From Candidatus Liptonbacteria bacterium (GTDB lineage: Bacteria > Patescibacteriota > Minisyncoccia > UBA6257 > 2-01-FULL-56-20), in the NCBI GenBank assembly GCA_023244895.1, contig JAHFLL010000001.1:83630-147629 (forward strand): a stretch of 64,000 nucleotides of DNA, read 5' to 3'. Shown here piece after piece: positions 1 through 64,000 of the stretch. Under the pieces are notes generated by a model, which saw only the letters and a program-made list of their open reading frames with translations, was not told where the DNA came from and ran no database searches. The stretch's first letter is position 1, and every line of letters starts with the position of its first letter. The position numbers were made by a program, and so were the translations under genes.

Positions 1-115
1 AGGCTAATCGCAAACAGGAGCAGGTTGTCGTTAGTAGGATTGCTGAATTTCTGAAATAATTAGTCGGTGGAGTTGTACTACATTAATAGAGTTTTCGTCG
101 TATAAAATAAAAACA

Positions 116-541
116 ATGAAAAAAATTATTATCGGAGCGGTGGTGGTAGTGATTTTGGCAATTGGCGCGTACGCGTATTTTCAAAAGCAGAGCAACAACA
201 ATAATCCGGTCAGCGTCCCCGGGAATGGGCCGGGCGTGGAAGTAGGTAGCGCCCCAATTCCCGGAATAGCAGACGGTTCGGTGCCAGGTAAGCCGACTCA
301 GACGGATACATATACTTTGTCGGAAGTGGCAGCTCATGCCACTAAGTCTGATTGTTATACCGCGATACGCGGTTCAGTCTATAATCTGACCTCTTGGATA
401 AGCCAGCATCCGGGCGGAGCGAAGGCGATTGAGGGGTTGTGTGGGAAGGATGGAACGGATGCTTTTGTAAAACAGCACGGCGGGAAGAGTAAGCCGGAAG
501 AGACTTTGGCTGGGTTCAAGGTGGGGAAGATGGTGCAATAA
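116..541 (+). CDS. cytochrome b5-like heme-binding domain protein with N-terminal membrane anchor
   Basis: N-terminal hydrophobic helix, low-complexity linker, then cyt-b5 HPGG motif (ISQHPGGAKAIEGLCGKDGTDAF); A-rich start context with no SD. Confidence 0.6.
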   Translation: MKKIIIGAVVVVILAIGAYAYFQKQSNNNNPVSVPGNGPGVEVGSAPIPGIADGSVPGKPTQTDTYTLSEVAAHATKSDCYTAIRGSVYNLTSWISQHPGGAKAIEGLCGKDGTDAFVKQHGGKSKPEETLAGFKVGKMVQ

Positions 542-542
542 A

Positions 543-584
543 TAGAAGTTAGAAGGTAGAATCTAGAAGATGGTAGAGTGGAAA
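543..584 (+). repeat. heptad stop-codon array (TAGAAGT TAGAAGG TAGAATC TAGAAGA ...) directly after the stop codon
   Basis: TAG every 7 nt, four in phase, so stops rotate through all three frames; purine-rich units. Confidence 0.7.
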
Positions 585-596
585 AAGAAATTTAAG

Positions 597-627
597 AATG
601 GCCCCGCCCGGGGCCATTCTTATTATT
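597..627 (+). terminator. intrinsic terminator (AATGGCCCCG ccc GGGGCCATT then T-rich tail)
   Basis: perfect GC-rich inverted repeat followed by CTTATTATT. Confidence 0.6.
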
Positions 628-1086
628 GCGCACTATCTGATAGGGTACGGGACTTGCCCCGTATCAATATTCATATTGGTACGGGGTTTATCCACAGGGT
701 GGGATGTTGTATGTCAATAAAAGAGTTATAATTGGGTCAGACCTTCGTCATCAAGCCAGGATGATGGGTGAAAATGCCCCAGCTTCGCAGCTCCGCTCAC
801 TTAGGCTGCAAGGGCATAACGCCCACCGTATTGAGGGCATCTTCATTCGTCCTTCTGGCTCTACATAGGGTAGTCAGCGTCCAACCGACTGCCCCCATCT
901 TCGAGTCCGAAGGCCATGCACATGCATGGCCTTCACTCATTTTGATAATTATCCCCAGGGAGTTGTTGCGCGATAAACATTTTTAATTAAAATAATAAAT
1001 AGCCCTGCGGTAGTTTCGCCAGCTCCTATGCGAATGCTCGTCGCAGAGAGTTGGTAGAACCGTCAGGTACGTGGAGGATCAGGACC

Positions 1087-1170
1087 ATGCGTGCATTCAA
1101 GGTCGTCGCGAACACCGAATCCCCGCCGAACTTCCTGCTGAACCTCCTGAAGGACCAGAACGTCCGCTAG
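1087..1170 (+). CDS. possible 27-aa peptide (MRAFKVVANTESPPNFLLNLLKDQNVR) in a high-GC patch
   Basis: GGAGG SD 8 nt upstream of the ATG; high-GC island leaves several frames open, so the call is weak. Confidence 0.2.
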   Translation: MRAFKVVANTESPPNFLLNLLKDQNVR

Positions 1171-1370
1171 CGCCACCAGCATCGCGCGAAGGACAGGCCA
1201 CCGTGCTTGGGTGTCGATTGCCGACAGCCCAAAGATCAACTTGGAGGGGGAGGGCAGAGCTCTCCCCCGCATCACTTTGAGCCCTGGAAATGGGTCTTTT
1301 TTTATGCTAAAATTAGTGGCGTAAATAATGAGATAGGGCGAATTAACCCTAATTTTTTTCTTGTAAAAAT

Positions 1371-3407
1371 ATGGCCAAAAAAGAAGATAAGCCCAAAAAA
1401 GAAGCAGGATATACCGCTAAAGACATATACGTTCTGGAAGGCTTAGAGCCGGTCCGCAAGCGTCCGGGCATGTACATCGGTTCTACCGGTCCGGATGGAC
1501 TTCACCACCTGGTTTGGGAGGTGGTAGATAACTGTATTGACGAGGCGATGGGCGGGTATGCCAAAAACATTTCAGTGGAGTTAAACGCGGATGGTTCAGT
1601 AAGCGTGGTAGACGACGGACGCGGTATTCCGGTAGAGACCCATCATCAAACTAAGAAATCCGCGCTAGAAACAGTTCTTACTACGCTCCACGCGGGCGGT
1701 AAGTTTGGCGGAGATTCATATAAGGTATCGGGTGGATTGCACGGCGTAGGAGTTTCGGTTGTCAACGCATTATCGGAATGGTTGAGAGTGGAAGTCCGCC
1801 GCGACGGCGGTCTCTTTATGCAGGAATATAAACGAGGTGTACCGAAAGCCAAGGTTAAAAAAATAGCTTCGTCCAAATTAACTGGCACAACGGTAACCTT
1901 CTTGCCGGACAAGGAAATATTCGCCACCCTAGACTTGAGTCTGACTCGCATCTTGGAGCACTTGCGTCAGCAGGCGTATCTTACCAAGGGCGTGAGACTG
2001 AATATCGTGGACCGGCGAAATGAAACCCCGGACTATTACGGATTTTATTTTGAGGGGGGCGTGAAGTCCTTCGTGAAATATTTGGCGCGGGACGAAAAGC
2101 TTCTACAAGAAGAAATATTTTACGTTCAAAAAGAATACGAGAATATGGAGGTGGAGACGGCCTTCATATATGTAAACGATCTGGAAACACGCGAGTTAAG
2201 TTTTGCTAACAACATCTACACTCCGGACGGAGGCATGCACATTACCGGGTTCCGGTCGGCTCTGACACGTTCCGTTAACAACTATGCTCGGGCAGAGGGG
2301 TATCTAAAAGAAAAGGACGACAACCTGACCGCGGATGACGCGCGGGAGGGCATGGTAGCGGTTATCTCCATTAAACTTCCCGAGCCCCAGTTTGAGGGTC
2401 AGACCAAGGCGCGCCTAGGAACTCCGGGCGCGAGGACCGCGACCGAGAGCGTAGTTAACGAAGCTATCAAGGAGTTTATGGAGAAGCACCCTCAAGAGGC
2501 GCGACGGGTGGTAGAGAAGGTTATTTTAGCAGCCAAGGCACGTCTAGCAGCCAAGGCAGCCAAGGACACGGTTCTGCGCAAGGGAGCGTTAGAGGGTCTG
2601 ACTCTGCCGGGCAAATTGGCGGACTGCAGTTCCAAACAAGCGTCAGAATCCGAAATCTTCATCGTGGAGGGAGACTCTGCCGGTGGCTCGGCAAAAGCCG
2701 GACGCGATCGCAGAACGCAGGCCATCTTGCCGGTTAAGGGAAAAATTTTAAACGTGGAGAAGGCGCGTTTGGACAAAATGCTCGCGAATGTGGAAATACG
2801 TTCGCTAGTGGTGGCGCTCGGCACCGCTATTTCGGACAGCTTTGATATCACCAAGTTGCGTTATCATAAAATTATACTTATGAGCGATGCGGACGTAGAC
2901 GGCGCGCATATCCGCACCCTATTTTTGACGCTCTTCTATCGTTACTTCCCGCAGATAATTGAGGGGGGATATCTTTATATCGCGCAACCGCCTCTCTTCC
3001 GCTTGCAGAGGGGTAAGGACATTAGATACGCGTATGACGAAAAGGAAAAAGAAAAGGAATTGGCGGATATGAAAGTAGTTAAGTCTGGTGGGGGCAAGTC
3101 AGACAAAAAGGCATCCGCCTTACCAGAGGAGGAATTGGCCGAAGGAGAGTCGGCCGTAATAGCGAGCGAAGGAGGGGAGAAGGTTGGCGGAGTGAGCATC
3201 GCGCGCTACAAAGGTTTGGGAGAAATGAATCCGGACCAGCTCTGGGAGACCACCATGAACCCCGAAAAACGCATTTTAAAGCAGGTGCAAGTGGACGATG
3301 CGGTCAAGGCAGATAAGCTCTTTAATGTTCTAATGGGCGACGAGGTGGAGCCCAGGAAACAGTTCATTCAAGCCCATGCGGCGCACGTTCAAAATCTGGA
3401 TGTCTAA
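1371..3407 (+). CDS. gyrB: DNA gyrase subunit B
   Basis: GHKL ATPase and TOPRIM motifs (GLHHLVWEVVDNCIDEA, EGDSAGGSAK, PLRGKILNVEKAR-like); 678 aa. Confidence 0.9.
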   Translation: MAKKEDKPKKEAGYTAKDIYVLEGLEPVRKRPGMYIGSTGPDGLHHLVWEVVDNCIDEAMGGYAKNISVELNADGSVSVVDDGRGIPVETHHQTKKSALETVLTTLHAGGKFGGDSYKVSGGLHGVGVSVVNALSEWLRVEVRRDGGLFMQEYKRGVPKAKVKKIASSKLTGTTVTFLPDKEIFATLDLSLTRILEHLRQQAYLTKGVRLNIVDRRNETPDYYGFYFEGGVKSFVKYLARDEKLLQEEIFYVQKEYENMEVETAFIYVNDLETRELSFANNIYTPDGGMHITGFRSALTRSVNNYARAEGYLKEKDDNLTADDAREGMVAVISIKLPEPQFEGQTKARLGTPGARTATESVVNEAIKEFMEKHPQEARRVVEKVILAAKARLAAKAAKDTVLRKGALEGLTLPGKLADCSSKQASESEIFIVEGDSAGGSAKAGRDRRTQAILPVKGKILNVEKARLDKMLANVEIRSLVVALGTAISDSFDITKLRYHKIILMSDADVDGAHIRTLFLTLFYRYFPQIIEGGYLYIAQPPLFRLQRGKDIRYAYDEKEKEKELADMKVVKSGGGKSDKKASALPEEELAEGESAVIASEGGEKVGGVSIARYKGLGEMNPDQLWETTMNPEKRILKQVQVDDAVKADKLFNVLMGDEVEPRKQFIQAHAAHVQNLDV

Positions 3408-3410
3408 GAG

Positions 3411-3500
3411 GGGTTGACCCCCACACCAAACAAGCCATTTTCTTATATTTAAGAAGGGTGGATTTTATGGCTTATTTGGTGTGGGGGTTGATTTTATTTA
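3411..3500 (+). terminator. long imperfect inverted repeat (GTTGACCCCCACACCAAA ... TTTGGTGTGGGGGTTGAT) plus T-rich tail after gyrB
   Basis: about 18-bp arms separated by about 45 nt, with a nested AAGCCAT/ATGGCTT repeat; followed by TTTTATTT. Confidence 0.5.
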
Positions 3501-3589
3501 GAAATACTGGCAGAATAGGAGCACAGGTTGATTAGAGATAGGCGGATAGCCTATTATTTTGTTGGTATCAGTGCAATTTCTAAACATAA

Positions 3590-3781
3590 ATGAATAAAAT
3601 AACGGGGAGAATAAAGATGTTTCTACTGGAGGCGCGCCAGGAGTTTAAGCACGTAAACTGGCCAACCCGGCAGGAAGCCACTCATTTAACTCTTATAGTC
3701 ATCGGCATCTCTCTGGGAGTTGCAGTGTTTATGGCCTTTTTTGACTACCTCTTTTCCTACGGCTTAAAAGCCATTATTTAA
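3590..3781 (+). CDS. secE: preprotein translocase subunit SecE (true start likely at 3617, MFLLEARQ...)
   Basis: small single-TM protein directly upstream of nusG; conserved secE-nusG-rplK order. Confidence 0.7.
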   Translation: MNKITGRIKMFLLEARQEFKHVNWPTRQEATHLTLIVIGISLGVAVFMAFFDYLFSYGLKAII

Positions 3782-3791
3782 ATAAAATAAA

Positions 3792-4352
3792 ATGATTAAA
3801 GGAACGCAGCGCAAAGAACTAACCGGTGCTCGATGCTGGTATGCGATTCATACCTATTCCGGCTACGAAGAAGCGGTGGCCCGTTATCTGAAGCAACGCG
3901 TGGAGTCCTTGTCCATGGAGGACAAGATTTTTAATGTTATCGTTCCCAAGGAAAAGAAGATAAAAGTTAAAAGCGGACGGCGCACGACCATTGAGGAGAA
4001 AATTTATCCGGGATACGTTTTAGTGGATATGATTTTAGCGGAAGACTCCTGGTACGTAGTCAGGAACACTCCGCGCGTGACAGGCTTCGTAGGCGCCGAC
4101 AATACCACGCCCACGCCATTATCCAAAGAAGAAATAGATTCTCTTTTGAGCCGCATGGGCAGAGATGAAACCAAGTTTAATGTGGACTTGCGCGCGGGAG
4201 ATCTGGTTAAGATAGTGGACGGTCCGTTCAAGGACTATGACGGTAAAATCGCGGAAGTGGACGAGGAGAAGGGCAGAGTTAAGGTTATGGTACCCGTTTT
4301 CGGTCGAGACACGGCGGTGGATCTGGACTCCTTGCAGGTTAAGAAAATCTAG
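3792..4352 (+). CDS. nusG: transcription termination/antitermination factor NusG
   Basis: NGN domain plus C-terminal KOW motif (GDLVKIVDGPFKDYDGKIAEVD). Confidence 0.9.
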   Translation: MIKGTQRKELTGARCWYAIHTYSGYEEAVARYLKQRVESLSMEDKIFNVIVPKEKKIKVKSGRRTTIEEKIYPGYVLVDMILAEDSWYVVRNTPRVTGFVGADNTTPTPLSKEEIDSLLSRMGRDETKFNVDLRAGDLVKIVDGPFKDYDGKIAEVDEEKGRVKVMVPVFGRDTAVDLDSLQVKKI

Positions 4353-4451
4353 TAGCGACCCGAATACCACAAATTACACACGAATTATCCGAATCCTTGC
4401 ATTTTAGCCTTATAGAGATTAGTATTTGGGTCATTCGGGTAAATTCGTAGA

Positions 4452-4889
4452 TTGGGATTAAATAATATGGCAAAAGAAATCAAAACAGTATTAAAAATTC
4501 AGTTAAACGCGGGCAAAGCTAATCCGGCTCCTCCGGTTGGCACCGCACTCGGTCCGCATGGCGTGAATATCGCCGACTTTTGCAAGCAATTCAACGATGC
4601 TACCAAGGACATGATAGGGGATGTGGTCCCGGCGGAAATCACGATTTATGCCGACCGCAGTTTCACCTTCAAGCTCAAGACCCCGCCCGTTTCCGCGCTC
4701 CTAAAGCAGATGGCCAAAGTTGATAAGGGCGCGGCCAATCCCTTAAAGGCCAAGGTTGGTAAAGTTTCTAAGGCTCAGGTTAAGGAGATTGCGGAGAGAA
4801 AGATGATTGATCTCAATACGGAGGACATAGAAGCGGCCATGAGAATAGTGGAGGGGACCGCTAGAAGTATGGGAATTACCGTGGAGTAG
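4452..4889 (+). CDS. rplK: 50S ribosomal protein L11
   Basis: [35 protein letters not shown] is the L11 signature. Confidence 0.95.
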
Positions 4890-4913
4890 CACTCAGGAAT
4901 TGCAACTAAGATA

Positions 4914-4942
4914 ACCAAAAACCGCCCTGGGGCGGTTTTTGG
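4914..4942. terminator. bidirectional intrinsic terminator AAAAACCGCCC tgg GGCGGTTTTT
   Basis: perfect hairpin flanked by A-run and T-run; serves rplK (+) and the convergent small ORF (-). Confidence 0.75.
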
Positions 4943-4967
4943 ATTAATGGCGTTCTTGTCTGCTAGC

Positions 4968-5204
4968 TTAATCCGGCCAGCGATCTAGCATTTCTGATAA
5001 GTCGCCTAGCGCTATTCTGGCGTTCTTTTTCCCATCCGGAGAACCGTTCTCCAATGCTCCAAGAGCGAGGCTTAGTCGAGCTTGAATATGGGGTAGCTCT
5101 GCTTTCATGGCGTCTCGTAACTCTTCTGGGGTTGGGCCTGGCGCGGTTTGTTGCAGGACCTCAGGATTGTCGGGTCCGGATGGCGGCATTTCTTTTCCGG
5201 TCAT
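4968..5204 (-). CDS. hypothetical small acidic protein (78 aa)
   Basis: convergent with rplK and shares its bidirectional terminator; moderately GC-rich; no SD; no recognisable domain. Confidence 0.4.
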   Translation of the reverse strand: MTGKEMPPSGPDNPEVLQQTAPGPTPEELRDAMKAELPHIQARLSLALGALENGSPDGKKNARIALGDLSEMLDRWPD

Positions 5205-5327
5205 TATTCTTTCTTTTGCTTTTTTAGTAGGGAGACCTTTTATTTATTCCTAATATACCAAATACCGTAAAAAACAGCGAGCTTGCGTTTTTTATGAACT
5301 GGACCCTCCATGTTAGAATAACTCCCA

Positions 5328-6011
5328 ATGAAGAAGGGTAGATTTATCGTAATAGACGGTACGGACGGTTCCGGCAAGGCGACCCAGCTCAAAGAGCTGG
5401 CCAAGCATCTGCATCGGGCAGGGCAGAGAGTAAAAACTTTTGACTTCCCGCAATACGGCAAAGAGTCGTCCTATTTCGTGCGACAATATCTGAATGGTAA
5501 ATATGGAAATTCCGAAGAAGTTGGTCCGTATCGCGCATCTATTTTTTACGCTATGGACAGATTTGACGTGGGCGAGCAAATAAAGAATTGGCTCAGCAAG
5601 GGATACTGCGTAATTTCTAATCGTTATGTTTCCGCGAATATGGGCCATCAGGGCGGGAAGATAAAAAGTATTTCGGCGCAGAGAAAATATTTTCGCTGGC
5701 TGTATGATTTCGAATACGGTCTTTTGGAAATACCCAAGCCCGACCTAACGGTAATTTTGCATGTTACACCGGAGGTCTCCCAGATGTTAGTGGATAAGAA
5801 AGGCAATCGTGCTTATATAGGTGGAACCAAGCGCGATATTCACGAAGCGGACTTGGGTCATCTAAAAGGCGCGGAGCAAACCTATTTACGTATCGGAAAG
5901 ACATTCCCTAAGGATTTCAAGATAGTGGAGTGTATAAAGTCCGGTAAATTACTCAGTATTCCTGAGGTGGCGCTTAAAGTTTGGCAAACCGTCCAACCTG
6001 TGCTGAAATAG
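5328..6011 (+). CDS. tmk: thymidylate kinase
   Basis: P-loop FIVIDGTDGSGKATQ and dTMP-kinase lid region. Confidence 0.85.
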   Translation: MKKGRFIVIDGTDGSGKATQLKELAKHLHRAGQRVKTFDFPQYGKESSYFVRQYLNGKYGNSEEVGPYRASIFYAMDRFDVGEQIKNWLSKGYCVISNRYVSANMGHQGGKIKSISAQRKYFRWLYDFEYGLLEIPKPDLTVILHVTPEVSQMLVDKKGNRAYIGGTKRDIHEADLGHLKGAEQTYLRIGKTFPKDFKIVECIKSGKLLSIPEVALKVWQTVQPVLK

Positions 6012-6015
6012 GAAT

Positions 6016-6471
6016 ATGACAGGCATTCCCAAAAGAGTAGGAGCTGGTTGTGGAGTGGTATTGTTGCGAGACGGCAAAGTGCTTCTGGGCCACCGGCATG
6101 AGGATCCGGAAAAAGCTCAGAGCGCGCTCCACGGCGAAGGAACTTGGTCTATTCCCGGAGGAAAGTTCGATTTTGGAGATACTTTAGGAGGTGGGGCCGT
6201 GAGGGAAGTTGCAGAAGAAACCGGTATAGAGATTAGCACTAAAGATCTGAAGGTGGTCAGCATTTCCAGCGAGCGGGTGCCGGATGCGCACTTTATTACC
6301 CTAGGATTTGTATGCGAGAATTTTAAGGGTGAGCCGAAAATAATGGAACCGGAGGAAATAACGGAGTGGCGCTGGTTCGATATTCATGATTTGCCTGAGC
6401 CGATGTTTTTTCCGGCAAAAAAAGTAATCAATAATTATCTCTCTGGCAAGATGTATAATTTAGACGAATAA
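6016..6471 (+). CDS. NUDIX hydrolase
   Basis: Nudix box GGKFDFGDTLGGGAVREVAEETGIE. Confidence 0.8.
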   Translation: MTGIPKRVGAGCGVVLLRDGKVLLGHRHEDPEKAQSALHGEGTWSIPGGKFDFGDTLGGGAVREVAEETGIEISTKDLKVVSISSERVPDAHFITLGFVCENFKGEPKIMEPEEITEWRWFDIHDLPEPMFFPAKKVINNYLSGKMYNLDE

Positions 6472-6472
6472 T

Positions 6473-7915
6473 ATGAAATACCAACCCACAATCGGATTAG
6501 AAATCCACTGCATCTTGCGAACACAGACCAAGATGTTTTGCGACTGCCCCAACGAGCCGGAGGAAAAGGAGCCCAACCGCAACACCTGCCCAGTTTGTCT
6601 GGGCCATCCCGGTACCTTGCCTACTATAAATCGCAAAGCGGTAGAGTCCGTTATCCGGGTGGGTCTGGCGCTTCAGGGTAAGATAAATCCGATTTGTAAG
6701 TTTGACCGTAAGAATTATTTTTATCCCGATTTGCCGAAGGGTTATCAAATTTCCCAATACGATCAGCCGCTAGTTCTGGGCGGCGAGCTGAATGGTATCC
6801 GCTTGCGCAGAATACATTTAGAAGAAGATGCGGCCAGGCTGCTGCATGAGATCTCCGGCCAAACCAAAAAGGGCGAGGCGAGTTTTGTGGATTTTAACCG
6901 CGCGAGCGTGCCCTTGATGGAGCTTGTGACTGAACCGGATTTAAGGAGCGCGGAAGAGACGGTAGAATTCGCGCGTGAGCTCCAAAGGATTTTGCGATAT
7001 TTGAAAGTATCGGACGCGGACATGGAGAAGGGGCATTTGCGCATTGAGGCAAATGTTAGTTTGAATATGGGTCCTAAGGTTGAGCTTAAAAATATTAACT
7101 CCTTTAAGGCGGTCGGTTCCGCGATTGCGTATGAACTGAAGAGGCAGGAGGAAGTTCTGGAGGGTGGAGGAACGGTCGCGCATGAGACACGCGGTTGGGA
7201 CGAAGTGAACCAGAAGAGCGTAAGTCAGCGTAGCAAGGAAGAAGCACAAGACTACCGTTATTTCCCGGAGCCGGATTTACCGCCATTTGAGACGGAGATT
7301 TTCAGCCCGGAAGAACTTCGTGGAGCCTTGCCGGAGTTGCCAGCCATGAAGCGTACCCGTTTCGCAAAAGAGTTCGGTTTGAGTCCCGACCAGGTCGCGC
7401 TCTTGGTGGACGACTTGGAACTATCGGAATATTTTGAAGAATGTTTAAGCGAGCTTGCCACGCGGGATGAATCAGCCTCGTCTACGGTTGAAAAGAGCAG
7501 TACCGTTTTACTCTTTAATTATTTAACTAGCGACCTGGCTGGCCTCTTGGCGGAAGGGGGCATAACTATCCGCAAATCCAAAGTCAAACCGGAACACCTG
7601 GCTCACTTAGTGGATTTAATCGTGGATGGAAAAATAATGAGCCGCCAAGCTAAAGATATTTTGAAGAAAGTTTTTGAAACCGGCACTGACCCGGAAGACG
7701 TTATGAAAGACGAGGGACTGGAGACCGTTTCGGATAACTCCGAGCTGGAAAAAGCGATTAAAGAAGTTATATATGAAAACCCGAAAGCGGTGGAAGATTT
7801 GCGCGCGGGCAAGGAGGCAAGCATGCAGTTCTTGATAGGAAAGTGTATGGGTAAGCTTCGCGGGCGGGGCAATCCGGCGACCATAAAAGAAGTTATAAGC
7901 AAAATTATTAAATAA
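6473..7915 (+). CDS. gatB: Asp/Glu-tRNA amidotransferase subunit B
   Basis: N-terminal GLEIHCIL...KMFCDCPN and a GatB/YqeY C-terminal domain. Confidence 0.9.
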   Translation: MKYQPTIGLEIHCILRTQTKMFCDCPNEPEEKEPNRNTCPVCLGHPGTLPTINRKAVESVIRVGLALQGKINPICKFDRKNYFYPDLPKGYQISQYDQPLVLGGELNGIRLRRIHLEEDAARLLHEISGQTKKGEASFVDFNRASVPLMELVTEPDLRSAEETVEFARELQRILRYLKVSDADMEKGHLRIEANVSLNMGPKVELKNINSFKAVGSAIAYELKRQEEVLEGGGTVAHETRGWDEVNQKSVSQRSKEEAQDYRYFPEPDLPPFETEIFSPEELRGALPELPAMKRTRFAKEFGLSPDQVALLVDDLELSEYFEECLSELATRDESASSTVEKSSTVLLFNYLTSDLAGLLAEGGITIRKSKVKPEHLAHLVDLIVDGKIMSRQAKDILKKVFETGTDPEDVMKDEGLETVSDNSELEKAIKEVIYENPKAVEDLRAGKEASMQFLIGKCMGKLRGRGNPATIKEVISKIIK

Positions 7916-9159
7916 TGAGCCCAGAAACTCCACCCCTCCCAGACGATCCGCCCAAGGACGCCTCTATCCCCAGGCGAACCTCTAGGGAAAATCCGAAACA
8001 AGAAGAAATCGGGTTGGAACATCTAGCGGTGGGTCCAGGTCAAGAAGATTCTGCCAGGCAGTTGGAAGTTATTTCCGGTTTTCGTTTTCGGGATGAGCGA
8101 GACAGGCAACAATTCACGTCTTTTATGGAGTCGCTGGCTCAGGCCCTAGAGACGTATTTATCGCACAACAATGCGGAGCCGTTGGCCGGGATAGACGACA
8201 CTATTTTGCGCGCAGTTTTGCTGGCAGAACCAAACGAACCGGCTCAAAGGCAGAAAATTTCGATTGAAGAAGCATTCGTAAGAATCCAAAAAAATATTAC
8301 CGAATATCTAATAAGTCATCCCCGTCAGATTCAAATCAGTTCTGGAGTTATCTCAGACCAATTAATTCTGCGGATTAAGGGCATGGAATCTATGGTCAAT
8401 TTTTTACATTTGCGCTCCGCCGAGCCTCTACCCGAAGATTGTCGCCGTACTTTTTACACCCAAACCAGGCTGGATGCCAGATTCAGCGTTGACGTAATAG
8501 AAGTGATTGAGCAAAACCAAGGTGGTCAATTAGAGATTCCGGAACTGAATCTTATTCAGGTCAAATCATCCGAACCCACAGATAGGGGCGTGAGCGATAT
8601 CCAGAAGGACCATGACATAGTTTGGCGAGAACTTTGGGGAGATGTGGAAAACGCTAATCAGGCAGTCGCGGAGGCATTCAGGTTAAGTCCAGACCAACTG
8701 GGCAAAAGGGTGGAGGGGCTACTTTGGATCTGCGCCGAGCTTCAGGCCGGGGGCAGTCCCAAAAATTTCCTTGACTCATTGACCGCTGAAATAATAAATT
8801 CGGCCGAACAGTATGGTGTAAACCCAGACTATCTAAGGCAGGCTAGCCCAGCCTTGCGCGCCAAAAGAATCACTCCCATATTGAGGATGTTTTTGAAATC
8901 CTTGGGGGAGAGATTTGATAAAGCATTTGTAGTATTAGATCAGATGTCCAAGAAACCAGAGGGCGTTCCCCCGCAGCAACCGTTTTTTGTGCGCAATCCG
9001 GCAGTAGCAAGAATTAAGGATGTGAATTCTTTGGTTGTTGTTGGAGAGCGGAGCGGTTCGTATCACATAGCGGCGAAGGAAGTCATTACTTCTGGCCAGT
9101 CCGGTAAGGCGTTAGTTTTGCGGTCGCGTCGGATTGACCCGGGAAATAAAAAGAGGTAA
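7915..9159 (+). CDS. hypothetical soluble protein (414 aa), translationally coupled to gatB
   Basis: start overlaps the gatB stop (TAATG); backbone-like GC; no TM segment and no motif I can assign. Confidence 0.5.
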   Translation: MSPETPPLPDDPPKDASIPRRTSRENPKQEEIGLEHLAVGPGQEDSARQLEVISGFRFRDERDRQQFTSFMESLAQALETYLSHNNAEPLAGIDDTILRAVLLAEPNEPAQRQKISIEEAFVRIQKNITEYLISHPRQIQISSGVISDQLILRIKGMESMVNFLHLRSAEPLPEDCRRTFYTQTRLDARFSVDVIEVIEQNQGGQLEIPELNLIQVKSSEPTDRGVSDIQKDHDIVWRELWGDVENANQAVAEAFRLSPDQLGKRVEGLLWICAELQAGGSPKNFLDSLTAEIINSAEQYGVNPDYLRQASPALRAKRITPILRMFLKSLGERFDKAFVVLDQMSKKPEGVPPQQPFFVRNPAVARIKDVNSLVVVGERSGSYHIAAKEVITSGQSGKALVLRSRRIDPGNKKR

Positions 9160-9171
9160 AAAATAGAAAGC

Positions 9172-9453
9172 ATGAGCAAGGAGCATGCACCCATGGGGAA
9201 CAACCCGATCGACGTCTTGCTGCGTGAGCACGGCCTCGAACCGTTGCCTGGCGCTGGCAGAGAGGGGCTGTACGTGGCTCCGTTTGACGAGCACGCGTGG
9301 GAAGTCGCCACGGCGACATTCAAGAACGCCATCGGTAATGCGTCGGATCAGGCGGCCATCGCCGAGCTGATGGAACAGGCGATTCGGCTGTACGTGGAGC
9401 TCGTCGGACAGAACACGCGAGCGCCCGCCGAGGAGCCAAGACGATGCGCGTAG
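9172..9453 (+). CDS. hypothetical high-GC protein (93 aa)
   Basis: first ORF of a high-GC island; followed by a strong hairpin terminator; start codon uncertain. Confidence 0.35.
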   Translation: MSKEHAPMGNNPIDVLLREHGLEPLPGAGREGLYVAPFDEHAWEVATATFKNAIGNASDQAAIAELMEQAIRLYVELVGQNTRAPAEEPRRCA

Positions 9454-9461
9454 GCGCGTAA

Positions 9462-9503
9462 GTGGCCGCACCCTCCCGGGATGCGGCCACGATATTTAAT
9501 AAT
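9462..9503 (+). terminator. intrinsic terminator GTGGCCGCA(11-nt loop)TGCGGCCAC plus T-rich tail
   Basis: perfect 9-bp GC stem followed by GATATTTAATAAT. Confidence 0.55.
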
Positions 9504-9525
9504 CAATTAGGTTGGTATAGATTTT

Positions 9526-9566
9526 ATGCAAAAAGTTACCCCCGGCGCACAGCGTGGCGCCAGGGG
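9526..9566 (-). terminator. intrinsic terminator for the PhoH-like gene (minus-strand CCCCTGGCGCC...GGCGCCGGGGG then TTTTTG)
   Basis: GC hairpin followed on the minus strand by TAACTTTTTGCAT. Confidence 0.6.
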
Positions 9567-9601
9567 TAGGGGACTTATGGACTCTCTCGTAGCGAGGACG
9601 G

Positions 9602-11062
9602 CTAGAGCAGTTTCGCCGCCAGCTCCGCGATCTTGGAGCGAACGACATCGTGCATCGCTAGGTGAGCGAAACAGGGCTGGCCCTTGAATCGTTCCACGAC
9701 CTGCACTAGCCCGTTTGAGAGCGAGTTGATCTCGCTACGGTCAATCTGGTCGGGGTCGCCCGTGAGGATCACGCGCGAGCCCTCGCCCGCCCGCGTGAGC
9801 ACGAGCTTCATGTCCTCTTGAGTGAGGTTCTGCCCGTCGTCCACAATGATGACGGCTTCGTGGATGGAGCGACCGCGCAGATAGTTAATCGGCGCGATAT
9901 CAAGGGCGTGCGTTTGGAGCAGACTCTCGACAGTCGGATGTGTCGATACCGCTTCTCCTCTGGTCGGTTGATGTTCGCCGACCGAGTTGGTGAAGCGTGT
10001 CGGACCATGCAGTCGGCGCATGATGAAGTCGAGGTTGTCGATGATGGGCCTGGCCCAAGGGGCCATCTTGTCTCCCAGATCTCCCGGGAGAAAGCCCAGT
10101 TCACGGCCCGCCTCGGCGTTGAGGCGGTAGACTTCGATACGCGAAACCTTGTGGCTCCGGAGCATCTTGTAGGCCGACAGGAGCGCAATGAGCGTCTTCC
10201 CCGTGCCGGCGATGCCGCTCAGGCTGGTGATTAGGGTATGATCGTCCATGATCAGGTCGTGCGCACAGAACTGTTCTGCGTTACACGGTCCGAAGCGTTC
10301 TTCCAGCTTGGTGTTGACGCGACGCAAGTAGCCTGGGGTTTCGTGACTCTTGTAGATTCCCCACGCACTCTTGCCCGTGCCGGCGACACAGATCTCACAG
10401 CACTGGTTGGCCATGATCTTACTCACATCTGTGTAGTCGGCCAGGGCACTCACCGGGAGCCGTTGCTCGTGGTGCAGAGTGTTCAGCAACGCTGCCTCGC
10501 CCTCTGGCACCTCAATGCGCAGGCGTCCCGAATAGAATTTCTCGGGAGCCTCCACGGCCCGGTCGCTCCGATAGTCTTCGGCCACGACGCCACGCGCGCG
10601 AGCCTTCATCCGCATCGCGGCATCGCGGGTGACGAGGATGACCCGTTCGTCCGGATGCGCGACCTGGTAGTTGTCAGCCAACATGATAATCGCATCATCG
10701 GCGTAGTCTCGGTTGAATCCGGGCCACGCGCGAGACAGGTCCAGCCTGCCCGCGTCGAATCGCAGCAGTCCTCCGTTCAGAGGGATTCCGTGCTGTAGTT
10801 CGTCGAGAGAGGCCCGCGTCTGAATGTCGTCCAAGAACCTGACCACGTTGCGGGCAGTGTACCCGACACCGTTTGCGGCAGCACGCCGCCGATCAAGTTC
10901 TTGGAGTACGGGGAACGGTATGACAACGACGTTCCCGTTGACCAGGGATTGCACGATTTCGGGCACGGCCACCAGCACGCTGGTGTCCGTAACGTAGGTC
11001 TTCTTCCCTACGTTTCCCGCTTCGCCGCTTAGCATGGATTGCTCCTTCGGGTTTGCCAACAC
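9602..11062 (-). CDS. PIN domain / PhoH-like ATPase fusion (YlaK-like)
   Basis: N-terminal PIN-like region (YVTDTSVLV...VVIPFPVLQELD) and C-terminal PhoH P-loop (LSGIAGTGKTLIAL); strong SD GAAGGAGCAATCC-ATG; GC3-rich codons unlike the backbone. Confidence 0.8.
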   Translation of the reverse strand: MLANPKEQSMLSGEAGNVGKKTYVTDTSVLVAVPEIVQSLVNGNVVVIPFPVLQELDRRRAAANGVGYTARNVVRFLDDIQTRASLDELQHGIPLNGGLLRFDAGRLDLSRAWPGFNRDYADDAIIMLADNYQVAHPDERVILVTRDAAMRMKARARGVVAEDYRSDRAVEAPEKFYSGRLRIEVPEGEAALLNTLHHEQRLPVSALADYTDVSKIMANQCCEICVAGTGKSAWGIYKSHETPGYLRRVNTKLEERFGPCNAEQFCAHDLIMDDHTLITSLSGIAGTGKTLIALLSAYKMLRSHKVSRIEVYRLNAEAGRELGFLPGDLGDKMAPWARPIIDNLDFIMRRLHGPTRFTNSVGEHQPTRGEAVSTHPTVESLLQTHALDIAPINYLRGRSIHEAVIIVDDGQNLTQEDMKLVLTRAGEGSRVILTGDPDQIDRSEINSLSNGLVQVVERFKGQPCFAHLAMHDVVRSKIAELAAKLL

Positions 11063-11142
11063 TTAAGTTGGGAGGTCCGAGTGCTCGCCTAATACTCCTT
11101 TCCGAGGCTGTCATTTGGTTGGAATGTAAAGGCCTCTGCCCC

Positions 11143-11178
11143 GAATTATACCCTTATGTAAGTTCAGAAAACAGCTGC
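11143..11178 (-). promoter_or_regulatory. candidate sigma70 promoter for the PIN-PhoH gene (perfect TATAAT -10)
   Basis: minus-strand ...TTTTCTGAACTTACATAAGGGTATAATTCGGGG about 80 nt upstream of the SD. Confidence 0.4.
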
Positions 11179-11211
11179 CTGTGGATAAGATTTATTGAGG
11201 TTTTATGCGGT

Positions 11212-12189
11212 CTAAAACAATTTTTTCACCTCTTGTAAAGCCCTATTTTTATCCTCTATCCAAACAATATTTTTATCTTTTTTCCACCAAGTCATTTGGC
11301 GTTTGGCGTAGCGCCAAATTTCGGTTTCCAATTTTTGCAACATTTCTTCTTTGGTTATCAGTCCGCGCAGATAGCGAGAGAGGTAGCGATATTCCAAGCC
11401 AAGCTCTTCCATTCTCCGCCAGCTTAATCCATCTTGGTGTAATTTTTTTACCTCTACCAACATGCCTTGGCGCATCCTTTTAATAAGTCGCGCGCGAATT
11501 CTCTCGCGTAGCTTCTCGGGTTTAATCCCAATGCCGAGTTTTAAAATTTTGTTTTGCGAAATTTTATCCTGAGCTTGTCGAAGGATTATGTCTGGGACGG
11601 GCGCGCCGGTTTTGAGGACTATCTCTAAGGCGCGGATGAGGCGACGCGGATTTTTTTGGTCAATATTTTTGGCGCGCGCCGGGTCCAGCTTCTGAAGTTT
11701 TTCGAAAAGTTCCGTGACAGATAATTTTTCCAACTTGGCGCGTAGTTTGGGATCGGGCGGAACGTTTGGCAGGGAGGTGTTATTTATAAGTGCATCAATA
11801 TAGAGTCCGGTACCTCCGCAGATAATCGGCAATTTATTTTTCGCCCAGATTGTTTTGAGCGCTTTGCGTCCGAGCTTCTGGTAGTCGGCTACAGAAAATT
11901 GTTTTTTAGGAGAGGCTACATCAAGCAGATAGTGGGGAATGCCTTTATAGGAGTAGGTAGTAGGTAGAGAGTAGTAGGCAGAGCGATCACGGGGAACTTT
12001 GCCGGTGCCGATATCAAGACCTCGATAAACCTGACGGGAGTCGGCAGAAATAATCTCTGCACCAGATATGCCGTACTTTTTTTGGAATGGTTTACTCTGA
12101 GCGAGCTTGGCGAGTCGAAGGGCCAAATCCGACTTGCCGGAGGCGGTCGGGCCTAAAATAACCAGTATTTTCCTGCTTAAATCACTCAT
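11212..12189 (-). CDS. miaA: tRNA dimethylallyltransferase (true start MSDLSRK at 12189; the longer track ORF is readthrough)
   Basis: P-loop ILGPTASGKS and IISADSRQVYRGLDIGTGK; low-GC backbone codon usage. Confidence 0.85.
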   Translation of the reverse strand: MSDLSRKILVILGPTASGKSDLALRLAKLAQSKPFQKKYGISGAEIISADSRQVYRGLDIGTGKVPRDRSAYYSLPTTYSYKGIPHYLLDVASPKKQFSVADYQKLGRKALKTIWAKNKLPIICGGTGLYIDALINNTSLPNVPPDPKLRAKLEKLSVTELFEKLQKLDPARAKNIDQKNPRRLIRALEIVLKTGAPVPDIILRQAQDKISQNKILKLGIGIKPEKLRERIRARLIKRMRQGMLVEVKKLHQDGLSWRRMEELGLEYRYLSRYLRGLITKEEMLQKLETEIWRYAKRQMTWWKKDKNIVWIEDKNRALQEVKKLF

Positions 12190-12218
12190 TTGACTAATTA
12201 TACAAAATGTGATAAAAT
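12190..12218 (+). promoter_or_regulatory. near-consensus sigma70 promoter TTGACT-17-TGaTAAAAT (extended -10)
   Basis: seen directly; the -35 abuts the miaA start codon on the opposite strand. Confidence 0.5.
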
Positions 12219-12288
12219 ACGCAATAGCGTCGGTGAGCTGGGGCATAGGGCTCCGGCAATAGTCCGAGGCGGTATATCGGAGTGCGTC

Positions 12289-12684
12289 ATGACTGATGCT
12301 ATCGTGTTTGTGATCACGGCGTTCATGGTCGGCGGAGAGGTCTTCATGGCGGCATGGGGGATTTTCTCCTGGACATGCGTTGTGGCGTGGCTCGCTGTGA
12401 TGCTCTATCTCACCTGGGACATCTGGGGCGCCCGGGTCGTAGAGCTCCAGCGGGATCTCGTGGCCGAGTTGGAGGAAGGCACGCCGCCCGACTTCAGCTC
12501 GCAACGAGTACTCCCGCCAAGTAGGTGGGACATCGTCCATTTCGCTGGCGTGGACGAGCAGGGGCAGGCGAAGTTCGACTACCCCCTCCTTTCCGCGTTT
12601 GCCGCCTGGCTCCGCCACCACATTGTGATTGGCGGTGGTCGCTGGCGGTACGGCGACACGTTCCCGCCGGACGGCAGCCGGTAG
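12289..12684 (+). CDS. small membrane protein (about 131 aa, 2 predicted TM segments), high GC
   Basis: GGAG 8 nt upstream of the ATG; hydrophobic N-terminus (VFVITAFMVGG...WLAVMLYLTW); GC3-rich. Confidence 0.4.
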   Translation: MTDAIVFVITAFMVGGEVFMAAWGIFSWTCVVAWLAVMLYLTWDIWGARVVELQRDLVAELEEGTPPDFSSQRVLPPSRWDIVHFAGVDEQGQAKFDYPLLSAFAAWLRHHIVIGGGRWRYGDTFPPDGSR

Positions 12685-12746
12685 CCCCACTGAGACGGGG
12701 CAATAGTGACTGGGGTCCAACGTGGACCCCTTTCGCATTTTTATAT

Positions 12747-12775
12747 TTGACTAAAGTGGAAAGCGGGCATAGTTT
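12747..12775 (+). promoter_or_regulatory. candidate promoter TTGACTAAAGTGG...(-10 weak, TAGTTT)
   Basis: shares the TTGACTAA -35 box with the promoters at 12190 and 13853, and AAAGTGG with the one at 34703. Confidence 0.3.
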
Positions 12776-12798
12776 TTAAATCAGGAAAGGAGACGGCG

Positions 12799-12906
12799 AT
12801 GTTTCAAGCAGGCAACTCCTCGGACCCATGGGTCGTATTCGCGTTTGTGGTAATGGCGATTTTGGCCTGGGTTGTTCGCCGAATTGATCGGCGGAAAGGA
12901 GGATAG
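12799..12906 (+). CDS. 35-aa single-TM peptide (MFQAGNSSDPWVVFAFVVMAILAWVVRRIDRRKGG)
   Basis: AGGAAAGGAGAC SD 5 nt upstream; codons checked by hand. Confidence 0.4.
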   Translation: MFQAGNSSDPWVVFAFVVMAILAWVVRRIDRRKGG

Positions 12907-12907
12907 A

Positions 12908-13099
12908 ATGCAGCCGCCCACAGAGTTCAGGTTGGAAAACGTTCTGGCGGCTACGGGCCTCTTCGTTGCCTGGCTGGTCGGCAATCTCATAGCCGACTGT
13001 CGGGCGAGACGGAGAAGGACGAATGTGCCGAAACGTGGAAGCGGGCACGCTCCGCACGAACACTGCGAACACGAATGCGAGGAAAAGCGTGAAAGCTAG
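12908..13099 (+). CDS. 63-aa membrane peptide with His/Cys/Glu-rich tail (HAPHEHCEHECEE)
   Basis: AGGAGG SD; start lies 1 nt after the previous stop; a TM helix followed by a possible metal-binding tail. Confidence 0.4.
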   Translation: MQPPTEFRLENVLAATGLFVAWLVGNLIADCRARRRRTNVPKRGSGHAPHEHCEHECEEKRES

Positions 13100-13102
13100 G
13101 GG

Positions 13103-13145
13103 GCGAGTCGGAGAGCCGACTCGCCCTTACACATTTAATAATTTG
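13103..13145 (+). terminator. intrinsic terminator GGCGAGTCGG agag CCGACTCGCC plus T-rich tail
   Basis: perfect 10-bp stem 4 nt after the stop. Confidence 0.6.
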
Positions 13146-13170
13146 ACAAAGATTCGGAATAGTATTTGGA
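13144..13170 (+). promoter_or_regulatory. candidate promoter with TTGACA -35 inside the motif ATTTGACAAAGA (also present at 16636)
   Basis: -10 is ambiguous (TAGTAT or TATTTG with a short spacer). Confidence 0.3.
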
Positions 13171-13246
13171 TAGGGATAGCTTACTGCTCCGACGCTTTCG
13201 TGGGCCTTGGGGCAAATCTAGTGGGCGGAAGGGAGGGATCTCCGTG

Positions 13247-13378
13247 ATGTTGGCAGTCGCACTCTCGAGCGTCCCGATGTGGGCATGGCCAGTCATCGCC
13301 ATCGTGGCCGTCGTGGCTGCCGCTGTGGTTGCGCGGTTTTTCAGCGGCAGGAACTCGTCCACGAACCACGTCGCGTGA
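13247..13378 (+). CDS. 43-aa hydrophobic peptide (MLAVALSSVPMWAWPVIAIVAVVAAAVVARFF...)
   Basis: GGGAGGG SD; GTG-ATG start; one TM segment. Confidence 0.4.
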   Translation: MLAVALSSVPMWAWPVIAIVAVVAAAVVARFFSGRNSSTNHVA

Positions 13379-13387
13379 CACAGCAAG

Positions 13388-13440
13388 GGGGGCCGGAGGA
13401 AGCGTGCGTATGCACGCTCGCCAATGGCCCCCCGATCAAT
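13388..13440 (+). terminator. nested GC hairpins (GGGGGGCC...GGCCCCCC enclosing GCGTGC gtat GCACGC)
   Basis: lies downstream of the 43-aa ORF; followed by an AT-rich stretch. Confidence 0.4.
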
Positions 13441-13527
13441 TTCAATAATCGGATTGACGGATAGTCTTTTTTATACTTTCATATAGCGAGCGCACAATCA
13501 TCGCCACCTCGCCTCAAGGAGGTCGGA

Positions 13528-13815
13528 ATGGGTTTGATCTTGGTATATGCGATCGCACTGTATGCGATCATCGCCTTCGTGCACGGAGCACAAGGTGGAA
13601 ATCGGGAAGATGTGAACGAAGAATCCGCACGTCCGCCGCTCTGGTGGATAGCGATCCACACTCTCGGAAGCTGGCTGGCTCTCCAGCCAAAGCTCTTCCC
13701 GGAGCGTTGGTGCGAATTCGTGTGTCGGTTCAAGATGTTGCGCGGGTCTCTGTGTCGGCGAATGACGGAGGTCGTCCGTCGTGGCTGGCACCTGATTGGT
13801 GCGAACATAGAATGA
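13528..13815 (+). CDS. 95-aa membrane protein with Cys-rich C-terminus (WCEFVCRF...SLCRR)
   Basis: AAGGAGG SD 6 nt upstream; two hydrophobic segments. Confidence 0.45.
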   Translation: MGLILVYAIALYAIIAFVHGAQGGNREDVNEESARPPLWWIAIHTLGSWLALQPKLFPERWCEFVCRFKMLRGSLCRRMTEVVRRGWHLIGANIE

Positions 13816-13852
13816 AGGGGCTTCCGGCACGCGTCGGCGGTCCCTTTCTGTT

Positions 13853-13881
13853 TTGACTAATCAGCCATTTTGTTTTTATAT
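13853..13881 (+). promoter_or_regulatory. sigma70-like promoter TTGACT-17-TTATAT
   Basis: TTTTGACTAA -35 context shared with 12190 and 12747. Confidence 0.45.
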
Positions 13882-13896
13882 ATAGTCAGCACGTAT

Positions 13897-13917
13897 CTTC
13901 CGGTGTGCTACGCACCG
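13897..13917 (+). promoter_or_regulatory. 5'-UTR hairpin TCCGGTG tgctacg CACCGGA
   Basis: perfect 7-bp inverted repeat between the promoter and the SD of the 178-aa ORF. Confidence 0.35.
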
Positions 13918-13939
13918 GAGTTGCCGTTTTGGAGGACAC

Positions 13940-14476
13940 ATGACCGGCGAAGTTCTAGTAGCAGTTCTGCTGGGCGTAATCATGGGGGTCGCAATTCTGG
14001 GCTCAATGGACCGTGCCACCTGGCGGCGAGTCTGGGACGAGATCTTCGCCGACGCCTGGTGCGTCCAGGCCACGAAGAACACCTACGAGTCCGTTGTGGG
14101 TGCGATTCTGTGGCTCGGGGTCATGGTGGCGGGTCTCGCTATTCAAGCGGCGGGGTCGGTGCGGGCATGGTGGCGAGAGAAAGTATTTGTGCCACCGCGC
14201 GTTGCCATCAAAACGTTCGCGGACGCGACGGGTCGCGAAGGCGAGAACACTATGGTGTTCATCTCCGAGGTGGGCATCCTGGTCTGGCGGCTGTTGCTTT
14301 GGCTCGCGATAGCAGCTGTCGCGAGCGTTTTCCGCCAGCTCCTCGCTGAGCGGGCAGAGACAAAACGGGTTTTCGCCACATTTGCCGACTCCATAGAGGC
14401 GGACGACCACTTCTGTGCGACGACCCTAACCAATCGGCAGGATGCCGCTTGCGAAGCCGTGAGGTCAGTCAAGTAG
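13940..14476 (+). CDS. 178-aa polytopic membrane protein (about 4 predicted TM segments)
   Basis: GGAGG SD; alternating hydrophobic helices; high GC. Confidence 0.5.
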   Translation: MTGEVLVAVLLGVIMGVAILGSMDRATWRRVWDEIFADAWCVQATKNTYESVVGAILWLGVMVAGLAIQAAGSVRAWWREKVFVPPRVAIKTFADATGREGENTMVFISEVGILVWRLLLWLAIAAVASVFRQLLAERAETKRVFATFADSIEADDHFCATTLTNRQDAACEAVRSVK

Positions 14477-14484
14477 ACCAGTCT

Positions 14485-14520
14485 GGGGCTCCGCGTATGT
14501 CGGAGCCCCTTACGCTTTTC
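14485..14520 (+). terminator. intrinsic terminator GGGGCTCCG cgtatgt CGGAGCCCC plus T-rich tail
   Basis: perfect 9-bp stem ending the high-GC island. Confidence 0.6.
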
Positions 14521-14627
14521 ACTCATCTTTATAGAATCAATAGGGGTATCTCACGAGATGGGACTAAACAGTAACTCCTATTATTTTTAGAACTAAAACA
14601 TAGCGTCATGGTGGGTCCCGCCCGGCC

Positions 14628-16433
14628 TCACAAAGACTTCTCCTTGTATTCTTTCTCTATTTCCTCTGCCAATTTTTCTATTTTCATTTCTCCTACCTGT
14701 CCCTTCTTGTAATGCCTGATGCTTACCGTGTTCGTACCTTCTTCTTTTTCGCCAACAACTAAAACGTAGGGTATCTTTTCCATATCCGCGGTGCGGATTC
14801 TCTTGCCCAGAGTCTCGTTCGCGTCGCGCAATTCCACCCGGATATTTTTTTCGCGCATGGCCTCCGCCACTTTTTCGGCATACGCCGCGAACTTTTCTCC
14901 GACTGGCAGAATTGCGACTTGCACCGGCGCGAGCCAGAGAGGGAATGCGCCCGCGTAGCGCTCTATCAGGAATGCCATGGTGCGCTCAAAGCAGCCGATA
15001 GAGGAGCGGTGAATCACGATAGGCTGTTGTTCTTTGCCCTGCTCGTCGGTATAAACCAATTCAAAACGTTTTGGCATTACGAAGTCATACTGCACTGTAA
15101 AGGCGGTCTCTTCCTGGCCGCTGACCTTCTTCATCTGCACGTCAATCTTAGGACCATAGAACGCCGCCTCACCTTCCGCTTCAAAGAAGGGCGCTTTCAT
15201 TTCTTTGAGCACGCTACGCAAAACACCCTCCGCTTTTTCCCAGGCCTTGTCGTCCTTGTAGTATTTCTTGGAATCCTTGCGGTCGCCGAGCGATAGACGG
15301 TAGCGATAATCAACTCCCTTCTCCAAACCAAATACTTTATTAGCGTAATCTATCAGATCTAAAACCCGTTTTATTTCATCCTTAGCCTTTTCTGCGGGAA
15401 CGACAATATGCGCGTCCGCCAAGCAGAACATTCTTACCCTCATTAAGCCGGTCAGCTCACCGCTTTTTTCGTAGCGGAATTGGCTGGCTATCTCCGCGAT
15501 GCGCATAGGTAATTCGCGGTAACTACGCGGCTTGCTCTTATAAAGCATAAAGTGGTGTGGACAGGTCATGGGACGCAGTATTAATTGGTCGTTGTCCACC
15601 TGCATGACCGGATACATTGTATTTTTATAATAGGGGTAGTGTCCGGACTTCTGATAGAGTTCCACTTTCGCGAGCGGGGGAGTGATAACGTGCTGATAAC
15701 CCCACTTGGTTTCGGTTTCGTACACGAATTTTTCCAGCTCTTTTCTGATGACGGTGCCCTTGGGGGTGAGGAGCGGCAAGCCCTTGCCGACTATGTCGGA
15801 AAAAACAAACAGATCTAAATCCGCGCCCAGTTTGCGATGGTCTCGCTTCCTGGCTTCTTCCAGTCGCGCTACGCATTCCTCCAGCTCTTTCTTGCTGTTA
15901 AATGCCAAGCCGTAGATACGGGTCAGCATTTTTTTCTTTTCGTCGCCTCGCCAGTAAGCGCCGGCAATCTTCTCCAGCTTAAAACCGTGCGGGTCTATCT
16001 CGGCCGGGGGCAGGTCGTGTCCGCCTTTGCACAAATCTATAAATCCTCCGCAAGTGAAAAAAGTTAGAGTTTTTTTCTCGCGCGCGAATTCTTCCGCGAG
16101 CTCAATCTTATATTTATTCCAACCAAACTCTTTTTTGACCTCGCGCAGGGTTACGATTTTTTTAGTCCACTTGGTCCAACGGGGAAGCAGTTCCCGCATT
16201 TTAGCCTCAATCTTGGGTAGGTCCGCATCGGAAATAGTTTTTGACATCTCAAAGTCCTGGTAGAAGCCGTTTTCTACGGCTGGTCCGATCGCGTTCATAG
16301 AGCCGGGGTAGAGCTCGCGCACGGCGGCGGCCAAAAGGTGCGCCAAGGAATGGCGCACGCCTTCCAGTTGCAGTTCGCTGGAACTCTCCCTTGCCGGCTT
16401 GCTTGCTGATTTCTTTACGGATTGTTTTTTCAT
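14628..16433 (-). CDS. thrS: threonyl-tRNA synthetase
   Basis: class II core with an anticodon-binding domain; N-terminal editing/TGS region reduced; TGA stop. Confidence 0.9.
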   Translation of the reverse strand: MKKQSVKKSASKPARESSSELQLEGVRHSLAHLLAAAVRELYPGSMNAIGPAVENGFYQDFEMSKTISDADLPKIEAKMRELLPRWTKWTKKIVTLREVKKEFGWNKYKIELAEEFAREKKTLTFFTCGGFIDLCKGGHDLPPAEIDPHGFKLEKIAGAYWRGDEKKKMLTRIYGLAFNSKKELEECVARLEEARKRDHRKLGADLDLFVFSDIVGKGLPLLTPKGTVIRKELEKFVYETETKWGYQHVITPPLAKVELYQKSGHYPYYKNTMYPVMQVDNDQLILRPMTCPHHFMLYKSKPRSYRELPMRIAEIASQFRYEKSGELTGLMRVRMFCLADAHIVVPAEKAKDEIKRVLDLIDYANKVFGLEKGVDYRYRLSLGDRKDSKKYYKDDKAWEKAEGVLRSVLKEMKAPFFEAEGEAAFYGPKIDVQMKKVSGQEETAFTVQYDFVMPKRFELVYTDEQGKEQQPIVIHRSSIGCFERTMAFLIERYAGAFPLWLAPVQVAILPVGEKFAAYAEKVAEAMREKNIRVELRDANETLGKRIRTADMEKIPYVLVVGEKEEGTNTVSIRHYKKGQVGEMKIEKLAEEIEKEYKEKSL

Positions 16434-16635
16434 ATTTGTAGTTTAGATTGTTTTATTATGCCCTATAAGCGCCCAAACAAAAAGTCCTCCGCAGGAGGCT
16501 TCTCGTGGCATCGATTCACTTCTCCACAAAAAGCCCGCCTAGGGAGGCGTAGTAGTTGCGGTAGTAGTTTTGCGAATTTCGACCGTCATAACCCCAATTT
16601 ACCGCCTCGGGGCTACCTGTCAATCTATTTCTGGG

Positions 16636-16670
16636 GATTTGACAAAGAGCACTTTAATATGTTTATTATA
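16636..16670 (+). promoter_or_regulatory. candidate promoter containing ATTTGACAAAGA (identical 12-mer to 13142-13153)
   Basis: TTGACA -35 followed by an AT-rich -10 region (TATTATAGT). Confidence 0.35.
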
Positions 16671-16689
16671 GTGTCAGGAGGACGCGAGC

Positions 16690-16911
16690 ATGCAACACAA
16701 GTCGTCATGTGAGATTCTGGGCCACCACGCCGATCCCAAGCTCGGAGAGGCTTGGAGGAGGGCGTCAAGCTTGAGCCAAGAGGCGATACTTCTCGCCCAA
16801 GCACAGGACGAAGCTGGACTGGCGGAGAACCTTGAGGCTCAGGACGCAAACCGAGCCGAGGTAAACCGCCTCGAGGCCGAGGGTTGCACCTGTGGCGCAG
16901 CCAACCGCTAG
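16690..16911 (+). CDS. 73-aa hydrophilic high-GC protein
   Basis: AGGAGG SD; followed by a GC hairpin and T-run. Confidence 0.4.
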   Translation: MQHKSSCEILGHHADPKLGEAWRRASSLSQEAILLAQAQDEAGLAENLEAQDANRAEVNRLEAEGCTCGAANR

Positions 16912-16930
16912 GGCGGGAAGCAGGAAAAGG

Positions 16931-16963
16931 GGCGCACGCGTCGTGCGCCTCGAACTTTTATAA
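16931..16963 (+). terminator. intrinsic terminator GGCGCACG cgt CGTGCGCC then TCGAACTTTTATAA
   Basis: perfect 8-bp stem followed by a T-run. Confidence 0.55.
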
Positions 16964-17024
16964 GAGGACTCCGAATCCCCAAAAACGTCTTCACGTGGCG
17001 GGGATAGTGAGTTATGATAGTTCC

Positions 17025-18302
17025 ATGCTTGACGTAGAGCTTTTGCGCAACGAATCCGAACGGGTTAAAAGCCTGATAAAGACCAAAAACGCCGACCCCA
17101 AAATGGTGGACGAGTTTTTGAGGTTGGACACGGAATGGCGCAACCTAACCAAAGAAGCGGATGATCTGCGCGCCTTACAGAACCAGCTTTCTAAAGAACG
17201 TAAAATTGAAGAAGCTAAGGCTAATAAGGAAAAAATAAAAGCGACCGAAGAGAAGATTGCCGCGCTGGAGAACGAGCGCGCGGTAGTATGGAAAAAAATA
17301 CCCAACCTGCCCAGCGAAGACTCGCCCATTGGAAAGGATGACTCCTCAAACGGAGTGGTAAGGGTAACGGGCCAGCCCAGAGAGTTTGATTTTGAACCCA
17401 AGGACCACCTTACTCTAGGGGAGAGGTTGGGAGTAATAGATATAGACACCGCTGCCAAGGTAACGGGCACGCGTTTCGGATATATTAAGGGTGACTTGGC
17501 TATTTTGGAATTAGCTTTAGTGCAATATGCGACCGAGATACTGCATAATCCCGCCATAGTGCGCTCCATCGCGGAGAGCGCGAAAGCCGGTTATAACTCC
17601 AAGCCATTTCTATCTGTTATCCCACCGGTAATGATTCGGCCGGAAGTGATGGATAGAATGGCGCGCTTGGAGCCAAAGGAGGAACGTTACTATATCCCGA
17701 GCGACGACCTTTATTTGGTTGGTAGCGCCGAGCATACCTTGGGACCAATGCACATGGATCAGGTCATTCCCGAGAGCGAATTTCCCCTGCGCTACCTAGG
17801 ATTTTCTACCGCCTTTCGGCGGGAGGCCGGTAGCTATGGCAAAGATACTCGCGGCATTTTGCGCGTGCATCAATTTGATAAGTTAGAAATGGAGTCATTT
17901 ACTTTGCCGGAAGATGGAATGAATGAGCAGAATTTCTTTATAGCGATTCAGGAGTACTTGATGTGGTCGTTGGAGCTGCCACATCGCATAGTTATCTGCT
18001 CCACCGGCGACCAGGGCGATCCGGACACGCGTCATTTAGACCTAGAGACCTGGTTGCCTAGCGAGAAAAAATATCGCGAGACCCACTCTGCGGATTATAT
18101 GGGCGATTATCAGGCCCGGCGCCTGGGCACGAAGGTTAAGCGTGCGGATGGTCGGACGGAATTCGTGCACATGAACGACGCTACAGTTTTCGCAATTGGG
18201 CGGACGCTTATCGCTATCATGGAGAACTATCAGACCAAGGAGGGCAAAATAATGATTCCTAAAATTTTGCAGCGCTATGTCGGCAAGGAAATCATTGGTT
18301 AA
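17025..18302 (+). CDS. serS: seryl-tRNA synthetase (start MLDVELL at 17025; the 16884 extension is spurious)
   Basis: N-terminal coiled-coil arm and class II motifs (FRREAGSYGKDTRGI). Confidence 0.9.
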   Translation: MLDVELLRNESERVKSLIKTKNADPKMVDEFLRLDTEWRNLTKEADDLRALQNQLSKERKIEEAKANKEKIKATEEKIAALENERAVVWKKIPNLPSEDSPIGKDDSSNGVVRVTGQPREFDFEPKDHLTLGERLGVIDIDTAAKVTGTRFGYIKGDLAILELALVQYATEILHNPAIVRSIAESAKAGYNSKPFLSVIPPVMIRPEVMDRMARLEPKEERYYIPSDDLYLVGSAEHTLGPMHMDQVIPESEFPLRYLGFSTAFRREAGSYGKDTRGILRVHQFDKLEMESFTLPEDGMNEQNFFIAIQEYLMWSLELPHRIVICSTGDQGDPDTRHLDLETWLPSEKKYRETHSADYMGDYQARRLGTKVKRADGRTEFVHMNDATVFAIGRTLIAIMENYQTKEGKIMIPKILQRYVGKEIIG

Positions 18303-19446
18303 GAATTTTTTGGAGAGAGATGCTCTGCTTGGCAGGAGGACTTGGATAGAAATAAGCAGATCTGCGGCAAAAAATAATTATCGTTCCTTCCGTAAACTGG
18401 TTGGTCCCAAGGTGGAGCTTTGGCCGGTCGTGAAGTCTAATGCCTATGGGCATGGTCTTTTTGTTTTTTCTAAACTAATGCAGGAATTCGGCGCGGATGG
18501 TCTCTGCGTGGATTCCGTACTAGAGGCGTTCGCGTTGCGGCGGGAGGGCATAAAAATACCAATTTTGGTTCTGGGTCCGACCTTGCCGGTCCTTTTTAAG
18601 AAAGCATCCCAGAAAAGTATTACGATAACGATTTCTAATTTTAATAACTTATCAGAGCTAGCCAAGACCAAAAATGCGCCATATTTTCACATCAAGATAG
18701 ACACGGGCATGCATCGCCAAGGTTTTTTCTCGGCGCAAATTCCTAGGGTTATAAGGACAATCAGTTCCAGCCCCACTTTAAAGAGAAAGCTACGGGGGAT
18801 TTATACCCATTTTGCTATGGCTACTGATAAGAACAACGTGGCATACACGCAAAAACAATTCAGCGACTTTGAGCTGGCCCGAAGCAAGTTCAGAAAAGCC
18901 GGCTTTAATAATTTAAGCGCGCATTGTTCCGCCTCGGGAGGTGCCTTGCTTCACGCAAGGTATCATTTGGATATGGCACGGGTCGGTAAGGGCCTATATG
19001 GATTTTTCCCCTCTAAGGAGCTGGAGAGACAATCCGCGCGAGTAAAACTTCAGCCAATCTTGGCATGGCGGACCGTCATAACGGAGATTAAAAACCTTAA
19101 ACCCGGAGATATGGTCGGTTATGACCTAACCGAAAAAATAAAAAGACGCACCCAGGCCGCCATTTTACCGGTCGGATACTGGCACGGTTTTCCAAGAGCT
19201 CTGTCTGGCGTAGGCGAAGTTCTGATAAGGGGTAAGCGCGCGCGGGTCTTAGGCAGAGTTTCTATGGATCTGTTGGTGGTGGATGTTACCGGAATAAAAT
19301 GCGCGATCGGAGACTTTGCGACTCTGATAGGCAAGAGCGGCAAGGAAGAGATCGGCGCGAAAGAGGTTGCTCAGAAAGCGGGCACCATAAGCTACGAAAT
19401 CTTAACGCGCCTTAATCCTTTAATAGAAAGGGTTATAATTAGATAA
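18277..19446 (+). CDS. alr: alanine racemase
   Basis: PLP-site VVKSNAYGHG; overlaps the serS 3' end by 26 nt; start codon uncertain. Confidence 0.85.
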   Translation: MSARKSLVKNFLERDALLGRRTWIEISRSAAKNNYRSFRKLVGPKVELWPVVKSNAYGHGLFVFSKLMQEFGADGLCVDSVLEAFALRREGIKIPILVLGPTLPVLFKKASQKSITITISNFNNLSELAKTKNAPYFHIKIDTGMHRQGFFSAQIPRVIRTISSSPTLKRKLRGIYTHFAMATDKNNVAYTQKQFSDFELARSKFRKAGFNNLSAHCSASGGALLHARYHLDMARVGKGLYGFFPSKELERQSARVKLQPILAWRTVITEIKNLKPGDMVGYDLTEKIKRRTQAAILPVGYWHGFPRALSGVGEVLIRGKRARVLGRVSMDLLVVDVTGIKCAIGDFATLIGKSGKEEIGAKEVAQKAGTISYEILTRLNPLIERVIIR

Positions 19447-19455
19447 AATATATTT

Positions 19456-20316
19456 ATGAATTGGAGTATCAGAAAAACTCGCTCTCGGGGAGGGGGAGAA
19501 TCCTTGTCGGAGCGCAAGAATCAATCTTTGTCTGACCTGCAGAAAAAGAAATCTCGGCGCAAAAAAATTTTCTGGGCGGTGCTTTGGTTTCTATTTATCT
19601 TCACGGGGGCATGTCTGCTCGTGCACGGACTCATTTGGTCGTCTTGGTTTCAGATTAAGGAAGTAAACTACTTTGGGGTGGATCGCTCAAACGAGGAAGA
19701 AATTATGAATTACTTGGTCTCCGACATAGCCGGAGGGAGTTGGTTGCAAAGGGTATTAAGTTTTAAACATATCTTGGCCTGGCCCGCTCATGAGTCTTGG
19801 CAGAGACCCGTTTTTTTGCCAATCATTTCTAAAATAGAACTGGAACGCAACTTCTGGGATAGATCTTTAAACGTGACAGTTTCGGAATGGCAACCGCTTG
19901 GGATCTGGTGCTCCACGGGAGGGGACAAAGAAAAGTGCGGCTGGTTTAATAGCGACGGCTTGGTGATACAGAAGGCTCCGCTCGCGGAAGGCAGTTTAAT
20001 TCCGGTAGTGCGAGATGTCTCCGGGAAGGAGCTCAAGCTGGGTAAAAAAATCTTAGAGTCGGAAGAAAAAACAGCAAACCTACTTTCCGTTTTTAAGGTT
20101 CTGTTTGCGGAGCATATTCCAATCACGGAAGTACGTCTGGAGCGTAGCGCTACGGACGAGATAAAAGTTTTTCAGACGAACGGTCCGGAAATGTATTTTA
20201 GCTTGCGTTTTCCGGCCAACTTAACGCAGGGTCCAATTCACGCTTTGCGCGCGGAAGGCTGGGAAAATTTAACTTATTTGGATTTCAGGATAGAGAACAG
20301 AGTCTACTACAAATAG
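19456..20316 (+). CDS. FtsQ/DivIB-like cell division protein (POTRA-like)
   Basis: basic cytoplasmic N-terminus, one TM helix, then IKEVNYFGVDRSNEEEI POTRA-like start; located downstream of alr. Confidence 0.55.
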   Translation: MNWSIRKTRSRGGGESLSERKNQSLSDLQKKKSRRKKIFWAVLWFLFIFTGACLLVHGLIWSSWFQIKEVNYFGVDRSNEEEIMNYLVSDIAGGSWLQRVLSFKHILAWPAHESWQRPVFLPIISKIELERNFWDRSLNVTVSEWQPLGIWCSTGGDKEKCGWFNSDGLVIQKAPLAEGSLIPVVRDVSGKELKLGKKILESEEKTANLLSVFKVLFAEHIPITEVRLERSATDEIKVFQTNGPEMYFSLRFPANLTQGPIHALRAEGWENLTYLDFRIENRVYYK

Positions 20317-20355
20317 AAGTTAGTAGTTAGAAGTTAGAATCTAGAAAATAAGAGT
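20314..20355 (+). repeat. heptad stop-codon array TAGAAGT TAGTAGT TAGAAGT TAGAATC TAGAAAA TAAGAGT
   Basis: six consecutive 7-nt units each beginning with TAG/TAA, starting at the ftsQ-like stop codon. Confidence 0.8.
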
Positions 20356-20448
20356 CGCCGGCGAAGTGATAGAGAATGAAGTCGGTGGAGCGAAAACCAC
20401 GCCCCGCCTATTCTAATAACTTCTACTTTCTAAATTCCAGCTTCTGCT

Positions 20449-22434
20449 CTAGGGTAGGTGGTAAATAAACAAAGAAGTTCCCGCGCGTAGATCCCATTTG
20501 GGAATTGCGCCCATTCCAGAATCGGTGAGGGGGCGCTCGCTGGTTAGCCAGCGGTACTCATCTTCCGGTTTGCGCTCAAAATTATTTATGGTTGGCTGGA
20601 TAGAGCCTTGGATAGAGTTTGCCGCGAGCACCAGCCAATGTATGCCCTCCGCGCGCGGGTCACCCTTACTACTCCACCAACTTACCGCCTTATCTCCGAA
20701 GTAATATGGGATGTGGGATCCACCGAAATAATCAATCGCGAATTTATCAATTTGCTCGCCATGCTTTATGCCGGAACCGATAAATTGCTTACAGGAGCTA
20801 GGGCAACCCACACCCAAATTTGCATCACATTTAGTTTGCGCGCAGTGATTATATTCCACAATGACGTTCTTTAGCCGCAATAAATCTTGTCCCCAATCGT
20901 AGTTGGAATCGGTTACGTAGCGATAGCCGTTACTCGTCCCTCCCGCGACTGGGTTAAAATAGGAAAGGTAGCTGGGATAGGCGTAGGCAGTTTCAAGGCC
21001 GAACCAGACTATTAATATGGCAAGCACGTAGCGGGAGGTTTTGGCCGCGGGATGCGTTAGATGATGGCGTTGCCAACTGCTTGCAATCAGTAGGTATATG
21101 AAGGGTAGGGTTGGGAAAAGATGGCGGAAGCCTATATTGAGCGGGCTTCTTATGCTGTATAGCCAATATAGGACCACGAATAACAGAAGCGCGTTCTCCG
21201 TAAAGTTATTATCAATCCAAGCGAATATCTTGCGCCAGAAACCGGTATTTTGAGGCACTTCCTTACGAATATTTTTCATTCGCCAAATACCGAAAACCAC
21301 AGCGCCCAAAATCAGAAGTAAGACAGGCAAGGACTCTTTCATGAGATATACCAGCGGGAAGTAAGCATGCGAGCCAGAAGCGGAAACATGCCCCATAAAA
21401 TAATTATTATTCCCACCAGCGGAACGTTGCATGACCATTAACACTCCCAAAGAGTATTCCGCTAGCGGTCGGGTAATGCGATTACCGGACATCCAGATGG
21501 TCATATCCGCCAAGCAGCGCGTGGGTTGGCAAATTTTACCCGGGGGAGTAGGACCGTTCGCGAAGGAGCGCAAGGTGGAGGTCGTGTCCGTCACCTGTTC
21601 CTCAATTGGATAATTATAGGTAAATAGTCCATAGACAGGGTAGACCAGAAGAACAAATCCCGTGACGAACAAGATGACCGTCCGACCAAAATAAGAATAG
21701 GAAATGGAGAAAAATCTTTTCCAGGAGAATCCTTCCCCCTGCGCGATAGACAGATTTAGCACCTTCAAGATTATAAGTATGACGAAGTAGGGTAGGAGCA
21801 GTACCGCGGAGAACTTAGAGAGTTGCGCTAGGCCAAAGGCCAGTCCCGCGAAGAACACATTCTTGCCGGATGGATTGGCGAGAAAGTGCAAAAAAAAGTA
21901 GGTCGCGACCGCTATCCCAAGCGCCGCGGCGATGTCGGTTGTGACATAGTGCCCATGGCTCAGAAAATTCGGTGATAGGCCTATCAGAAATGTCGGCAGA
22001 AGGGCCCATTTACCGCCTACCATTTCTTTGCTCCAACGATAGATAAACCAGATGAGTAGTAGTGTCAGAAATATCGGACCCAAGCGTGCCAGAAAAATCA
22101 GGAGCGGGGAATTGTTGCCGGATTCAAAAATAAACATTCTGCCTAGATCCCACTGAGCATTTATCTCACTCGTCCACTTGGAGCTCTCGGTGGGAAACCG
22201 TGCGTCCATGAATAAGAGAGGTATTCCCGAAAGCGCTTTTAAGAGGGGCGGATGCTCCGGGTTCAGACGATAGTCCAAGTAGCGCACGTAACTATAGCCG
22301 GAAGGAATATGGGCCAGCTCGTCCATAGTAAGAGAGTCGGCACGGGCCAAGACGAGCATCACGCTCGCGGAGATTAATAAAATAGCTAAGAGCCCCCAGG
22401 CACTCCACTTTTCCAATATTTTATTCATATACAC
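20449..22434 (-). CDS. GT-C family glycosyltransferase (PMT_2 / ArnT-like), polytopic membrane protein
   Basis: DELAHIPSGYSY...NPEHPPLLK matches the PMT/ArnT family signature; about 12 TM segments; Cys-rich C-terminal periplasmic domain. Confidence 0.7.
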   Translation of the reverse strand: MYMNKILEKWSAWGLLAILLISASVMLVLARADSLTMDELAHIPSGYSYVRYLDYRLNPEHPPLLKALSGIPLLFMDARFPTESSKWTSEINAQWDLGRMFIFESGNNSPLLIFLARLGPIFLTLLLIWFIYRWSKEMVGGKWALLPTFLIGLSPNFLSHGHYVTTDIAAALGIAVATYFFLHFLANPSGKNVFFAGLAFGLAQLSKFSAVLLLPYFVILIILKVLNLSIAQGEGFSWKRFFSISYSYFGRTVILFVTGFVLLVYPVYGLFTYNYPIEEQVTDTTSTLRSFANGPTPPGKICQPTRCLADMTIWMSGNRITRPLAEYSLGVLMVMQRSAGGNNNYFMGHVSASGSHAYFPLVYLMKESLPVLLLILGAVVFGIWRMKNIRKEVPQNTGFWRKIFAWIDNNFTENALLLFVVLYWLYSIRSPLNIGFRHLFPTLPFIYLLIASSWQRHHLTHPAAKTSRYVLAILIVWFGLETAYAYPSYLSYFNPVAGGTSNGYRYVTDSNYDWGQDLLRLKNVIVEYNHCAQTKCDANLGVGCPSSCKQFIGSGIKHGEQIDKFAIDYFGGSHIPYYFGDKAVSWWSSKGDPRAEGIHWLVLAANSIQGSIQPTINNFERKPEDEYRWLTSERPLTDSGMGAIPKWDLRAGTSLFIYHLP

Positions 22435-22534
22435 ATTATACTACTTTGATATTTTTGATTCCCTTTAGATTTCGCCTCTAAAAAGAAGTCCTCCGAAGCG
22501 CGTTTTATTTTGAGATAGGTATTTTTGCTCGCTT

Positions 22535-24553
22535 TTGATTGCGAAGGAGGGTAAAATTGGTAGCGTAATGCCTAAAGTTCCACGCAAAAACATATCAAGG
22601 AGGATTTCCGATATTAGGATTGAAGGGGAAAATATTCCGGAACCGAGAATCCCCACCGTCCTTAAGAAGGAAAAACCAAGCGAGCCGGAAATTGTTGACA
22701 CCCAGCCTCCTAAATCAGAGGCTACGGAAAAGCACCTCTTGCCCGCGCCCCGCTTCAATCCCGTTTGGGCCTGGTTGGGAGCGGTTGTGATATTGTTGTC
22801 CGGTCTGTACGTTCTGTGGCCTAAAGAAAAAATTGTTCCCGCTACTATTCCGGAGGGCGACCCCTCCTATCTCGGCAATGAATCCAGCGATTGGCAGAAG
22901 TTCGCGTCTCTGACCAGCCAGCTGGGCGGCGCCTTTGGAAGCCTAACCGGCATGGCGGGCGGTACGATGGGTATATTAGAAGAGGTATCCTTGCTTCAGA
23001 AACAGGGCATATCCATGTTTCTATCCGGCAGAGGAGAGGAGCTGTTGTCTCGTTTGGATAAAATACGCGGTTATCTGGGCGGTATTTATGAAAAAGGCGA
23101 GTTTTGGGAAAAGGCGTCTAATCCTGTAGAGGGAGAAAATTTATCGGTTCGGCCCGGAGATATTCTCTCTTTGCATGTTGCCATAGGGCACGCGTATGAT
23201 TTTTTGAATAAATTAGTTCCCTGGTTGCGTGAGCCCAGCGAAAAGAGAGTCATAATTTTTTTGGAAAATCCGTCCGAACTGCGTCCGGGCGGGGGTTTCC
23301 TGGGCAGTTACGCGGAAATGACGGTGGTAAATGGCGCTCTTAAAAATCTTTCCGTGCACGACATAAATGAGCCGGATCGTAAGCTGGAACAAAAGACGGT
23401 TCCGCCCAAGCCCCTACAAATCATTATGACCAATTGGCGTGCCGCAGACACGAACTGGTTTTTTGACTTTTCAGATTCCGCGCGAAAAACACTTCAATTT
23501 TTAAGTTCGTCCGAAATGTATCGGGGTGTAAATTTAGATGGGGCAGTAGGCATTTCCGCCAAGGTAATAGAAGACTTATTAGAACTTACCGAACCGATAG
23601 GGCTGGCATCTAGCAGTATTGAGATAAGGCCGGATAATTTCCTTTATAAAATTCAGGGCGAGGTCCAAAAGGGCCAATCCGAGAGAGCGGAAGAGCCCAA
23701 AAAGATATTAGAAGATCTGACCCCGATCTTGCTCCAGAGGATATCCGACCTACCGGAAGAAGAAAAATCCCGATTAACCGGATTGGTCTTACGATGGATA
23801 GAAGATGGAGACATGCGCTTGTATTTCGCGAATCAGGACTTTGAGAGATTTGTAGAGGGGTTGGGCGCGGGTGGTCGGATGTATGAGGCGCCTCGGAATT
23901 GGAACGGGATTTATCTGGCTTTTGCTTCTGCTAACATAGGAGGGGGGAAGACGGATATTTTTATGGATCAGGAGGTCAAGATAGAAACCCAGATTAGTTC
24001 CGAAGGCTGGCTGAATGATCACATAGTCGTGACTCGCAAGCATACCGCGCAGGCGAGCGACCCTTGGTGGTACCGGGAGCCAAACCGCAGCTACTTCCAA
24101 ATATTTACTAATCCCACTACTAACTTGAGCTACGCGGACGGTGGGGCAGAACGAAAAATTACGCCCCGTATAAACTACCTGAAAGAGAAATACCAAACAG
24201 ACCCGGACGTGGACGCGCTCGACAAAACAGAAAAACAGTTGGACGACTATCCTTCCGTAAAAACATACTCTTATCGGGATAAAAAAATATTTTCCACCTG
24301 GCTTAGCGCGGAAGCAGGTAAGTCGGTTCAATTCACGGCGGATTTAAACCGGCGTGCGATAGCTTTACCGGAGGCGGGTATGGTCTATGAGTTTGTGCTG
24401 GAGAAACAATCCGGCAGTGAGGGCAGTTATTATTGGCAAATCTTAGCCCCGGTCGGATTCAAGTTCCGGGAAAATAACTTACCCATCTATGAATACAAAA
24501 CGGCGGATATGCCCGCGCGCTGGACAATTCGCCTGACTTTAGAGAAAATCTAA
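22535..24553 (+). CDS. membrane-anchored DUF4012-like surface protein
   Basis: single TM helix then ENPSELRPGGGFLGSYAEM (DUF4012-type motif); divergent from the GT-C gene. Confidence 0.5.
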   Translation: MIAKEGKIGSVMPKVPRKNISRRISDIRIEGENIPEPRIPTVLKKEKPSEPEIVDTQPPKSEATEKHLLPAPRFNPVWAWLGAVVILLSGLYVLWPKEKIVPATIPEGDPSYLGNESSDWQKFASLTSQLGGAFGSLTGMAGGTMGILEEVSLLQKQGISMFLSGRGEELLSRLDKIRGYLGGIYEKGEFWEKASNPVEGENLSVRPGDILSLHVAIGHAYDFLNKLVPWLREPSEKRVIIFLENPSELRPGGGFLGSYAEMTVVNGALKNLSVHDINEPDRKLEQKTVPPKPLQIIMTNWRAADTNWFFDFSDSARKTLQFLSSSEMYRGVNLDGAVGISAKVIEDLLELTEPIGLASSSIEIRPDNFLYKIQGEVQKGQSERAEEPKKILEDLTPILLQRISDLPEEEKSRLTGLVLRWIEDGDMRLYFANQDFERFVEGLGAGGRMYEAPRNWNGIYLAFASANIGGGKTDIFMDQEVKIETQISSEGWLNDHIVVTRKHTAQASDPWWYREPNRSYFQIFTNPTTNLSYADGGAERKITPRINYLKEKYQTDPDVDALDKTEKQLDDYPSVKTYSYRDKKIFSTWLSAEAGKSVQFTADLNRRAIALPEAGMVYEFVLEKQSGSEGSYYWQILAPVGFKFRENNLPIYEYKTADMPARWTIRLTLEKI

Positions 24554-24591
24554 ACCCAAGCCAGCCTTAGCCGGGGTTAGTATAAATAGAT

Positions 24592-26388
24592 ATGAGCCAA
24601 AACAATATTCGCAACTTTGTAATTATTGCCCACGTAGATCATGGGAAGTCTACGCTGGCGGACCGGATGCTGGAAATCACCGGCACGGTGGAGGCGCGCA
24701 AAATGCGACCCCAATATTTGGACCAGCTGGAACTGGAGCGAGAGCGCGGTATTACCATTAAAATGGCTCCGGTTCGCATGAAGCATATTCTAGATGGCGA
24801 ACCATACACCTTGAATCTGATTGATACTCCTGGACACTCCGATTTTCAATACGAAGTTTCCCGCGCGCTTGCGGCAGTGGAAGGCGCAGTTTTATTGGTG
24901 GACGTGACTAAGGGCATCCAGGCGCAGACTCTTTCTAATTTGCGCCAGGCCCGAAAAAATAATTTGAAGATTATCGGAGCGGTTAACAAGGTTGATTTAC
25001 AGCCGGAGCGCGCGCCAAGGGTCTGCGCGGAACTGGCGGAGCTTCTAGATATTCCCAAAGAGGAGATACATATGATTTCCGGCAAGACCGGGGTGGGCGT
25101 GGAAGGTCTTTTGCGGGACGTGGTGCTGAGGGTTCCCGCGCCTCAATCTCCGCAGCCGGGAACTCCTGGGCGTAGCTTAACCTTTGATTCCTTCTATGAC
25201 GACCACAAGGGAATCTTGGCTTATGTGCGTATTATGGACGGCGAGATTAGGGCTGGCACGGAAGTGGAACTTATGGCGGGTGAGGCAAGGTGCAAAATAA
25301 AAGAAGTGGGTTGCTTCGCGCCGGAACTCAAAACCGTGCCGTCTCTTAGAGCGGGGGAGATCGGTTATCTGGCAACCGGGCTTAAAGAGCCATCTCTGGT
25401 TAAAATCGGAGACACGATTCTGGCTGACCCCGCCAAGCTTTCCAATAAAGAGAGTTTGCGTCTGCCGGGTTATCGGGAAGCCTCGCCGGTGGTGTTTATT
25501 TCTTTCTACCCGGACGGCGCGACGGAATTTGATGATTTGAAGCGCGGATTTGAGCGCCTGCATTTAACCGATTCCGCCTTGAACTTTGAGCCGGATGCGA
25601 ACGAGGCTCTGGGCCGGGGGCTTAAAGCTGGTTTTTTGGGCCAGCTTCATTTTGAAATTACGGCCAGTCGTCTGGAACGGGAATTCGGGTTGAAGTTTCT
25701 AACCAGTTTCCCGTCTATCGCTTATCGTGTGAAAGAAAAAGGGGAGTGGCGGGTGGTAAAAGACGCGCACCAGTTTCCGGATAACCCCGAAGAAGTTATG
25801 CAGCCAATGATTAAGGTGGAGATCGTGTCTCCCGCCATATATCTAAACGTAGTGGTCAGTTTACAGCAGGCTTACCAATTGGAGGTCGCGGAGATACATA
25901 CCGTGGGAGAAAGCGTTTTAATACACGGGCGAATGCCGCTTGCGGAACTGATTCGTGATTTTGATGACAAATTAAAATCTGTTTCCGCTGGCTACGCCTC
26001 TTTCAGTTACGAATTGGATACGGATGAACGGGCGGATGTGGAAAAGTTGGAAATATTAATCGCGGGCGAAGTCGCTTCCGCTTTAACGCGGGTGGTTTTT
26101 CGCAAAGACCTGGAGCGAGAGGGTCGTGCCACGGTTGAAAAGCTAAAGGACCTTTTGCCCCGCCAGCAATTCTCCCAGCCATTGCAGGCCAGTTCCGGAG
26201 GCAGAATTATAGCGCGCGAGACAATCCCGGCATTAAAGAAAAAGCTGGGAGATTTTGGTAAAAATGGCGGGGACCGCACTCGCAAGATGAAGCTTTGGAA
26301 AAAGCAGGAACGGGGCAAGGAACGCCTGCAAGAATCCGCCCACGTGGAGCTTTCCGTGGAGGTGTTTAGGGAGATATTAAAAAAATAG
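24592..26388 (+). CDS. lepA: elongation factor 4 (LepA)
   Basis: IIAHVDHGKSTLADR G-domain and LepA C-terminal domain. Confidence 0.92.
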   Translation: MSQNNIRNFVIIAHVDHGKSTLADRMLEITGTVEARKMRPQYLDQLELERERGITIKMAPVRMKHILDGEPYTLNLIDTPGHSDFQYEVSRALAAVEGAVLLVDVTKGIQAQTLSNLRQARKNNLKIIGAVNKVDLQPERAPRVCAELAELLDIPKEEIHMISGKTGVGVEGLLRDVVLRVPAPQSPQPGTPGRSLTFDSFYDDHKGILAYVRIMDGEIRAGTEVELMAGEARCKIKEVGCFAPELKTVPSLRAGEIGYLATGLKEPSLVKIGDTILADPAKLSNKESLRLPGYREASPVVFISFYPDGATEFDDLKRGFERLHLTDSALNFEPDANEALGRGLKAGFLGQLHFEITASRLEREFGLKFLTSFPSIAYRVKEKGEWRVVKDAHQFPDNPEEVMQPMIKVEIVSPAIYLNVVVSLQQAYQLEVAEIHTVGESVLIHGRMPLAELIRDFDDKLKSVSAGYASFSYELDTDERADVEKLEILIAGEVASALTRVVFRKDLEREGRATVEKLKDLLPRQQFSQPLQASSGGRIIARETIPALKKKLGDFGKNGGDRTRKMKLWKKQERGKERLQESAHVELSVEVFREILKK

Positions 26389-26420
26389 TAAGTAGATGGT
26401 GGCGAGTAAGTGATAGGGGA
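26386..26420 (+). repeat. heptad-phased stop array (TAG TAA..TAG.......TAA....TAG) after lepA
   Basis: stops at 26386, 26393, 26407 and 26414 in 7-nt phase. Confidence 0.5.
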
Positions 26421-26549
26421 AGACAGAAAGGGGCTCTGTGCTAACCCTACTCTGGGCTTGTGTTTTCAATAATTCATTGTATTATTCGGCCAGACTAAAA
26501 GCCTCGCTAGGGGCTTATGGCGTGAGCCATTTCATTGGGGGAGGTCGCC

Positions 26550-26831
26550 GTGGACGCTTTGAGTTATGTCTTGGTCGTCGTACTCGCTGGAGTGGTCATC
26601 TGGCTTGCGAATCGTCTGAGGGTACTGAAGAAGGAAAACGCGCAACTGAGCGCGAGTCTCGCGACGGCGCAGGCTGCTCTGCCGCCCGAAGGAACGGAGC
26701 AGTCTCTGCAGGGCATCACGTTTGACCTGCTGTGGGTTTGCCGAACATGCGGCTGGTTCGGTAGAAACAACGTGCTTTACAAGCACGTTCGGCGCGCGCA
26801 CGGAGTAGCAGGTCCACCCGAAGCTGCGTGA
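26550..26831 (+). CDS. 93-aa high-GC protein: TM anchor, coiled coil, C2H2-like zinc-finger tail (CRTCGWFGRNNVLYKHVRRAH)
   Basis: GGGGGAGG SD 5 nt upstream of a GTG start; the track ORF begins at an upstream TTG. Confidence 0.4.
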   Translation: MDALSYVLVVVLAGVVIWLANRLRVLKKENAQLSASLATAQAALPPEGTEQSLQGITFDLLWVCRTCGWFGRNNVLYKHVRRAHGVAGPPEAA

Positions 26832-26839
26832 GTACAAGT

Positions 26840-26885
26840 AGGCCCCCATGGCGAATCGCCCATCGGGGGCCTTTCGCTTTATGTT
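26840..26885 (+). terminator. intrinsic terminator AGGCCCCC(17-nt loop)GGGGGCCT then TTCGCTTTATGTT
   Basis: perfect 8-bp GC stem followed by a T-rich tail. Confidence 0.55.
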
Positions 26886-26950
26886 CTATGTTGCGTATTC
26901 TATACTCCATGTTGCGTATTTCCTGTTCCATATTTCTATTGTATTATTAG

Positions 26951-27253
26951 GTGAATGCTATGCGTGTTTTTGTGATAATAATCCTCTCTCTTTTCTTGGT
27001 GTTTTTGGTCGGGCAGATATGGAATCACAACGCGCGCATAAAGTCTGTTCAAGCGGATTTAAACAAGCTAGAGAAAGATGTGTCGCAAGCCAAGAGCGAG
27101 TACAAAAAAATGGAAGATGACCTGGAGTATTACTCCGACCCGGTTAATTTAGAAAAAGAATTACGCGCGCGCTTCAACTATCGCGCCAAGGACGAGAAGA
27201 TGATAATCATAGTTCCAACTTCCAGCATAAAAATACAAAGCTCCACGCCTTAA
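26951..27253 (+). CDS. FtsB/DivIC-like septum formation initiator
   Basis: TM helix, coiled coil, then C-terminal LRARFNYRAKDEKMIIIV. Confidence 0.55.
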   Translation: MNAMRVFVIIILSLFLVFLVGQIWNHNARIKSVQADLNKLEKDVSQAKSEYKKMEDDLEYYSDPVNLEKELRARFNYRAKDEKMIIIVPTSSIKIQSSTP

Positions 27254-27254
27254 C

Positions 27255-27851
27255 ATGAAAGAAAAGATAAAACACATAGCCAAAGAGTATAAGCTCAAGT
27301 TAATCCTCGGCGCTTTGGTTCTGGCGGTGATTCTGGGGATAGGGCTAGTCTCCTTAAATCGCTATCCGATTGTAACCGTAAACGGCAGCCCCATCAGCGC
27401 CAACCGTTTCTGGAGAAACTACAAGGGCGCGGTCAAGTATTACGAAGGCGCCAAGAAATCCATGTCGCCGGACCAGCTGCCGACAAGCACGCCTAGCTCT
27501 ATGGAGATGCAGGCGGAAGTTATGACTCAGCTTATAGAGGCAGAGCTGATTTCCCAGGGGGCGGAAAAAGAGATAGGCAAGGATTTGGATTTTCTGGTTC
27601 AAAATAAAATTTCTCGCTATGAGAATAATCAGTCTCTGGCGCAGGCAGCGGGTTCCCTGTACGGAATGACCTACCAGGAGTTTCAAGATGAGGTAATGAT
27701 CCCCCAGGCGGAAAAAGAGATTTTGGTTGGCCGTTTTTATATGAGCGGAGATAATTTTGAGGAATGGTTTAGGGAACTCAAAAAATCAGCCTCCGTTAAT
27801 ATTTTTTCCAAAGGCTTTCGCTGGGACGGGGAGAGGGTCCGCCCCAATTAG
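27255..27851 (+). CDS. SurA N-terminal domain-like periplasmic chaperone
   Basis: signal anchor followed by YPIVTVNGSPISANRFW. Confidence 0.45.
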   Translation: MKEKIKHIAKEYKLKLILGALVLAVILGIGLVSLNRYPIVTVNGSPISANRFWRNYKGAVKYYEGAKKSMSPDQLPTSTPSSMEMQAEVMTQLIEAELISQGAEKEIGKDLDFLVQNKISRYENNQSLAQAAGSLYGMTYQEFQDEVMIPQAEKEILVGRFYMSGDNFEEWFRELKKSASVNIFSKGFRWDGERVRPN

Positions 27852-27883
27852 AAGTCAGAATATAGAAGTTGGAATTTAGAATG
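27849..27883 (+). repeat. heptad stop array TAGAAGT CAGAATA TAGAAGT TGGAATT TAGAATG
   Basis: TAG every 14 nt in 7-nt units; abuts the tRNA-Gly 3' end. Confidence 0.7.
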
Positions 27884-27957
27884 TGGAGCGGGTGATGGGA
27901 ATCGGACCCACGCTTTAACCTTGGGAAGGTCACGTACTGCCACTATACTACACCCGC
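27884..27957 (-). tRNA. tRNA-Gly (anticodon CCC)
   Basis: reverse complement GCGGGTGTAGTATAGTGGCAGTACGTGACCTTCCCAAGGTTAAAGCGTGGGTCCGATTCCCATCACCCGCTCCA folds as a cloverleaf with encoded CCA; T-loop reads TCCGATT (C at position 55, unusual); coordinates +/-2. Confidence 0.75.
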
Positions 27958-28028
27958 CTATTTGCTTACTTAAAATAACTTTTTGGCGGAAAATGGGCAA
28001 GTTCGGCGCGGCCTGAATTAAAAACAAA

Positions 28029-28670
28029 ATGCTGCTCCGACTGGGAAAATGCCCATATTTTTGGTACATTTTGAGCATGGAATTTCTACTGGGCAGGCAA
28101 CCGATAGAATTCAAGCCGGAGCATCTGCCGTTGCTCGTAAGCGGCCGAGATAAGTCTGGCGCATCATTCTTCTCGGTGAGTCTTGTCTCCACGCTGTTTC
28201 GGGCGGGGGAGAAGGCGCTTTTCTTCTCGCTCAAGCAGCCGGCCGTAGATGAGTTCCAAAAGCAATGCGCCGGGCCAGAGGAGCAGATATTCTGCGTTCA
28301 GGATATGGAAAAAATTTCTGAGCTATCGCAGTATCGGGCGGTTGTTGTAAAAAGCGGAGACAGCGAGATGTGCTCCGATTTGATTACAAGCTTGCCGGAC
28401 ATAAGCGAGCGGGTAATTTTTATAAAAAATTTCGAAGCAACCTTAAATCCGGTACTTTGGGATTTACTGGCAGATAATAACAAAGTGATTCTCTCCGGAG
28501 ACATAGACTTATCCCGATTAATGCCGGAGATTATCCGGAAAAAATACTCCACTAAAATATTGTTTTCCCAGCCGGATGCGGACTTGGGTATAAGTCTTCC
28601 AGAGCTGCCCAGATATAGTGGATACATGATCGGCAAGGCGGGGAAGGGAATTATTAGTATTGAGATGTAG
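28029..28670 (+). CDS. hypothetical protein (start probably MEFLLGRQ at 28077)
   Basis: backbone GC; no confident domain; degenerate P-loop-like SGRDKSGAS. Confidence 0.45.
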   Translation: MLLRLGKCPYFWYILSMEFLLGRQPIEFKPEHLPLLVSGRDKSGASFFSVSLVSTLFRAGEKALFFSLKQPAVDEFQKQCAGPEEQIFCVQDMEKISELSQYRAVVVKSGDSEMCSDLITSLPDISERVIFIKNFEATLNPVLWDLLADNNKVILSGDIDLSRLMPEIIRKKYSTKILFSQPDADLGISLPELPRYSGYMIGKAGKGIISIEM

Positions 28671-28698
28671 CGCTCTGCGGAATTTTGGAATAGAGGTT

Positions 28699-28746
28699 TA
28701 AAAACTAAAATGCAAACGGCTCACCGGGACTAATTCCGGCGAGCCG
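28699..28746 (-). terminator. intrinsic terminator for the 114-aa gene (CGGCTCGCCGG aattagt CCGGTGAGCCG then TTTGCATTTT on the minus strand)
   Basis: 11-bp GC stem followed by a T-run. Confidence 0.55.
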
Positions 28747-28780
28747 TGCAGTTCGGGTCCGAGGCTGGCTTGTCGCTAGC

Positions 28781-29125
28781 CTAGGACATGATGGCGTGAA
28801 GCAGGGCGAGGCAGGGCCCGCCCACGCTTCCGAGGAAGAAGCCGATCGCGATGACTATCGCGTAGACCTCCAGCGCGGAAGTGCGTGGCTTGCGCCGCTT
28901 GAGCTTCCCGGCCAGATTGGCGAGGAGGCAGAGCAATGGCATCACCAAGATCCAGGTCAATGCGCGCCCCGTGGCCTGGTCTTGCGGACTGGCGCTTGGC
29001 CAGCCTGAGGACATGAGCCACCAGCCGCCCCAGATCGCCGCCAGCAGGGCGAGGATCGTCGTGAGGACGACGGCCCACTCCCATTTGCCGCAATCGATTC
29101 CGTTCGCCGCCGTGACGCTTGTCAT
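28781..29125 (-). CDS. 114-aa high-GC membrane protein (Trp-rich, about 3 predicted TM segments)
   Basis: GGAGGAG SD 4 nt upstream of the ATG; upstream TTGCCA-16-TATTTT promoter. Confidence 0.5.
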   Translation of the reverse strand: MTSVTAANGIDCGKWEWAVVLTTILALLAAIWGGWWLMSSGWPSASPQDQATGRALTWILVMPLLCLLANLAGKLKRRKPRTSALEVYAIVIAIGFFLGSVGGPCLALLHAIMS

Positions 29126-29156
29126 GCGCTCCTCCAGTCTGTTGGGACCTAGCGCT

Positions 29157-29185
29157 AAAATATCACAACCAGAAAAGTTGGCAAA
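29157..29185 (-). promoter_or_regulatory. candidate promoter TTGCCA-16/17-TATTTT for the 114-aa gene
   Basis: minus-strand TTGCCAACTTTTCTGGTTGTGATATTTTAGCG. Confidence 0.4.
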
Positions 29186-29196
29186 TATGGAAACCC

Positions 29197-29640
29197 CTAT
29201 TCTCCCAAAACTAAAACTTGCACTTTGCGGGGCCGGGCTTGGTCCAGCTCTATGAATAAAATTCTCTGCCAGGTGCCGAGTTGAAGCTTCCCGTCAATTA
29301 AATTAAGAGTGACATTTCCGGAAAAGTGGACTGCTTTGCAATGGGCGTGGCCGTTGGCGCACTCCCCGTCGCAGACATTCACGGTGCGGATATCAAAATT
29401 ATCGTGACCGTACTCCTTCTCCCGGGAAGCAACTTCTTCAATATGCTTTTTTAAATCTTGCCAGAAGAGAGGCTCGTTTTCATTCAGAAAAAGACCGGTG
29501 GTGGTGTGAAGCGTTTGGACATTCACTAATCCGTTTTTTATTCCGCTCTTGCCGATAAATTCTAGAACCTGGTCGGTCAAGTCTATTATCTCTAAAGATT
29601 CTTTGGTCTGGTAGCTGAAAGTTGTATGCGCGGTTTTCAT
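29197..29640 (-). CDS. YjbQ/UPF0047 family protein
   Basis: ANGHAHCKA...LQLGTWQRILFIELD matches the YjbQ family. Confidence 0.75.
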   Translation of the reverse strand: MKTAHTTFSYQTKESLEIIDLTDQVLEFIGKSGIKNGLVNVQTLHTTTGLFLNENEPLFWQDLKKHIEEVASREKEYGHDNFDIRTVNVCDGECANGHAHCKAVHFSGNVTLNLIDGKLQLGTWQRILFIELDQARPRKVQVLVLGE

Positions 29641-29676
29641 TTTGTAGTGTAATTTATCCCTGTTAACTTCTAACTT
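29641..29676 (-). repeat. heptad stop array (minus strand: TAGATAG AAGTTAG AAGTTAA) after the permease stop
   Basis: same AAGTTAG unit as the arrays at 543 and 20314. Confidence 0.6.
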
Positions 29677-30450
29677 CTATCTATGAGGTTTAAGCAGGCT
29701 CAGAATAAATAAGCCGGTTGCTACTACCACTACTGTAGCGCCCAATTCCAAGGAGTATGTGCTTGCTATCAAATATCCCAGAACCATAGCTACTATTCCG
29801 AGCAGCGAAGACAGAACCAAGAATCTATTAAGAGAGTGGGTGAGTTGGCGAGCGGTAGCAGCCGGAATGATTATGAGCGATCCCACTAGGAGCGCGCCCA
29901 AGAACCTAAGACTTACTAATATGGCGAGCCCGAAGAGAAGCAGGAACCAAAGATTTACCCGGTCTACATTGACTTTAGCGGATGCGGCCAAGTCCGGAGA
30001 AAAAAGCGTGAGGATAAGCTTGTGCCGCAGCTGCCAGAGCGCGAAGATGATAAAGAGGCTGACCAAGCTGCCGAACCAGAATTCCGCCGACGATAATTTT
30101 CCGAATCCGCCGAAGAGAGCATCGATTAGTTCTTCGGTGGAGTTTATGAGGAGCGCGCCCAGGGCTACGGAGCTCGCGAATATCACGCCGATAACCGCTT
30201 CCGTGGTCAGGCTAGTTTTCTTCTGCAGCTGCCAGATTATCAGTATTCCCAAAAGAAGTGTCAGTCCCGCTCCAAACAGGGGATTTATTTTCCAAAGCAG
30301 GGCCAGTCCCAATCCGGGAATGGCGATATGAGACATAACGTCACCCGCTAGAATGGTTCGCTTCATAAGCGCGAACGCGCCGACTAGTCCCGCGGCCGCG
30401 GCAGCGATAAGCGCTAAGATAAGGGGTAAGGCTTGATCGTATAGCATCAT
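29677..30450 (-). CDS. metal (Zn/Mn) ABC transporter permease, ABC-3 family
   Basis: 8-TM ABC-3 (ZnuB/TroD-like) profile. Confidence 0.8.
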   Translation of the reverse strand: MMLYDQALPLILALIAAAAAGLVGAFALMKRTILAGDVMSHIAIPGLGLALLWKINPLFGAGLTLLLGILIIWQLQKKTSLTTEAVIGVIFASSVALGALLINSTEELIDALFGGFGKLSSAEFWFGSLVSLFIIFALWQLRHKLILTLFSPDLAASAKVNVDRVNLWFLLLFGLAILVSLRFLGALLVGSLIIIPAATARQLTHSLNRFLVLSSLLGIVAMVLGYLIASTYSLELGATVVVVATGLFILSLLKPHR

Positions 30451-30458
30451 TTTATTTT

Positions 30459-31298
30459 TTATTCGTGTTGACCGTGATGATGCAGAGCGTGGTCCGGGCT
30501 GTATAGTTTACTGATCATCTCGGACGTGAGAGCCTGTTCCGGCGGGCCGAAGCAGATGCCTTCTCTATTCAGGCACAGCACTTGGTCGGCGTAGCGGTAA
30601 ACGATGCTCAGTTCATGGGATACCAATATTATGGATATGCCGTCTTTGGTCTTAAGCTCGTGCATCAAATCGTAAACGTGCTCTTCCGCGAGCTGGTCCA
30701 GACTGGCAGTCGGTTCGTCGAACAGTATCACGTTCGGTTTGCCTACCATCGCAAAGGCAATCAAAGCTTTCTGAAATTGCCCTCCGGAGAGATGTCCGAT
30801 GGGAGTGTTTAGTACTGCCGAAGATATTTTAAGTCGGGAAATAATATCGTTTACGTCGGAGTCTTTGATATTCTGAACATCTGCCTTGGCGCTGATGAGA
30901 TTCTTTGCCGTCATCGGCAGGTGGATGTCGGCGTCTATCTTTTGTGGCACGTAGCTTACTCTTGCATCCGGAGCCCACGCCGTTTTTCCGGAGTGTGGCA
31001 AAATTCCTAAAAGGGACTTAAGTAAAACTGTTTTTCCGGAACCATTCGGTCCGATAATAGCCAGAGTGCTGCCACGTTCCAGGTCAAAAGACAGGTTTTT
31101 TAGAACCTGTTTACCGTCCAGAGTGACGCCGAGATTGGATACGTTAAGAATTTTGTCCACGGTCTTATAGCTTCGTGATTCTATAATAAAAGAAGGGTTT
31201 ACTCCAGACCTAATGTGGAAGCTCTCTGGGGGTCGTTTTGTGGGTTCGGTATTAGATGTATAATCTTCGTATGCCTGAAAAAATAGATTTTCCGCCAA
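30459..31298 (-). CDS. metal ABC transporter ATP-binding protein (ZnuC-like; true start probably GTG near 31158)
   Basis: Walker A GPNGSGKT and signature LSGGQFQK; the long N-terminal extension overlaps an opposite-strand ORF. Confidence 0.8.
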   Translation of the reverse strand: MAENLFFQAYEDYTSNTEPTKRPPESFHIRSGVNPSFIIESRSYKTVDKILNVSNLGVTLDGKQVLKNLSFDLERGSTLAIIGPNGSGKTVLLKSLLGILPHSGKTAWAPDARVSYVPQKIDADIHLPMTAKNLISAKADVQNIKDSDVNDIISRLKISSAVLNTPIGHLSGGQFQKALIAFAMVGKPNVILFDEPTASLDQLAEEHVYDLMHELKTKDGISIILVSHELSIVYRYADQVLCLNREGICFGPPEQALTSEMISKLYSPDHALHHHGQHE

Positions 31299-31573
31299 CC
31301 CCAGTAGAGCAAGTATTTAATTCCAGCGAGCTAAGGGAAGCGCTTGGCTTTGTGTCCGCGGAATCAGTTGAGATAAAAAAATTTAACGAGTTTGATGGGA
31401 GGGAATACGTGACGAGCCTGGCGAATGGTGAGAATAATTTTGAAATAAAATCAGGCATGCCACTTCCGTTTATGCTTGATTTCTCAAAAGGACAGGGAGC
31501 GGGCCTCCAGTCTTTTCGGGATGGTTTGGGCAAGTTACTAAAGGAGGTAGAGGCGCACAATAACGGTAGCTAG
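31256..31573 (+). CDS. hypothetical small protein (about 100 aa, start likely MPEKIDF)
   Basis: ORF between znuC-like and dnaG; no recognisable domain. Confidence 0.35.
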   Translation: MYNLRMPEKIDFPPTPVEQVFNSSELREALGFVSAESVEIKKFNEFDGREYVTSLANGENNFEIKSGMPLPFMLDFSKGQGAGLQSFRDGLGKLLKEVEAHNNGS

Positions 31574-31639
31574 CTGTTTTTCTCGCATATTTTGCGGGGT
31601 CTTGTCGGCTTAGTCTTTGTGGCATAAAATCCAAGCGAC

Positions 31640-33352
31640 ATGACGACCCTCTCTCCAGTTGAAGAAATAAAGCAAAAGCTGGACATTGTAGAATTTTTGC
31701 GCGGTTACCTGACGGTCCAGCCGGCTGGTAAGAATTTCAAGGCTAATTGTCCATTTCATAAAGAGAAGACTCCCTCCTTTATGATTTCTCCGGAACGCCA
31801 GTCCTGGCATTGTTTCGGCTGTGGCATCGGCGGGGATGTTTTCAGTTTCACGATGCGCTATGAGAACGTGGAGTTCGGAGAAGCGTTGCGCATTCTGGCG
31901 GACAAAGCCGGAATTGAACTGCGCAGGCTTAACCCCGCGGAATATAAATATACCGGACTCTTATATGAGCTAAATCAATTAGCCAAAGAATTTTTCCGCA
32001 AAGAGTTGGAGAATTCCCAAGAGGCGAAAAAATATCTCGCGGAGCGGGGCTTAAAACAAGAGACTATAAATGAGTTTGAAATAGGCTGGGCACCCAACAA
32101 GCCGGAAGCGTTGACCTTCCACCTCTTGAATATGAATTATCGGCCGGAAGATATGGTTCAGGCCGGTCTCTCTTTCAAGACCGACCGGGGAGCGCAGATT
32201 GATCGCTTTCGGGGCAGGATAATGTTTCCAATACATAATCATCTGGGCAAGGTGGTGGGATTTACGGGTAGGATATTGCCCCAGTTAGATAATGGCCAGA
32301 CCGGGAAGTATGTGAACAGTCCCGAAACTCCAATTTTCAATAAGTCCAAATTACTATACGGGTTCTGGAAGAGTAAGGACGCGATTCGAGACGCGGGCGA
32401 GGCGTTTCTAGTAGAAGGACAGATGGACTTTCTGATGAGCTATCAAACCGGCGTCAGAAATGTTTTCGCCAGTTCTGGCACGGCGCTCACTCCGGACCAT
32501 CTACGGGTTCTAAAAAGGATGTGTGAAAAGTTGGTGGTAAGTTTTGATAGCGACGCGGCCGGGCTCGCGGCAGGAGAACGGGCGATTGAGCTCGCGGAGG
32601 CAAACGATTTCCAGGTTAAAGTTCTTTCGCTGGGGAAATATAAGGATCCGGCGGAGGCCGCCCAGGCAGAACCAGAGTTTTTGAAGGAAACGGTCAAGAA
32701 TGCCCGCCCCGCCCCGGAGTTTTATTTTTTGCGCTACGGTTTAACCGGTCCGGTAAATCTGGGAGACAGAGAGGTCTTGGGAAGAGTGCGGGGCGCGCTT
32801 CAAAAATTAGCTCACATTGCGAGCCCGGTAGAGCGCTCTTACTGGCTAAAGGAGTTGTCCAAGAAAATCGGAGCAGACGAGGAGGCGTTGCGCGCGGAGA
32901 TGCAAGGAATCTCTGGTAAGCCCAGTCAAGAAGGTGTCGGCAAGGAGGCAATCAAAGAGAACCCGCCTGCCGAGCCGATTTTGCCGATTACGCGCTGGGA
33001 GCTATTGAGCCAAAGACTGCTATCTGCTATGCTGGCATTAAACAAGTTTGAATTCTTGGGCGAATCCGCCAAGTGCCTCGCGTCCGGCTACGAGCCGGTT
33101 TTAGACTTATTGCGGGCAGGGCAAAGACGCTCGGAAGATTTAAGGCTGGATGGAGTTTTGAATTTGATAGTATTGCGTTCAGAGGAGCTCTCGGAAAGCG
33201 AAATTTCCGAATTAAAAGAGCACCTGGTTCGCGAATATTCTAAGGAACGTCGCAAGGAACTGACTCAGGTTATCCGCCAGGCGGAAGCGAGAGGCGACGA
33301 AGCGGCGATGCAAAAAGCGATGGAGGAGGTAAGGGGGTTGCCGACATATTAA
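31640..33352 (+). CDS. dnaG: DNA primase
   Basis: zinc ribbon CPFHKEKTPSF...CFGCG and a TOPRIM domain. Confidence 0.9.
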   Translation: MTTLSPVEEIKQKLDIVEFLRGYLTVQPAGKNFKANCPFHKEKTPSFMISPERQSWHCFGCGIGGDVFSFTMRYENVEFGEALRILADKAGIELRRLNPAEYKYTGLLYELNQLAKEFFRKELENSQEAKKYLAERGLKQETINEFEIGWAPNKPEALTFHLLNMNYRPEDMVQAGLSFKTDRGAQIDRFRGRIMFPIHNHLGKVVGFTGRILPQLDNGQTGKYVNSPETPIFNKSKLLYGFWKSKDAIRDAGEAFLVEGQMDFLMSYQTGVRNVFASSGTALTPDHLRVLKRMCEKLVVSFDSDAAGLAAGERAIELAEANDFQVKVLSLGKYKDPAEAAQAEPEFLKETVKNARPAPEFYFLRYGLTGPVNLGDREVLGRVRGALQKLAHIASPVERSYWLKELSKKIGADEEALRAEMQGISGKPSQEGVGKEAIKENPPAEPILPITRWELLSQRLLSAMLALNKFEFLGESAKCLASGYEPVLDLLRAGQRRSEDLRLDGVLNLIVLRSEELSESEISELKEHLVREYSKERRKELTQVIRQAEARGDEAAMQKAMEEVRGLPTY

Positions 33353-33390
33353 TAATTAGTAAGTAGATAGTGGTGGGCAGTAGGAGACGG
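33350..33390 (+). repeat. heptad stop array TAATAAT TAGTAAG TAGATAG ...
   Basis: stops at 33350, 33357 and 33364 in 7-nt phase, plus extra out-of-phase stops. Confidence 0.55.
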
Positions 33391-33412
33391 GAAACAAAAA
33401 GACACAAACAAA

Positions 33413-34711
33413 ATGAAGAAGAAAAATAAAAAGAAGACCAAGCCGGTTAGAAAGATAAGAAAGGTATTAAAAAAGAAGAAATCTGCGAAAAAAGTTATTA
33501 AGAAAACGAAGAAGGCGGTTAAGAAAGTTGCCAAAAAAATAAAGAAGGCGAAGAAGGTCAAGAAGGTTGCTCACAAGAAGAAGCCGCTAAAAAAGTCCGG
33601 CAAGAAGGGGGAGAAAAAGGGTAAGGGTAAAATAGACACGGCGGCTCTAGAAGAGCTGATTGAGCGCGGCCGTCCGCGCGGATTTGTGACCGACAACGAA
33701 ATCCTTTATTTCTTTCCCGATATAGAAAAGGACGTTTCATTTTTGGACGAGGTCTATGATCGCCTAGAGAAAGCAAATATAAAAGTAATTGAGACAGAGG
33801 GTTTAATAAAAGTGGAGGAGAAGGATGAGCCGACCGAATCCGAATTGGCGGATTTGGCGAGTCTGGAGCGTGGCACTCCGGACGCGGTGCAGGTGTATTT
33901 GAAGGAAATCGGCAAGACGCCTCTCTTAACCAAACAAGAAGAGAGAGACTTGGCCAAGCGCTCGGATGCCGGCGACGAGGAGGCGAGACAAAAGTTAATG
34001 AAAGCCAACCTGCGCCTAGTGGTTTCTATCGCCAAGCGCTACGCCAACCGCACCCCCAACCTTTCTATTTTAGACCTAATCCAGGAGGGTAATATTGGTT
34101 TATCCCGCGCGGTGGAAAAATTTGACTATCGCAAGGGATTTAAGTTCTCAACCTACGCAACCTGGTGGATTCGCCAGGCGATTACGCGCGCCCTAGCGGA
34201 CCAGTCTCGCACTATTCGTATTCCGGTCCACATGGTAGAGACTATCTCTAAGTACGCGCAGGCCAGGCGTCAGATGATACAGGAGCTGGGCAGAGAGCCA
34301 CTGCCGGAAGAAATTGCCGCGGAAATGGGTCTGGACGTAGACAAGGTTTTGCATATCCAAAAAATTTCCCAAGAAGTTTTATCAATTGAGGCGCCGGTAG
34401 GAGATGAGGAGGATTCCACTCTATCCGACTTCATTCCGGACGAGAAGACAACCACTCCTTCTCAGCTCGCGGCACACGCTCTTTTGCGCGACTTACTCAA
34501 AGAAATAATGATAGATCTGACCGAGCGCGAGCAGAACATTTTGAAAATGCGTTTCGGCTTAGAGGATGGCGTGAGCCACACCCTAGAAGAGGTGGGTAAG
34601 GTTTCCGGTGTTACTCGCGAGCGTATCAGACAGATAGAAGCTAAGGCACTAGAGAAGATCCGCGACCATCACAAAGCTAAGGCGTTGGAAGGTTTTGATA
34701 GCTTGACTTAA
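33413..34711 (+). CDS. rpoD: RNA polymerase sigma factor RpoD (Lys-rich N-terminal tail)
   Basis: sigma70 regions 2-4 ([14 protein letters not shown], helix-turn-helix in region 4.2). Confidence 0.9.
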
Positions 34712-34731
34712 TTATAATTTGATTATATAAA
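34703..34731 (+). promoter_or_regulatory. sigma70-like promoter TTGACT-17-TATAAA whose -35 overlaps the rpoD stop codon
   Basis: TTGACTTAATTATA... parallels TTGACTAATTATA at 12190, and AAAGTGG parallels 12755. Confidence 0.45.
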
Positions 34732-34798
34732 GTGGTCAGAAATCGGGGCCGTGTGGTCTCGAGTCTTTGAATCTGCCACCCCAATCTTAGGAGGAGCC

Positions 34799-35431
34799 GT
34801 GGAGCCGAAATTCCGCTACGCCGAAGTTGGTCTGTACGGCGGGAAAAACTGGCAAAGAGTCATATCTCTGTGCCGCCTCTTCGTGCAGCCGCTCTTCAGC
34901 TGCGCGATCGTTATCATCTTATGGCACATCATGATTTGGACGAAGCAGTACTACCCGCCCGCAATCGTGTCCATGGTGGAAAACACTCACCTGCAGTGGG
35001 TTGGCGCGATACACGGTGCGCTTGCAGTCTTCTTGTTGGTTTTCCAGAGTTCGGAAAATTGGAGCAAGATGATCGATGCCTTCGAGCTGGGCGAGGACGA
35101 CGAGTTCGTGAGGCTCATCCACAAGCAGGCCAATCCTCCGCCGGTGAAGTACGTCCTGCGAGTTACCGGGGCAGCGACCAACCTGCTCTCAATCAGCTTT
35201 CCAGTCTCCAATTACAACTGGAACCTGATACTGGTCTTCATCGTGGCCTTCATCGTGGCCATCCTGTGGGAGATGCTGATGGAGATGGAAAACCCCACAG
35301 ACGGAATCTGGGCCATCCTCAACATTCCTTTGAGGCTGGCGGAGAGAGTCAGGGATCTCAATCTCCCGAAGCGGCGGATGGATCGCTTCTGGGAGTGGCT
35401 GGCCAACCGCGTCGCGCCAGCCAAGAGCTAG
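34799..35431 (+). CDS. high-GC polytopic membrane protein (about 210 aa from a GTG start)
   Basis: AGGAGGAG SD then GTG; several hydrophobic helices; GC-rich. Confidence 0.45.
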   Translation: MEPKFRYAEVGLYGGKNWQRVISLCRLFVQPLFSCAIVIILWHIMIWTKQYYPPAIVSMVENTHLQWVGAIHGALAVFLLVFQSSENWSKMIDAFELGEDDEFVRLIHKQANPPPVKYVLRVTGAATNLLSISFPVSNYNWNLILVFIVAFIVAILWEMLMEMENPTDGIWAILNIPLRLAERVRDLNLPKRRMDRFWEWLANRVAPAKS

Positions 35432-35455
35432 AGCGTGGAGAGCAATGCAAGCATC

Positions 35456-35494
35456 GCGCCCGGGTGAAGTTCCCCGGGCGCAGCTGTTTATTTG
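35456..35494 (+). terminator. intrinsic terminator GCGCCCGGG tgaagttcc CCGGGCGC then AGCTGTTTATTTG
   Basis: perfect 8/9-bp stem followed by a T-rich tail. Confidence 0.55.
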
Positions 35495-37399
35495 AATATC
35501 TGGCGGTTTTTCCATAAGATAGAGAGCATGATGACGGTAAACGAGATTAGGCAGAAATATCTGGAATTTTTTAAGAGTAAGGGACACAGGGTAATCCCTT
35601 CCGCGTCCTTGGTGCCGGAGAATGACCCCACCACTCTTTTTACGAGCTCCGGAATGCAACCGCTAATCCCTTATCTTTTGGGCCAAGAGTATCCTTTAGG
35701 CAAACGTCTTGCGAACTCCCAAAAGAGTTTTAGGGCGGAAGACATAGAGGAAGTTGGAGATAATCGCCACACCACCTTCTTTGAAATGCTGGGCAACTGG
35801 TCCCTGGGTGATTATTGGAAGGAAGAGCAGCTGCCCTGGTTTTTTGAATTTGTAACAGATGTCCTAAAAATTGACCCGCAAAGATTATATGTATCAGTTT
35901 GGAGTGGTGCGGAGGGAGTTCCTAAAGATGAGGACTCTATCGCCATTTGGCAGAAGCTTTTTGGCGAGAAGGGAATAAAAGATGCCAAGTATGCCGAGAT
36001 GGTAACCGAAGAAGCTGCCTCCGAGCGGGGCATGCAACCGGGCGAACGGATTTTTGGATATCAGAAAAAAAACTGGTGGAGCCGTTCTGGCGCCCCGGAC
36101 AAGATGCCCGTGGGTGAACCGGGCGGACCGGATTCGGAGATGTTCTACGATTTTGATCCGAGTGGAGCGATGCATAAGCCGGAGTTCGGTAAGTATTGCC
36201 ATCCCAACTGTGATTGCGGGCGGTTTATTGAGATTGGTAACTCCGTATTTATGGAGTATCGCAAAAAAGAAGATGGTAGTTTTGAAAAATTGCCCCAGCG
36301 CAACGTGGATTTCGGGGGAGGCTTAGAAAGAATGGCGATGGTTCTAACCGGAACGCCAGATATTTTTGGAATAGATGTGTTTGCTAATATTAGCCGCTCC
36401 CTAGTAAAGTCTGGCGTTATATCAGGGAGTGTAGATATCCGTAGGCTGAGGGTGGTGCTAGATCATGCGCGCGCGGCTATATTTTTAGCCAACGACGGAG
36501 TGGTGCAGTCTAATAAGGGTCAAGGGTACGTGTTGCGAAGACTCGTGCGTCGAGCCGTAATGTTCGCGAAGCTACTTGATCTTAATGCTCCCTGGTTCGG
36601 CGTTGTTTTGGATTCTCTAACTGAAAGTTATCCCGAGCTTAAACAAAATAAAGTCTTTATAGAAACCACTCTAAGAGAAGAAATAGATAAATTTAGCGAT
36701 CTCATTGGAAGCGGAGCAGAAGAAATCCAAAAGACTTTTTCTAAGGGAATAACCGCAATAGATGCATTCAATCTTCATCAGACATATGGTTTCCCTTGGG
36801 AGCTTACCAAGGAGCTAGCCAAGGAGAGAGGGGTGTATATAGACGAGGATGAGGTTCAAGAGGAGTTCAAAAAGCATCAGGAGCTTTCCCGAACCGCTTC
36901 CGCTGGGGTTTTTAAAGGAGGACTCGCGGATAGTTCCGAAAAAGTGGTCAGACTACACACGGCAACGCACTTAATGAACGCAGCTTTGCGCAAGGTGCTG
37001 GGTGAGAGCGTCTGGCAGAAGGGTTCCAATATTACAGAAGAGCGTACCCGTTTTGATTTTACTCATGGCGAGAAAATGACTGAGGAGCAAAAGAAAGAAG
37101 TGGAAAAGATTGTAAATGACGTCATTGCGCGTGACTACGAAGTCAAAAAAGAAATTATGCCATTAGAAGAGGCGCGTAAGTTAAACGCCATCGGAGTGTT
37201 CGGCGAGAAGTATCCGGATACGGTGAGCGTTTATACGGTTTGGGACCCGAAAACCCAAGAGGTTTTTAGCCGGGAATTTTGCGGCGGTCCGCATGTGACC
37301 CATACGGGAGAAATTGGTAAGTTTAGAATTATTAAAGAAGAGGCGGTGGCGGCTGGAATTCGCAGAATTAAGGCGGGGGTGGGGGATGTAAATAACTAA
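35492..37399 (+). CDS. alaS: alanyl-tRNA synthetase, short form (start probably MMTVNEI at 35528)
   Basis: class II catalytic core (FTSSGMQP) and editing-domain HxxxH (HTATHLMNAALR); lacks the C-terminal C-Ala domain. Confidence 0.85.
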   Translation: MNIWRFFHKIESMMTVNEIRQKYLEFFKSKGHRVIPSASLVPENDPTTLFTSSGMQPLIPYLLGQEYPLGKRLANSQKSFRAEDIEEVGDNRHTTFFEMLGNWSLGDYWKEEQLPWFFEFVTDVLKIDPQRLYVSVWSGAEGVPKDEDSIAIWQKLFGEKGIKDAKYAEMVTEEAASERGMQPGERIFGYQKKNWWSRSGAPDKMPVGEPGGPDSEMFYDFDPSGAMHKPEFGKYCHPNCDCGRFIEIGNSVFMEYRKKEDGSFEKLPQRNVDFGGGLERMAMVLTGTPDIFGIDVFANISRSLVKSGVISGSVDIRRLRVVLDHARAAIFLANDGVVQSNKGQGYVLRRLVRRAVMFAKLLDLNAPWFGVVLDSLTESYPELKQNKVFIETTLREEIDKFSDLIGSGAEEIQKTFSKGITAIDAFNLHQTYGFPWELTKELAKERGVYIDEDEVQEEFKKHQELSRTASAGVFKGGLADSSEKVVRLHTATHLMNAALRKVLGESVWQKGSNITEERTRFDFTHGEKMTEEQKKEVEKIVNDVIARDYEVKKEIMPLEEARKLNAIGVFGEKYPDTVSVYTVWDPKTQEVFSREFCGGPHVTHTGEIGKFRIIKEEAVAAGIRRIKAGVGDVNN

Positions 37400-37432
37400 T
37401 AATATATAACCAATAATAAATAACGGGGAGAT
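37397..37432 (+). repeat. heptad TAA array (TAA TAATATA TAACCAA TAATAAA TAACGGG)
   Basis: TAA at 37400, 37407, 37414 and 37421, exactly 7 nt apart. Confidence 0.7.
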
Positions 37433-37438
37433 TGAAAG

Positions 37439-38029
37439 ATGAAAAATATAATACTCATATCTCTCGTAATCCTAATCTTCTTAGGCGGAGCTTGGGTTAG
37501 TTATCTGATATTCGGACCGTCGCAAGATAAGGTCCAGATAAATTCTCAGACTATTTTGCAGAGCCTGCAGAGCAGGGGATTTCTAGTTACCGAAACTTAT
37601 ACTGCCGACCAGAAGGTGACTATAGACAATCGCACCGGCTCATTTTGGAAAGATTTGGCCTGGGGTCAGCTTATTACCGCGAGCGCCCTTATGAAGGTTG
37701 GCTTGGGCATAGACTTAATGAAGCTAAAACCTGAGGACGTTATTGTGTCGGGTAGGAAAGCTAAAATTAACTTGCCGGAGATAGAGGTTCAGAGCGTGGA
37801 GCTGGCTGGAGCAATAAGCCTTAAAAACGACCAGGGTATATTGAAGATGGTTTTGGACAGTGACGATGGCTACAATCAAGCTTTGGGGCAATTAAAAGAA
37901 GGGGTAAAGACTGCGGCCACGTCTCAAGAAGTAAAAAGTCTGGCGCGAAAGAGCGCGGAAGGGGAGATCGGCAGGCTGGTTGGATTTTTGTCTCCCGATT
38001 TAGAGATAGAATTTATCTGGCCACTCTAA
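37439..38029 (+). CDS. membrane-anchored DUF4230-like protein
   Basis: N-terminal TM helix plus a roughly 170-aa extracytoplasmic domain; family assignment tentative. Confidence 0.4.
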   Translation: MKNIILISLVILIFLGGAWVSYLIFGPSQDKVQINSQTILQSLQSRGFLVTETYTADQKVTIDNRTGSFWKDLAWGQLITASALMKVGLGIDLMKLKPEDVIVSGRKAKINLPEIEVQSVELAGAISLKNDQGILKMVLDSDDGYNQALGQLKEGVKTAATSQEVKSLARKSAEGEIGRLVGFLSPDLEIEFIWPL

Positions 38030-38032
38030 AAC

Positions 38033-39055
38033 CTAGGGGGTAGTAATGCTAATAGACAAGGGGAATTGTTTATACATCGCACGATATGCCAGTCGCGAGG
38101 TTTCTGATATGAAACGGGTTTGTCGGGTCATATCATTGCCCCTAGTCATGACACACAAGAGATACGGATTTTCGGGATAATATACTATTCCACAGTCGTG
38201 TATCTGAACCGGGTTTGTAAGACTATTGTCTACTCTCTCCCCAAACTTGTGAGCTACTTTTATCTTAGGGTTGGCGACACCAGAAACCAGTCCATCATTA
38301 AATTTAGTTTCGCTAAGCATTTTGAGTGCAGATTCCGAAGTGGTTCGGTTTAAATAGGAAGAATTAAAGAGTACACGATATAGAGCGGCATAATTTTTCA
38401 CGGAGATCGTTACGTTGTTGCCATTTCTTTCAAAATACGCCCCGACTTTATCCAGAGTGTCCAGAACATCTTGCACGGAAGAGTTTCTGGTTAGGGCGTT
38501 CGTGGATACGTTGTCGGACTTCAAAATCATATTCTCCAACAGCTCCTCAATAGAATAAGTTTTCCCTTCTTGGGCGCCTCCCGCCTCCGTTATGTTTTCG
38601 GCAAGGGAAGTTCTAACATCCTCGGGCGTGATTTTTATCTCCTTTTTCAACAAGGAGGCATCAAGCTCCGACTCTTTTAAATAGGACATTAATAATGGAA
38701 CCTTGAACATGCTGGCCGGCATGAAGCGGACGCCTTCATTTATTCCTAGCCACGGTCCATTATTAAGGTCTCTGAAATAAACCGAAAACTCTGCGATATT
38801 CATATCGCGGGCCAAGTTGCTTATAGATTTAACAGAGAAGTCTTCTAAAAAAGGCTCGCGGGCCAAGTTCTCGCCCGTATCGCAATCTAAAATAGGATTC
38901 GTGAATTTATATTCCGAACTGTTTTGTCTGATGAGCCTATCTATTCCGCCCTTGTTTTTGCTCCCGATATTAATTCCGGCAAGGGCTCCCAAAGACAACC
39001 CCAGAACGAAAAACAGGGCCATCCATGGAACTTTGTGCATCTTGGGTCGGTCCAT
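38033..39055 (-). CDS. class A beta-lactamase-like serine hydrolase (lipoprotein/signal anchored)
   Basis: SxxK (ASMFK), SDN (LKSDN) and KTG-like (HKFG) motifs in the canonical order. Confidence 0.6.
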   Translation of the reverse strand: MDRPKMHKVPWMALFFVLGLSLGALAGINIGSKNKGGIDRLIRQNSSEYKFTNPILDCDTGENLAREPFLEDFSVKSISNLARDMNIAEFSVYFRDLNNGPWLGINEGVRFMPASMFKVPLLMSYLKESELDASLLKKEIKITPEDVRTSLAENITEAGGAQEGKTYSIEELLENMILKSDNVSTNALTRNSSVQDVLDTLDKVGAYFERNGNNVTISVKNYAALYRVLFNSSYLNRTTSESALKMLSETKFNDGLVSGVANPKIKVAHKFGERVDNSLTNPVQIHDCGIVYYPENPYLLCVMTRGNDMTRQTRFISETSRLAYRAMYKQFPLSISITTP

Positions 39056-39146
39056 CTAACGTATATCAAGTTTCGCATTTTCAACTGTAAATAGCAAAAA
39101 ATTTATCCGGGTACTTTATTGAGTATGGTCGTGATAGAATATATGC

Positions 39147-40286
39147 GTGAAGCCTCTGCGTTTCTGGAAACCAAAAGAAAGTTTTTTGATCTTGCAAGTC
39201 TCGCCGGAACGAATAAACGGCTTACTTTTGGGTTTAAGCGCGGATAAAAAAATATATGCGCGGAGATATTTTGAAGATACCAGCTGGACCAATCTTGCCG
39301 CTCGCACCGACTTAAAACACTTAGTGAAGAATGTGATTGTCGCCGCCGATTCCAGCCTGTCTTATACGGCGACCATACCAGTCGCGCTCAATAGGGAAAA
39401 CCCAGAAGAACCTCTGGCCGCTCCGGAGCTGGAAAATCTTTTATCTCAAGCGGTGGGCAGGGTTTTTAATCAATGCCGCCAAGAGGCTGGTAGATATTTA
39501 GAGATGGACGACTTGGACGTAGTGTTGGTTGGCAGTAGGGTGATCAATTTCAAAATTGACGGTCACCACGTGCTAAACCCGCTGGAATTTTCCGCTCGCA
39601 AAGTGGAGGCCGTGCTAGAGCTGACGCTTACGGTTCGCTCCGTGTTGGATGGAGTCAAAAGCATACTTAAGAACAAGCCCAATTTCTATTTCACCGAAAC
39701 CGCCCGGGCAGAACTAGCAGTTTTAGCGCGAGATCATAAATCTCCCCTTAGTCTCCTATACTTGGGTGAGCAGAGGTCTATTTGTCTCATTATGGAACCT
39801 TCTCCGGTCGGACAAATATTCACAAGGCATCCCTTAAAATGGAGCTCTCTTTCTATCGCGCAAGCCTTAACTAAGGAGTGGGGAGTAGACAGCGGAGTTG
39901 CGCATCGCATATACCATCTCTTCTTGAAATCAAAGATGTCCGAGCGCGGCTCAAAGACTGTGCGTAAGTCCATGGAGCCAGTCAGAATATCCTTAATGAA
40001 GGCGATAGACAGCGTCCACCCTCGCGGCCAAGTTTACGTAGATTCGCCCCTGCCTCTTTTTATGGAGATGCCCTTGCGTCGGGGCAAGCTTAGCATTGAG
40101 GAGGTGTCGGTGGGAGAGTTGGCCAAACACTTCGGTTTTTCAATAGACGAAGAAGGTTGGCCGATCTCTGTTTCGCAGACCATGAGATATCTCGCGCCAT
40201 TTTGGGAATATTACTACGACCGCAGTGATTCTACCGTGAATCGTTGGCTAAAAAGACACCTGAACTGGCTAGGCGCGCAAATATAA
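39147..40286 (+). CDS. hypothetical protein, possibly a degenerate actin-like (PilM/FtsA-like) fold
   Basis: no ATP-binding motifs seen; assignment very tentative. Confidence 0.4.
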   Translation: MKPLRFWKPKESFLILQVSPERINGLLLGLSADKKIYARRYFEDTSWTNLAARTDLKHLVKNVIVAADSSLSYTATIPVALNRENPEEPLAAPELENLLSQAVGRVFNQCRQEAGRYLEMDDLDVVLVGSRVINFKIDGHHVLNPLEFSARKVEAVLELTLTVRSVLDGVKSILKNKPNFYFTETARAELAVLARDHKSPLSLLYLGEQRSICLIMEPSPVGQIFTRHPLKWSSLSIAQALTKEWGVDSGVAHRIYHLFLKSKMSERGSKTVRKSMEPVRISLMKAIDSVHPRGQVYVDSPLPLFMEMPLRRGKLSIEEVSVGELAKHFGFSIDEEGWPISVSQTMRYLAPFWEYYYDRSDSTVNRWLKRHLNWLGAQI

Positions 40287-40335
40287 GAGTGGTTAGAAAC
40301 TAAAATCTAGAAGATAGAAGTTGGAATATGGAAAG
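40284..40335 (+). repeat. heptad stop array TAGAAAC TAAAATC TAGAAGA TAGAAGT TGGAATA TGGAAAG
   Basis: stops at 40284, 40294, 40301, 40308 and 40315 cover all three frames. Confidence 0.75.
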
Positions 40336-40501
40336 CAGGGGAAAAAATTTGAAAATTGGTGTAAAATGTATTTATAACTGCGCAAAACAATGAATCCCGT
40401 CTGTTGCCTAAGGCTCGAGCGGTACGCGGATCAATTATGATCATGATATTAAAGTCGATTTCAAATAAATTAAGCGAGGTTTATTCCTAGCAACCTACGG
40501 G

Positions 40502-42190
40502 ATGAAAAAGATCTCTATAAATAAAAACGATGATGTCGCGGCAGTGGTGGACAAGATGCTCTACGAGCCAGACCCAGAGATAGTTTTAGTTGTACCCAAA
40601 CATTCCAAGCTTAAAGAAACTCCCCGCAATTTTAATTTATTAAAGAGAGAGGCGGAGGCGGCCGGACGGAAGGTATCGGTTGAGTCCGTGGACGATGAAG
40701 TTCTGGCCTTAGCGGAAGCAAGTGGTCTTTTTAATGAGCACCCGCTTTTTAACGGTCCTGCCCGCTCCATCTCGGACATTGTCCCCGGCGGGGCGCGGGA
40801 CAGGAGCAACAGGTCTAGTGTTATTCCCAGACAAAGCGGACCCAAAGTCACTCTAAACGTCAGACGAGAAATAGGAGAAGAAGAAAAGATACAAGAAGCG
40901 GAAGACAGGTTCTTTACCGCAAAGTCACGAAGCAACACGACAGAAGAGACTTGGGAATACAAAGAAGAGCAAGCGGAAGAAACCTCCTCGGAAGACGATT
41001 GGGAGTTGCAAGAGAAAAAAGAACGCAAGACCAAGTCCAGAATAAAATGGCTGGTTATTCTCTCCATAGTTATAGTCTTGGTGGGGGGAGGGGTCTGGGC
41101 GACCGGGGCGTACTTCTCTAAGGCGAATATAGCGATTAGCTTTAAGCAAATTGAGTGGCAATATGCGAGCGCTATTACCGCAAGCAAAAACGTTCCCAGG
41201 GTGGATTTGATATCCAAGAGCATTCCCGCGGAAGTTTTTCATGATAAACGCAACCTAACTCAACTATTTCCGGCGACTGGACGGTCGGTGGTAAACCAGA
41301 AAGCCAGCGGTAAGATAAAAATAGTAAACGCCTACAGTTCCGAGAAGCAAACTCTGGTCGCGACCACAAGATTCTCCACGCCAGACGGTAAGATTTTCCG
41401 CTTGGACAGCCAGGTTCTGGTGCCTGGGGCCCAGATTAAAGATGGCAAGATAATCCCAGCGAGCACGGAGGCTGTCGTTACCGCGGACCGCGCGGGGGCA
41501 GAATATAATGTTGGTCCTACCTCCAAGTTGACCATTCCGGGATTTAAGGGCACGCCCAAATATGAGGGTTTTTACGGTCAAATTGAAACCGCTTTAAGTG
41601 GAGGTTTCGTGGGGGAAAAAGCCGTGCCGACCGAAGCGGATATAAAGAGCGCGGAAGAAAGAATGACGGAGATATTAAGGACCGGCCTGGAAAGCAATAT
41701 TTTATCGGAGCAAATTAAAGATTATAAGGTTCTGGATGGATCTTCTTCTTTTAAGGTTAATAAGATGACGGTGAAGAAGGAAACCAATGACAGTGGAGCG
41801 TTCAGCGTCTTTGGGGAGGCGGAGGTGGAGCTCGTAGGATTTAAAGAAAGCGCCTTGGATGAGCTGCTCAAAGGATTGGCGGGAGCGGATTTATTGGCAT
41901 CCGGTACGGAATACGAGTCGTCTTTCCGTAGCTTGGAGAAGAGCTATTCGGAGATAAAGCCGAACTACGAAAAAGGGGAGTTAAAATTCAATTTATCCGC
42001 GAAGGGAACGCTCGCTGCGGCTTTTGATAAAGATGCGTTTAAGAGCCAATTGGTAGGCAAGACCATTAAGGAAGCAGAGAGCTCCATTCAGGGCTTGCCT
42101 GGACTCGCGTCTGGGAGAGTGGGTGTTTGGCCAGTATGGCTCAGTAATCTGCCGAGTAATTTGGGTAGAATCAATATCTTAAGCGACTAG
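40502..42190 (+). CDS. hypothetical bitopic membrane protein (acidic cytoplasmic N-domain, 1 TM helix, about 370-aa external domain)
   Basis: TM helix at about residue 185 (WLVILSIVIVLVGGGVWATGAYF). Confidence 0.45.
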   Translation: MKKISINKNDDVAAVVDKMLYEPDPEIVLVVPKHSKLKETPRNFNLLKREAEAAGRKVSVESVDDEVLALAEASGLFNEHPLFNGPARSISDIVPGGARDRSNRSSVIPRQSGPKVTLNVRREIGEEEKIQEAEDRFFTAKSRSNTTEETWEYKEEQAEETSSEDDWELQEKKERKTKSRIKWLVILSIVIVLVGGGVWATGAYFSKANIAISFKQIEWQYASAITASKNVPRVDLISKSIPAEVFHDKRNLTQLFPATGRSVVNQKASGKIKIVNAYSSEKQTLVATTRFSTPDGKIFRLDSQVLVPGAQIKDGKIIPASTEAVVTADRAGAEYNVGPTSKLTIPGFKGTPKYEGFYGQIETALSGGFVGEKAVPTEADIKSAEERMTEILRTGLESNILSEQIKDYKVLDGSSSFKVNKMTVKKETNDSGAFSVFGEAEVELVGFKESALDELLKGLAGADLLASGTEYESSFRSLEKSYSEIKPNYEKGELKFNLSAKGTLAAAFDKDAFKSQLVGKTIKEAESSIQGLPGLASGRVGVWPVWLSNLPSNLGRINILSD

Positions 42191-42340
42191 GGCCAAGGAG
42201 CGGAAGCCCAGAGATTGACAAATGGGCCATGTTTTGCTTATAATTTTCCCGCTAGTTGATATGAGAGGTTTACCTCCTGGCTTTTTATTTTATGTTAAAT
42301 CTACGGTCATATCGATGGGCGGAAAGCTTTGTCTTAAGAT

Positions 42341-42562
42341 ATGAACGGTAATAACAAAGCTAGTTTAGCGCGCGCAGAGGGGATTGTAGAGGAAGCGTTG
42401 CCCGGGCTCATGTTTCGGGTCAAGCTTCAAGACGGACAGACCCTTTTGGCGCATCTTTCCGGTAAAATGCGATTGCATCGCATTCGGGTTTTGCCCGGAG
42501 ATAGGGTGTCCTTAGAAATGAGTCCGGACGGTGGGCGAGGTAGGATTAACAGAAGGCTATAG
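42341..42562 (+). CDS. infA: translation initiation factor IF-1
   Basis: S1-like fold ([25 protein letters not shown]...[14 protein letters not shown]). Confidence 0.85.
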
Positions 42563-42650
42563 TCGTTAGTAGTTAGAACTTAGCTGTTAAATACGTAGAA
42601 GCAAAGAATCTCCTAAGTCCTAAAGACTAATCACTAAATACTAATCAACA
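42560..42650 (+). repeat. entire infA-rpmJ spacer built of 7-nt units carrying TAG (x4) then TAA (x6)
   Basis: TAG at 42560, 42567, 42574 and 42581; TAA at 42588, 42614, 42621, 42628, 42635 and 42642. Confidence 0.8.
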
Positions 42651-42764
42651 ATGAAGGTAAGAAGCTCAATCAAAACAAGATGTCAGGCCTGTAAGGTGGT
42701 TAAGCGTCGCGGCCGCCTGTATGTTATTTGCAAGACCCCCAAGCACAAGCAGAGACAGGGATAG
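42651..42764 (+). CDS. rpmJ: 50S ribosomal protein L36
   Basis: [37 protein letters not shown], 37 aa; missing from the ORF track. Confidence 0.85.
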
Positions 42765-42798
42765 TTCAATTACCAATTTTAAATTAATCTAAACTGGC

Positions 42799-43182
42799 AT
42801 GAGATTTTTAGGCGTTAACATCCCGGACAATAAAAGAGCAGAAATAGCTCTGACTTATTTTTACGGCATAGGATTGACCCTGAGCCGCAAGGCGCTCAAG
42901 GAGACCGGAGTTAGTCCGGATGTCCGCGCCAAAGATCTTTCCGCGGAGGACCTAAACAAACTTAAGGGTTGGATGGAAAAGAACTGTCAGATTGAAGGCG
43001 AGCTAAGACAGATTATCAAGCGCAATATTCAGCGCCTGAAGGAACTGCAGGCCTACCGTGGTACGCGCCACAGTCGCCGCCTGCCCGCCCGCGGACAGCG
43101 CACCCGCACCAATTCCAGAACTATCCGAGGCAATGTTAGAAAAACGGCCGGTAGCGGAAAGAGAAAGGTTGATTTGAAGTAA
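42799..43182 (+). CDS. rpsM: 30S ribosomal protein S13
   Basis: GVNIPDNKRAEIALTYFYGIG. Confidence 0.92.
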   Translation: MRFLGVNIPDNKRAEIALTYFYGIGLTLSRKALKETGVSPDVRAKDLSAEDLNKLKGWMEKNCQIEGELRQIIKRNIQRLKELQAYRGTRHSRRLPARGQRTRTNSRTIRGNVRKTAGSGKRKVDLK

Positions 43183-43189
43183 TATTTCT

Positions 43190-43630
43190 ATGGGAAAAAA
43201 GAAAGTAGCTACAATTTCAGGAGAGAAGGCGAGCGCCGCAGATCAAGCGGCGGCGAAGCCGGTTTCTTCCAAGAAGTCCAAACATATTGAAACCGGGCGG
43301 GTTTATGTTAACGCGACCTACAACAATACGGTCATAACGGTCACGGATACCAAGGGCAATGTTTTGACCTGGGCGTCCGCCGGGTCCTTGGGGTTCTCCG
43401 GACCCAAAAAGGCAACTCCGTTTGCCGCTTCCAAAATAATTTCGGTGGTGGGGGAAAAGATGAAAAGTTATGGAATTAGCAATGTAGAGGTTTGGGTAAA
43501 GGGCATCGGCGGAGGCAGAGATTCTTCCGTGCGCTCGCTTATTAACCAAGGTTTTAATGTCGCGGTCATAAGAGATGTTACTCCGATAGCACATAACGGT
43601 CCCAGGCCCAAAAAAGTTCGCAGAGTATAA
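43190..43630 (+). CDS. rpsK: 30S ribosomal protein S11
   Basis: GRVYVNATYNNTVITVTDTKGN. Confidence 0.92.
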   Translation: MGKKKVATISGEKASAADQAAAKPVSSKKSKHIETGRVYVNATYNNTVITVTDTKGNVLTWASAGSLGFSGPKKATPFAASKIISVVGEKMKSYGISNVEVWVKGIGGGRDSSVRSLINQGFNVAVIRDVTPIAHNGPRPKKVRRV

Positions 43631-43645
43631 AATTATTTAACTAAT

Positions 43646-44266
43646 ATGGTAAGAGGTCCTAAAGAAAGAAAAGAAAGAGCATTGGGCGTACGTCTCCAGC
43701 TAAAAGGGGAGCGTTGTTCTTCGCCTAAGTGCGCTATGGTTCGTAAGCCATACAAACCGGGAGTGCATGGTCAGAGCCGTCGCCGCAAGGCCCTTTCTGA
43801 CTTCGGCCTTCAGCTGATGGAGAAGCAGAAGTGCAAGGTGAGTTACGGTATAACCGAGAAAACCTTGCGCCAGATTTTCAGAAAGGCGGAGCAACAGACC
43901 GGCTCTACTTCAGAACTGATTGTGCGCGCCTTGGAGTCTCGTCTGGACAACACCGTCTTTCGTTTAGGATTTGCGCCTTCTCGTTCTATGGCCCGCCAGC
44001 TGGTTCGCCATGGGCACATTCTAGTGAATGGTAAAAAGGTTTTTTCGCCTGGATTTGAGGTTAAAAATGGTCAGACCATCGGGGTTCGCAAGGAGTCTTT
44101 GGAGCACGTGCATTTCAAAAATATTAAAGAGTCGCTCAAGAAATATGAACCAGTTGGTTGGCTACAAGTCGATCCAGGCAAAATAGAGGGCAAGGTCATC
44201 GCGATCCCGTCCGATATGGAGCCCCCGTTCGAGATTGGCTTAGTGGTAGAATCTTTCAGCAAATAA
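43646..44266 (+). CDS. rpsD: 30S ribosomal protein S4
   Basis: Zn-ribbon-like N-terminus and an S4 domain. Confidence 0.92.
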   Translation: MVRGPKERKERALGVRLQLKGERCSSPKCAMVRKPYKPGVHGQSRRRKALSDFGLQLMEKQKCKVSYGITEKTLRQIFRKAEQQTGSTSELIVRALESRLDNTVFRLGFAPSRSMARQLVRHGHILVNGKKVFSPGFEVKNGQTIGVRKESLEHVHFKNIKESLKKYEPVGWLQVDPGKIEGKVIAIPSDMEPPFEIGLVVESFSK

Positions 44267-44272
44267 AAAACA

Positions 44273-45037
44273 ATGGAATACGCACTACTTAGTTCTAGTT
44301 TGAATATTAAGAAGGTCTCAGAAGAGGCGCAGAAAGGTGTTTTTGAAATAGAAGGTCTATATGCTGGCTACGGTCTTACCGTCGGCAACGCTTTGCGACG
44401 CGCGCTTTTATCGTCCCTTCCGGGCGCGGCCGTAACTTACGTAAAAATAAAGAATGCCGCCCACGAGTTTACTACTCTGCCGGGTGTTAAAGAGGATGTG
44501 GTGGAATTAACTTTAAATATGAAGAAGCTGCGTTTTCGCTGCTTCTCGGATGAGCCGCAAGTTCTTTTAGTAAAGGTTAAGGGCGCGCGCGAGGTTAAGG
44601 GTTCCGATATCGGACTTAACTCCAACGTGGAGCTGATAAATCCAGAGCAGGTTATCGCGACCCTAACCGAAAAGAACGCTGATTTTGAAGCGGAATTCAC
44701 AGTGGAAAGAGGATTGGGTTATTCCGCGGTAGAGTCCCGTAAAGCGGAAAAGCTCGCGATTGGCATGATCGGCGTAGACGCATTTTTCTCACCGGTTACA
44801 AGAGTTAATTTTACGGTAGACAATATGCGCGTGGGAGATCGCACTGATTACAACCGTTTGCGGTTGGAAATAGAAACAGATGGCACAGTGAGCCCGTCGA
44901 GCGCACTTCACAAGACCGCGAGCATACTAAAGGATCACTTTGAGAAGATCTTCGGAGTGGAAGTGCAGGATTTTGAAGCAGCCCACAAGTCGGAGGAAGA
45001 GAAGCCCAAAAAGAAGGCAAAGAAGTCCAGTAAGTAG
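44273..45037 (+). CDS. rpoA: RNA polymerase alpha subunit, N-terminal domain only (no alpha-CTD)
   Basis: GNALRRALLSSLPGAAVTYVKI; 254 aa against about 330 for a full-length alpha. Confidence 0.85.
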   Translation: MEYALLSSSLNIKKVSEEAQKGVFEIEGLYAGYGLTVGNALRRALLSSLPGAAVTYVKIKNAAHEFTTLPGVKEDVVELTLNMKKLRFRCFSDEPQVLLVKVKGAREVKGSDIGLNSNVELINPEQVIATLTEKNADFEAEFTVERGLGYSAVESRKAEKLAIGMIGVDAFFSPVTRVNFTVDNMRVGDRTDYNRLRLEIETDGTVSPSSALHKTASILKDHFEKIFGVEVQDFEAAHKSEEEKPKKKAKKSSK

Positions 45038-45069
45038 TGAGTAGATAGCAGCAAGTATTAATCAACAAC
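45035..45069 (+). repeat. weak heptad stop array (TAGTGAG TAGATAG ...)
   Basis: TAG at 45035 and 45042, plus extra stops; ends in the TAATCAACAACATG start context. Confidence 0.35.
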
Positions 45070-45426
45070 ATGAGACACGGCAAAGAAACCAGTAAGAAAT
45101 TTCATAGGAAGACCGGACCGCGCAGAGCTTTTATGCGCGGACTTGTCGTGGCACTCTTAAGGGTGGGTAGAATGGAGACTACTGAGATTAGAGCCAAGGC
45201 TATTCGACCCCAGGCGGAAAGAATGATAACCATCGCCAAGAAACAGACCCTCTCGGCGCGTCGGCAGCTTCTGGCGGACCTACAGAACAAAAAGCTGGTG
45301 GGTAAGCTGATTGAAGAAATTGCTCCCAAATACGCGGAGCGCAAGGGCGGTTATCTGCGCATTGTTAAATCCGGTAAGGTTAGAAAAAGGGACGGCACCC
45401 GCTTAGCGATTATAGAACTTGTATAA
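45070..45426 (+). CDS. rplQ: 50S ribosomal protein L17
   Basis: MRHGKETSKKFHRKTGPRRA. Confidence 0.9.
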   Translation: MRHGKETSKKFHRKTGPRRAFMRGLVVALLRVGRMETTEIRAKAIRPQAERMITIAKKQTLSARRQLLADLQNKKLVGKLIEEIAPKYAERKGGYLRIVKSGKVRKRDGTRLAIIELV

Positions 45427-45775
45427 AAACATGAGAGAACATCACATTAACGCGAAGGGAAAAGTTCTGGGCCGTTTGGCTACCGAGATAGCGCTTATTT
45501 TACAAGGCAAGAACAGTCCGGACTACAAGCCGAACGCGGTTTCGGACGATAAGGTTTATCTTAAAAATTACGCGGACGTTATTGTGACCGGACGCAAGGC
45601 GGATCAGAAGATTTATTATCGGCATACCGGCTACGTGGGTGGAATCAAGGAGGCAACCTACCGCGAGATGAAAGAAAAGGACCCCAGAAAGACAATCCAA
45701 CGAGCGGTGCGCAAAATGTTGCCTCGCAACTTCCTAACCAGCCGTCGCATGAATAACCTGATTTTCGTTGATTAA
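45419..45775 (+). CDS. rplM: 50S ribosomal protein L13
   Basis: L13 family; 8-nt overlap with rplQ. Confidence 0.9.
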   Translation: MYKNMREHHINAKGKVLGRLATEIALILQGKNSPDYKPNAVSDDKVYLKNYADVIVTGRKADQKIYYRHTGYVGGIKEATYREMKEKDPRKTIQRAVRKMLPRNFLTSRRMNNLIFVD

Positions 45776-46196
45776 AAATATGGAGAAAACAGCAGCTAAA
45801 ACTCATTCCGGAAAATACTTTGAAGGCGTAGGCCGTCGCAAGACCGCGATCGCGCGAGTCAAGGTTCAAAAGGGCAAGGGCGGACTTACGGTAAACGGCA
45901 AGCCGGTTGCGGAATTTTTCACCGTCCCGCGTTTGCTTAAAACGGCTCTCGCCCCAATTGAATCTTTGAAGTTGGATGAAAGTATCAGCGCCAGCGCCAA
46001 AGTGAGCGGTGGGGGCATAATGGCTCAAGCAGAGGCTGTGCGCCACGGATTGGCTTTAGGGTTGTCTATGATGGACGAAGAGCTGAGGCCGCGTCTCAGA
46101 GCCTTTGGATACATGACTCGTGATTCTAGGATGGTAGAGCGCAAGAAGTACGGCTTGAAGAAAGCCCGCCGCGCTCCACAGTGGGCAAAACGTTAA
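45768..46196 (+). CDS. rpsI: 30S ribosomal protein S9
   Basis: C-terminal KKYGLKKARRAPQWAKR. Confidence 0.9.
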   Translation: MIKNMEKTAAKTHSGKYFEGVGRRKTAIARVKVQKGKGGLTVNGKPVAEFFTVPRLLKTALAPIESLKLDESISASAKVSGGGIMAQAEAVRHGLALGLSMMDEELRPRLRAFGYMTRDSRMVERKKYGLKKARRAPQWAKR

Positions 46197-46200
46197 AACT

Positions 46201-46227
46201 AAAAACCCCGCTTCTGGCGGGGTTTTT
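46201..46227 (+). terminator. intrinsic terminator AAAAACCCCGC ttct GGCGGGGTTTTT
   Basis: classic hairpin plus T-run after rpsI. Confidence 0.8.
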
Positions 46228-46234
46228 AGTTAGT

Positions 46235-46400
46235 TTAGACATTGAGGAGGGGAAAGGGGTCGGGGAGGGGCGGGAAATGAGCCTCTCCCTGGGGCGGAAG
46301 CACTGGAACCGAGGGGTTCCAGGGAGCGAGCTGGCGAGCGACTCCTCAATGGGCAAAGCGTTAGAAAACAAAAAGACCCCCGAGCGGGGGTCTTTTTGTT
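46235..46400 (+). other. GC-rich structured element, possibly an sRNA or leader, or a 44-aa ORF with SD
   Basis: 10-bp long-range inverted repeat CATTGAGGAG / CTCCTCAATG about 90 nt apart, inner 8-bp repeat CTGGAACC gagg GGTTCCAG, ends in GACCCCCGAGCGGGGGTC plus TTTTTGTTG. Confidence 0.35.
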
Positions 46401-46436
46401 GTGCTGCCTAGAGTCTTCCGGGAAACTGAGTAGGAG

Positions 46437-47750
46437 TTATTTTTCTCCTAAATCCAGGCGATACACTTTACCGTCTTCGTTGTAGTAGAGGAATCCCGTC
46501 TCGCTCTCAAATGAGGCTCTGCCTGTGGTGGTAAGCGTCTCTAGATTTTGGAGGGCCTTATCTTCCAAATCCAAAAGGACAGTCTTATCCGGATAGGCGA
46601 GGATAAGATGCCAAAGGTCTCCGTGCCACCAGGCTTCTTTGATACCGGTGGGGTTCGGCAGATTAAACCTCCAATACTCATCTTTCTCGCGGAAAGTGAA
46701 TATTTCTAAGCTTTTATTCTCAAATACTGCCACCCGGGTTCCATTCGGAGAGAAGCGAAAATAGCGTCCATCGCTTGCTATATGAGTTAGCTTGTCTTCG
46801 CCTGGGGAGTAGGTAAAAAACTCGCCCCGTCCATCCAAAACGCCCAGTAAGCCATCCGTGCCCCAATTTATTTGCTTTATTTTCCCTTCAATCTTTTCTC
46901 CCAGCACCCGCTTATTGTTAAGAAGCTTGTCGTAGATAATAAGCTGGGAATAATCTTTGGTTTTATCGTAAATGCTCCAGGCCAGCCAGTAGCGCGAAGA
47001 AACGACATTGTTAATTTCTATATTTTTGGTGGTGGTTGCTATATTTTGGATGCTTTGAGAGGGCACATCAAGGAGAGCCAGGGAATTTTCTTTCGTCACC
47101 ACCACCTGCCCGCTTTCGCTGTCCAGGGAGACGGTTTTAGGTTTGGTCAGATTAGCCTTAAGTAAGAGCGGCTGGAGGGCGGTGCTGGTTCCGGTTCTGG
47201 TATCAAACCAGAAGTAGTTTGTATCTTTGGCGAAAATGATTATTCTACCATCTTCGCTCCAGCCCAAAATACTTTTTCCGGGCAGAGTGGTGCTCGCGAA
47301 CTGAAGCCCGAGCTTAGCGTCTCGCACCGCCAAATCTTTACCTATCGGCCAAAATTCCGCTGCGTTTTCGGAATAAACCTCTTGGGCTGTTTCTGGAATT
47401 AGCAGGGCATATTTGATCTCGGTTACGAGTGATGGCTTAACCACAATATCCCTTCGCCAAGCACGATATAGTGGCGCGGAAAGGGAAAGGTGATAGGGTT
47501 GCGGATAAAGACCACTCACGAAAGTTCCCTCGCTAAATAGTCCGGACTTGTTTTTTATCTTTTTACCATTTAGTTCAATATTCACGTCTGTGGGATAGCT
47601 GCGCACATAAAGACCGCCCACCTTAGCGGGGGACGGCACGCCCTCCCAGCTCAGGCGGTAGCCCATGGCATACAGCGTGGCTAAACTGCCTATTAGGAGG
47701 AAGGCCAAGGCGAGGGCGTAAAATATAGCTCTGCGGGCGAAAGTGGACAT
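46437..47750 (-). CDS. hypothetical N-terminally anchored protein with a PEGA-like segment and beta-propeller-like (TolB/WD40-like) C-terminal region
   Basis: TM helix; Gly/Asp-rich repeats typical of propeller blades; tentative. Confidence 0.45.
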   Translation of the reverse strand: MSTFARRAIFYALALAFLLIGSLATLYAMGYRLSWEGVPSPAKVGGLYVRSYPTDVNIELNGKKIKNKSGLFSEGTFVSGLYPQPYHLSLSAPLYRAWRRDIVVKPSLVTEIKYALLIPETAQEVYSENAAEFWPIGKDLAVRDAKLGLQFASTTLPGKSILGWSEDGRIIIFAKDTNYFWFDTRTGTSTALQPLLLKANLTKPKTVSLDSESGQVVVTKENSLALLDVPSQSIQNIATTTKNIEINNVVSSRYWLAWSIYDKTKDYSQLIIYDKLLNNKRVLGEKIEGKIKQINWGTDGLLGVLDGRGEFFTYSPGEDKLTHIASDGRYFRFSPNGTRVAVFENKSLEIFTFREKDEYWRFNLPNPTGIKEAWWHGDLWHLILAYPDKTVLLDLEDKALQNLETLTTTGRASFESETGFLYYNEDGKVYRLDLGEK

Positions 47751-48145
47751 ATTTGACTCGTTTAATATTATGCTATACTAAATACGGTTCCGCCACAATT
47801 TCCAGATCAAATAATATTTTTCAGGGAGAGCTATTATTGTCCCTGCCCTTGGGCTACGGGATTGCGCTCACCCACTTGGCTTTTGGCTGAGGAAATATTG
47901 GTGGAACTAACAAAGGCCGTTTTCGCAAGAAGGCGGTTTTTGATTTGGGTAATCTATGGCAATAGAATATATCTACTTAATTAAATGGGGTGGAATTTTA
48001 CACTTTGGCCTGCACCATTATCCCATCTTAAACCTGTGGAAATCTTCATGCCGAGAGGGTATGTCGCAGAAGCGAAGGCGACGAGACCTAGGTGATTTTA
48101 TAGCAATAAAACACACCGACCCTTTCGGTATGAAGATTGGAACTA

Positions 48146-48216
48146 GTCGGGCTGCCGGGAATCGAACCCGGGCCTTACGCACCCCATGCGCAAATACTAC
48201 CATTATACGACAGCCC
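48146..48216 (-). tRNA. tRNA-Pro (anticodon GGG)
   Basis: reverse complement CGGGCTGTCGTATAATGGTAGTATTTGCGCATGGGGTGCGTAAGGCCCGGGTTCGATTCCCGGCAGCCCG(A); C1-G72 and A73 are typical of bacterial tRNA-Pro; G37; CCA not encoded; coordinates +/-2. Confidence 0.7.
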
Positions 48217-48301
48217 GTCTTCGCTAAAGCTACGACGGGCCCGGGCCCGCTTTCGCTTAAGACGCATATTAGAATAAGGCTAAAAGGGTGTTTTGTAAAC
48301 C

Positions 48302-48327
48302 AAAACCCCCGCCTAGGCGGGGGTTTT
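48302..48327. terminator. bidirectional terminator AAAACCCCCGCC tag GCGGGGGTTTT
   Basis: perfect hairpin between rpmB (-) and the tRNA-Pro region. Confidence 0.7.
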
Positions 48328-48338
48328 GGTGAAGTTGC

Positions 48339-48575
48339 TTATTTGCTTTTCTTAACTGGTTTTCCGGCTTTCGGCTTAGAAACTCTAGGCTTGCGGGCGG
48401 GCTTGCTAATGGTTTTTATGCATTGCACGCAGACCAGCTTACGGGAGCCGTTTATATCGGTATATTGCAGATTAGGATACTTGCGGGAGGTGCCGGTAGG
48501 ATTATAGTGACCCCTAAGGAGCCTGCGGGAACCACGTATTACCGATCCTTTGCCACACTTGAAGCACTGGCGCAT
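48339..48575 (-). CDS. rpmB: 50S ribosomal protein L28
   Basis: MRQCFKCGKGSV...PNLQ...CVQC zinc-ribbon L28 pattern. Confidence 0.8.
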   Translation of the reverse strand: MRQCFKCGKGSVIRGSRRLLRGHYNPTGTSRKYPNLQYTDINGSRKLVCVQCIKTISKPARKPRVSKPKAGKPVKKSK

Positions 48576-48673
48576 AATTTTATTTATAATAGTTAGTCTT
48601 TCGGAACGGGTGATACTTTATCATAAAATTCTAAACCCCGCAATGGCGGGGCTTAGGATGAGGGCAGGTCAAT

Positions 48674-49189
48674 TTACTCAAATTTTATCTTCAGTTTCCG
48701 GGACTTTTGGCGGACAAGCTTGGGTAAACGTATGGTTAGCACCCCATTCTTAAAGGAAACAGAAGCGCTTTCCGGATCTATCTCTTGGGGCAAAATAATT
48801 GAGCGGGAAAAGCGCCCCCAGTAGCACTCCTGGTAGAAATAGTCTTCGTCTCTGATACGATGCTCTTTGTGTCGGGAGCCTCGGATGGTAACCGAGTCGG
48901 AAGTGACATCTATGTCTATGTCTTCCGGTTTCACGCCGGCTATGGCGGATTCCACCACCAGATCTTCTGGAGTCTGGTACACGTCTATGGTGAGCTGCCC
49001 TTCCGGCTCACTGGCCACAGGTTCTTCAACTTCCGTCTTCTTTGCGGCTCTCTCGCGAGTTATAGTTGGAGAGCTGGCCTTGGCGAGCTCTACTTCCGGA
49101 GCGTTGTCTTCCGGTGCTTCTTCTATCTCCACTTCCACCTTGCGTCCGCGCGCCAGATTTTCAAAAAATTTTTCTTCGTTTGGGTCCAT
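48674..49189 (-). CDS. Hsp20 / alpha-crystallin family small heat shock protein
   Basis: alpha-crystallin domain (KEHRIRDEDYFYQECYWGRFSRSIILP...GVLTIRLPK). Confidence 0.85.
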   Translation of the reverse strand: MDPNEEKFFENLARGRKVEVEIEEAPEDNAPEVELAKASSPTITRERAAKKTEVEEPVASEPEGQLTIDVYQTPEDLVVESAIAGVKPEDIDIDVTSDSVTIRGSRHKEHRIRDEDYFYQECYWGRFSRSIILPQEIDPESASVSFKNGVLTIRLPKLVRQKSRKLKIKFE

Positions 49190-49209
49190 GTTTTTCTATT
49201 TAAATTTAT

Positions 49210-49914
49210 TTAGATGGCCTTTTGCTTAAGTCTTTCAAAATCATTCAAAGTTAAAAATCCAGCCAGAATTACGAAAGCTAAAGAGTAAAATACGTTCTCG
49301 TGCCTGATTATAAGATAGTTGAACCCGGCATGCAATAAGGTGGCGGCGAGTATCCCGAAGAGTAGGGGGGTAAGCATCTTAAAGCGGCGGATACTCATGG
49401 CCCAATAATAGCCCAAAAGACCGGAGCTCAAGGTGTGGAGCAGGGTGGCTCCAATAAAGCGCAAGGCCAGGGTTTCTATCAGTATCTGAAGCGCAGGCGA
49501 ACTGCCTTGGCCCGGGAAGGCTACCCCGAAGTTTTCCACGGTGGCGAAACCCAGAGCGGCTATAACCAGGTAGACCATGGCGTCAATCGGTTGGTTGAAT
49601 TCTTTACTCCGACGCAGAACCAAATATGCCGCTCCAAATTTACATAATTCTTCTATAGCCGAGAAAAGCGTAAGCGACAAAATGAAACTAAAAGACAAGC
49701 TATCGCTCCCGCCTAGCCGGATAGGGCTACCGGTTATGCCGGACTGATTAAGATAGTATTGCGCGAAGAGAGCTACGAAAGCAGAGGCGGCTCCGGCGAT
49801 GAAAGTTAGCGCCACCAAGGTTTTTGGTTCCTGGTGAGAGTCCTCGGAGAGGTAAAAAATAAGCCAGATAAATCCGGGTAAGAGCGCTAAAACCAGGGGA
49901 ATAACCAGGGTCAT
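49210..49914 (-). CDS. PrsW-family / CPBP-like intramembrane protease
   Basis: EELCKF and FATVENF motifs plus a conserved His in polytopic TM helices. Confidence 0.5.
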   Translation of the reverse strand: MTLVIPLVLALLPGFIWLIFYLSEDSHQEPKTLVALTFIAGAASAFVALFAQYYLNQSGITGSPIRLGGSDSLSFSFILSLTLFSAIEELCKFGAAYLVLRRSKEFNQPIDAMVYLVIAALGFATVENFGVAFPGQGSSPALQILIETLALRFIGATLLHTLSSGLLGYYWAMSIRRFKMLTPLLFGILAATLLHAGFNYLIIRHENVFYSLAFVILAGFLTLNDFERLKQKAI

Positions 49915-49961
49915 TTACTATATTTTAGCACAAAATAGCGGGTATAACCTGAGGACGGGGA

Positions 49962-52547
49962 CTACCACTTTTTTATCATCAGCATTTCCGAATATTTAGC
50001 TGATCCCGGTAACTGTTGGTAGATGTGTTCGGTAACGAAAGGCATAAAGGGATGGAGCATCATTAAACTTTCCTCCAAAATTCCCAAGAGCATCAGATAG
50101 GCTGACTCCTGCTCTGTCCGCTTCTCGCTCATGAGTTTCGGTTTGGCGGATTCAATAATCTTGTCCGCGAAAGTGTGCCAGATGTAGTGATAGGCCTCTT
50201 CCGCTCCCAAGTGGAACTGGAAATTATCTATTTTTTTGCCGATACTCAACCGAACTTTGTGCGCCTGCTCAACTGCTTTCTTGTCGTGCGCGTTCATTTT
50301 GGGCGCAGTTACTCCGGCACCCTCAATTTTCTCTTTCTGCATCATCACGAAGCGGGCGATATTCCAAAGCTTAGTCGCAAAATTGCGATAGCCCCGGATT
50401 TTGTCTTCCGAGATGACAATGTCGTTGCCGGCGGTGTTGCCGACCGTAATTGCCATGCGCACTGCATCCGTGCCGTATTCTTCCGCCACGCCCAGCGGGT
50501 CCACCACGTTGCCTTTGGATTTAGACATCTTCTGCCTGTCCTTGTCGCGCACCATGCCGTGCAGATAAACGTTTTTAAAGGGAACCTTGCCGGTCCGGTA
50601 GAGTCCCAGCATTATCATGCGCGTAACCCAGAAGAAGAGAATATCGTAGCCCGTCTCCATTACGTCCGTGGGGTAGAAATTCTCAAAATCCTTACTGGTC
50701 CCCAGTTCTTGTTTGTTGTTTCGGGTTCCATGTTTTATGTTCTTGCCTTGCGCCAGCAAGGTGAGGTATGGCCACTGGCCGGAAGAAAACCAGGTATCAA
50801 ATACGTCTGGATCCTGAACCAGATTATTACCGTTGCAGTTAGGGCATTTGGCCACAGCCTTATTCCCGACATAAATATAGTTGCAGCCTCCAGAAGGATT
50901 CTCTTTAGAGAAGGGGATAAACTGAAAATCATATATCAATGTTTCCGTGTCTCCGGTTATGACTCGGTCGGGCGGGTAGTGGCGTCGGAAGGCTGTGAGC
51001 AGCTCGTCTAGTGTCTTATATCCTCCGCCGTGAATCGGGTCGGGTAAGACTATATCTTTTATCTTTTTCTTCGCTACCGCCGTTATTTTTGCGTGGCCAA
51101 AAAAAGTCTTGGCCTGGCTATCCTCGCAAGCGATAACATCTCCGACTTTAAGGTGGTGGTCGTTTAAGCGGTAGGTCCGGGCCTTGCCCTTCAGAACCTG
51201 GGGAACGATTTTGTAGTAGAAACCCATCCGTTTAACCTCGTTCTTGGGATTGCAGAACCAGGCCGGGATGCGGATGCCCCAGATTATCTGGCGGGAGATG
51301 TTCCAATCGTGGATATTGCGCAGCCAGTGTAAACAGACCTTCTTAGAATTGTCGGGGTAGAACTTTATCTTTTTGGCTTCTACTGCTTTGATGGCCTCCT
51401 TCGCCAATGGCTCCATCTTTACGAACCATTGCGGCTTAGGCATCGGCTCCAGGGTGGAATTACATCTATAGCAGGTCGCGACTTGGTGCTTATATTCCGC
51501 ATCCACCTTCTCTAGAATTCCGATTTCCTGCATCTTTTCCGCCACCTTGATGCGCGCCTCCGCCACCTTCAGTCCTTTGAACTCGCCGACCTCGCCAGTG
51601 AGCCGGCCGCTCTCATCGATGATTATTTTAGGTCCGGGAATTTCTTTTTCGTGCCGCTTCCAGATCTCAAAGTCGGTCGTGTCGTGCGCAGGCGTAACTT
51701 TAACCACGCCCGTGCCGAACTTGGGATCGATTGCGGCGTCGCCCACAACTCTGAATTTAAGTTTGCCCAAAATGCCCTCCGCTTCTATTTCCTGTCCGAT
51801 ATATTTTTTATAGCGCTTGTCTTTGGGGTTGACCGCGAGTGCGGTGTCGCCGAATTTAGTCTCCGGGCGCACAGTCGCGAGCGTTAAAGGTCCGTACTTG
51901 ATGTAATAAAGCGGGTCAACGCGCTCAATATATTTTACTTCCAGGTCGGATAGCGCGGTGCGATGTTTCGGGCACCAATTTACCACCCGGTAGTCGCGAT
52001 AGACGAGACCGTCCTTATACATTTTCTCAAATGTGCTATAGACGCCCTCTATTATCCTCGGGTCAAGTGTGAAAATCTCCCGTGACCAATCGCAAGAAGC
52101 GCCCAGCTTACGGAGCTGCCCCTCCATTACTTTTTTGTTCGTTTGAGTAAAGTCCCAGATTTCTTGCCAAAGAGCTTCGCGTTCCATCGCAAAGCGATTG
52201 CGCCCCTCCTTGTCCAATTTTTTATCAAACACAGTCTGAGTTTCAAATCCGGCGTGATCCGCTCCCGGCAGCCAGAGCGCCTGCTTGCCCTTCATCCGCC
52301 AATACCTGGTCATAATGTCTTGCAGCGTCGCGAAAACGGCGTGGCCCATATGGAGCGAGCCGTTCGCATTCGGGGGCGGCATTACAATCGAAAAAGGCTT
52401 AGCCTTTGCCTTGGAGCGGGGGAGTTTATCCGGGTTAAAATAGCCGGATTCTTCCCATTTCCGGTAAATATCCTCCTCTATTTCCTTGTGCTCATAACGA
52501 GGTCCCAGTTCAGGCATATTCGTGTTTATGGGCTTGATTATAGGCAA
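49962..52547 (-). CDS. valS: valyl-tRNA synthetase
   Basis: HMGHA (HIGH) and KMSKSKGN (KMSKS) motifs. Confidence 0.92.
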   Translation of the reverse strand: MPIIKPINTNMPELGPRYEHKEIEEDIYRKWEESGYFNPDKLPRSKAKAKPFSIVMPPPNANGSLHMGHAVFATLQDIMTRYWRMKGKQALWLPGADHAGFETQTVFDKKLDKEGRNRFAMEREALWQEIWDFTQTNKKVMEGQLRKLGASCDWSREIFTLDPRIIEGVYSTFEKMYKDGLVYRDYRVVNWCPKHRTALSDLEVKYIERVDPLYYIKYGPLTLATVRPETKFGDTALAVNPKDKRYKKYIGQEIEAEGILGKLKFRVVGDAAIDPKFGTGVVKVTPAHDTTDFEIWKRHEKEIPGPKIIIDESGRLTGEVGEFKGLKVAEARIKVAEKMQEIGILEKVDAEYKHQVATCYRCNSTLEPMPKPQWFVKMEPLAKEAIKAVEAKKIKFYPDNSKKVCLHWLRNIHDWNISRQIIWGIRIPAWFCNPKNEVKRMGFYYKIVPQVLKGKARTYRLNDHHLKVGDVIACEDSQAKTFFGHAKITAVAKKKIKDIVLPDPIHGGGYKTLDELLTAFRRHYPPDRVITGDTETLIYDFQFIPFSKENPSGGCNYIYVGNKAVAKCPNCNGNNLVQDPDVFDTWFSSGQWPYLTLLAQGKNIKHGTRNNKQELGTSKDFENFYPTDVMETGYDILFFWVTRMIMLGLYRTGKVPFKNVYLHGMVRDKDRQKMSKSKGNVVDPLGVAEEYGTDAVRMAITVGNTAGNDIVISEDKIRGYRNFATKLWNIARFVMMQKEKIEGAGVTAPKMNAHDKKAVEQAHKVRLSIGKKIDNFQFHLGAEEAYHYIWHTFADKIIESAKPKLMSEKRTEQESAYLMLLGILEESLMMLHPFMPFVTEHIYQQLPGSAKYSEMLMIKKW

Positions 52548-52564
52548 TTCCGGGCATTTTTGCT

Positions 52565-52600
52565 AGGAAAACAGTGGATTCTTAAAGCGTTCCGCCCGAG
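52565..52600 (-). terminator. hairpin CCGCCCG(15-nt loop)CGGGCGG downstream of the 143-aa gene (minus strand)
   Basis: perfect 7-bp GC stem; T-tail weak. Confidence 0.35.
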
Positions 52601-52622
52601 CTTACATTAAGCGCGGGCGGGG

Positions 52623-53052
52623 CTACTTGAATACGATGGTCTGCGCCGAAGGCGGCTCGGGGAACGATTCTCGAACAATCCGGCATTGGTCTGCGCAGTA
52701 GTCACAGGCCGTGACGTGCGCGTGAATCAGGCCTCTTTGGATCCTGCCGTTTTGTTTTGTTTCCAACTGACCCAGGGCGTAAGCCGCCAGAACCTCTACG
52801 GGCGGGCAATCTCGGCTCATGCGCTCTATGGTTTTCTTGTCTTCGTCGGTCATGTCGAACAAATAGGCGCCCCCATATTTGCTGAGATAGCGTCCCTTGC
52901 TGACGAAAACAAGGAAACTCGAGGGAGCGTGGAATAGGTAGTAGAGCAGGACGATCCATCCGCTCCCGGAGTATCCGGAGCGGTGCAGGTCGGCCAAGCT
53001 TTGCGCCAAAGTAAGTGCTACCCAGAATATCGCTCTCCTGACTTTCGGCATG
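52623..53052 (-). CDS. high-GC 143-aa protein: two hydrophobic helices plus zf-HC2-like (anti-sigma-type) HxxxCxxC tail
   Basis: AGGAGG SD 6 nt upstream of ATG 53052; motif HAHVTACDYCADQC. Confidence 0.45.
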
Positions 53053-53127
53053 GCCAACCTCCTTTCGGTGTAGATAAGGGGCCAGTGTTTCTGCTTAGAT
53101 TATGGGTAATTTATAGAATCAGTCAAA

Positions 53128-54201
53128 CTAGATATTAAGCATCCCGTCCGCCTTCATTTTATATTTTTTCTTGCGCAGAATATTCAGATAACCCGCGGCC
53201 GCAATCATGACCGCGTTGTCGGTATTGTATTTGTGCTCCGCCACGAAAAATTCCAGACCATTTTCGTTTGCCCTTTGGGATAATCTCTCCCGCAACATCT
53301 TATTGGCCGCCACTCCGCCGGAAAGAAGAATGGACTGGGCGTTAAAATCGCTGGCGGCGCGCATCGTCTTTTTAGTAAGCACGTCTATTGCGGCACCGGA
53401 GAACGAACCGGCCACCTCTTGTTTAGAATACTTCTTATGATCCCGAACGTAATAAAGCACGGAAGTTTTAAGCCCGGAGAAGCTGAAATCATAATCCTTT
53501 GTGCCTATCATCGGGCGCGGGAAGTTTATTTTATCCTTCCAGCTCTTAGGGAGTTTTTCCACCAGCTTTTGTATCTCCGGTCCGCCGGGATAGGGGAGTT
53601 TTAATACGCGTGCCACCTTGTCAAATGCCTCGCCCACCGCATCATCCCTGGTTTCGCCTAAGCGTTTCCAGGATTTAAGATTTTTTAGGAGGAGCAGGAC
53701 GGTATGTCCGCCGCTCACGATCAGCGCAACCGCGGGGAATATTTTTGATATCTGATTTTTGACATTTGAATTTACAGTTTTATTCGGGAGAAGAAAACTG
53801 TAGAGATGTCCCTCCAGATGATTTGCACCGATGACGGGCTTTTTATATTTCTTACCTAATTCTTCCGCGAAGGTGATGCCCGCCCAGAGTGCCGGTTCTA
53901 GGCCCGGGCCGACTGTCACGGCTATAGCATCTATAGAATCTAGAAGCTGGAAGTTAGAAGATAGTAGTTTCTTAAGTAGGATGGGAAGGTTTTTGATATG
54001 TTCTCTTTTGGCTAAATTTGGGACCACGCCTCCAAAAGGACGGTGAATAGCTATCTGAGACGAGACCACTTCGCGTAATACCTCAAACTTAGGCCCGGTT
54101 TTAAGGTTGCCAGAAGCTTGTACTAGCGCCAGAGCCGTTTCGTCGCAGGATGTTTCTATTCCTAAGATAAGCATAACGCTATGAAATTTAACCGAATCCA
54201 A
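53128..54201 (-). CDS. tsaD: tRNA N6-adenosine threonylcarbamoyltransferase TsaD
   Basis: ILGIETSCDETALAL and a Kae1/TsaD HxxxH metal site. Confidence 0.9.
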   Translation of the reverse strand: MDSVKFHSVMLILGIETSCDETALALVQASGNLKTGPKFEVLREVVSSQIAIHRPFGGVVPNLAKREHIKNLPILLKKLLSSNFQLLDSIDAIAVTVGPGLEPALWAGITFAEELGKKYKKPVIGANHLEGHLYSFLLPNKTVNSNVKNQISKIFPAVALIVSGGHTVLLLLKNLKSWKRLGETRDDAVGEAFDKVARVLKLPYPGGPEIQKLVEKLPKSWKDKINFPRPMIGTKDYDFSFSGLKTSVLYYVRDHKKYSKQEVAGSFSGAAIDVLTKKTMRAASDFNAQSILLSGGVAANKMLRERLSQRANENGLEFFVAEHKYNTDNAVMIAAAGYLNILRKKKYKMKADGMLNI

Positions 54202-54216
54202 CTATTAAATCAATAA

Positions 54217-54245
54217 TTGCAAAGTTAAAAATCTTTTGATATTAT
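54217..54245 (+). promoter_or_regulatory. sigma70 promoter TTGCAA-17-TATTAT
   Basis: canonical spacing; AT-rich context upstream of the high-GC 271-aa ORF. Confidence 0.5.
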
Positions 54246-54285
54246 ATAGCCCGCACAACATAAACCAATCACCACTCACAATAAT

Positions 54286-55101
54286 ATGCATCCAGGAGAA
54301 CACGGCGTGGAGAACAAAGACAGCAAACGCAGGATGACCCAGGAAGAGGCAGAACTTTTCGCGCGGGACGCGCGATACACGACTCCGGAATCGTTCCGTT
54401 ACAGCTGTTGCGTGGATGGACGGGAAGAAGGCGCAGATGCTTCGCGGGCAGTGCCTGGCGCAGACGCGGGCTACTTCATGTCTGCTCTTGCCGCTCTCCG
54501 GGAATCCGGAGTAGAGGTCACCCCTGAGGTGCGTCGCGCGGTTTTCGGTGCAGTGATTGACTCGGTCGGCGGCCCAAAGAACATCCGTTTCCACACCGAC
54601 CTTCACGCCTTGGAAAAGGCGAAGGAAAAGGGAGTTGTTGCGGGAGTGGCTGCTGGCTGTGGTCATCTCAATTTGGCTCGGCAGAACCCCGGAGTTTACG
54701 GCGTCACCGCGGAAGATATGTCCGCGATCGACGAGGAGCTCCTAAGGCTGCTCGGCGAGGACGCTGATCAGAAGACCCTCCCCGGCAATCACGGCGAGGA
54801 AGCAGTGATGGTGGTGGACGATGTTTCTGTCGGGTTACGCCACCAGGCCGCCGGCAGTCAGGCCTTCGTGTACCACAAGGGTTCGAGCGATGCCTTTTTA
54901 GACCAGCTGGCGGGAGCGGTCTTGGCGAAGCTACCGAACCATCAGCCCGGTCTCACCGAAGAAGCTCTGCGCGTTAAACTGGGAGCATCTTTCGATAGGC
55001 AGCTTACCGCCACGGTGAATAGCCTGGCGCCCGGCCTGCCTCAGTACCGGGTGAGCGGGGAAGAGGTTTCCTACTTGGGCGACGTTCCCAAGAAAGAGTA
55101 G
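54286..55101 (+). CDS. high-GC hypothetical soluble protein (271 aa; start may be the GTG at about 54304 after an AGGAGA SD)
   Basis: about 60% GC; Cys motifs CCVDGRE and AAGCGH; no confident family. Confidence 0.45.
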   Translation: MHPGEHGVENKDSKRRMTQEEAELFARDARYTTPESFRYSCCVDGREEGADASRAVPGADAGYFMSALAALRESGVEVTPEVRRAVFGAVIDSVGGPKNIRFHTDLHALEKAKEKGVVAGVAAGCGHLNLARQNPGVYGVTAEDMSAIDEELLRLLGEDADQKTLPGNHGEEAVMVVDDVSVGLRHQAAGSQAFVYHKGSSDAFLDQLAGAVLAKLPNHQPGLTEEALRVKLGASFDRQLTATVNSLAPGLPQYRVSGEEVSYLGDVPKKE

Positions 55102-55196
55102 TAGGCGGTACCTACTAAGAGTTATGAAAACAAGAACGCCCTGCGGTCAACGCGACCCCGGGGCATTCAAGTTTTTATAGGCTAAATATTATTTTT

Positions 55197-55439
55197 TTAC
55201 TCCTCCACTATCATACGCACCTGGCTGTCTTTATTCACTTCTAAAAACCCGGACTTAACGGGCAGGAAGTGTTCCTGCTTTTTCCCGTCTAAAATTCTAA
55301 GCACGCCCTCCTTCAACATAGATAGGAGTGGGCGATGATGTTCTAAAATAGTAATCTCACCCGAGACGGTCTGGCAGTTTATAGAGCTTGCCTCGCCTTG
55401 GTAGAGAATCTTTTTAAGGGAATAAACAGACAATTTCAT
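55197..55439 (-). CDS. atpC: ATP synthase F1 epsilon subunit (beta-sandwich domain only)
   Basis: position after atpD; 80 aa. Confidence 0.75.
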   Translation of the reverse strand: MKLSVYSLKKILYQGEASSINCQTVSGEITILEHHRPLLSMLKEGVLRILDGKKQEHFLPVKSGFLEVNKDSQVRMIVEE

Positions 55440-55510
55440 TGTAATTTCAAATGTTAAATTTCAAATGTCAAAAAACTTTTAATTGTCGTTTGTCATTTGG
55501 ATTTTGAACA

Positions 55511-56923
<1,413 letters not shown>

Positions 56924-56953
56924 TTAATTTTGATTTTTGAATTTTGCGTTATT

Positions 56954-57901
56954 TTAGTTCATCACTTCCGCCCCCGCCACAATTTCTATAATTTCTTTAG
57001 TGATGGAAGCCTGTCTGGACTTGTTGTATATCAAGGTCAGATCGGCGGCCAAACCCTCCGCGTTGTCGGAGGCGTTCTTCATGGCTACTCGGCGGGCGGC
57101 ATGTTCGGAAGCGTTTGCTTCTAATATCATATGATAAATTTCCATCAGAACCAGATGCGCGCCCAGTTCGTTTAGGATAACTTCCGGAGACGGTTCAATT
57201 ATGTATTCTTTGGCCTCTTTCTTGTCCGTATGAATAAGGGTTCCGCCTTCCCGCGCGATTTCCGCGAACTTGCCTGTTTCGGGGACTATGTCCTGCGCGC
57301 TCTTCTTAAGGTTTTCAAAACTGACCGGCAATATTTTTCTTGTTAAAACATCTTGCTTCAAGGCGCTCCTGAACTGGGTAGAGAAGACCATAACCTCATC
57401 CCATTCTTTATTCAAAAATCCCGCCACAACTTTATCCGCGACCGGCTTAATCTGCTCTAGTGTGGTGTAGTCGCCTACGCGCGTAAACTTACCCGCGAGG
57501 TTCTTGGTTCTACGCTCCAGATATTGCCCCGCCTTCTGTCCGATAGCTAAGAAGGCGTAAGCCGGATCCTTGAAAGAGATGCTATTTTTTTTGAGGAAAC
57601 GTTCAAATTCCCTGATAATGGCGCTGTTAAAAGAACCGCACAAACCCTTGTCGGAAGTAACCAGAACCACCAGCTTTTTTTCAATCGGACGTTGTTCCAA
57701 GATGGCGGGCAACACAACTCCGTCCAACTGGGAAAGGGTTGCGAGAAAATCAAGCGCGGCGAAGGCATAGGGACGGGAGGTGAGCGCGAGCTCTTGGCTA
57801 CGCCTCATCTTGGTAGCGGCCACCAGCTCCATCGCTTTGGTTATCTGGTTGATGTTGCCGATACCCTTTATGCGCCGTTTTATGTTTTGTAAGGAATCCA
57901 T
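56954..57901 (-). CDS. atpG: ATP synthase F1 gamma subunit
   Basis: conserved N- and C-terminal gamma helices. Confidence 0.9.
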   Translation of the reverse strand: MDSLQNIKRRIKGIGNINQITKAMELVAATKMRRSQELALTSRPYAFAALDFLATLSQLDGVVLPAILEQRPIEKKLVVLVTSDKGLCGSFNSAIIREFERFLKKNSISFKDPAYAFLAIGQKAGQYLERRTKNLAGKFTRVGDYTTLEQIKPVADKVVAGFLNKEWDEVMVFSTQFRSALKQDVLTRKILPVSFENLKKSAQDIVPETGKFAEIAREGGTLIHTDKKEAKEYIIEPSPEVILNELGAHLVLMEIYHMILEANASEHAARRVAMKNASDNAEGLAADLTLIYNKSRQASITKEIIEIVAGAEVMN

Positions 57902-58019
57902 CTTAGTTATTATCGCGACCCGAATCTACGAACGCATCCGAATGATGCGAATGGGTTGTTGGTTTTTATAGATTATTTATTCGGGTTATTTGAATGTGAT
58001 TTGTAGTATTAGTGTCGCC

Positions 58020-59555
58020 TTACTGTTTTATCGTTTCCAGAAACCTTGTGATAGCTGCCTTTAGCGCTGTTTCCGCCTCTTCGCTTACCTGACCACTTTC
58101 GCGGATGGGGGAGAGTATATCTTTCTCGTGGAATTTATTGAGATATTCCACGTAAAGCTTCTCGGTTTTCTTAACGTCCTCCAGCGGGATTTGGTCAAAG
58201 TGACCGTTTAAAGCCGCATAGAAGGTGGCCACCTGATACTCAAAAGAAATCGGAGCCAAGTCGTCCTGCTTCAAGATTTCGGTCATAAGCTGTCCCTGGT
58301 GAATGCGCTTCTTGGTTGCCTCGTCCACGTCGGAAGCGAACTGCACGAAAGCTTGTAACTCTCGGAATTGAGCAAGCGTAAGGCGCAACTTGCCAGCCAC
58401 TTTTTTCATGGCTTTGGTTTGCGCGGCGGAGCCTACGCGCGAAACAGAAAGACCTACGTTTACCGCCGGGCGAATACCTTGGTAGAACAAGTCGCTCTCC
58501 AAGAATATCTGACCGTCCGTGATAGAGATGACGTTAGTCGGAATGTAGGCGGAAATATCTCCCAATTGGGTTTCAATAATGGGCAGTGCCGTAAGCGACC
58601 CGCCACCTTTCTCCTTAGACATCTTGGCGGCGCGTTCCAGTAGGCGAGAGTGCAAATAAAATACGTCACCCGGGTATGCTTCCCGACCAGGCGGACGGCG
58701 AAGCAGGAGGGAAATTTGACGGTAGGCCCAAGCGTGCTTGGACAAGTCGTCATAAACTACCAGCGAATCTTCGCCCTTGTCGCGGAAATATTCGCCGATG
58801 GCGCAACCCGCGAAAGGGGCCAGATACCACATGGACGCGGGCGAGGAAGCAGGCGCGGAAACGACGATGGTGTATTTTAAAGCACCGCTCGCGCGCAACG
58901 TCTCCACAATCTTCGCAATTTTAGACTCTTTTTGACCAACCGCTACATATATACATATTGGGGTGCGCCGACCCGTGTCTTGTCCCTGATTGATAATCGT
59001 GTCCAGTGCCAACGCGGTTTTACCCGTTTGACGATCTCCAATGATAAGTTCGCGCTGTCCGCGCCCGATCGGAATCATGGAATCAATACTCTTCGTACCA
59101 GTGTGGAGGGGAGTGTTAACCCCCTCGCGCTCCAAAACGGAAGGCGCTTTATTCTCCAAATTATAACGTCCGGCAGACTTGCCTTTAGAAAAGATAGGGC
59201 CCTTGCCATCCAACGGTTGACCCAGCGGATCCACTACCCGACCCACCAGTTCATCGCCTACTTCAATAGAAAGAACCGTTCCGGTTCCGCGTACGAGATC
59301 GCCGCTTTTGATCGCGAGATAATCGTCCAAAATCAGCGCGCCGATAGTTTCCTCTTCCAGGTTTAGAGCCAGTGCTCGCCTTGGTCCCTCGTGAGTTTCA
59401 ATAGAGAGAAGCTCTTGGCTCATGGTTTGGCGGAGGCCGACAATCTTTACGATGCCGTCTCCAACCTCAATAACCTTACCGACCGTTTCCCATTCCGGTT
59501 TGTCTTCAAAGCTATCTATCTCGCGCTTTATTTTTTCTATGATTTCGTACGACAT
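58020..59555 (-). CDS. atpA: ATP synthase F1 alpha subunit
   Basis: P-loop GDRQTGKT. Confidence 0.95.
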
Positions 59556-59557
59556 GT

Positions 59558-59941
59558 TTAGTAGTGGAATAATCTGTCTAATTTACGACGCAGTGAGAAA
59601 TCCAGTTGGGACTCCTCATCTAAGGTGATTTTAACTCCCGCAATCAATTCCGGATTTATCTTTTCTTCTACCGTATCTTTGGCGTGTACAAAGTGCAACA
59701 AAGACTTTTTTTGCGCTGGCGTAAGCGCGCGAGCGCTTTCAATCTCCACCTTGCGCTCGCCGGTCTTCACCCGGATTAGTTTTTCCGCCTGAGATATTAT
59801 TTTTCTGAGAGAGTTGCCGTCACCGTTCTTCGCGACCAGCTCCAAGAACTTCTTGGCCACAGCCTTGTGATGTTCCGCGCTCGTTTTGTTAGCGAGCGTC
59901 TCTACTAGCGCCGTAGCGTAATATTTGGGCTGGTATTTCAT
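59558..59941 (-). CDS. atpH: ATP synthase delta (OSCP) subunit, short
   Basis: operon position; OSCP-like helices. Confidence 0.7.
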
Positions 59942-59945
59942 TGCT

Positions 59946-60443
59946 CTAGCTCAGTTTCTTTTTGGCCGCCTCGGCAATTAATTTTTCATCAATCGCCTTG
60001 GGGTCCATTTCGACCGTCTTAACCAAAACCGACTTCACGAAGCTGACTGCGTTCTTGTGTATCTCCTCCCGGGCCTCCTCCGCCTTGCCCGCGATTATCA
60101 TCTCCGCGTTTTTGAGGAGCTCGGCTTCCTTTTGCTTGGCTTGCAAGAGAAGTTCCGCCTCAAACTCCTTGGCTTTAATTTCCGTCTGGCGGAGCATGTC
60201 CAGTGCTTTCTGGTCAGCCTCTTTCATTTTGTGGACAGCAATAACATTCACCTCCGCTAGTTTTTGGTCCGCCTCTTCCGCCTTAGCCAGGCCCTCCTGT
60301 ATTTTTTTTCTCCTTTCTTCCAGGATACGCAAAATCGGCTTGTACGCGAATATGCGCAAAACCACGAGAAGAAGTAGAAAATTAGCGGCCTGGCTTAGAA
60401 ACAACCGCCAGTCTATGCCTAATTGATGAATTAAATCTGACAT
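59946..60443 (-). CDS. atpF: ATP synthase Fo subunit b
   Basis: single TM helix plus a long charged coiled coil. Confidence 0.8.
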   Translation of the reverse strand: MSDLIHQLGIDWRLFLSQAANFLLLLVVLRIFAYKPILRILEERRKKIQEGLAKAEEADQKLAEVNVIAVHKMKEADQKALDMLRQTEIKAKEFEAELLLQAKQKEAELLKNAEMIIAGKAEEAREEIHKNAVSFVKSVLVKTVEMDPKAIDEKLIAEAAKKKLS

Positions 60444-60556
60444 GAGTTAGCTGTTAGCTACCCGAATCTACGAATTCATACGAACGACCCAAGGTGATTC
60501 GGGTAATTCGCCTGCCTGCCGGTAGGCAGGGATGTTTTTCGGGCTATTGATTGCTT

Positions 60557-60784
60557 TTAGACGAACTTAATAATGAGGGCGGTGACTAAGGCGTAAATAG
60601 CGATAGCTTCCGCGAAAGCCGCGGAAAGAATCATGGCCGTTTGAACCTTGGAAGCCGCTTCCGGGTTGCGTCCAATTGCATCCGCGGCATGAGAACCAAT
60701 CCAACCGATCGAGACCGCTGGGGCAATAGTACCAATAATAATGGTGCCCATAGTTGCCAGAAGTCGCACTGTTTCTGTTTCCAT
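60557..60784 (-). CDS. atpE: ATP synthase Fo subunit c
   Basis: helical hairpin with the conserved carboxylate (AFAEAIAIYALV). Confidence 0.9.
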   Translation of the reverse strand: METETVRLLATMGTIIIGTIAPAVSIGWIGSHAADAIGRNPEAASKVQTAMILSAAFAEAIAIYALVTALIIKFV

Positions 60785-60982
60785 ATTGTTTTTAGTTTAT
60801 TTGATTAGTTTTCTCGACCTTTTTTGGCAATGTTTCAAAAGCGGGCATATTATATCAGGTTTAAACGCGTTTTTCAAATAATGATTTAATGAGCCTTCTC
60901 TGCATGTTCTTCGTGGCCCGTAAGTGCCGACATTCCATATTTATCAGGAGAAATAATCATGTGCGTGGAGTGGGGTTATTTG

Positions 60983-61837
60983 CTAGTGAGCAGGCTCATG
61001 CTTGGCATCTTCCGGGCCGTGGTGGTCGGTGATAGCTATGGCGACAAAAACCAGGGCGAGCATTGAGAAGATAAGGGCCTGGATGGCGCCCACAAATACT
61101 TCCAGGAATAAGAAGGGGAGTGGCACAAGATAGGGCGCCAAGAAACCTACGATAGCGAGCAGAACCTCTCCGGCAAAGATGTTGCCGAAAAGACGGAAGG
61201 AGAAAGAGATCATGCGTGCGCCCTCCGAAACTAATTCTATTATTCCCACAAAGAAATTGATGGGGTTGCTGAAGTTTAAGAACTTGCCCGCGTAGCGGAA
61301 TGCGCCGATTGCGAATGCCCCCAGGAGATTCACGGTCAGAACCGTTACTACTGCGAGCGCTAGGGTAAAGTTCAGATCCGCGGAGGGCGCGCGCAAGAGG
61401 GGCGCGGTTTCTTCGCCGTAGAACATTATGGAGCCCACGCCCGGCAAGAGACCGAACCAGTTAGAGAACATAACAAAGATAAAAATAGTGGCGATAAGCG
61501 GCAGATATTTTTCGGATTTACGCCGGTCGCCCAGGACGCTATCCATCATATCCAAGATAAATTCCAGGAAGAACTCAAAAACATTCTGCAGTTTTCCGGG
61601 AATTATCTTTATCTTTTTGCGCGCGAAAATGGCTATACTGGAGAACAAAACCAGGATTAGGGTGGCTAATATAAGAGAATTGGTCACGGCAAAAGAGCCG
61701 ATATGGAAAATGGGCTCCGCCTTAAGGGAGATGTGAGGTCCTCCGCCCTCATGCTCCACCTGAGTTGTTTGAGTTTCGGCTGAAAGTCCGGTTTCGGTAG
61801 GCATTTCTTTGATAGGTGTTTCTTGTCCCGCGGACAT
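60983..61837 (-). CDS. atpB: ATP synthase Fo subunit a
   Basis: RLFGNIFAGE motif. Confidence 0.9.
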   Translation of the reverse strand: MSAGQETPIKEMPTETGLSAETQTTQVEHEGGGPHISLKAEPIFHIGSFAVTNSLILATLILVLFSSIAIFARKKIKIIPGKLQNVFEFFLEFILDMMDSVLGDRRKSEKYLPLIATIFIFVMFSNWFGLLPGVGSIMFYGEETAPLLRAPSADLNFTLALAVVTVLTVNLLGAFAIGAFRYAGKFLNFSNPINFFVGIIELVSEGARMISFSFRLFGNIFAGEVLLAIVGFLAPYLVPLPFLFLEVFVGAIQALIFSMLALVFVAIAITDHHGPEDAKHEPAH

Positions 61838-61885
61838 GTTAAAACTGGCATATTATATAGGAAAATCGGCCGATAATCAAATTTC

Positions 61886-61915
61886 TTGACACCTTGTTTT
61901 TAGAATGCAATATAA
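61886..61915 (+). promoter_or_regulatory. candidate promoter TTGACA-17/18-(A)ATATAA
   Basis: upstream of the 32-aa peptide ORF. Confidence 0.35.
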
Positions 61916-61938
61916 GAGGTAGTAACGGAGGCAGATAT

Positions 61939-62037
61939 ATGACCGTTTTTCAGGGAATCCTGGCAAACCTGTTTTGCCTCGTCGCGCTGGCGGGATTCAT
62001 GTCCTGGCTCTTGTTCGGTCCGCCAAGCAGAAGCTAA
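61939..62037 (+). CDS. 32-aa hydrophobic peptide (MTVFQGILANLFCLVALAGFMSWLLFGPPSRS)
   Basis: GGAGG SD 7 nt upstream; followed by a terminator; not in the ORF track. Confidence 0.4.
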   Translation: MTVFQGILANLFCLVALAGFMSWLLFGPPSRS

Positions 62038-62063
62038 GCCCAAGCCAGTTGGTCCAAAGCCCC

Positions 62064-62100
62064 CGGTCCGCCCCAAAAGCGGACCGGACCTACTTTAATA
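62064..62100 (+). terminator. hairpin CGGTCCGC cccaaaa GCGGACCG plus T-rich tail
   Basis: perfect 8-bp stem. Confidence 0.45.
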
Positions 62101-62118
62101 ATATCTCACGGCGCGAGA

Positions 62119-63948
62119 CTAGTTTTGCTTTTCAAACTGCAGGTGGTAAAGGCGCTGATAGGTCGGACTTTTCTCCAGCAATTCCGAGTGAGTTCCCATT
62201 GCCTCTATCTCGCCATCTTCAAAAACCAAAATGCGATCCGCGTTCAAAATAGTTGAGAGACGATGAGCGATTATGATGGTGGTACGGTCTTTAATGAGGG
62301 CTTTGGTGGCTTGTTGAATCAGCCGTTCGCTTTCGGTATCAAGATTGCTGGTGGCTTCATCCAATATCAAGATGGACGGGTCGCGCAAAACCGCGCGGGC
62401 AATACCAACTCTTTGACGTTCTCCGCCGGATAATTTTAATCCGCGCTCGCCCACGATGGTTTCGTAGCCGTGTTCCGCGCGCATGATAAAATCATGCGCT
62501 AGTGCTATGCGGGCGGCGCGTGCAATTTCTTCTTTAGGAGTGTTTGGTTTGCCGTAAGCGATATTTTCCGCGATGGTGCGCGAGAATAAATCCACCTCCT
62601 GAGGCACTACCGCGATTTGGGCGCGCAAGCTGTCTTGGGTAACATCTCTTAAATCAAATCCGTCTATGCGGATGGAGCCCCGGGTGGGGTCGAAAGAGCG
62701 CAGGAGTAAGTTTATGAAGGTGGTCTTCCCGCTACCGCTCCGACCCACCAGCGCTACGGTGGACTTGGCCGGTATAACCAGGTTGAGATTTTTTATGGCC
62801 CAGCTACGCTTTTCCGCGTAGCGGAACCAAATGTCCCGAAACTCTATCTTCTCGTGCATAGTGGGCATGGTTATCGCGCCCAACTTGTCGTTTATGTGAA
62901 TAGGTTCGTCCAGCACCCCGTAGAGCCTTTCTACTCTGGTGATGTTGCGACGCAAGCGCGGGAAAACAATGGAAAGCTGCCAAAGCGGCGCATAGACCAT
63001 GTTTTGCAAGGAGATGAAGAGTACGAAGTCTCCGACCGTGGCTTGAGATTTTATGACTAAGAATCCTGCCAGGAAGATGACCGCGATTCTGCCCAAGGTA
63101 GATATACCAGCTTGAATATTATCCATTACCGCCCAGAGCCGCTCGGCCTCGTATTGAGTCTCGCGTGCCTTCGCGAGCAATCTCTTCTGATTGGAAGCTT
63201 CTTGCGCTTCTTGTGAGAACTTTTTGACCGTGAGCACGTTGGAAGCGATGTCATATGCTTCCTTGGAGACTTCCTCCATGTCCTCGTTCACTCTTTTTTC
63301 TATCTCATATATCCGCTGGGACAACCCCCGAATGGATAAAAGATAAACAGGGAAGGGCAGCGCGACCGTGAGCGCGATCCAGGGATTTTGCAGGAAAAGA
63401 ACTATAAAAGAAATGGTAAATAAAATAAGCGGAGGTACGAGATACTGTCCGAAAATATCGTTTATTATTATAAATACCGCCATCGCCCCGCGCTCAATAC
63501 GTCCCACAATCTGTCCGCTGGAGGAGTTATGATGAAATAGGGCATGTAGTCTCAAATGTTTTTCGGTAGCCTCCACCCGCACTTTGTCTTCGGTAAAGAT
63601 GGAAAGCTTGAAGAGATGATAGTCATAGGCAGACTTTGCCATTCGCCCAGCAACGGTCGCGAAGAAGATTCCGATTGAGGCATAGATCATTATCTCTATG
63701 GGGGTGCCGCCTCCGTTAAAGAATTTAATCATGCCATCCACAATATACTTGGACATAAAGGGCACGAAGATATCTAAGCCCGTGGCCCCAATGGCAAGCG
63801 CAATCAAAAACCAGACCCGGCGGGGATTTTCTAACGCCAGGCGCAAAGTCCTCTGGACCGCGCCTTCTTTTTTATTAATTTTATTAGTCATAAATTTTAT
63901 GTTTAGCCCATCGACCCATGGGATTTTTGCCAAAACAAGTATTAACAC
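62119..63948 (-). CDS. ABC transporter permease/ATPase fusion (MsbA-like exporter)
   Basis: 6-TM domain plus NBD (GRSGSGKTT, LSGGERQRVGIARA). Confidence 0.85.
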   Translation of the reverse strand: MLILVLAKIPWVDGLNIKFMTNKINKKEGAVQRTLRLALENPRRVWFLIALAIGATGLDIFVPFMSKYIVDGMIKFFNGGGTPIEIMIYASIGIFFATVAGRMAKSAYDYHLFKLSIFTEDKVRVEATEKHLRLHALFHHNSSSGQIVGRIERGAMAVFIIINDIFGQYLVPPLILFTISFIVLFLQNPWIALTVALPFPVYLLSIRGLSQRIYEIEKRVNEDMEEVSKEAYDIASNVLTVKKFSQEAQEASNQKRLLAKARETQYEAERLWAVMDNIQAGISTLGRIAVIFLAGFLVIKSQATVGDFVLFISLQNMVYAPLWQLSIVFPRLRRNITRVERLYGVLDEPIHINDKLGAITMPTMHEKIEFRDIWFRYAEKRSWAIKNLNLVIPAKSTVALVGRSGSGKTTFINLLLRSFDPTRGSIRIDGFDLRDVTQDSLRAQIAVVPQEVDLFSRTIAENIAYGKPNTPKEEIARAARIALAHDFIMRAEHGYETIVGERGLKLSGGERQRVGIARAVLRDPSILILDEATSNLDTESERLIQQATKALIKDRTTIIIAHRLSTILNADRILVFEDGEIEAMGTHSELLEKSPTYQRLYHLQFEKQN

Positions 63949-64000
63949 CCCTCGCCTAGAAGGGGGTCAATATGCCGTTTGGCATGCCTTATGTAACGAA

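Follow-up and report, generated by a model that had tools for sequence, protein, structure and literature searches.

Why does a short transcription unit lie between rpoD and alaS, at a place where many relatives have the two genes adjacent or even overlapping? We take up this question in a 64,000-nt stretch of DNA (the window) whose host is a Candidatus Liptonbacteria-like Parcubacterium, a tiny CPR bacterium from groundwater. The unit holds one gene, here called gene A, and its gene neighbours are DnaG, RpoD, AlaS and DUF4230. The original prediction saw in it one of a family of cassettes, with a hybrid promoter built from elements of two other promoters in the window. The sequence elements it named are all present and their positions are confirmed, and the tight packing of promoter, gene and terminator between rpoD and alaS is borne out by where the elements lie (Table 1). 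We read them differently. The segment 34703-35493 is probably a lineage-restricted accessory unit that was inserted into dnaG-rpoD-alaS before the split from a sister lineage and has been inherited in place since, and not a copy of a mobile cassette.

Table 1. Elements of the rpoD-alaS region of the window.
Feature	Position	Strand	Remarks
rpoD (432 aa)	33413..34711	+	housekeeping gene 5' of the unit; public gene call identical, with Sigma70 r1-r4 Pfam domains
-35 hexamer TTGACT (predicted)	34703..34708	+	rpoD codons Leu431-Thr432, the last two sense codons
-10 hexamer TATAAA (predicted)	34726..34731	+	17-nt spacer from the -35
5'UTR stem-loop, apparently conserved	34734..34773	+	inner stem 34743-50/34755-62, outer stem 34734-40/34766-73
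Shine-Dalgarno AGGAGGAG	34789..34796	+	2 nt 5' of the GTG start (34799)
gene A, 210-aa membrane protein, divergent bestrophin-like fold (modelled)	34799..35431	+	GTG start, TAG stop 35429-31
intrinsic terminator (predicted)	35456..35493	+	9-bp all-GC stem GCGCCCGGG/CCCGGGCGC, 8-nt loop, then AGCTG TTTATTT
putative alaS promoter, TTGAAT-17-TAAGAT	35492..35520	+	consensus match 8/12, below scan threshold; function presumed
alaS	35528..37399	+	housekeeping gene 3' of the unit; tRNA-synt_2c + tRNA_SAD domains, 622-aa call

Signals around gene A

The predicted promoter is of the sigma-70 type and would draw its -35 from the last two rpoD codons, with the -10 lying 17 nt further 3'. It was said to overlap the rpoD stop codon, which is not so, since TAA (34709-11) abuts TTGACT directly on its 3' side. 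A scan for consensus matches is at chance level, with 13 promoter-like sites in the window against 9.9±3.3 in shuffles, and the promoter at 34703 is missing from its list because its -10 ends in A. Terminator-like sites are no more frequent either (11 against 11.5 in shuffles). Both signals rise above chance through being conserved in the sister lineage (L001/L002), not through consensus match. An orthologous unit is found at the same locus in L001, L002, L086 and L091, which make up one sister lineage of Candidatus Liptonbacteria, so comparative support for promoter, leader and terminator is that of one other lineage. The distance is considerable: flanking genes have pS of 0.52-0.77 between window and sister, and 34-67% of 4-fold degenerate sites differ. 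The -35, the 17-nt spacing, the -10, the 5'UTR hairpin, the Shine-Dalgarno with its GTG, and the terminator stem have all been kept. Promoter and leader together are 80% identical over 70 nt; the -10 sequence and the spacing are identical, with 10 of the 17 spacer bases conserved, and L001 has GGAGGGAG and a GTG at the position matching the Shine-Dalgarno and start of the window.

Transcripts from this promoter would carry a leader of about 62 nt with a stem-loop, after which the strong Shine-Dalgarno and GTG would start translation of the 210-aa protein. RNAalifold, run on the window and L001 only (n=2), gives 21 pairs with 2 compensatory and several one-sided changes, which suggests a leader stem-loop conserved between these two sequences. 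The motif occurs once in the window, no copy was found in viral contigs, and Rfam, searched with the region under a permissive E-value and with the entire window at its gathering score, returned two distant tRNAs only and left the leader unmatched. Read-through transcripts from dnaG-rpoD should also span gene A, because there is no terminator between rpoD and gene A.

At the other end, the GC hairpin and T-run that had been placed just 5' of the alaS start at 35528 are there. The hairpin GCGCCCGGG-N8-CCCGGGCGC (35456-81) has a computed energy of -24.9 kcal/mol (z -3.4) and is followed by TTTATTT at 35487-93. L001 keeps the homologous stem and AGCTGTTT with a different loop, located after an extra gene, gene B. 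The claim that the terminator overlaps the alaS start region stands in one respect only: its T-tract touches TTG 35492, the start of the longest alaS ORF, and there is no other overlap with alaS. Homolog N-termini fit an ATG start at 35528 or 35531, the latter being used by public gene calls. The predicted terminator would halt transcription about 35 nt 5' of alaS, so alaS would have to re-initiate from a promoter of its own, presumably the weak one in the short spacer, whose putative -35 overlaps both the T-tract and that same TTG. Over the 66 nt of 35488-35553, identity to L001/L091 is 97%, compared with about 80% in the alaS body. The alaS leader also has a 17-nt match to alaS codons 10-15 (82% identical), which we considered as a degenerate duplicate and which is marginal (p about 0.02-0.05).

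The two lineages differ in what precedes the promoter. The homologous -35 of L001/L002 is part of a separate GCTTGACTT copy, some 160 nt 3' of rpoD, and the 160-nt spacer between rpoD and the promoter, which has two strong hairpins (computed in L001), is bounded by this 9-nt sequence as a direct repeat. Comparison with relatives gives the rpoD C-terminus ...EGFDSLT* as the ancestral state. We lean toward a repeat-mediated deletion of the spacer as the source of the arrangement in the window, given that a terminator hairpin directly 3' of rpoD is found in most relatives; that the sister lineage instead gained 160 nt by insertion and duplicated 9 bp is somewhat less probable. Around this difference the slot itself is shared: the same promoter and alaS leader enclose one gene in the window and four in the sister lineage.

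Gene A and its protein

The ORF of about 210 aa with a Shine-Dalgarno and GTG start is present as claimed, and gene A is a real coding gene under constraint that evolves fast. The sister lineage has the same start, stop and frame, its ortholog (P0002) at the same locus is 50% identical in protein, and pN is below pS (0.34 against 0.71; pN/pS = 0.48). The flanking DnaG and RpoD are 94-96% identical over the same comparison, and the amino-acid sequence of this accessory gene evolves about 10-20 times faster than those of its neighbours. Could the ORF be spurious, an accident of a GC-rich spacer? It has no Pfam match above threshold, and its protein (P0001, identical in public assemblies) has one close homolog alone among 5.8 billion proteins. 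These points are outweighed by the conserved frame with pN below pS, by strong GC periodicity across codon positions (0.53/0.36/0.79), by a motif common to 37 remote homologs from a profile search and by a confident AlphaFold2 model (mean pLDDT 89), and we regard a spurious ORF as scarcely credible. The description of gene A as high in GC holds for third codon positions, where its 0.79 is unlike the 0.48-0.57 of dnaG, rpoD and alaS, but not for positions 1 and 2. We rejected allelic replacement, by which gene A would be more deeply diverged than its flanks, since its pS of 0.71 falls inside the housekeeping range of 0.52-0.77. A recombination footprint in the form of raised identity at the rpoD 3' end was looked for and not seen.

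The prediction of a polytopic membrane protein is backed by 3-4 hydrophobic helices, and the model would place the protein among bestrophin-type helical membrane folds. The relationship in sequence is distant. Against PF14023, the bestrophin-like domain formerly called DUF4239, gene A reaches 14.8 bits (E = 0.022), below the gathering score of 32, and the match is confined to the C-terminal third of the profile. Its closest relatives (P0002 and P0005-7) do not match PF14023; more distant relatives linked by the profile do, 19 of the 29 aligned family members in all, the best with E = 3e-12 and P0010 with 26.3 bits. After its last transmembrane helix the protein has the motif E-x-[DN]-[DN]-P-x-x-G-x-W that is conserved in the family (E162-M-E-N-P166-T-D-G169-I-W171), and P166 is the sole invariant column across the 29 aligned members. 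This acidic-Pro-Gly motif may be the counterpart of the bestrophin E-x-P-F-G motif. Foldseek gave no significant match of the model in the PDB, and a sequence-profile search of the PDB found no solved relative. The comparison with bestrophin channels (KpBest, BEST1/2, VCCN1) is made with a protein that is under the gathering score of PF14023 and, at 210 aa, much shorter than the bacterial bestrophins of about 270-300 aa. The protein would most likely be an oligomeric one that conducts ions or modulates the permeability of the membrane. Searches of the literature for DUF4239 and for Liptonbacteria genomes yielded nothing on the rpoD-alaS locus.

Where the unit came from

The order dnaG-rpoD-alaS is conserved across Parcubacteria. 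Among 51 other loci surveyed, the rpoD-alaS gap is at most 200 nt in 21 and at most 50 nt in 13, and in L007, the closest outgroup holding both genes, rpoD and alaS overlap by 4 nt (ATGA). No gene A homolog was found by tblastn in any of 80 Parcubacteria loci. The adjacency without an insert that had been proposed as a check is thus found in related genomes, and together with the absence of gene A there it identifies the unit as an insertion into the ancestral string. The junction is also a place where assemblies tend to break. One could argue instead that gene A is an ancient resident that all other Parcubacteria have lost: something occupies the gap in about 30 of the 51 relatives, and fast evolution could hide old orthologs from tblastn. 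What occupies it is unrelated, for example HicA/HicB-like toxin-antitoxin pairs or a protease-like protein with a HELGH motif, and neither length nor motif nor tblastn links any ORF in these gaps to gene A. The loss scenario would also need many independent losses, with rpoD and alaS overlapping in the closest outgroup that has both, and we consider it very unlikely. The insertion has a parallel in flexible genomic islands, for the junction carries accessory genes that vary among Parcubacteria (HicA/HicB-like pairs, a protease-like membrane protein, secreted proteins, gene A). The difference is one of scale and marks: the site is miniature, with one to four genes, and has no integrase, tRNA or repeat.

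How recent is the insertion, and from where? A phage moron is defined by its own promoter and terminator, a distinct composition and insertion between two genes that related genomes have side by side, as described on HK97/HK022 (PMC3594210). Gene A is like this in several ways: its predicted promoter and terminator are both conserved in the sister lineage, its composition differs from that of its flanks, and it separates genes that are adjacent or overlapping in many relatives. The moron product gp15 of HK97 is a membrane protein, as that of gene A would be. Remote homologs in non-CPR bacteria would also suit a fresh transfer from a GC-rich donor. However, gene A is surrounded by core genes on the chromosome of a CPR bacterium and not by those of a phage or prophage; viral collections held no homolog of it, and PHROGs and PADLOC matched neither gene A nor the sister's extra genes nor five other units of the window. 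Two lineages with nearly saturated synonymous sites have the unit at the same place, and it is older than their split, across which flanking genes have pS of at least 0.5. Its composition is atypical only at third positions, not at the first and second, and its closest non-orthologous homolog is 26% identical. A recent arrival by either route is improbable in our opinion.

The remaining comparisons are with mobile elements. The unit does not look like a transposon, insertion sequence or MITE, as no flanking terminal inverted repeats or target-site duplication, and no direct or inverted repeats delimiting the unit, were found in 34400-35800. The sole relevant repeat is the 9-nt GCTTGACTT, which brackets the 160-nt spacer of the sister lineage and not gene A. 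The units of the window resemble integron cassettes in being short, with a single gene and a 3' hairpin apiece, and those of the miaA-thrS array are in tandem and in the same orientation. They differ in that each has its own promoter and ends in a GC stem and T-run, that is, an intrinsic terminator and not attC. At the 3' end of the gene A unit there is a perfect 9-bp GC stem with a T-tract and no GTTRRRY core, unlike the imperfect palindrome of an attC site; where an integron has promoterless ORFs read from a shared Pc and an IntI at the array head, there is a conserved promoter of its own, and the adjoining genes are not recombinases.

Does the unit nevertheless belong to a family of cassettes that are related and presumably mobile, with a promoter recombined from those at 12190 and 12747? 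Several units of the window do share the layout of promoter, small high-GC3 ORF and terminator, with GC3 of 0.64-0.86 (0.56 in the small ORF c2a) against 0.48-0.60 in most other genes. TTGACT(T)AATTATA resembles TTGACTAATTATA at 12190, and AAAGTGG recurs at 12753. Mean promoter identity within the group is 0.33 compared with 0.30 between cassette and housekeeping promoters, a weak trend that is not significant by label permutation (p = 0.06). The similarity thus fails on the test that the original prediction had itself set, and the hybrid fares no better: outside the -35 hexamer the 34703 promoter is only 32% and 30% identical to its supposed parents at 12190 and 12747, below its best match to a housekeeping promoter (39%), and its longest shared word is with the housekeeping promoter at 42215. 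The quoted motifs occur within chance range. AAAGTGG has 15 occurrences in the window, at offsets that differ between the 34703 and 12747 promoters, and TAATTATA has 4, a count reached in 11 of 100 shuffles; the sister lineage has retained neither of them in its orthologous promoter. Nor is TTGACT peculiar to the high-GC cassettes: promoter-like sites elsewhere (3741, 47753, 53126) have it as their -35. The proteins are unrelated, with no significant similarity among the cassette ORFs compared for paralogy, and Pfam, searched with gene B of the sister and eight further high-GC ORFs from the window, matched only a PIN+PhoH protein. There are no terminal repeats, and relatives have the unit, like the miaA-thrS array and the 54286 unit, each at the same locus, which indicates vertical inheritance and not mobility. 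We consider a mobile family with a hybrid promoter very unlikely. What unites the cassettes of the window is composition and architecture; they are lineage-specific accessory genes, found in this lineage only and fast-evolving, and not a repeated mobile element.

What the locus may mean for CPR genomes

The high-GC3 units of this Liptonbacteria clade, the rpoD-alaS unit among them, may conceivably be fixed expression slots, in which promoter and terminator form a conserved frame between core genes. Recombination among co-occurring lineages would swap, replace or add the small coding sequences inside the frame, mostly those of membrane proteins, with no integrase. We hold this tentatively and think it rather doubtful. 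The hints toward it come from three places. In slot c4 of the miaA-thrS array the promoter and terminator are conserved, yet no similarity can be detected between the coding sequence at 13494-13815 and the sister ORF there; slot c3 has a pS of 0.09, compared with 0.5-0.77 genome-wide, which hints at recent exchange; and the rpoD-alaS slot holds one gene in one lineage and four in the other.

Genomes of CPR/Patescibacteria are tiny and mostly syntenic, and roles in host interaction or the envelope are best sought among the few genes by which close lineages differ. The rpoD-alaS locus is a clean and dated example, in which a fast-evolving, bestrophin-like gene was inserted into a pair that was probably translationally coupled. 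The insertion would have recruited the last rpoD codons as a -35 and left alaS to its own promoter. The cassette picture of the window is corrected as well, to a class defined by composition and layout and not a mobile element. Taken alone, the rpoD-alaS unit is ordinary accessory-gene biology. Conserved regulatory frames around fast-changing, GC3-rich genes for small membrane proteins would be a broader pattern, of possible interest across the clade.

Promoter, gene and terminator between rpoD and alaS

The original prediction described a promoter, a membrane-protein gene (gene A) and a terminator packed between rpoD and alaS. Reading window positions 34400-35800 finds all of its listed elements (table below). 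The terminator had also been said to overlap the start region of alaS; its T-tract does touch the mechanically longest reading frame (TTG 35492), but the overlap disappears with either ATG 35528 or ATG 35531. The hairpin folds at -24.9 kcal/mol (z = -3.4). Consensus scans on their own are uninformative for these signals: 13 sites resemble promoters where shuffles give 9.9±3.3, and 11 resemble terminators where shuffles give 11.5. The promoter at 34703 is missing from the scan list because its -10 ends in A.

Features of the rpoD-alaS junction and of the high-GC3 units (window positions)
Feature	Position	Strand	Remarks
rpoD	33413-34711	+	identical gene call in public data has Sigma70 r1-r4 domains
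rpoD 3' end			...GAT AGC TTG ACT TAA
-35 TTGACT	34703-08		Leu-Thr codon pair of rpoD, as follows from the ending TTG ACT TAA
rpoD stop	34709-11		first triplet of the promoter spacer
-10 TATAAA	34726-31		17 nt past the -35 hexamer
Shine-Dalgarno AGGAGGAG	34789-96		upstream of the GTG at 34799
Gene A	GTG 34799 to TAG 35429-31	+	210 aa
Terminator hairpin GCGCCCGGG-N8-CCCGGGCGC	35456-81		followed by TTTATTT
alaS start	ATG 35531		as called in this genome's public assemblies; ATG 35528 fits homolog N-termini equally
Conserved promoter/terminator frame, example			TTGACGGATAGTCTTTTTTATACTTTCATATAGCGAGCGC ... GGGGCTTCCGGC
Unit array	12190-14530		between miaA and thrS; five or six units
Unit	28718-29190	-	
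Unit	54217-55170		
Gene A unit	rpoD-alaS		also of the high-GC3 layout class

Gene A is a genuine, fast-evolving gene. Its GC content at codon positions 1/2/3 is 0.53/0.36/0.79; the first two values equal those of its neighbours, so the shift is in GC3 only. An identical protein occurs in an 840,672-bp contig and three other assemblies, and the only close homolog among 5.8 billion clustered proteins is P0002, its ortholog in a sister lineage. The two proteins are 50% identical, compared with 94-96% for DnaG and RpoD, and conservation increases toward the C-terminus. The pair gives pN = 0.34, pS = 0.71 and pN/pS = 0.48, against pN of 0.02-0.16 and pN/pS of 0.04-0.27 for housekeeping pairs.

Gene A would be transcribed from the promoter overlapping the end of rpoD, and read-through from rpoD probably covers it as well, since no hairpin intervenes. 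The leader hairpin may serve mRNA stability or regulation, and transcripts would end at 35456-93. A putative TTGAAT-17-TAAGAT promoter at 35492-35520, its -35 overlapped by the cassette terminator's T-tract, would then re-initiate alaS. The ATG at 35528 lies 7 nt after this -10 with no Shine-Dalgarno, so the alaS transcript may be leaderless. Over 17 nt the alaS leader is similar to codons 10-15 of that gene, at 82% identity (p about 0.02-0.05).

The junction in relatives and in the sister lineage

DnaG-based retrieval, the source of the loci compared here, puts the window within Candidatus Liptonbacteria / Paceibacteria (CPR bacteria). The order dnaG-rpoD-alaS is collinear in 51 other loci holding both genes, where the rpoD-alaS gap is at most 50 nt in 13, at most 200 nt in 21 and above 700 nt in 16. 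All 80 loci retrieved lack a relative of gene A. Among outgroups possessing both genes the nearest is L007 (RpoD 85% identical), and there rpoD and alaS overlap as ATGA. The proposed search for rpoD-alaS adjacency without the insert thus bears out an insertion, with the genes adjacent or overlapping in many loci and gene A absent. Judged by gene order, this comparison shows that the unit is an insertion relative to the ancestral arrangement. The RpoD C-terminus ...EGFDSLT* is ancestral, as is the terminal TTGAC(A/T) (L047, L018), so the -35 is co-opted coding sequence.

Occupied gaps in relatives carry unrelated accessory genes, secreted proteins included (identified by reading the sequences rather than by a family scan), which makes the junction a recurrent accessory-gene site. 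By the same reading, five gaps (L013, L026, L034, L041, L053) hold HicB/HicA-like toxin-antitoxin pairs, and those of L008 and L030 a six-helix protein whose HELGH motif is protease-like. At the other end of rpoD, positions 33413-33640 encode some 75 additional N-terminal residues rich in lysine, which give rise to the window's strongest AT skew (0.49); the sister lineage has this extension too, with altered lengths.

P0002 comes from Rifle groundwater metagenomes, where its gene lies directly 3' of dnaG-rpoD in four loci (L001, L002, L086, L091). Alignment shows the same -35, 17-nt spacing and -10, with 10/17 spacer bases identical, and the Shine-Dalgarno and GTG are kept. The leaders are homologous, with an 8-bp stem within an outer stem that has seen two compensatory and several one-sided changes. 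The terminator stem and AGCTGTTT are kept and the loop differs. The regulatory pieces are at least 80% identical while 4-fold sites of the flanking genes differ at 34-67% (pS 0.52-0.77), so these pieces are constrained.

In the sister lineage, a spacer of 160 nt separates the rpoD stop from the promoter. Two hairpins lie in it, the first of 18 bp with T6 behind it and the second of 17 bp (z = -9.5). The spacer is flanked by copies of GCTTGACTT, one at the rpoD end and one at the promoter; in the window this repeat is single. The overlap of -35 and rpoD in the window could thus reflect either a repeat-mediated deletion or the state preceding a 160-nt insertion with a 9-bp duplication. Deletion of the spacer is slightly favoured because a terminator hairpin directly follows rpoD in most relatives.

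Downstream of gene A and ahead of the shared terminator, the sister lineage carries gene B (134 aa); past the terminator follows a second unit, with the layout promoter-(118 aa + 274 aa)-terminator. Sequences equivalent to window 35488-35553, 97% identical, persist there as an alaS-leader relic (L001 8024-8160, L091 about 2490-2610). The relic covers the window's alaS leader and first 26 coding nt, and is followed by a 70-nt GC-rich insert (CCCTTCGACAAGCTCCCAGCCTTCGCAGAGCTACGGCGGGCAGGCAGG...) and a different alaS start. Its ATG opens a 34-codon upstream ORF ending 5 nt inside alaS. The arrangement is not a scaffolding artefact, since an independent assembly (L091) has it too. Remodelling of the alaS 5' end has taken place at this hot spot. 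Other independent assemblies break here: L006 ends exactly at rpoD ...TTGAC and L002 inside the second unit. These breaks are consistent with strain-level structural variation at the junction.

Identity of the gene A product

Against PF14023, the Pfam Bestrophin-like domain family, gene A scores a sub-threshold 14.8 bits. A profile built on four close sequences and run against 1.84 billion representatives returns 37 proteins of 77-260 aa (mostly 165-245 aa), most aligned over the bulk of the profile. They share the motif L-x-L-x-W-x-V-x-x-E-x-D-D-P-x-x-G-x-W...I-P-x-E-W-L, in which one invariant proline is P166 of gene A. PF14023 matches 19/29 aligned family members (best E = 3e-12) and none of the nearest relatives. 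The AlphaFold2 model on the family alignment (pLDDT 89, pTM 0.83) shows a predicted bestrophin-like fold; Foldseek with this model returned nothing significant, and sequence profiles found no solved relative. Because of the PF14023 matches in the family, the motif and the confident model, we call the product a divergent, short bestrophin-like membrane protein. By analogy with the family, it may have an ion-channel-like function. Remote homologs sit in ordinary gene contexts in non-CPR genomes, and the databases searched gave no phage or defence-system match.

Other high-GC3 units and the place of gene A

The window carries a class of units with a common layout and high GC3 (0.64-0.86, except 0.56 for the small ORF c2a). 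Those tested are alike: worldwide, each has from one to five homologs, which are 40-61% identical and occupy the same locus in relatives. The original prediction went further, deriving the gene A promoter as a hybrid of the cassette promoters at 12190 and 12747 and treating the cassettes as one family. The -35 hexamer served to align nine promoters of cassettes with eight further sigma-70-like sites treated as housekeeping. Leaving out the hexamer, mean identity is 0.33 within cassettes, 0.30 between cassettes and housekeeping and 0.27 within housekeeping (label permutation p = 0.06); AT content is 0.68 for cassette against 0.62 for housekeeping promoters. The 34703 promoter is 0.32 identical to 12190 and 0.30 to 12747, less than to its best housekeeping match (0.39), and the promoter with which it shares the longest word (9 nt) is 42215. 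Some promoter-like sites beyond the high-GC cassettes also have TTGACT as -35. The window contains AAAGTGG 15 times, mainly within genes, and the two promoters have it at unequal offsets; for TAATTATA the count is 4, which 11/100 shuffles reach. The ortholog promoter reads TGGATATG and AAATTGG at their positions. Mutual comparison of the cassette proteins revealed no similarity, and no repeats bounding the rpoD-alaS unit were found. We therefore reject both ideas, by the standard of refutation that the original prediction itself set.

The miaA-thrS array consists of tandem promoter, small GC3-rich membrane-protein and terminator units. It recurs in the sister lineage (L088-L090) with promoters 87-91% identical. 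We think it unlikely that the clade's units are conserved promoter/terminator slots whose coding content is turned over by recombination. For this reading speaks the c4 unit, which keeps promoter and terminator around a coding sequence (13494-13815) without detectable similarity to the sister's 118-aa ORF (protein p = 0.13, nucleotide p = 0.49, nothing by tblastx). So does the c3 unit, whose pS of 0.09, against 0.5-0.77 genome-wide, suggests recent exchange between the lineages. Against it, c1 is a diverged ortholog and gene A has diverged, not been swapped.

The unit at 28718-29190 comprises a TTGCCA-16-TATTTT promoter, GGAGGAG, a 114-aa membrane protein (GC3 0.86) and a terminator. Its place is upstream of yjbQ, with convergent genes on either side; L001 has only a hairpin there. 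The unit at 54217-55170 (TTGCAA-17-TATTAT promoter) encodes a 271-aa soluble protein with no family match; its only five homologs worldwide, 40-48% identical, adjoin tsaD in relatives as in the window. A high-GC segment at 9115-11064 (0.60, GC3 0.75) is like the cassettes in composition; it carries a minus-strand PIN + PhoH (PhoH2-like) gene of 486 aa and a plus-strand ORF of 93 aa.

Phage morons have a promoter and terminator of their own, deviant GC and a position between otherwise adjacent genes (PMC3594210). The gene A unit is laid out similarly but lacks their defining requirement, residence in a phage. It differs from integron cassettes in having no attC and its own promoter. Nor is the unit a transposable element. 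Gene A is best classed as a new and divergent bestrophin-like superfamily member, present at a small hot spot as an accessory gene specific to this lineage. It is notable for a -35 derived from coding sequence and for breaking up rpoD and alaS, a pair that was probably coupled.

Follow-up and report, generated by a model that had tools for sequence, protein, structure and literature searches.

The genes infA (42341-42562) and rpmJ (42651-42764) are separated by an element built of two blocks of 7-nt repeats. In the window, by which we mean the entire 64,000-nt stretch of DNA analyzed here, the 5' arm of this element (42560..42586, + strand) comprises four TTAG-phased heptads (TAGTCGT, TAGTAGT, TAGAACT and TAGCTG), the first of which supplies the infA stop codon. 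An aperiodic loop of ~25 nt (42587..42611, +) separates it from the 3' arm (42612..42648, +), where five CTAA-phased heptads represent the reverse complement of the TTAG family; read on the opposite strand they are GATTAGT, ATTTAGT, GATTAGT, CTTTAGG and ACTTAGG. The 3' arm merges into the A-rich leader of rpmJ, whose ATG lies at 42651. The original prediction described this spacer as one continuous array. All ten of its TAG and TAA coordinates are correct, but its two blocks, of TAG (42560-42588) and of TAA (42614-42642), are inverted relative to one another, with a phase offset of 5 and the aperiodic gap between them.

The element is predicted to fold into an imperfect hairpin of 20 bp with 7-nt-periodic bulges, spanning from the infA stop (UAG) to a point 14 nt short of the rpmJ AUG, with an energy of -16.5 kcal/mol (z -2.2 in the window and -3.4 in the relative L017). 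In an alignment of three close relatives, the pairs form in 3/3 sequences; the 5' arm is the same in L017 and carries two changes in L036, one converting A-U to G-U within a pair and the other falling in a bulge. Only 1/65 arm and leader columns vary, compared with 15/29 of the columns between the paired arms (25-53), which also contain indels. Constant arms around a free loop suggest an intercistronic structural element that may keep the infA stop and rpmJ start close together, or stabilize or mark the mRNA, and the insertion may be tolerated on account of such a role. Weighing against the hairpin, no compensatory base-pair change occurs among the three sequences, and 19 of the 20 pairs never vary. 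Coupling by unmasking of the start region is not obvious because the 14 nt immediately preceding the rpmJ AUG are unpaired. The ~85-nt element is a recent insertion made of two inverted arrays, because the same spacer measures 1-4 nt in the nearest outgroups.

Period-7 arrays are present at every locus named by the original prediction, and most fall into two subfamilies: family A, with the unit TAGAAKN, at eight loci within the 64 kb, and family B, built on GTAG, at three. Family A follows the cyt-b5-like gene at 543..578 (+), where TAGAAGT, TAGAAGG, TAGAATC, TAGAAGA and TGGTAGA begin 1 nt after the stop codon and a strong hairpin terminator (593-622) lies further 3'. The FtsQ-like gene (19456-20316) has a stop codon that opens a run of six units at 20314..20355 (+), and the convergent PMT_2 glycosyltransferase gene (20449-22434, -) is followed in sense orientation by an array complementary to this run, at 20409..20451 (-). 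The array at 27849..27883 (+) occupies the entire spacer between the SurA-like stop codon and the 3' end of tRNA-Gly (27884-27957, -). At 29661..29679 (-), TAGAAGT, TAGAAGT and TAAC begin with the stop of the ABC-3 permease gene (29677-30450, -). Six or seven units at 40294..40335 (+) start 8 nt after the stop of a 379-aa gene; this array sits upstream of a conserved promoter-like stretch. A family A run of five units at 53934..53966 (+) occupies the antisense strand within tsaD (53128-54174, -), where it is translated into part of a variable helix.

Family B elements lie 3' of lepA (TAGTAAGTAGATGGTGGCGAGTAAGTGATAGGGG, 26386..26420, +), 3' of dnaG (TAATAATTAGTAAGTAGATAGTGGTGGGCAGTAGGAG, 33350..33390, +) and at the end of rpoA, where AGTAAGTAGTGAGTAGATAGCAGCAAGTA (45029..45058, +) covers the two final codons together with the stop codon, precedes the rplQ leader and is predicted to be unstructured as RNA. 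A weak, A/T-rich array of period 7/14 with the unit AATAACN follows alaS (37397..37424, +). The atp genes harbor two further types: inverted heptad arms (CAAATGA / TCATTTG type) in the atpD-atpC spacer (55440..55510, -), which form a weak predicted hairpin (-11.6 kcal/mol, z -1.4), and a stop-poor (CAAAAWT)n heptad array in the atpG-atpD spacer (56906..56953, -), predicted to be wholly unstructured as RNA (MFE 0).

The family A consensus, T-A-G-A-A-K-N, was derived from 39 units and has two free positions. Its core is TAGAA and not TAG alone, with A and A at positions 4-5 about as conserved as T-A-G. TAG or TAA occupies positions 1-3 in 30/39 units, with period 7, and the remaining 9/39 lack a stop. 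As the original prediction stated, the units are purine-rich, form a related family and abut stop codons. The arrays are C-poor (4% C), imperfect, 3-7 units long and almost confined to non-coding DNA. They begin at the stop codon or up to 8 nt 3' of it (mostly within 4 nt), and the first unit often supplies the gene's own stop codon. Sense orientation prevails in 10/11 intergenic arrays. Reverse-complement copies lie within ORFs and 5' of start codons, and the only arms adjoining start codons are inverted ones (rpmJ, rbfA). Solo direct repeats, not palindromes, make up most of the window's arrays and are predicted to be unstructured as RNA (MFE near 0); palindromic arrangements are found in the infA-rpmJ and atpD-atpC spacers and in copies from the relative L007. 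An exact 12-mer, TAGAATCTAGAA, is shared by positions 557, 20335 and 53934, and it is this string that recurs after the cyt-b5-like and ftsQ-like genes; GTTAGAATCTAGAA, earlier assigned to both, occurs only once, at 20333.

The periodicity is statistically well defined. In 6.6 kb of intergenic DNA, 61 pairs of TAA/TAG are spaced at lag 7, against 22.4 expected from 300 dinucleotide shuffles (z 7.3). The signal extends to lag 14 (z 4.8) and lag 21 (z 2.3), and z never exceeds 2.2 at any other lag. Base identity at lag 7 is likewise elevated (z 5.5), and period 7 exceeds periods 8-11. Among all 64 triplets TAG is the best phased, with 30 lag-7 pairs versus 4.5 expected (z 10.7). The heptads are arranged head-to-tail above chance, as seen both in the period-7 arrays reported by TRF and in the lag-7 excess. 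Period 7 was not found in coding DNA. An independent sister metagenome-assembled genome (MAG) replicated the lag-7 signal (z 9.1).

The arrays are not an assembly artefact: sequence from other runs, assembled in ENA and in Logan, is identical, and orthologous arrays are present in JGI contigs and in the sister MAG from NCBI. Because the further assemblies of this organism are identical, they show no strain polymorphism. Across the 84 kb surveyed, of a genome of ~0.84 Mb, 11/95 genes (12%, or roughly one in eight) have a downstream array, so that the description of the arrays as genome-wide and following many stop codons was overstated. The genes concerned share no common functional theme. These 84 kb contain no rRNA gene; pairing of the arrays with an ACUUCUA-like tail at the 3' end of 16S rRNA would be a further candidate interaction. 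Searched against Rfam at gathering thresholds, the whole window yielded two tRNAs only, and the arrays match no known RNA family.

Comparison with relatives reveals rapid turnover. In the sister MAG L028, the array 3' of the FtsQ-like gene is shorter by exactly one TAGAAGT unit. Behind the 379-aa gene, unit number and sequence vary among the window, L036 and L016, and the array is absent in L030-L033. Copy number thus shifts by whole 7-nt units between close relatives. Units of the 20409..20451 array toggle between TAG and TGG when the window is compared with L028; the lepA orthologues also differ between these two genomes, and 3' of the SurA-like gene the window has a family A array where L028 has family B. 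The L028 copies after lepA and the SurA-like gene are identical to each other over 27 nt. Overall, copies within a genome are more similar than orthologues between genomes. In L029, TTAG is kept and the other three bases of the unit are changed.

The distribution of TAG arrays is sporadic and lineage-specific. The window, L016/L017, L028/L036 and L029 show TAG phasing. It is absent from L030-L035, whose S13 identity is 87-94% and whose infA-rpmJ spacer reads TAAAAAAATG or TAATATG. In the aligned operon, near relatives have spacers of 1-10 nt, no arrays and similarly A-rich, apparently SD-less leaders. The TAG family was not found in relatives at 55-76% rpoA identity. More distant relatives harbor period-7 arrays with other units, some of them largely stop-free, such as ATCAAAA. 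L007 (z 7.4) and L008 (z 6.5), for example, carry ATCAAAA and TTGAAAA heptads that form hairpins occupying the stop-to-start spacer, and L007 has three near-identical copies in three ribosomal-protein spacers. L013 has heptad units other than those of the window, L025 has an AGAATTN hairpin, and another palindromic family is found at two or three spacers in L003 and L030.

We read this repeat family as new, although of a kind already described in other bacteria (TAACTGA, STRR). The original prediction knew of no family of phased, all-frame stop repeats, yet TAACTGA heptamer direct repeats are described from marine Beggiatoaceae, some Cyanobacteria and Bacteroidetes (MacGregor 2015, PMC4679880). 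Those arrays comprise 2-6 copies, are mostly intergenic and orientation-specific relative to genes, and in forward orientation place stops in every frame, with overlap of ORF ends limited to 18 nt; reverse-orientation copies occur within ORFs, and one indirect repeat only was reported (PMC4679880). They are found in ribosomal-protein operons and SD-poor contexts and are phylogenetically sporadic (PMC4679880). The arrays described here share the short intergenic 7-nt organization, the orientation bias, the stops in all frames, the reverse copies in ORFs, the ribosomal-protein and SD-poor settings and the sporadic phylogeny. They differ in their unit (TAGAAKN or GTAG-type, not TAACTGA), in lying directly after stops where TAACTGA lies directly before starts, in the prominence of inverted hairpin pairs and in the bacterial phylum. 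Among prokaryotic long simple repeats, heptanucleotide units are the commonest class (Mrazek et al. 2007, summarized in PMC4679880). The present arrays resemble such LSSR/STRR repeats in being sporadic, lineage-specific and intergenic, in placing one unit at many loci and in changing by slippage; they differ in being short, imperfect, tied to stop codons and the sense strand, and homogenized per genome. Mazel and colleagues are said to have described the cyanobacterial STRR heptamers in 1990. A literature search found no report of intergenic heptamer repeats in Patescibacteria.

On balance, the arrays are probably lineage-specific, fast-evolving, dispersed heptanucleotide simple repeats of a Patescibacteria (Paceibacteria/Liptonbacteria-like) genome, as judged from 84 kb of its ~0.84 Mb. 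Slippage would lengthen or shorten them by exact 7-nt steps, and a 7-nt unit bearing TAG would generate stops in all three frames as an arithmetic by-product. Because of these stops, a sense array could adjoin an ORF without extending into it, and whichever TAG or TAA comes first in frame would become the gene's stop. The phased stops would accordingly explain where the arrays lie, not why they exist. Pure neutrality predicts neither the superior phasing of TAG nor the strong sense bias, and simple slippage cannot produce inverted arrays or one 27-nt sequence at two loci; an additional copy-and-paste or gene-conversion step is therefore needed. An RNA-level role, either as a hairpin or as a protein-binding site, is possible, as is the protein or RNA recognition element that the original prediction named.

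Read as dispersed simple repeats, the arrays indicate that streamlined Patescibacteria with spacers of only 1-10 nt are still colonized by fast-evolving 7-nt repeats. Heptad families that define gene ends matter for gene calling and for the reading of 3' ends in uncultured organisms. Moreover, sister genomes with, without or with different arrays at the same loci constitute a natural experiment that could reveal an RNA-level effect of heptamers, a question that dates from their description in cyanobacteria and Beggiatoaceae.

Several rival readings were weighed against dispersed simple repeats. An oligomeric RNA-binding protein could use the arrays as a platform, reading UAG or UAGAA every 7 nt and marking ORF 3' ends for translational control, for protection of the 3' end or for termination without a hairpin. 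HutP recognizes UAG-N4-UAG-N4-UAG, a spacing of exactly 7 nt, and TRAP binds 11 GAG/UAG triplets with 2-3-nt spacers; both act at 5' leaders of single operons in the control of an antiterminator. The arrays similarly present UAG at a fixed short spacing on a single strand, with at least three UAG at 4-nt spacing, and a TAGAA core followed by two free positions resembles a site plus spacer. The exceptional phasing of TAG, the sense bias, homogenization within each genome (expected under co-evolution with one protein) and the retention of TTAG in L029 all fit such a platform; being C-poor and unstructured, the arrays would also be accessible as single strands, and most solo copies lie at transcription-unit ends that lack a strong hairpin terminator. 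The arrays nevertheless follow the stops of many unrelated genes, unlike HutP and TRAP targets in 5' leaders overlapping a terminator, and occur at only 12% of genes with no functional theme. Very close relatives differ by the loss or replacement of arrays with no visible consequence, TAG changes to TGG, and an ordinary terminator lies 3' of one array. Precomputed gene calls and 20 window ORFs scanned against Pfam, drawn from ~10% of the genome, gave no match to HutP, TRAP, CsrA or an Hfq-like protein. We regard a binding platform as rather unlikely.

It is also unlikely that the arrays are arms or solo remnants of palindromic mobile elements of the REP/BIME or MITE type, inserted at or next to stop codons by a transposase encoded elsewhere (e.g., a RAYT-type Y1 enzyme). 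REP/BIME are dispersed, genome-specific extragenic palindromes whose units are imperfect palindromes of ~20-40 nt with a cognate RAYT (Y1 transposase), and GTAG, on which family B is built, is a tetranucleotide conserved in REP elements. The resemblance extends to dispersal, genome specificity, location in 3' and intercistronic spacers, mRNA hairpins, concerted evolution and discrete insertion into short spacers. The ~85-nt infA-rpmJ palindrome in place of a 1-4-nt spacer, the three L007 hairpins, the further palindromic family of L003 and L030 and the 27-nt identity of two L028 loci all argue for mobility of this sort. In contrast to REP/BIME, the arms are tandem 7-nt repeats and the window's copies are for the most part single direct arrays, which vary by whole 7-nt units in the manner of simple repeats. 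Neither a transposase or RAYT gene (precomputed gene calls and scanned ORFs, 84 kb of ~840 kb) nor target-site duplications were seen.

A further proposal is that (UAGAAnn)n and (GUAGnnn)n tails form a Patescibacteria-specific 3'-end signal read by a multimeric protein or by the ribosome/RF1, with the inverted form bridging stop and start for re-initiation in an SD-less operon. We consider this quite improbable; if true, UAG every 7 nt on a C-free single strand would terminate transcription, or protect the 3' end, at sites without a hairpin terminator.

The original prediction named as one candidate role a fail-safe, in which phased back-up stops are selected against read-through or frameshift in SD-less translation. 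Several features are in keeping with it: in most cases no more than 4 nt separate the stop from the array, no triplet is better phased than TAG, and TAG and TAA are the stops that the genome mainly uses (TAA 31, TAG 29, TGA 5). Moreover, 73% of genes with an array have stops in all three frames within 42 nt, versus 46% in shuffles. The number of stop triplets in the arrays, however, is what dinucleotide content predicts (4.82 per 42 nt versus 4.51 +/- 0.32); phasing alone is special. A general excess of downstream stops is rejected: the 84 genes without an array (88%) equal their shuffles in stop count (2.15 versus 2.20) and in closure of three frames within 42 nt (13% versus 13 +/- 3%). Nor would selection for stops explain the equal conservation of AA after TAG, the interchange of TAG and TGG between close relatives, arrays of 5-7 units where three suffice, inverted copies before start codons, antisense copies within ORFs, array-free relatives with comparable A-rich leaders or period-7 relatives whose units are largely stop-free. 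The arrays are not a dedicated back-up stop system or a new translational safety system, and selection for phased back-up stops is highly improbable.

A promoter function, with TAGAAT as a -10 and TTGACAT as a -35 box, was rejected because promoter-like matches are at chance level in three 20-kb scans, where only two 9-of-12 matches touch arrays. Substitution for intrinsic terminators is only partly true. True terminators occur in the window (e.g., 593-622, 4915-4942 and 35456-35481), and the arrays, mostly unstructured and with 4% C, do not form the G+C-rich stem-loop and U run of an intrinsic terminator. Most solo arrays do sit where strong hairpin terminators are absent, as originally noted, but the 543 array is followed by a hairpin terminator of its own. 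At operon ends, solo arrays form purine-rich, C-free, unstructured tails with at most a putative function.

The period-7 arrays are real and statistically solid. When 6.6 kb of intergenic DNA was compared with 300 dinucleotide-preserving shuffles, TAA/TAG pairs occurred 61 times at lag 7 versus 22.4 in the shuffles (z 7.3); lags 14 and 21 reached z 4.8 and 2.3, and all other lags remained at or below z 2.2. Lag-7 identity of any base was also raised (z 5.5), and across all 64 triplets TAG was the most strongly phased (30 pairs versus 4.5 expected, z 10.7); AGA and GAA came next. Coding DNA showed period 3 and no period 7. Tandem Repeats Finder recovered period-7 or -14 arrays at 543, 20314, 27849, 29664, 37391, 42620, and 53941 as well as in two atp-operon spacers, and the two contigs (L028 and L036) of the sister MAG GCA_964529845.1 provide an independent replication (TAA/TAG pairs, z 9.1). 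Enrichment over shuffles and replication in the sister MAG together indicate that the phenomenon is real. The original prediction of period-7 stop spacing thus held against shuffled intergenic DNA; it described the arrays well, and every stop triplet it listed is where it had been placed. Its wording "genome-wide" was too strong, as arrays occur at 11 of the 95 genes in the window and its two 10-kb flanks (84 kb in total). A 14-mer said to be common to two loci is found only once, the exact shared string being the 12-mer TAGAATCTAGAA (557, 20335, and 53934), and the array at 543, where hairpin terminators were described as absent, is followed by a good one (593-622).

The 39 units of family A, placed in register, define the motif TAGAA plus two free positions (T 37/39, A 32/39, G 36/39, A 31/39, A 36/39, K, N), and 30 of them carry TAG or TAA. 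The second subfamily, family B, has GTAG as its basis and AGTAGAT as its core and lies 3' of lepA, dnaG, and rpoA. Most arrays have the stop codon of the gene itself as their first unit; at rpoA, the array begins already within the last two codons. Sense orientation relative to the upstream gene is seen in 10 of 11 intergenic arrays, including two 3' of minus-strand genes in a plus-strand-dominated region, and only the infB-rbfA spacer departs from this, with antisense units that reach the rbfA ATG. Arrays consist of 42% A, 29% G, 25% T, and 4% C, and solo arrays are unstructured as RNA (MFE 0 to -2 kcal/mol).

Antisense runs also occur within two ORFs. A five-unit TAGAAKN run (53934-53966, plus strand) lies in tsaD (53128-54174, minus strand) and translates to KKLLSSNFQLLDS in a variable helix; since TsaD is just 2 residues longer there than its T. 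maritima homolog (6nak_B), this is not a simple insertion. A GTAG-type run, GTAGGTA GTAGGTA GAGAGTA GTAGGCA (11947-11981, plus strand), lies in a miaA-like ORF (11212-12738, minus strand) whose product has an IPP-transferase domain. At 20314-20451, where two convergent genes meet, the sense array of one is complementary to that of the other, and the pair flanks a small G+C-rich hairpin; the entire spacer can form a long stem (-40.3 kcal/mol, z -2.0), potentially with bidirectional action.

The spacer between infA (42341-42562) and rpmJ (42651-42764) is not the single continuous array originally described. Its TAG and TAA blocks are phase-shifted by 5 and separated by about 25 aperiodic nt. Reverse-complemented, the second block reads GATTAGT ATTTAGT GATTAGT CTTTAGG ACTTAGG, which belongs to the TTAG-heptad family of the first block, and the spacer is therefore an inverted repeat. 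Its predicted fold is an imperfect 20-pair hairpin with bulges each 7 nt, extending from the infA UAG (42560) to 42636 and leaving the final 14 nt ahead of the rpmJ AUG outside (-16.5 kcal/mol; z -2.2 for the window, -3.4 for the metagenome contig L017). Among the window, L036, and L017, 1 of 65 columns varies in the arms and leader versus 15 of 29, plus indels, between the arms. The sole within-pair change is A-U to G-U, with all cells still paired; because no compensatory change was found among these three sequences, the hairpin fits the data without being proven. With flanking genes at about 9% nucleotide divergence, identity of all 66 arm bases in L017 is unlikely by chance (0.91^66, about 0.002), so the arms are under constraint, at least across this short distance. 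An RNA-level role is conceivable, given the strong bias to the sense orientation, the leading place of TAG, the C-free composition, and the constraint on the hairpin arms. That the arrays are a protein-binding or 3'-end signal is nonetheless unlikely.

Comparisons with very close relatives (L028/L036 and the metagenome contigs L016, L017, and L029) reveal rapid turnover, slippage in 7-nt steps, and homogenization or copying between loci. The L028 array 3' of the FtsQ-like gene is shorter by exactly one TAGAAGT unit, and that 3' of PMT_2 keeps its length and toggles TGGAATT to TAGAATT and TAGAAGT to TGGAAAT. L029 retains TTAG each 7 nt and changes the other three bases, and the array after a 379-aa gene varies in unit number and sequence between the window, L036, and L016. 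At the locus 3' of the SurA-like gene, the family A array of the window has a family B array as its L028 counterpart, and this L028 copy shares an identical 27-nt stretch with the one after lepA in L028; the orthologous lepA copies differ between window and L028.

Dispersed heptanucleotide repeats are a known class, and the arrays are best read as a new family within it. The intergenic TAACTGA repeats of Beggiatoaceae, Cyanobacteria, and Bacteroidetes (MacGregor 2015, PMC4679880) place stops in every frame when forward, hence extend no more than 18 nt into ORF ends, can lie inside ORFs when reversed, and are found in ribosomal-protein operons and SD-poor contexts. Among the long simple repeats of prokaryotes, heptanucleotides are, as cited there, the most common and ascribed to polymerase slippage (Mrazek et al. 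2007). By contrast with the TAACTGA repeats, the window family has another unit, belongs to another phylum, follows stops instead of preceding starts, and forms inverted pairs; we found no paper on such heptamer repeats in Patescibacteria.

In the next relatives (L030-L035, S13 87-94% identical), the TAG-phased signal was not found, and the infA-rpmJ spacers are TAAAAAAATG, TAAATATG, or TAATATG. In the window, this spacer measures 88 nt, of which about 85 nt are therefore a recent insertion. That the arrays are a mobile palindromic element is quite unlikely. Among distant relatives (55-76% rpoA identity), some show strong period 7 (L007 z 7.4, L008 z 6.5, L013 z 3.2) but in different units (for example ATCAAAA, TTGAAAA, and ACTTAAA), usually as inverted pairs that fill the stop-to-start spacer and fold as hairpins; others lack period-7 arrays. 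Across the clade, what reappears sporadically is thus the periodicity, not the TAG content. Three near-identical A/U-rich hairpin elements of L007 (6291-6379, 7419-7508, and 9325-9411), with arms of ATCAAAA-type heptads, span stop to start codon in the infA-rpmJ, S11-S4, and L17-L13 spacers, and four AAAATTS heptads lie in frame in the intact lepA ORF of L027 (4707-4748), another distant relative. The rpoA-L17, S13-S11, and L17-L13 spacers of L003 hold a genome-specific palindromic repeat (AATAACGCGAAT ... ATTCGCATTATT ... TTCGCGAATACT), as do the rpmJ-S13 and rpoA-L17 spacers of L030-L032, a family different from that of the window. It therefore seems to be general in this clade that repeat families colonize short spacers.

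Phased back-up stops, selected against read-through or frameshift, would close all frames, and this is so at 73% of the 11 array genes versus 46% expected; the increase comes from phasing only, with 4.82 stop triplets versus 4.51 +/- 0.32 expected from dinucleotide content. The 84 array-less genes show no excess, either in stop triplets downstream (2.15 versus 2.20 in shuffles) or in closure of all three frames within 42 nt (13% versus 13 +/- 3%). As AA is conserved at unit positions 4-5, arrays have 5-7 units where 3 would suffice, and inverted and antisense copies exist, the evidence argues against selection for stops as such and renders this explanation highly improbable. In a dispersed heptanucleotide repeat, phased stops would be a by-product limiting where arrays can sit.

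The window, from an uncultured Patescibacteria genome, is gene-dense with 49% G+C, and the leaders of most start codons are A-rich and lack a Shine-Dalgarno sequence. Its sequence is also present on a 171-kb ENA contig, Logan contigs, and, judging by cluster size, an 840-kb contig. MAGs with rpoA relatives are labeled Paceibacteria, Saccharibacteria, Harrisonbacteria, or "Patescibacteria group"; one FtsQ-like and one S13 relative are labeled Candidatus Liptonbacteria. Gene ends use TAA 31, TAG 29, and TGA 5 times. TGA is scarce despite the G+C content, and some of the five TGA ORFs are doubtful; one may ask whether release factor 2 is absent or TGA poorly read. About 115 nt (approximately 40388-40501), with ATG at both edges, separate a conserved promoter-like stretch from the start of a 562-aa gene and are missing in L016 and L036. 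Upstream of infA lies a perfect match to a sigma-70-type promoter (TTGACA, 18 nt, TATAAT; 42215-42244, plus strand), and similar boxes occupy the equivalent place in L003, L006, and L007.
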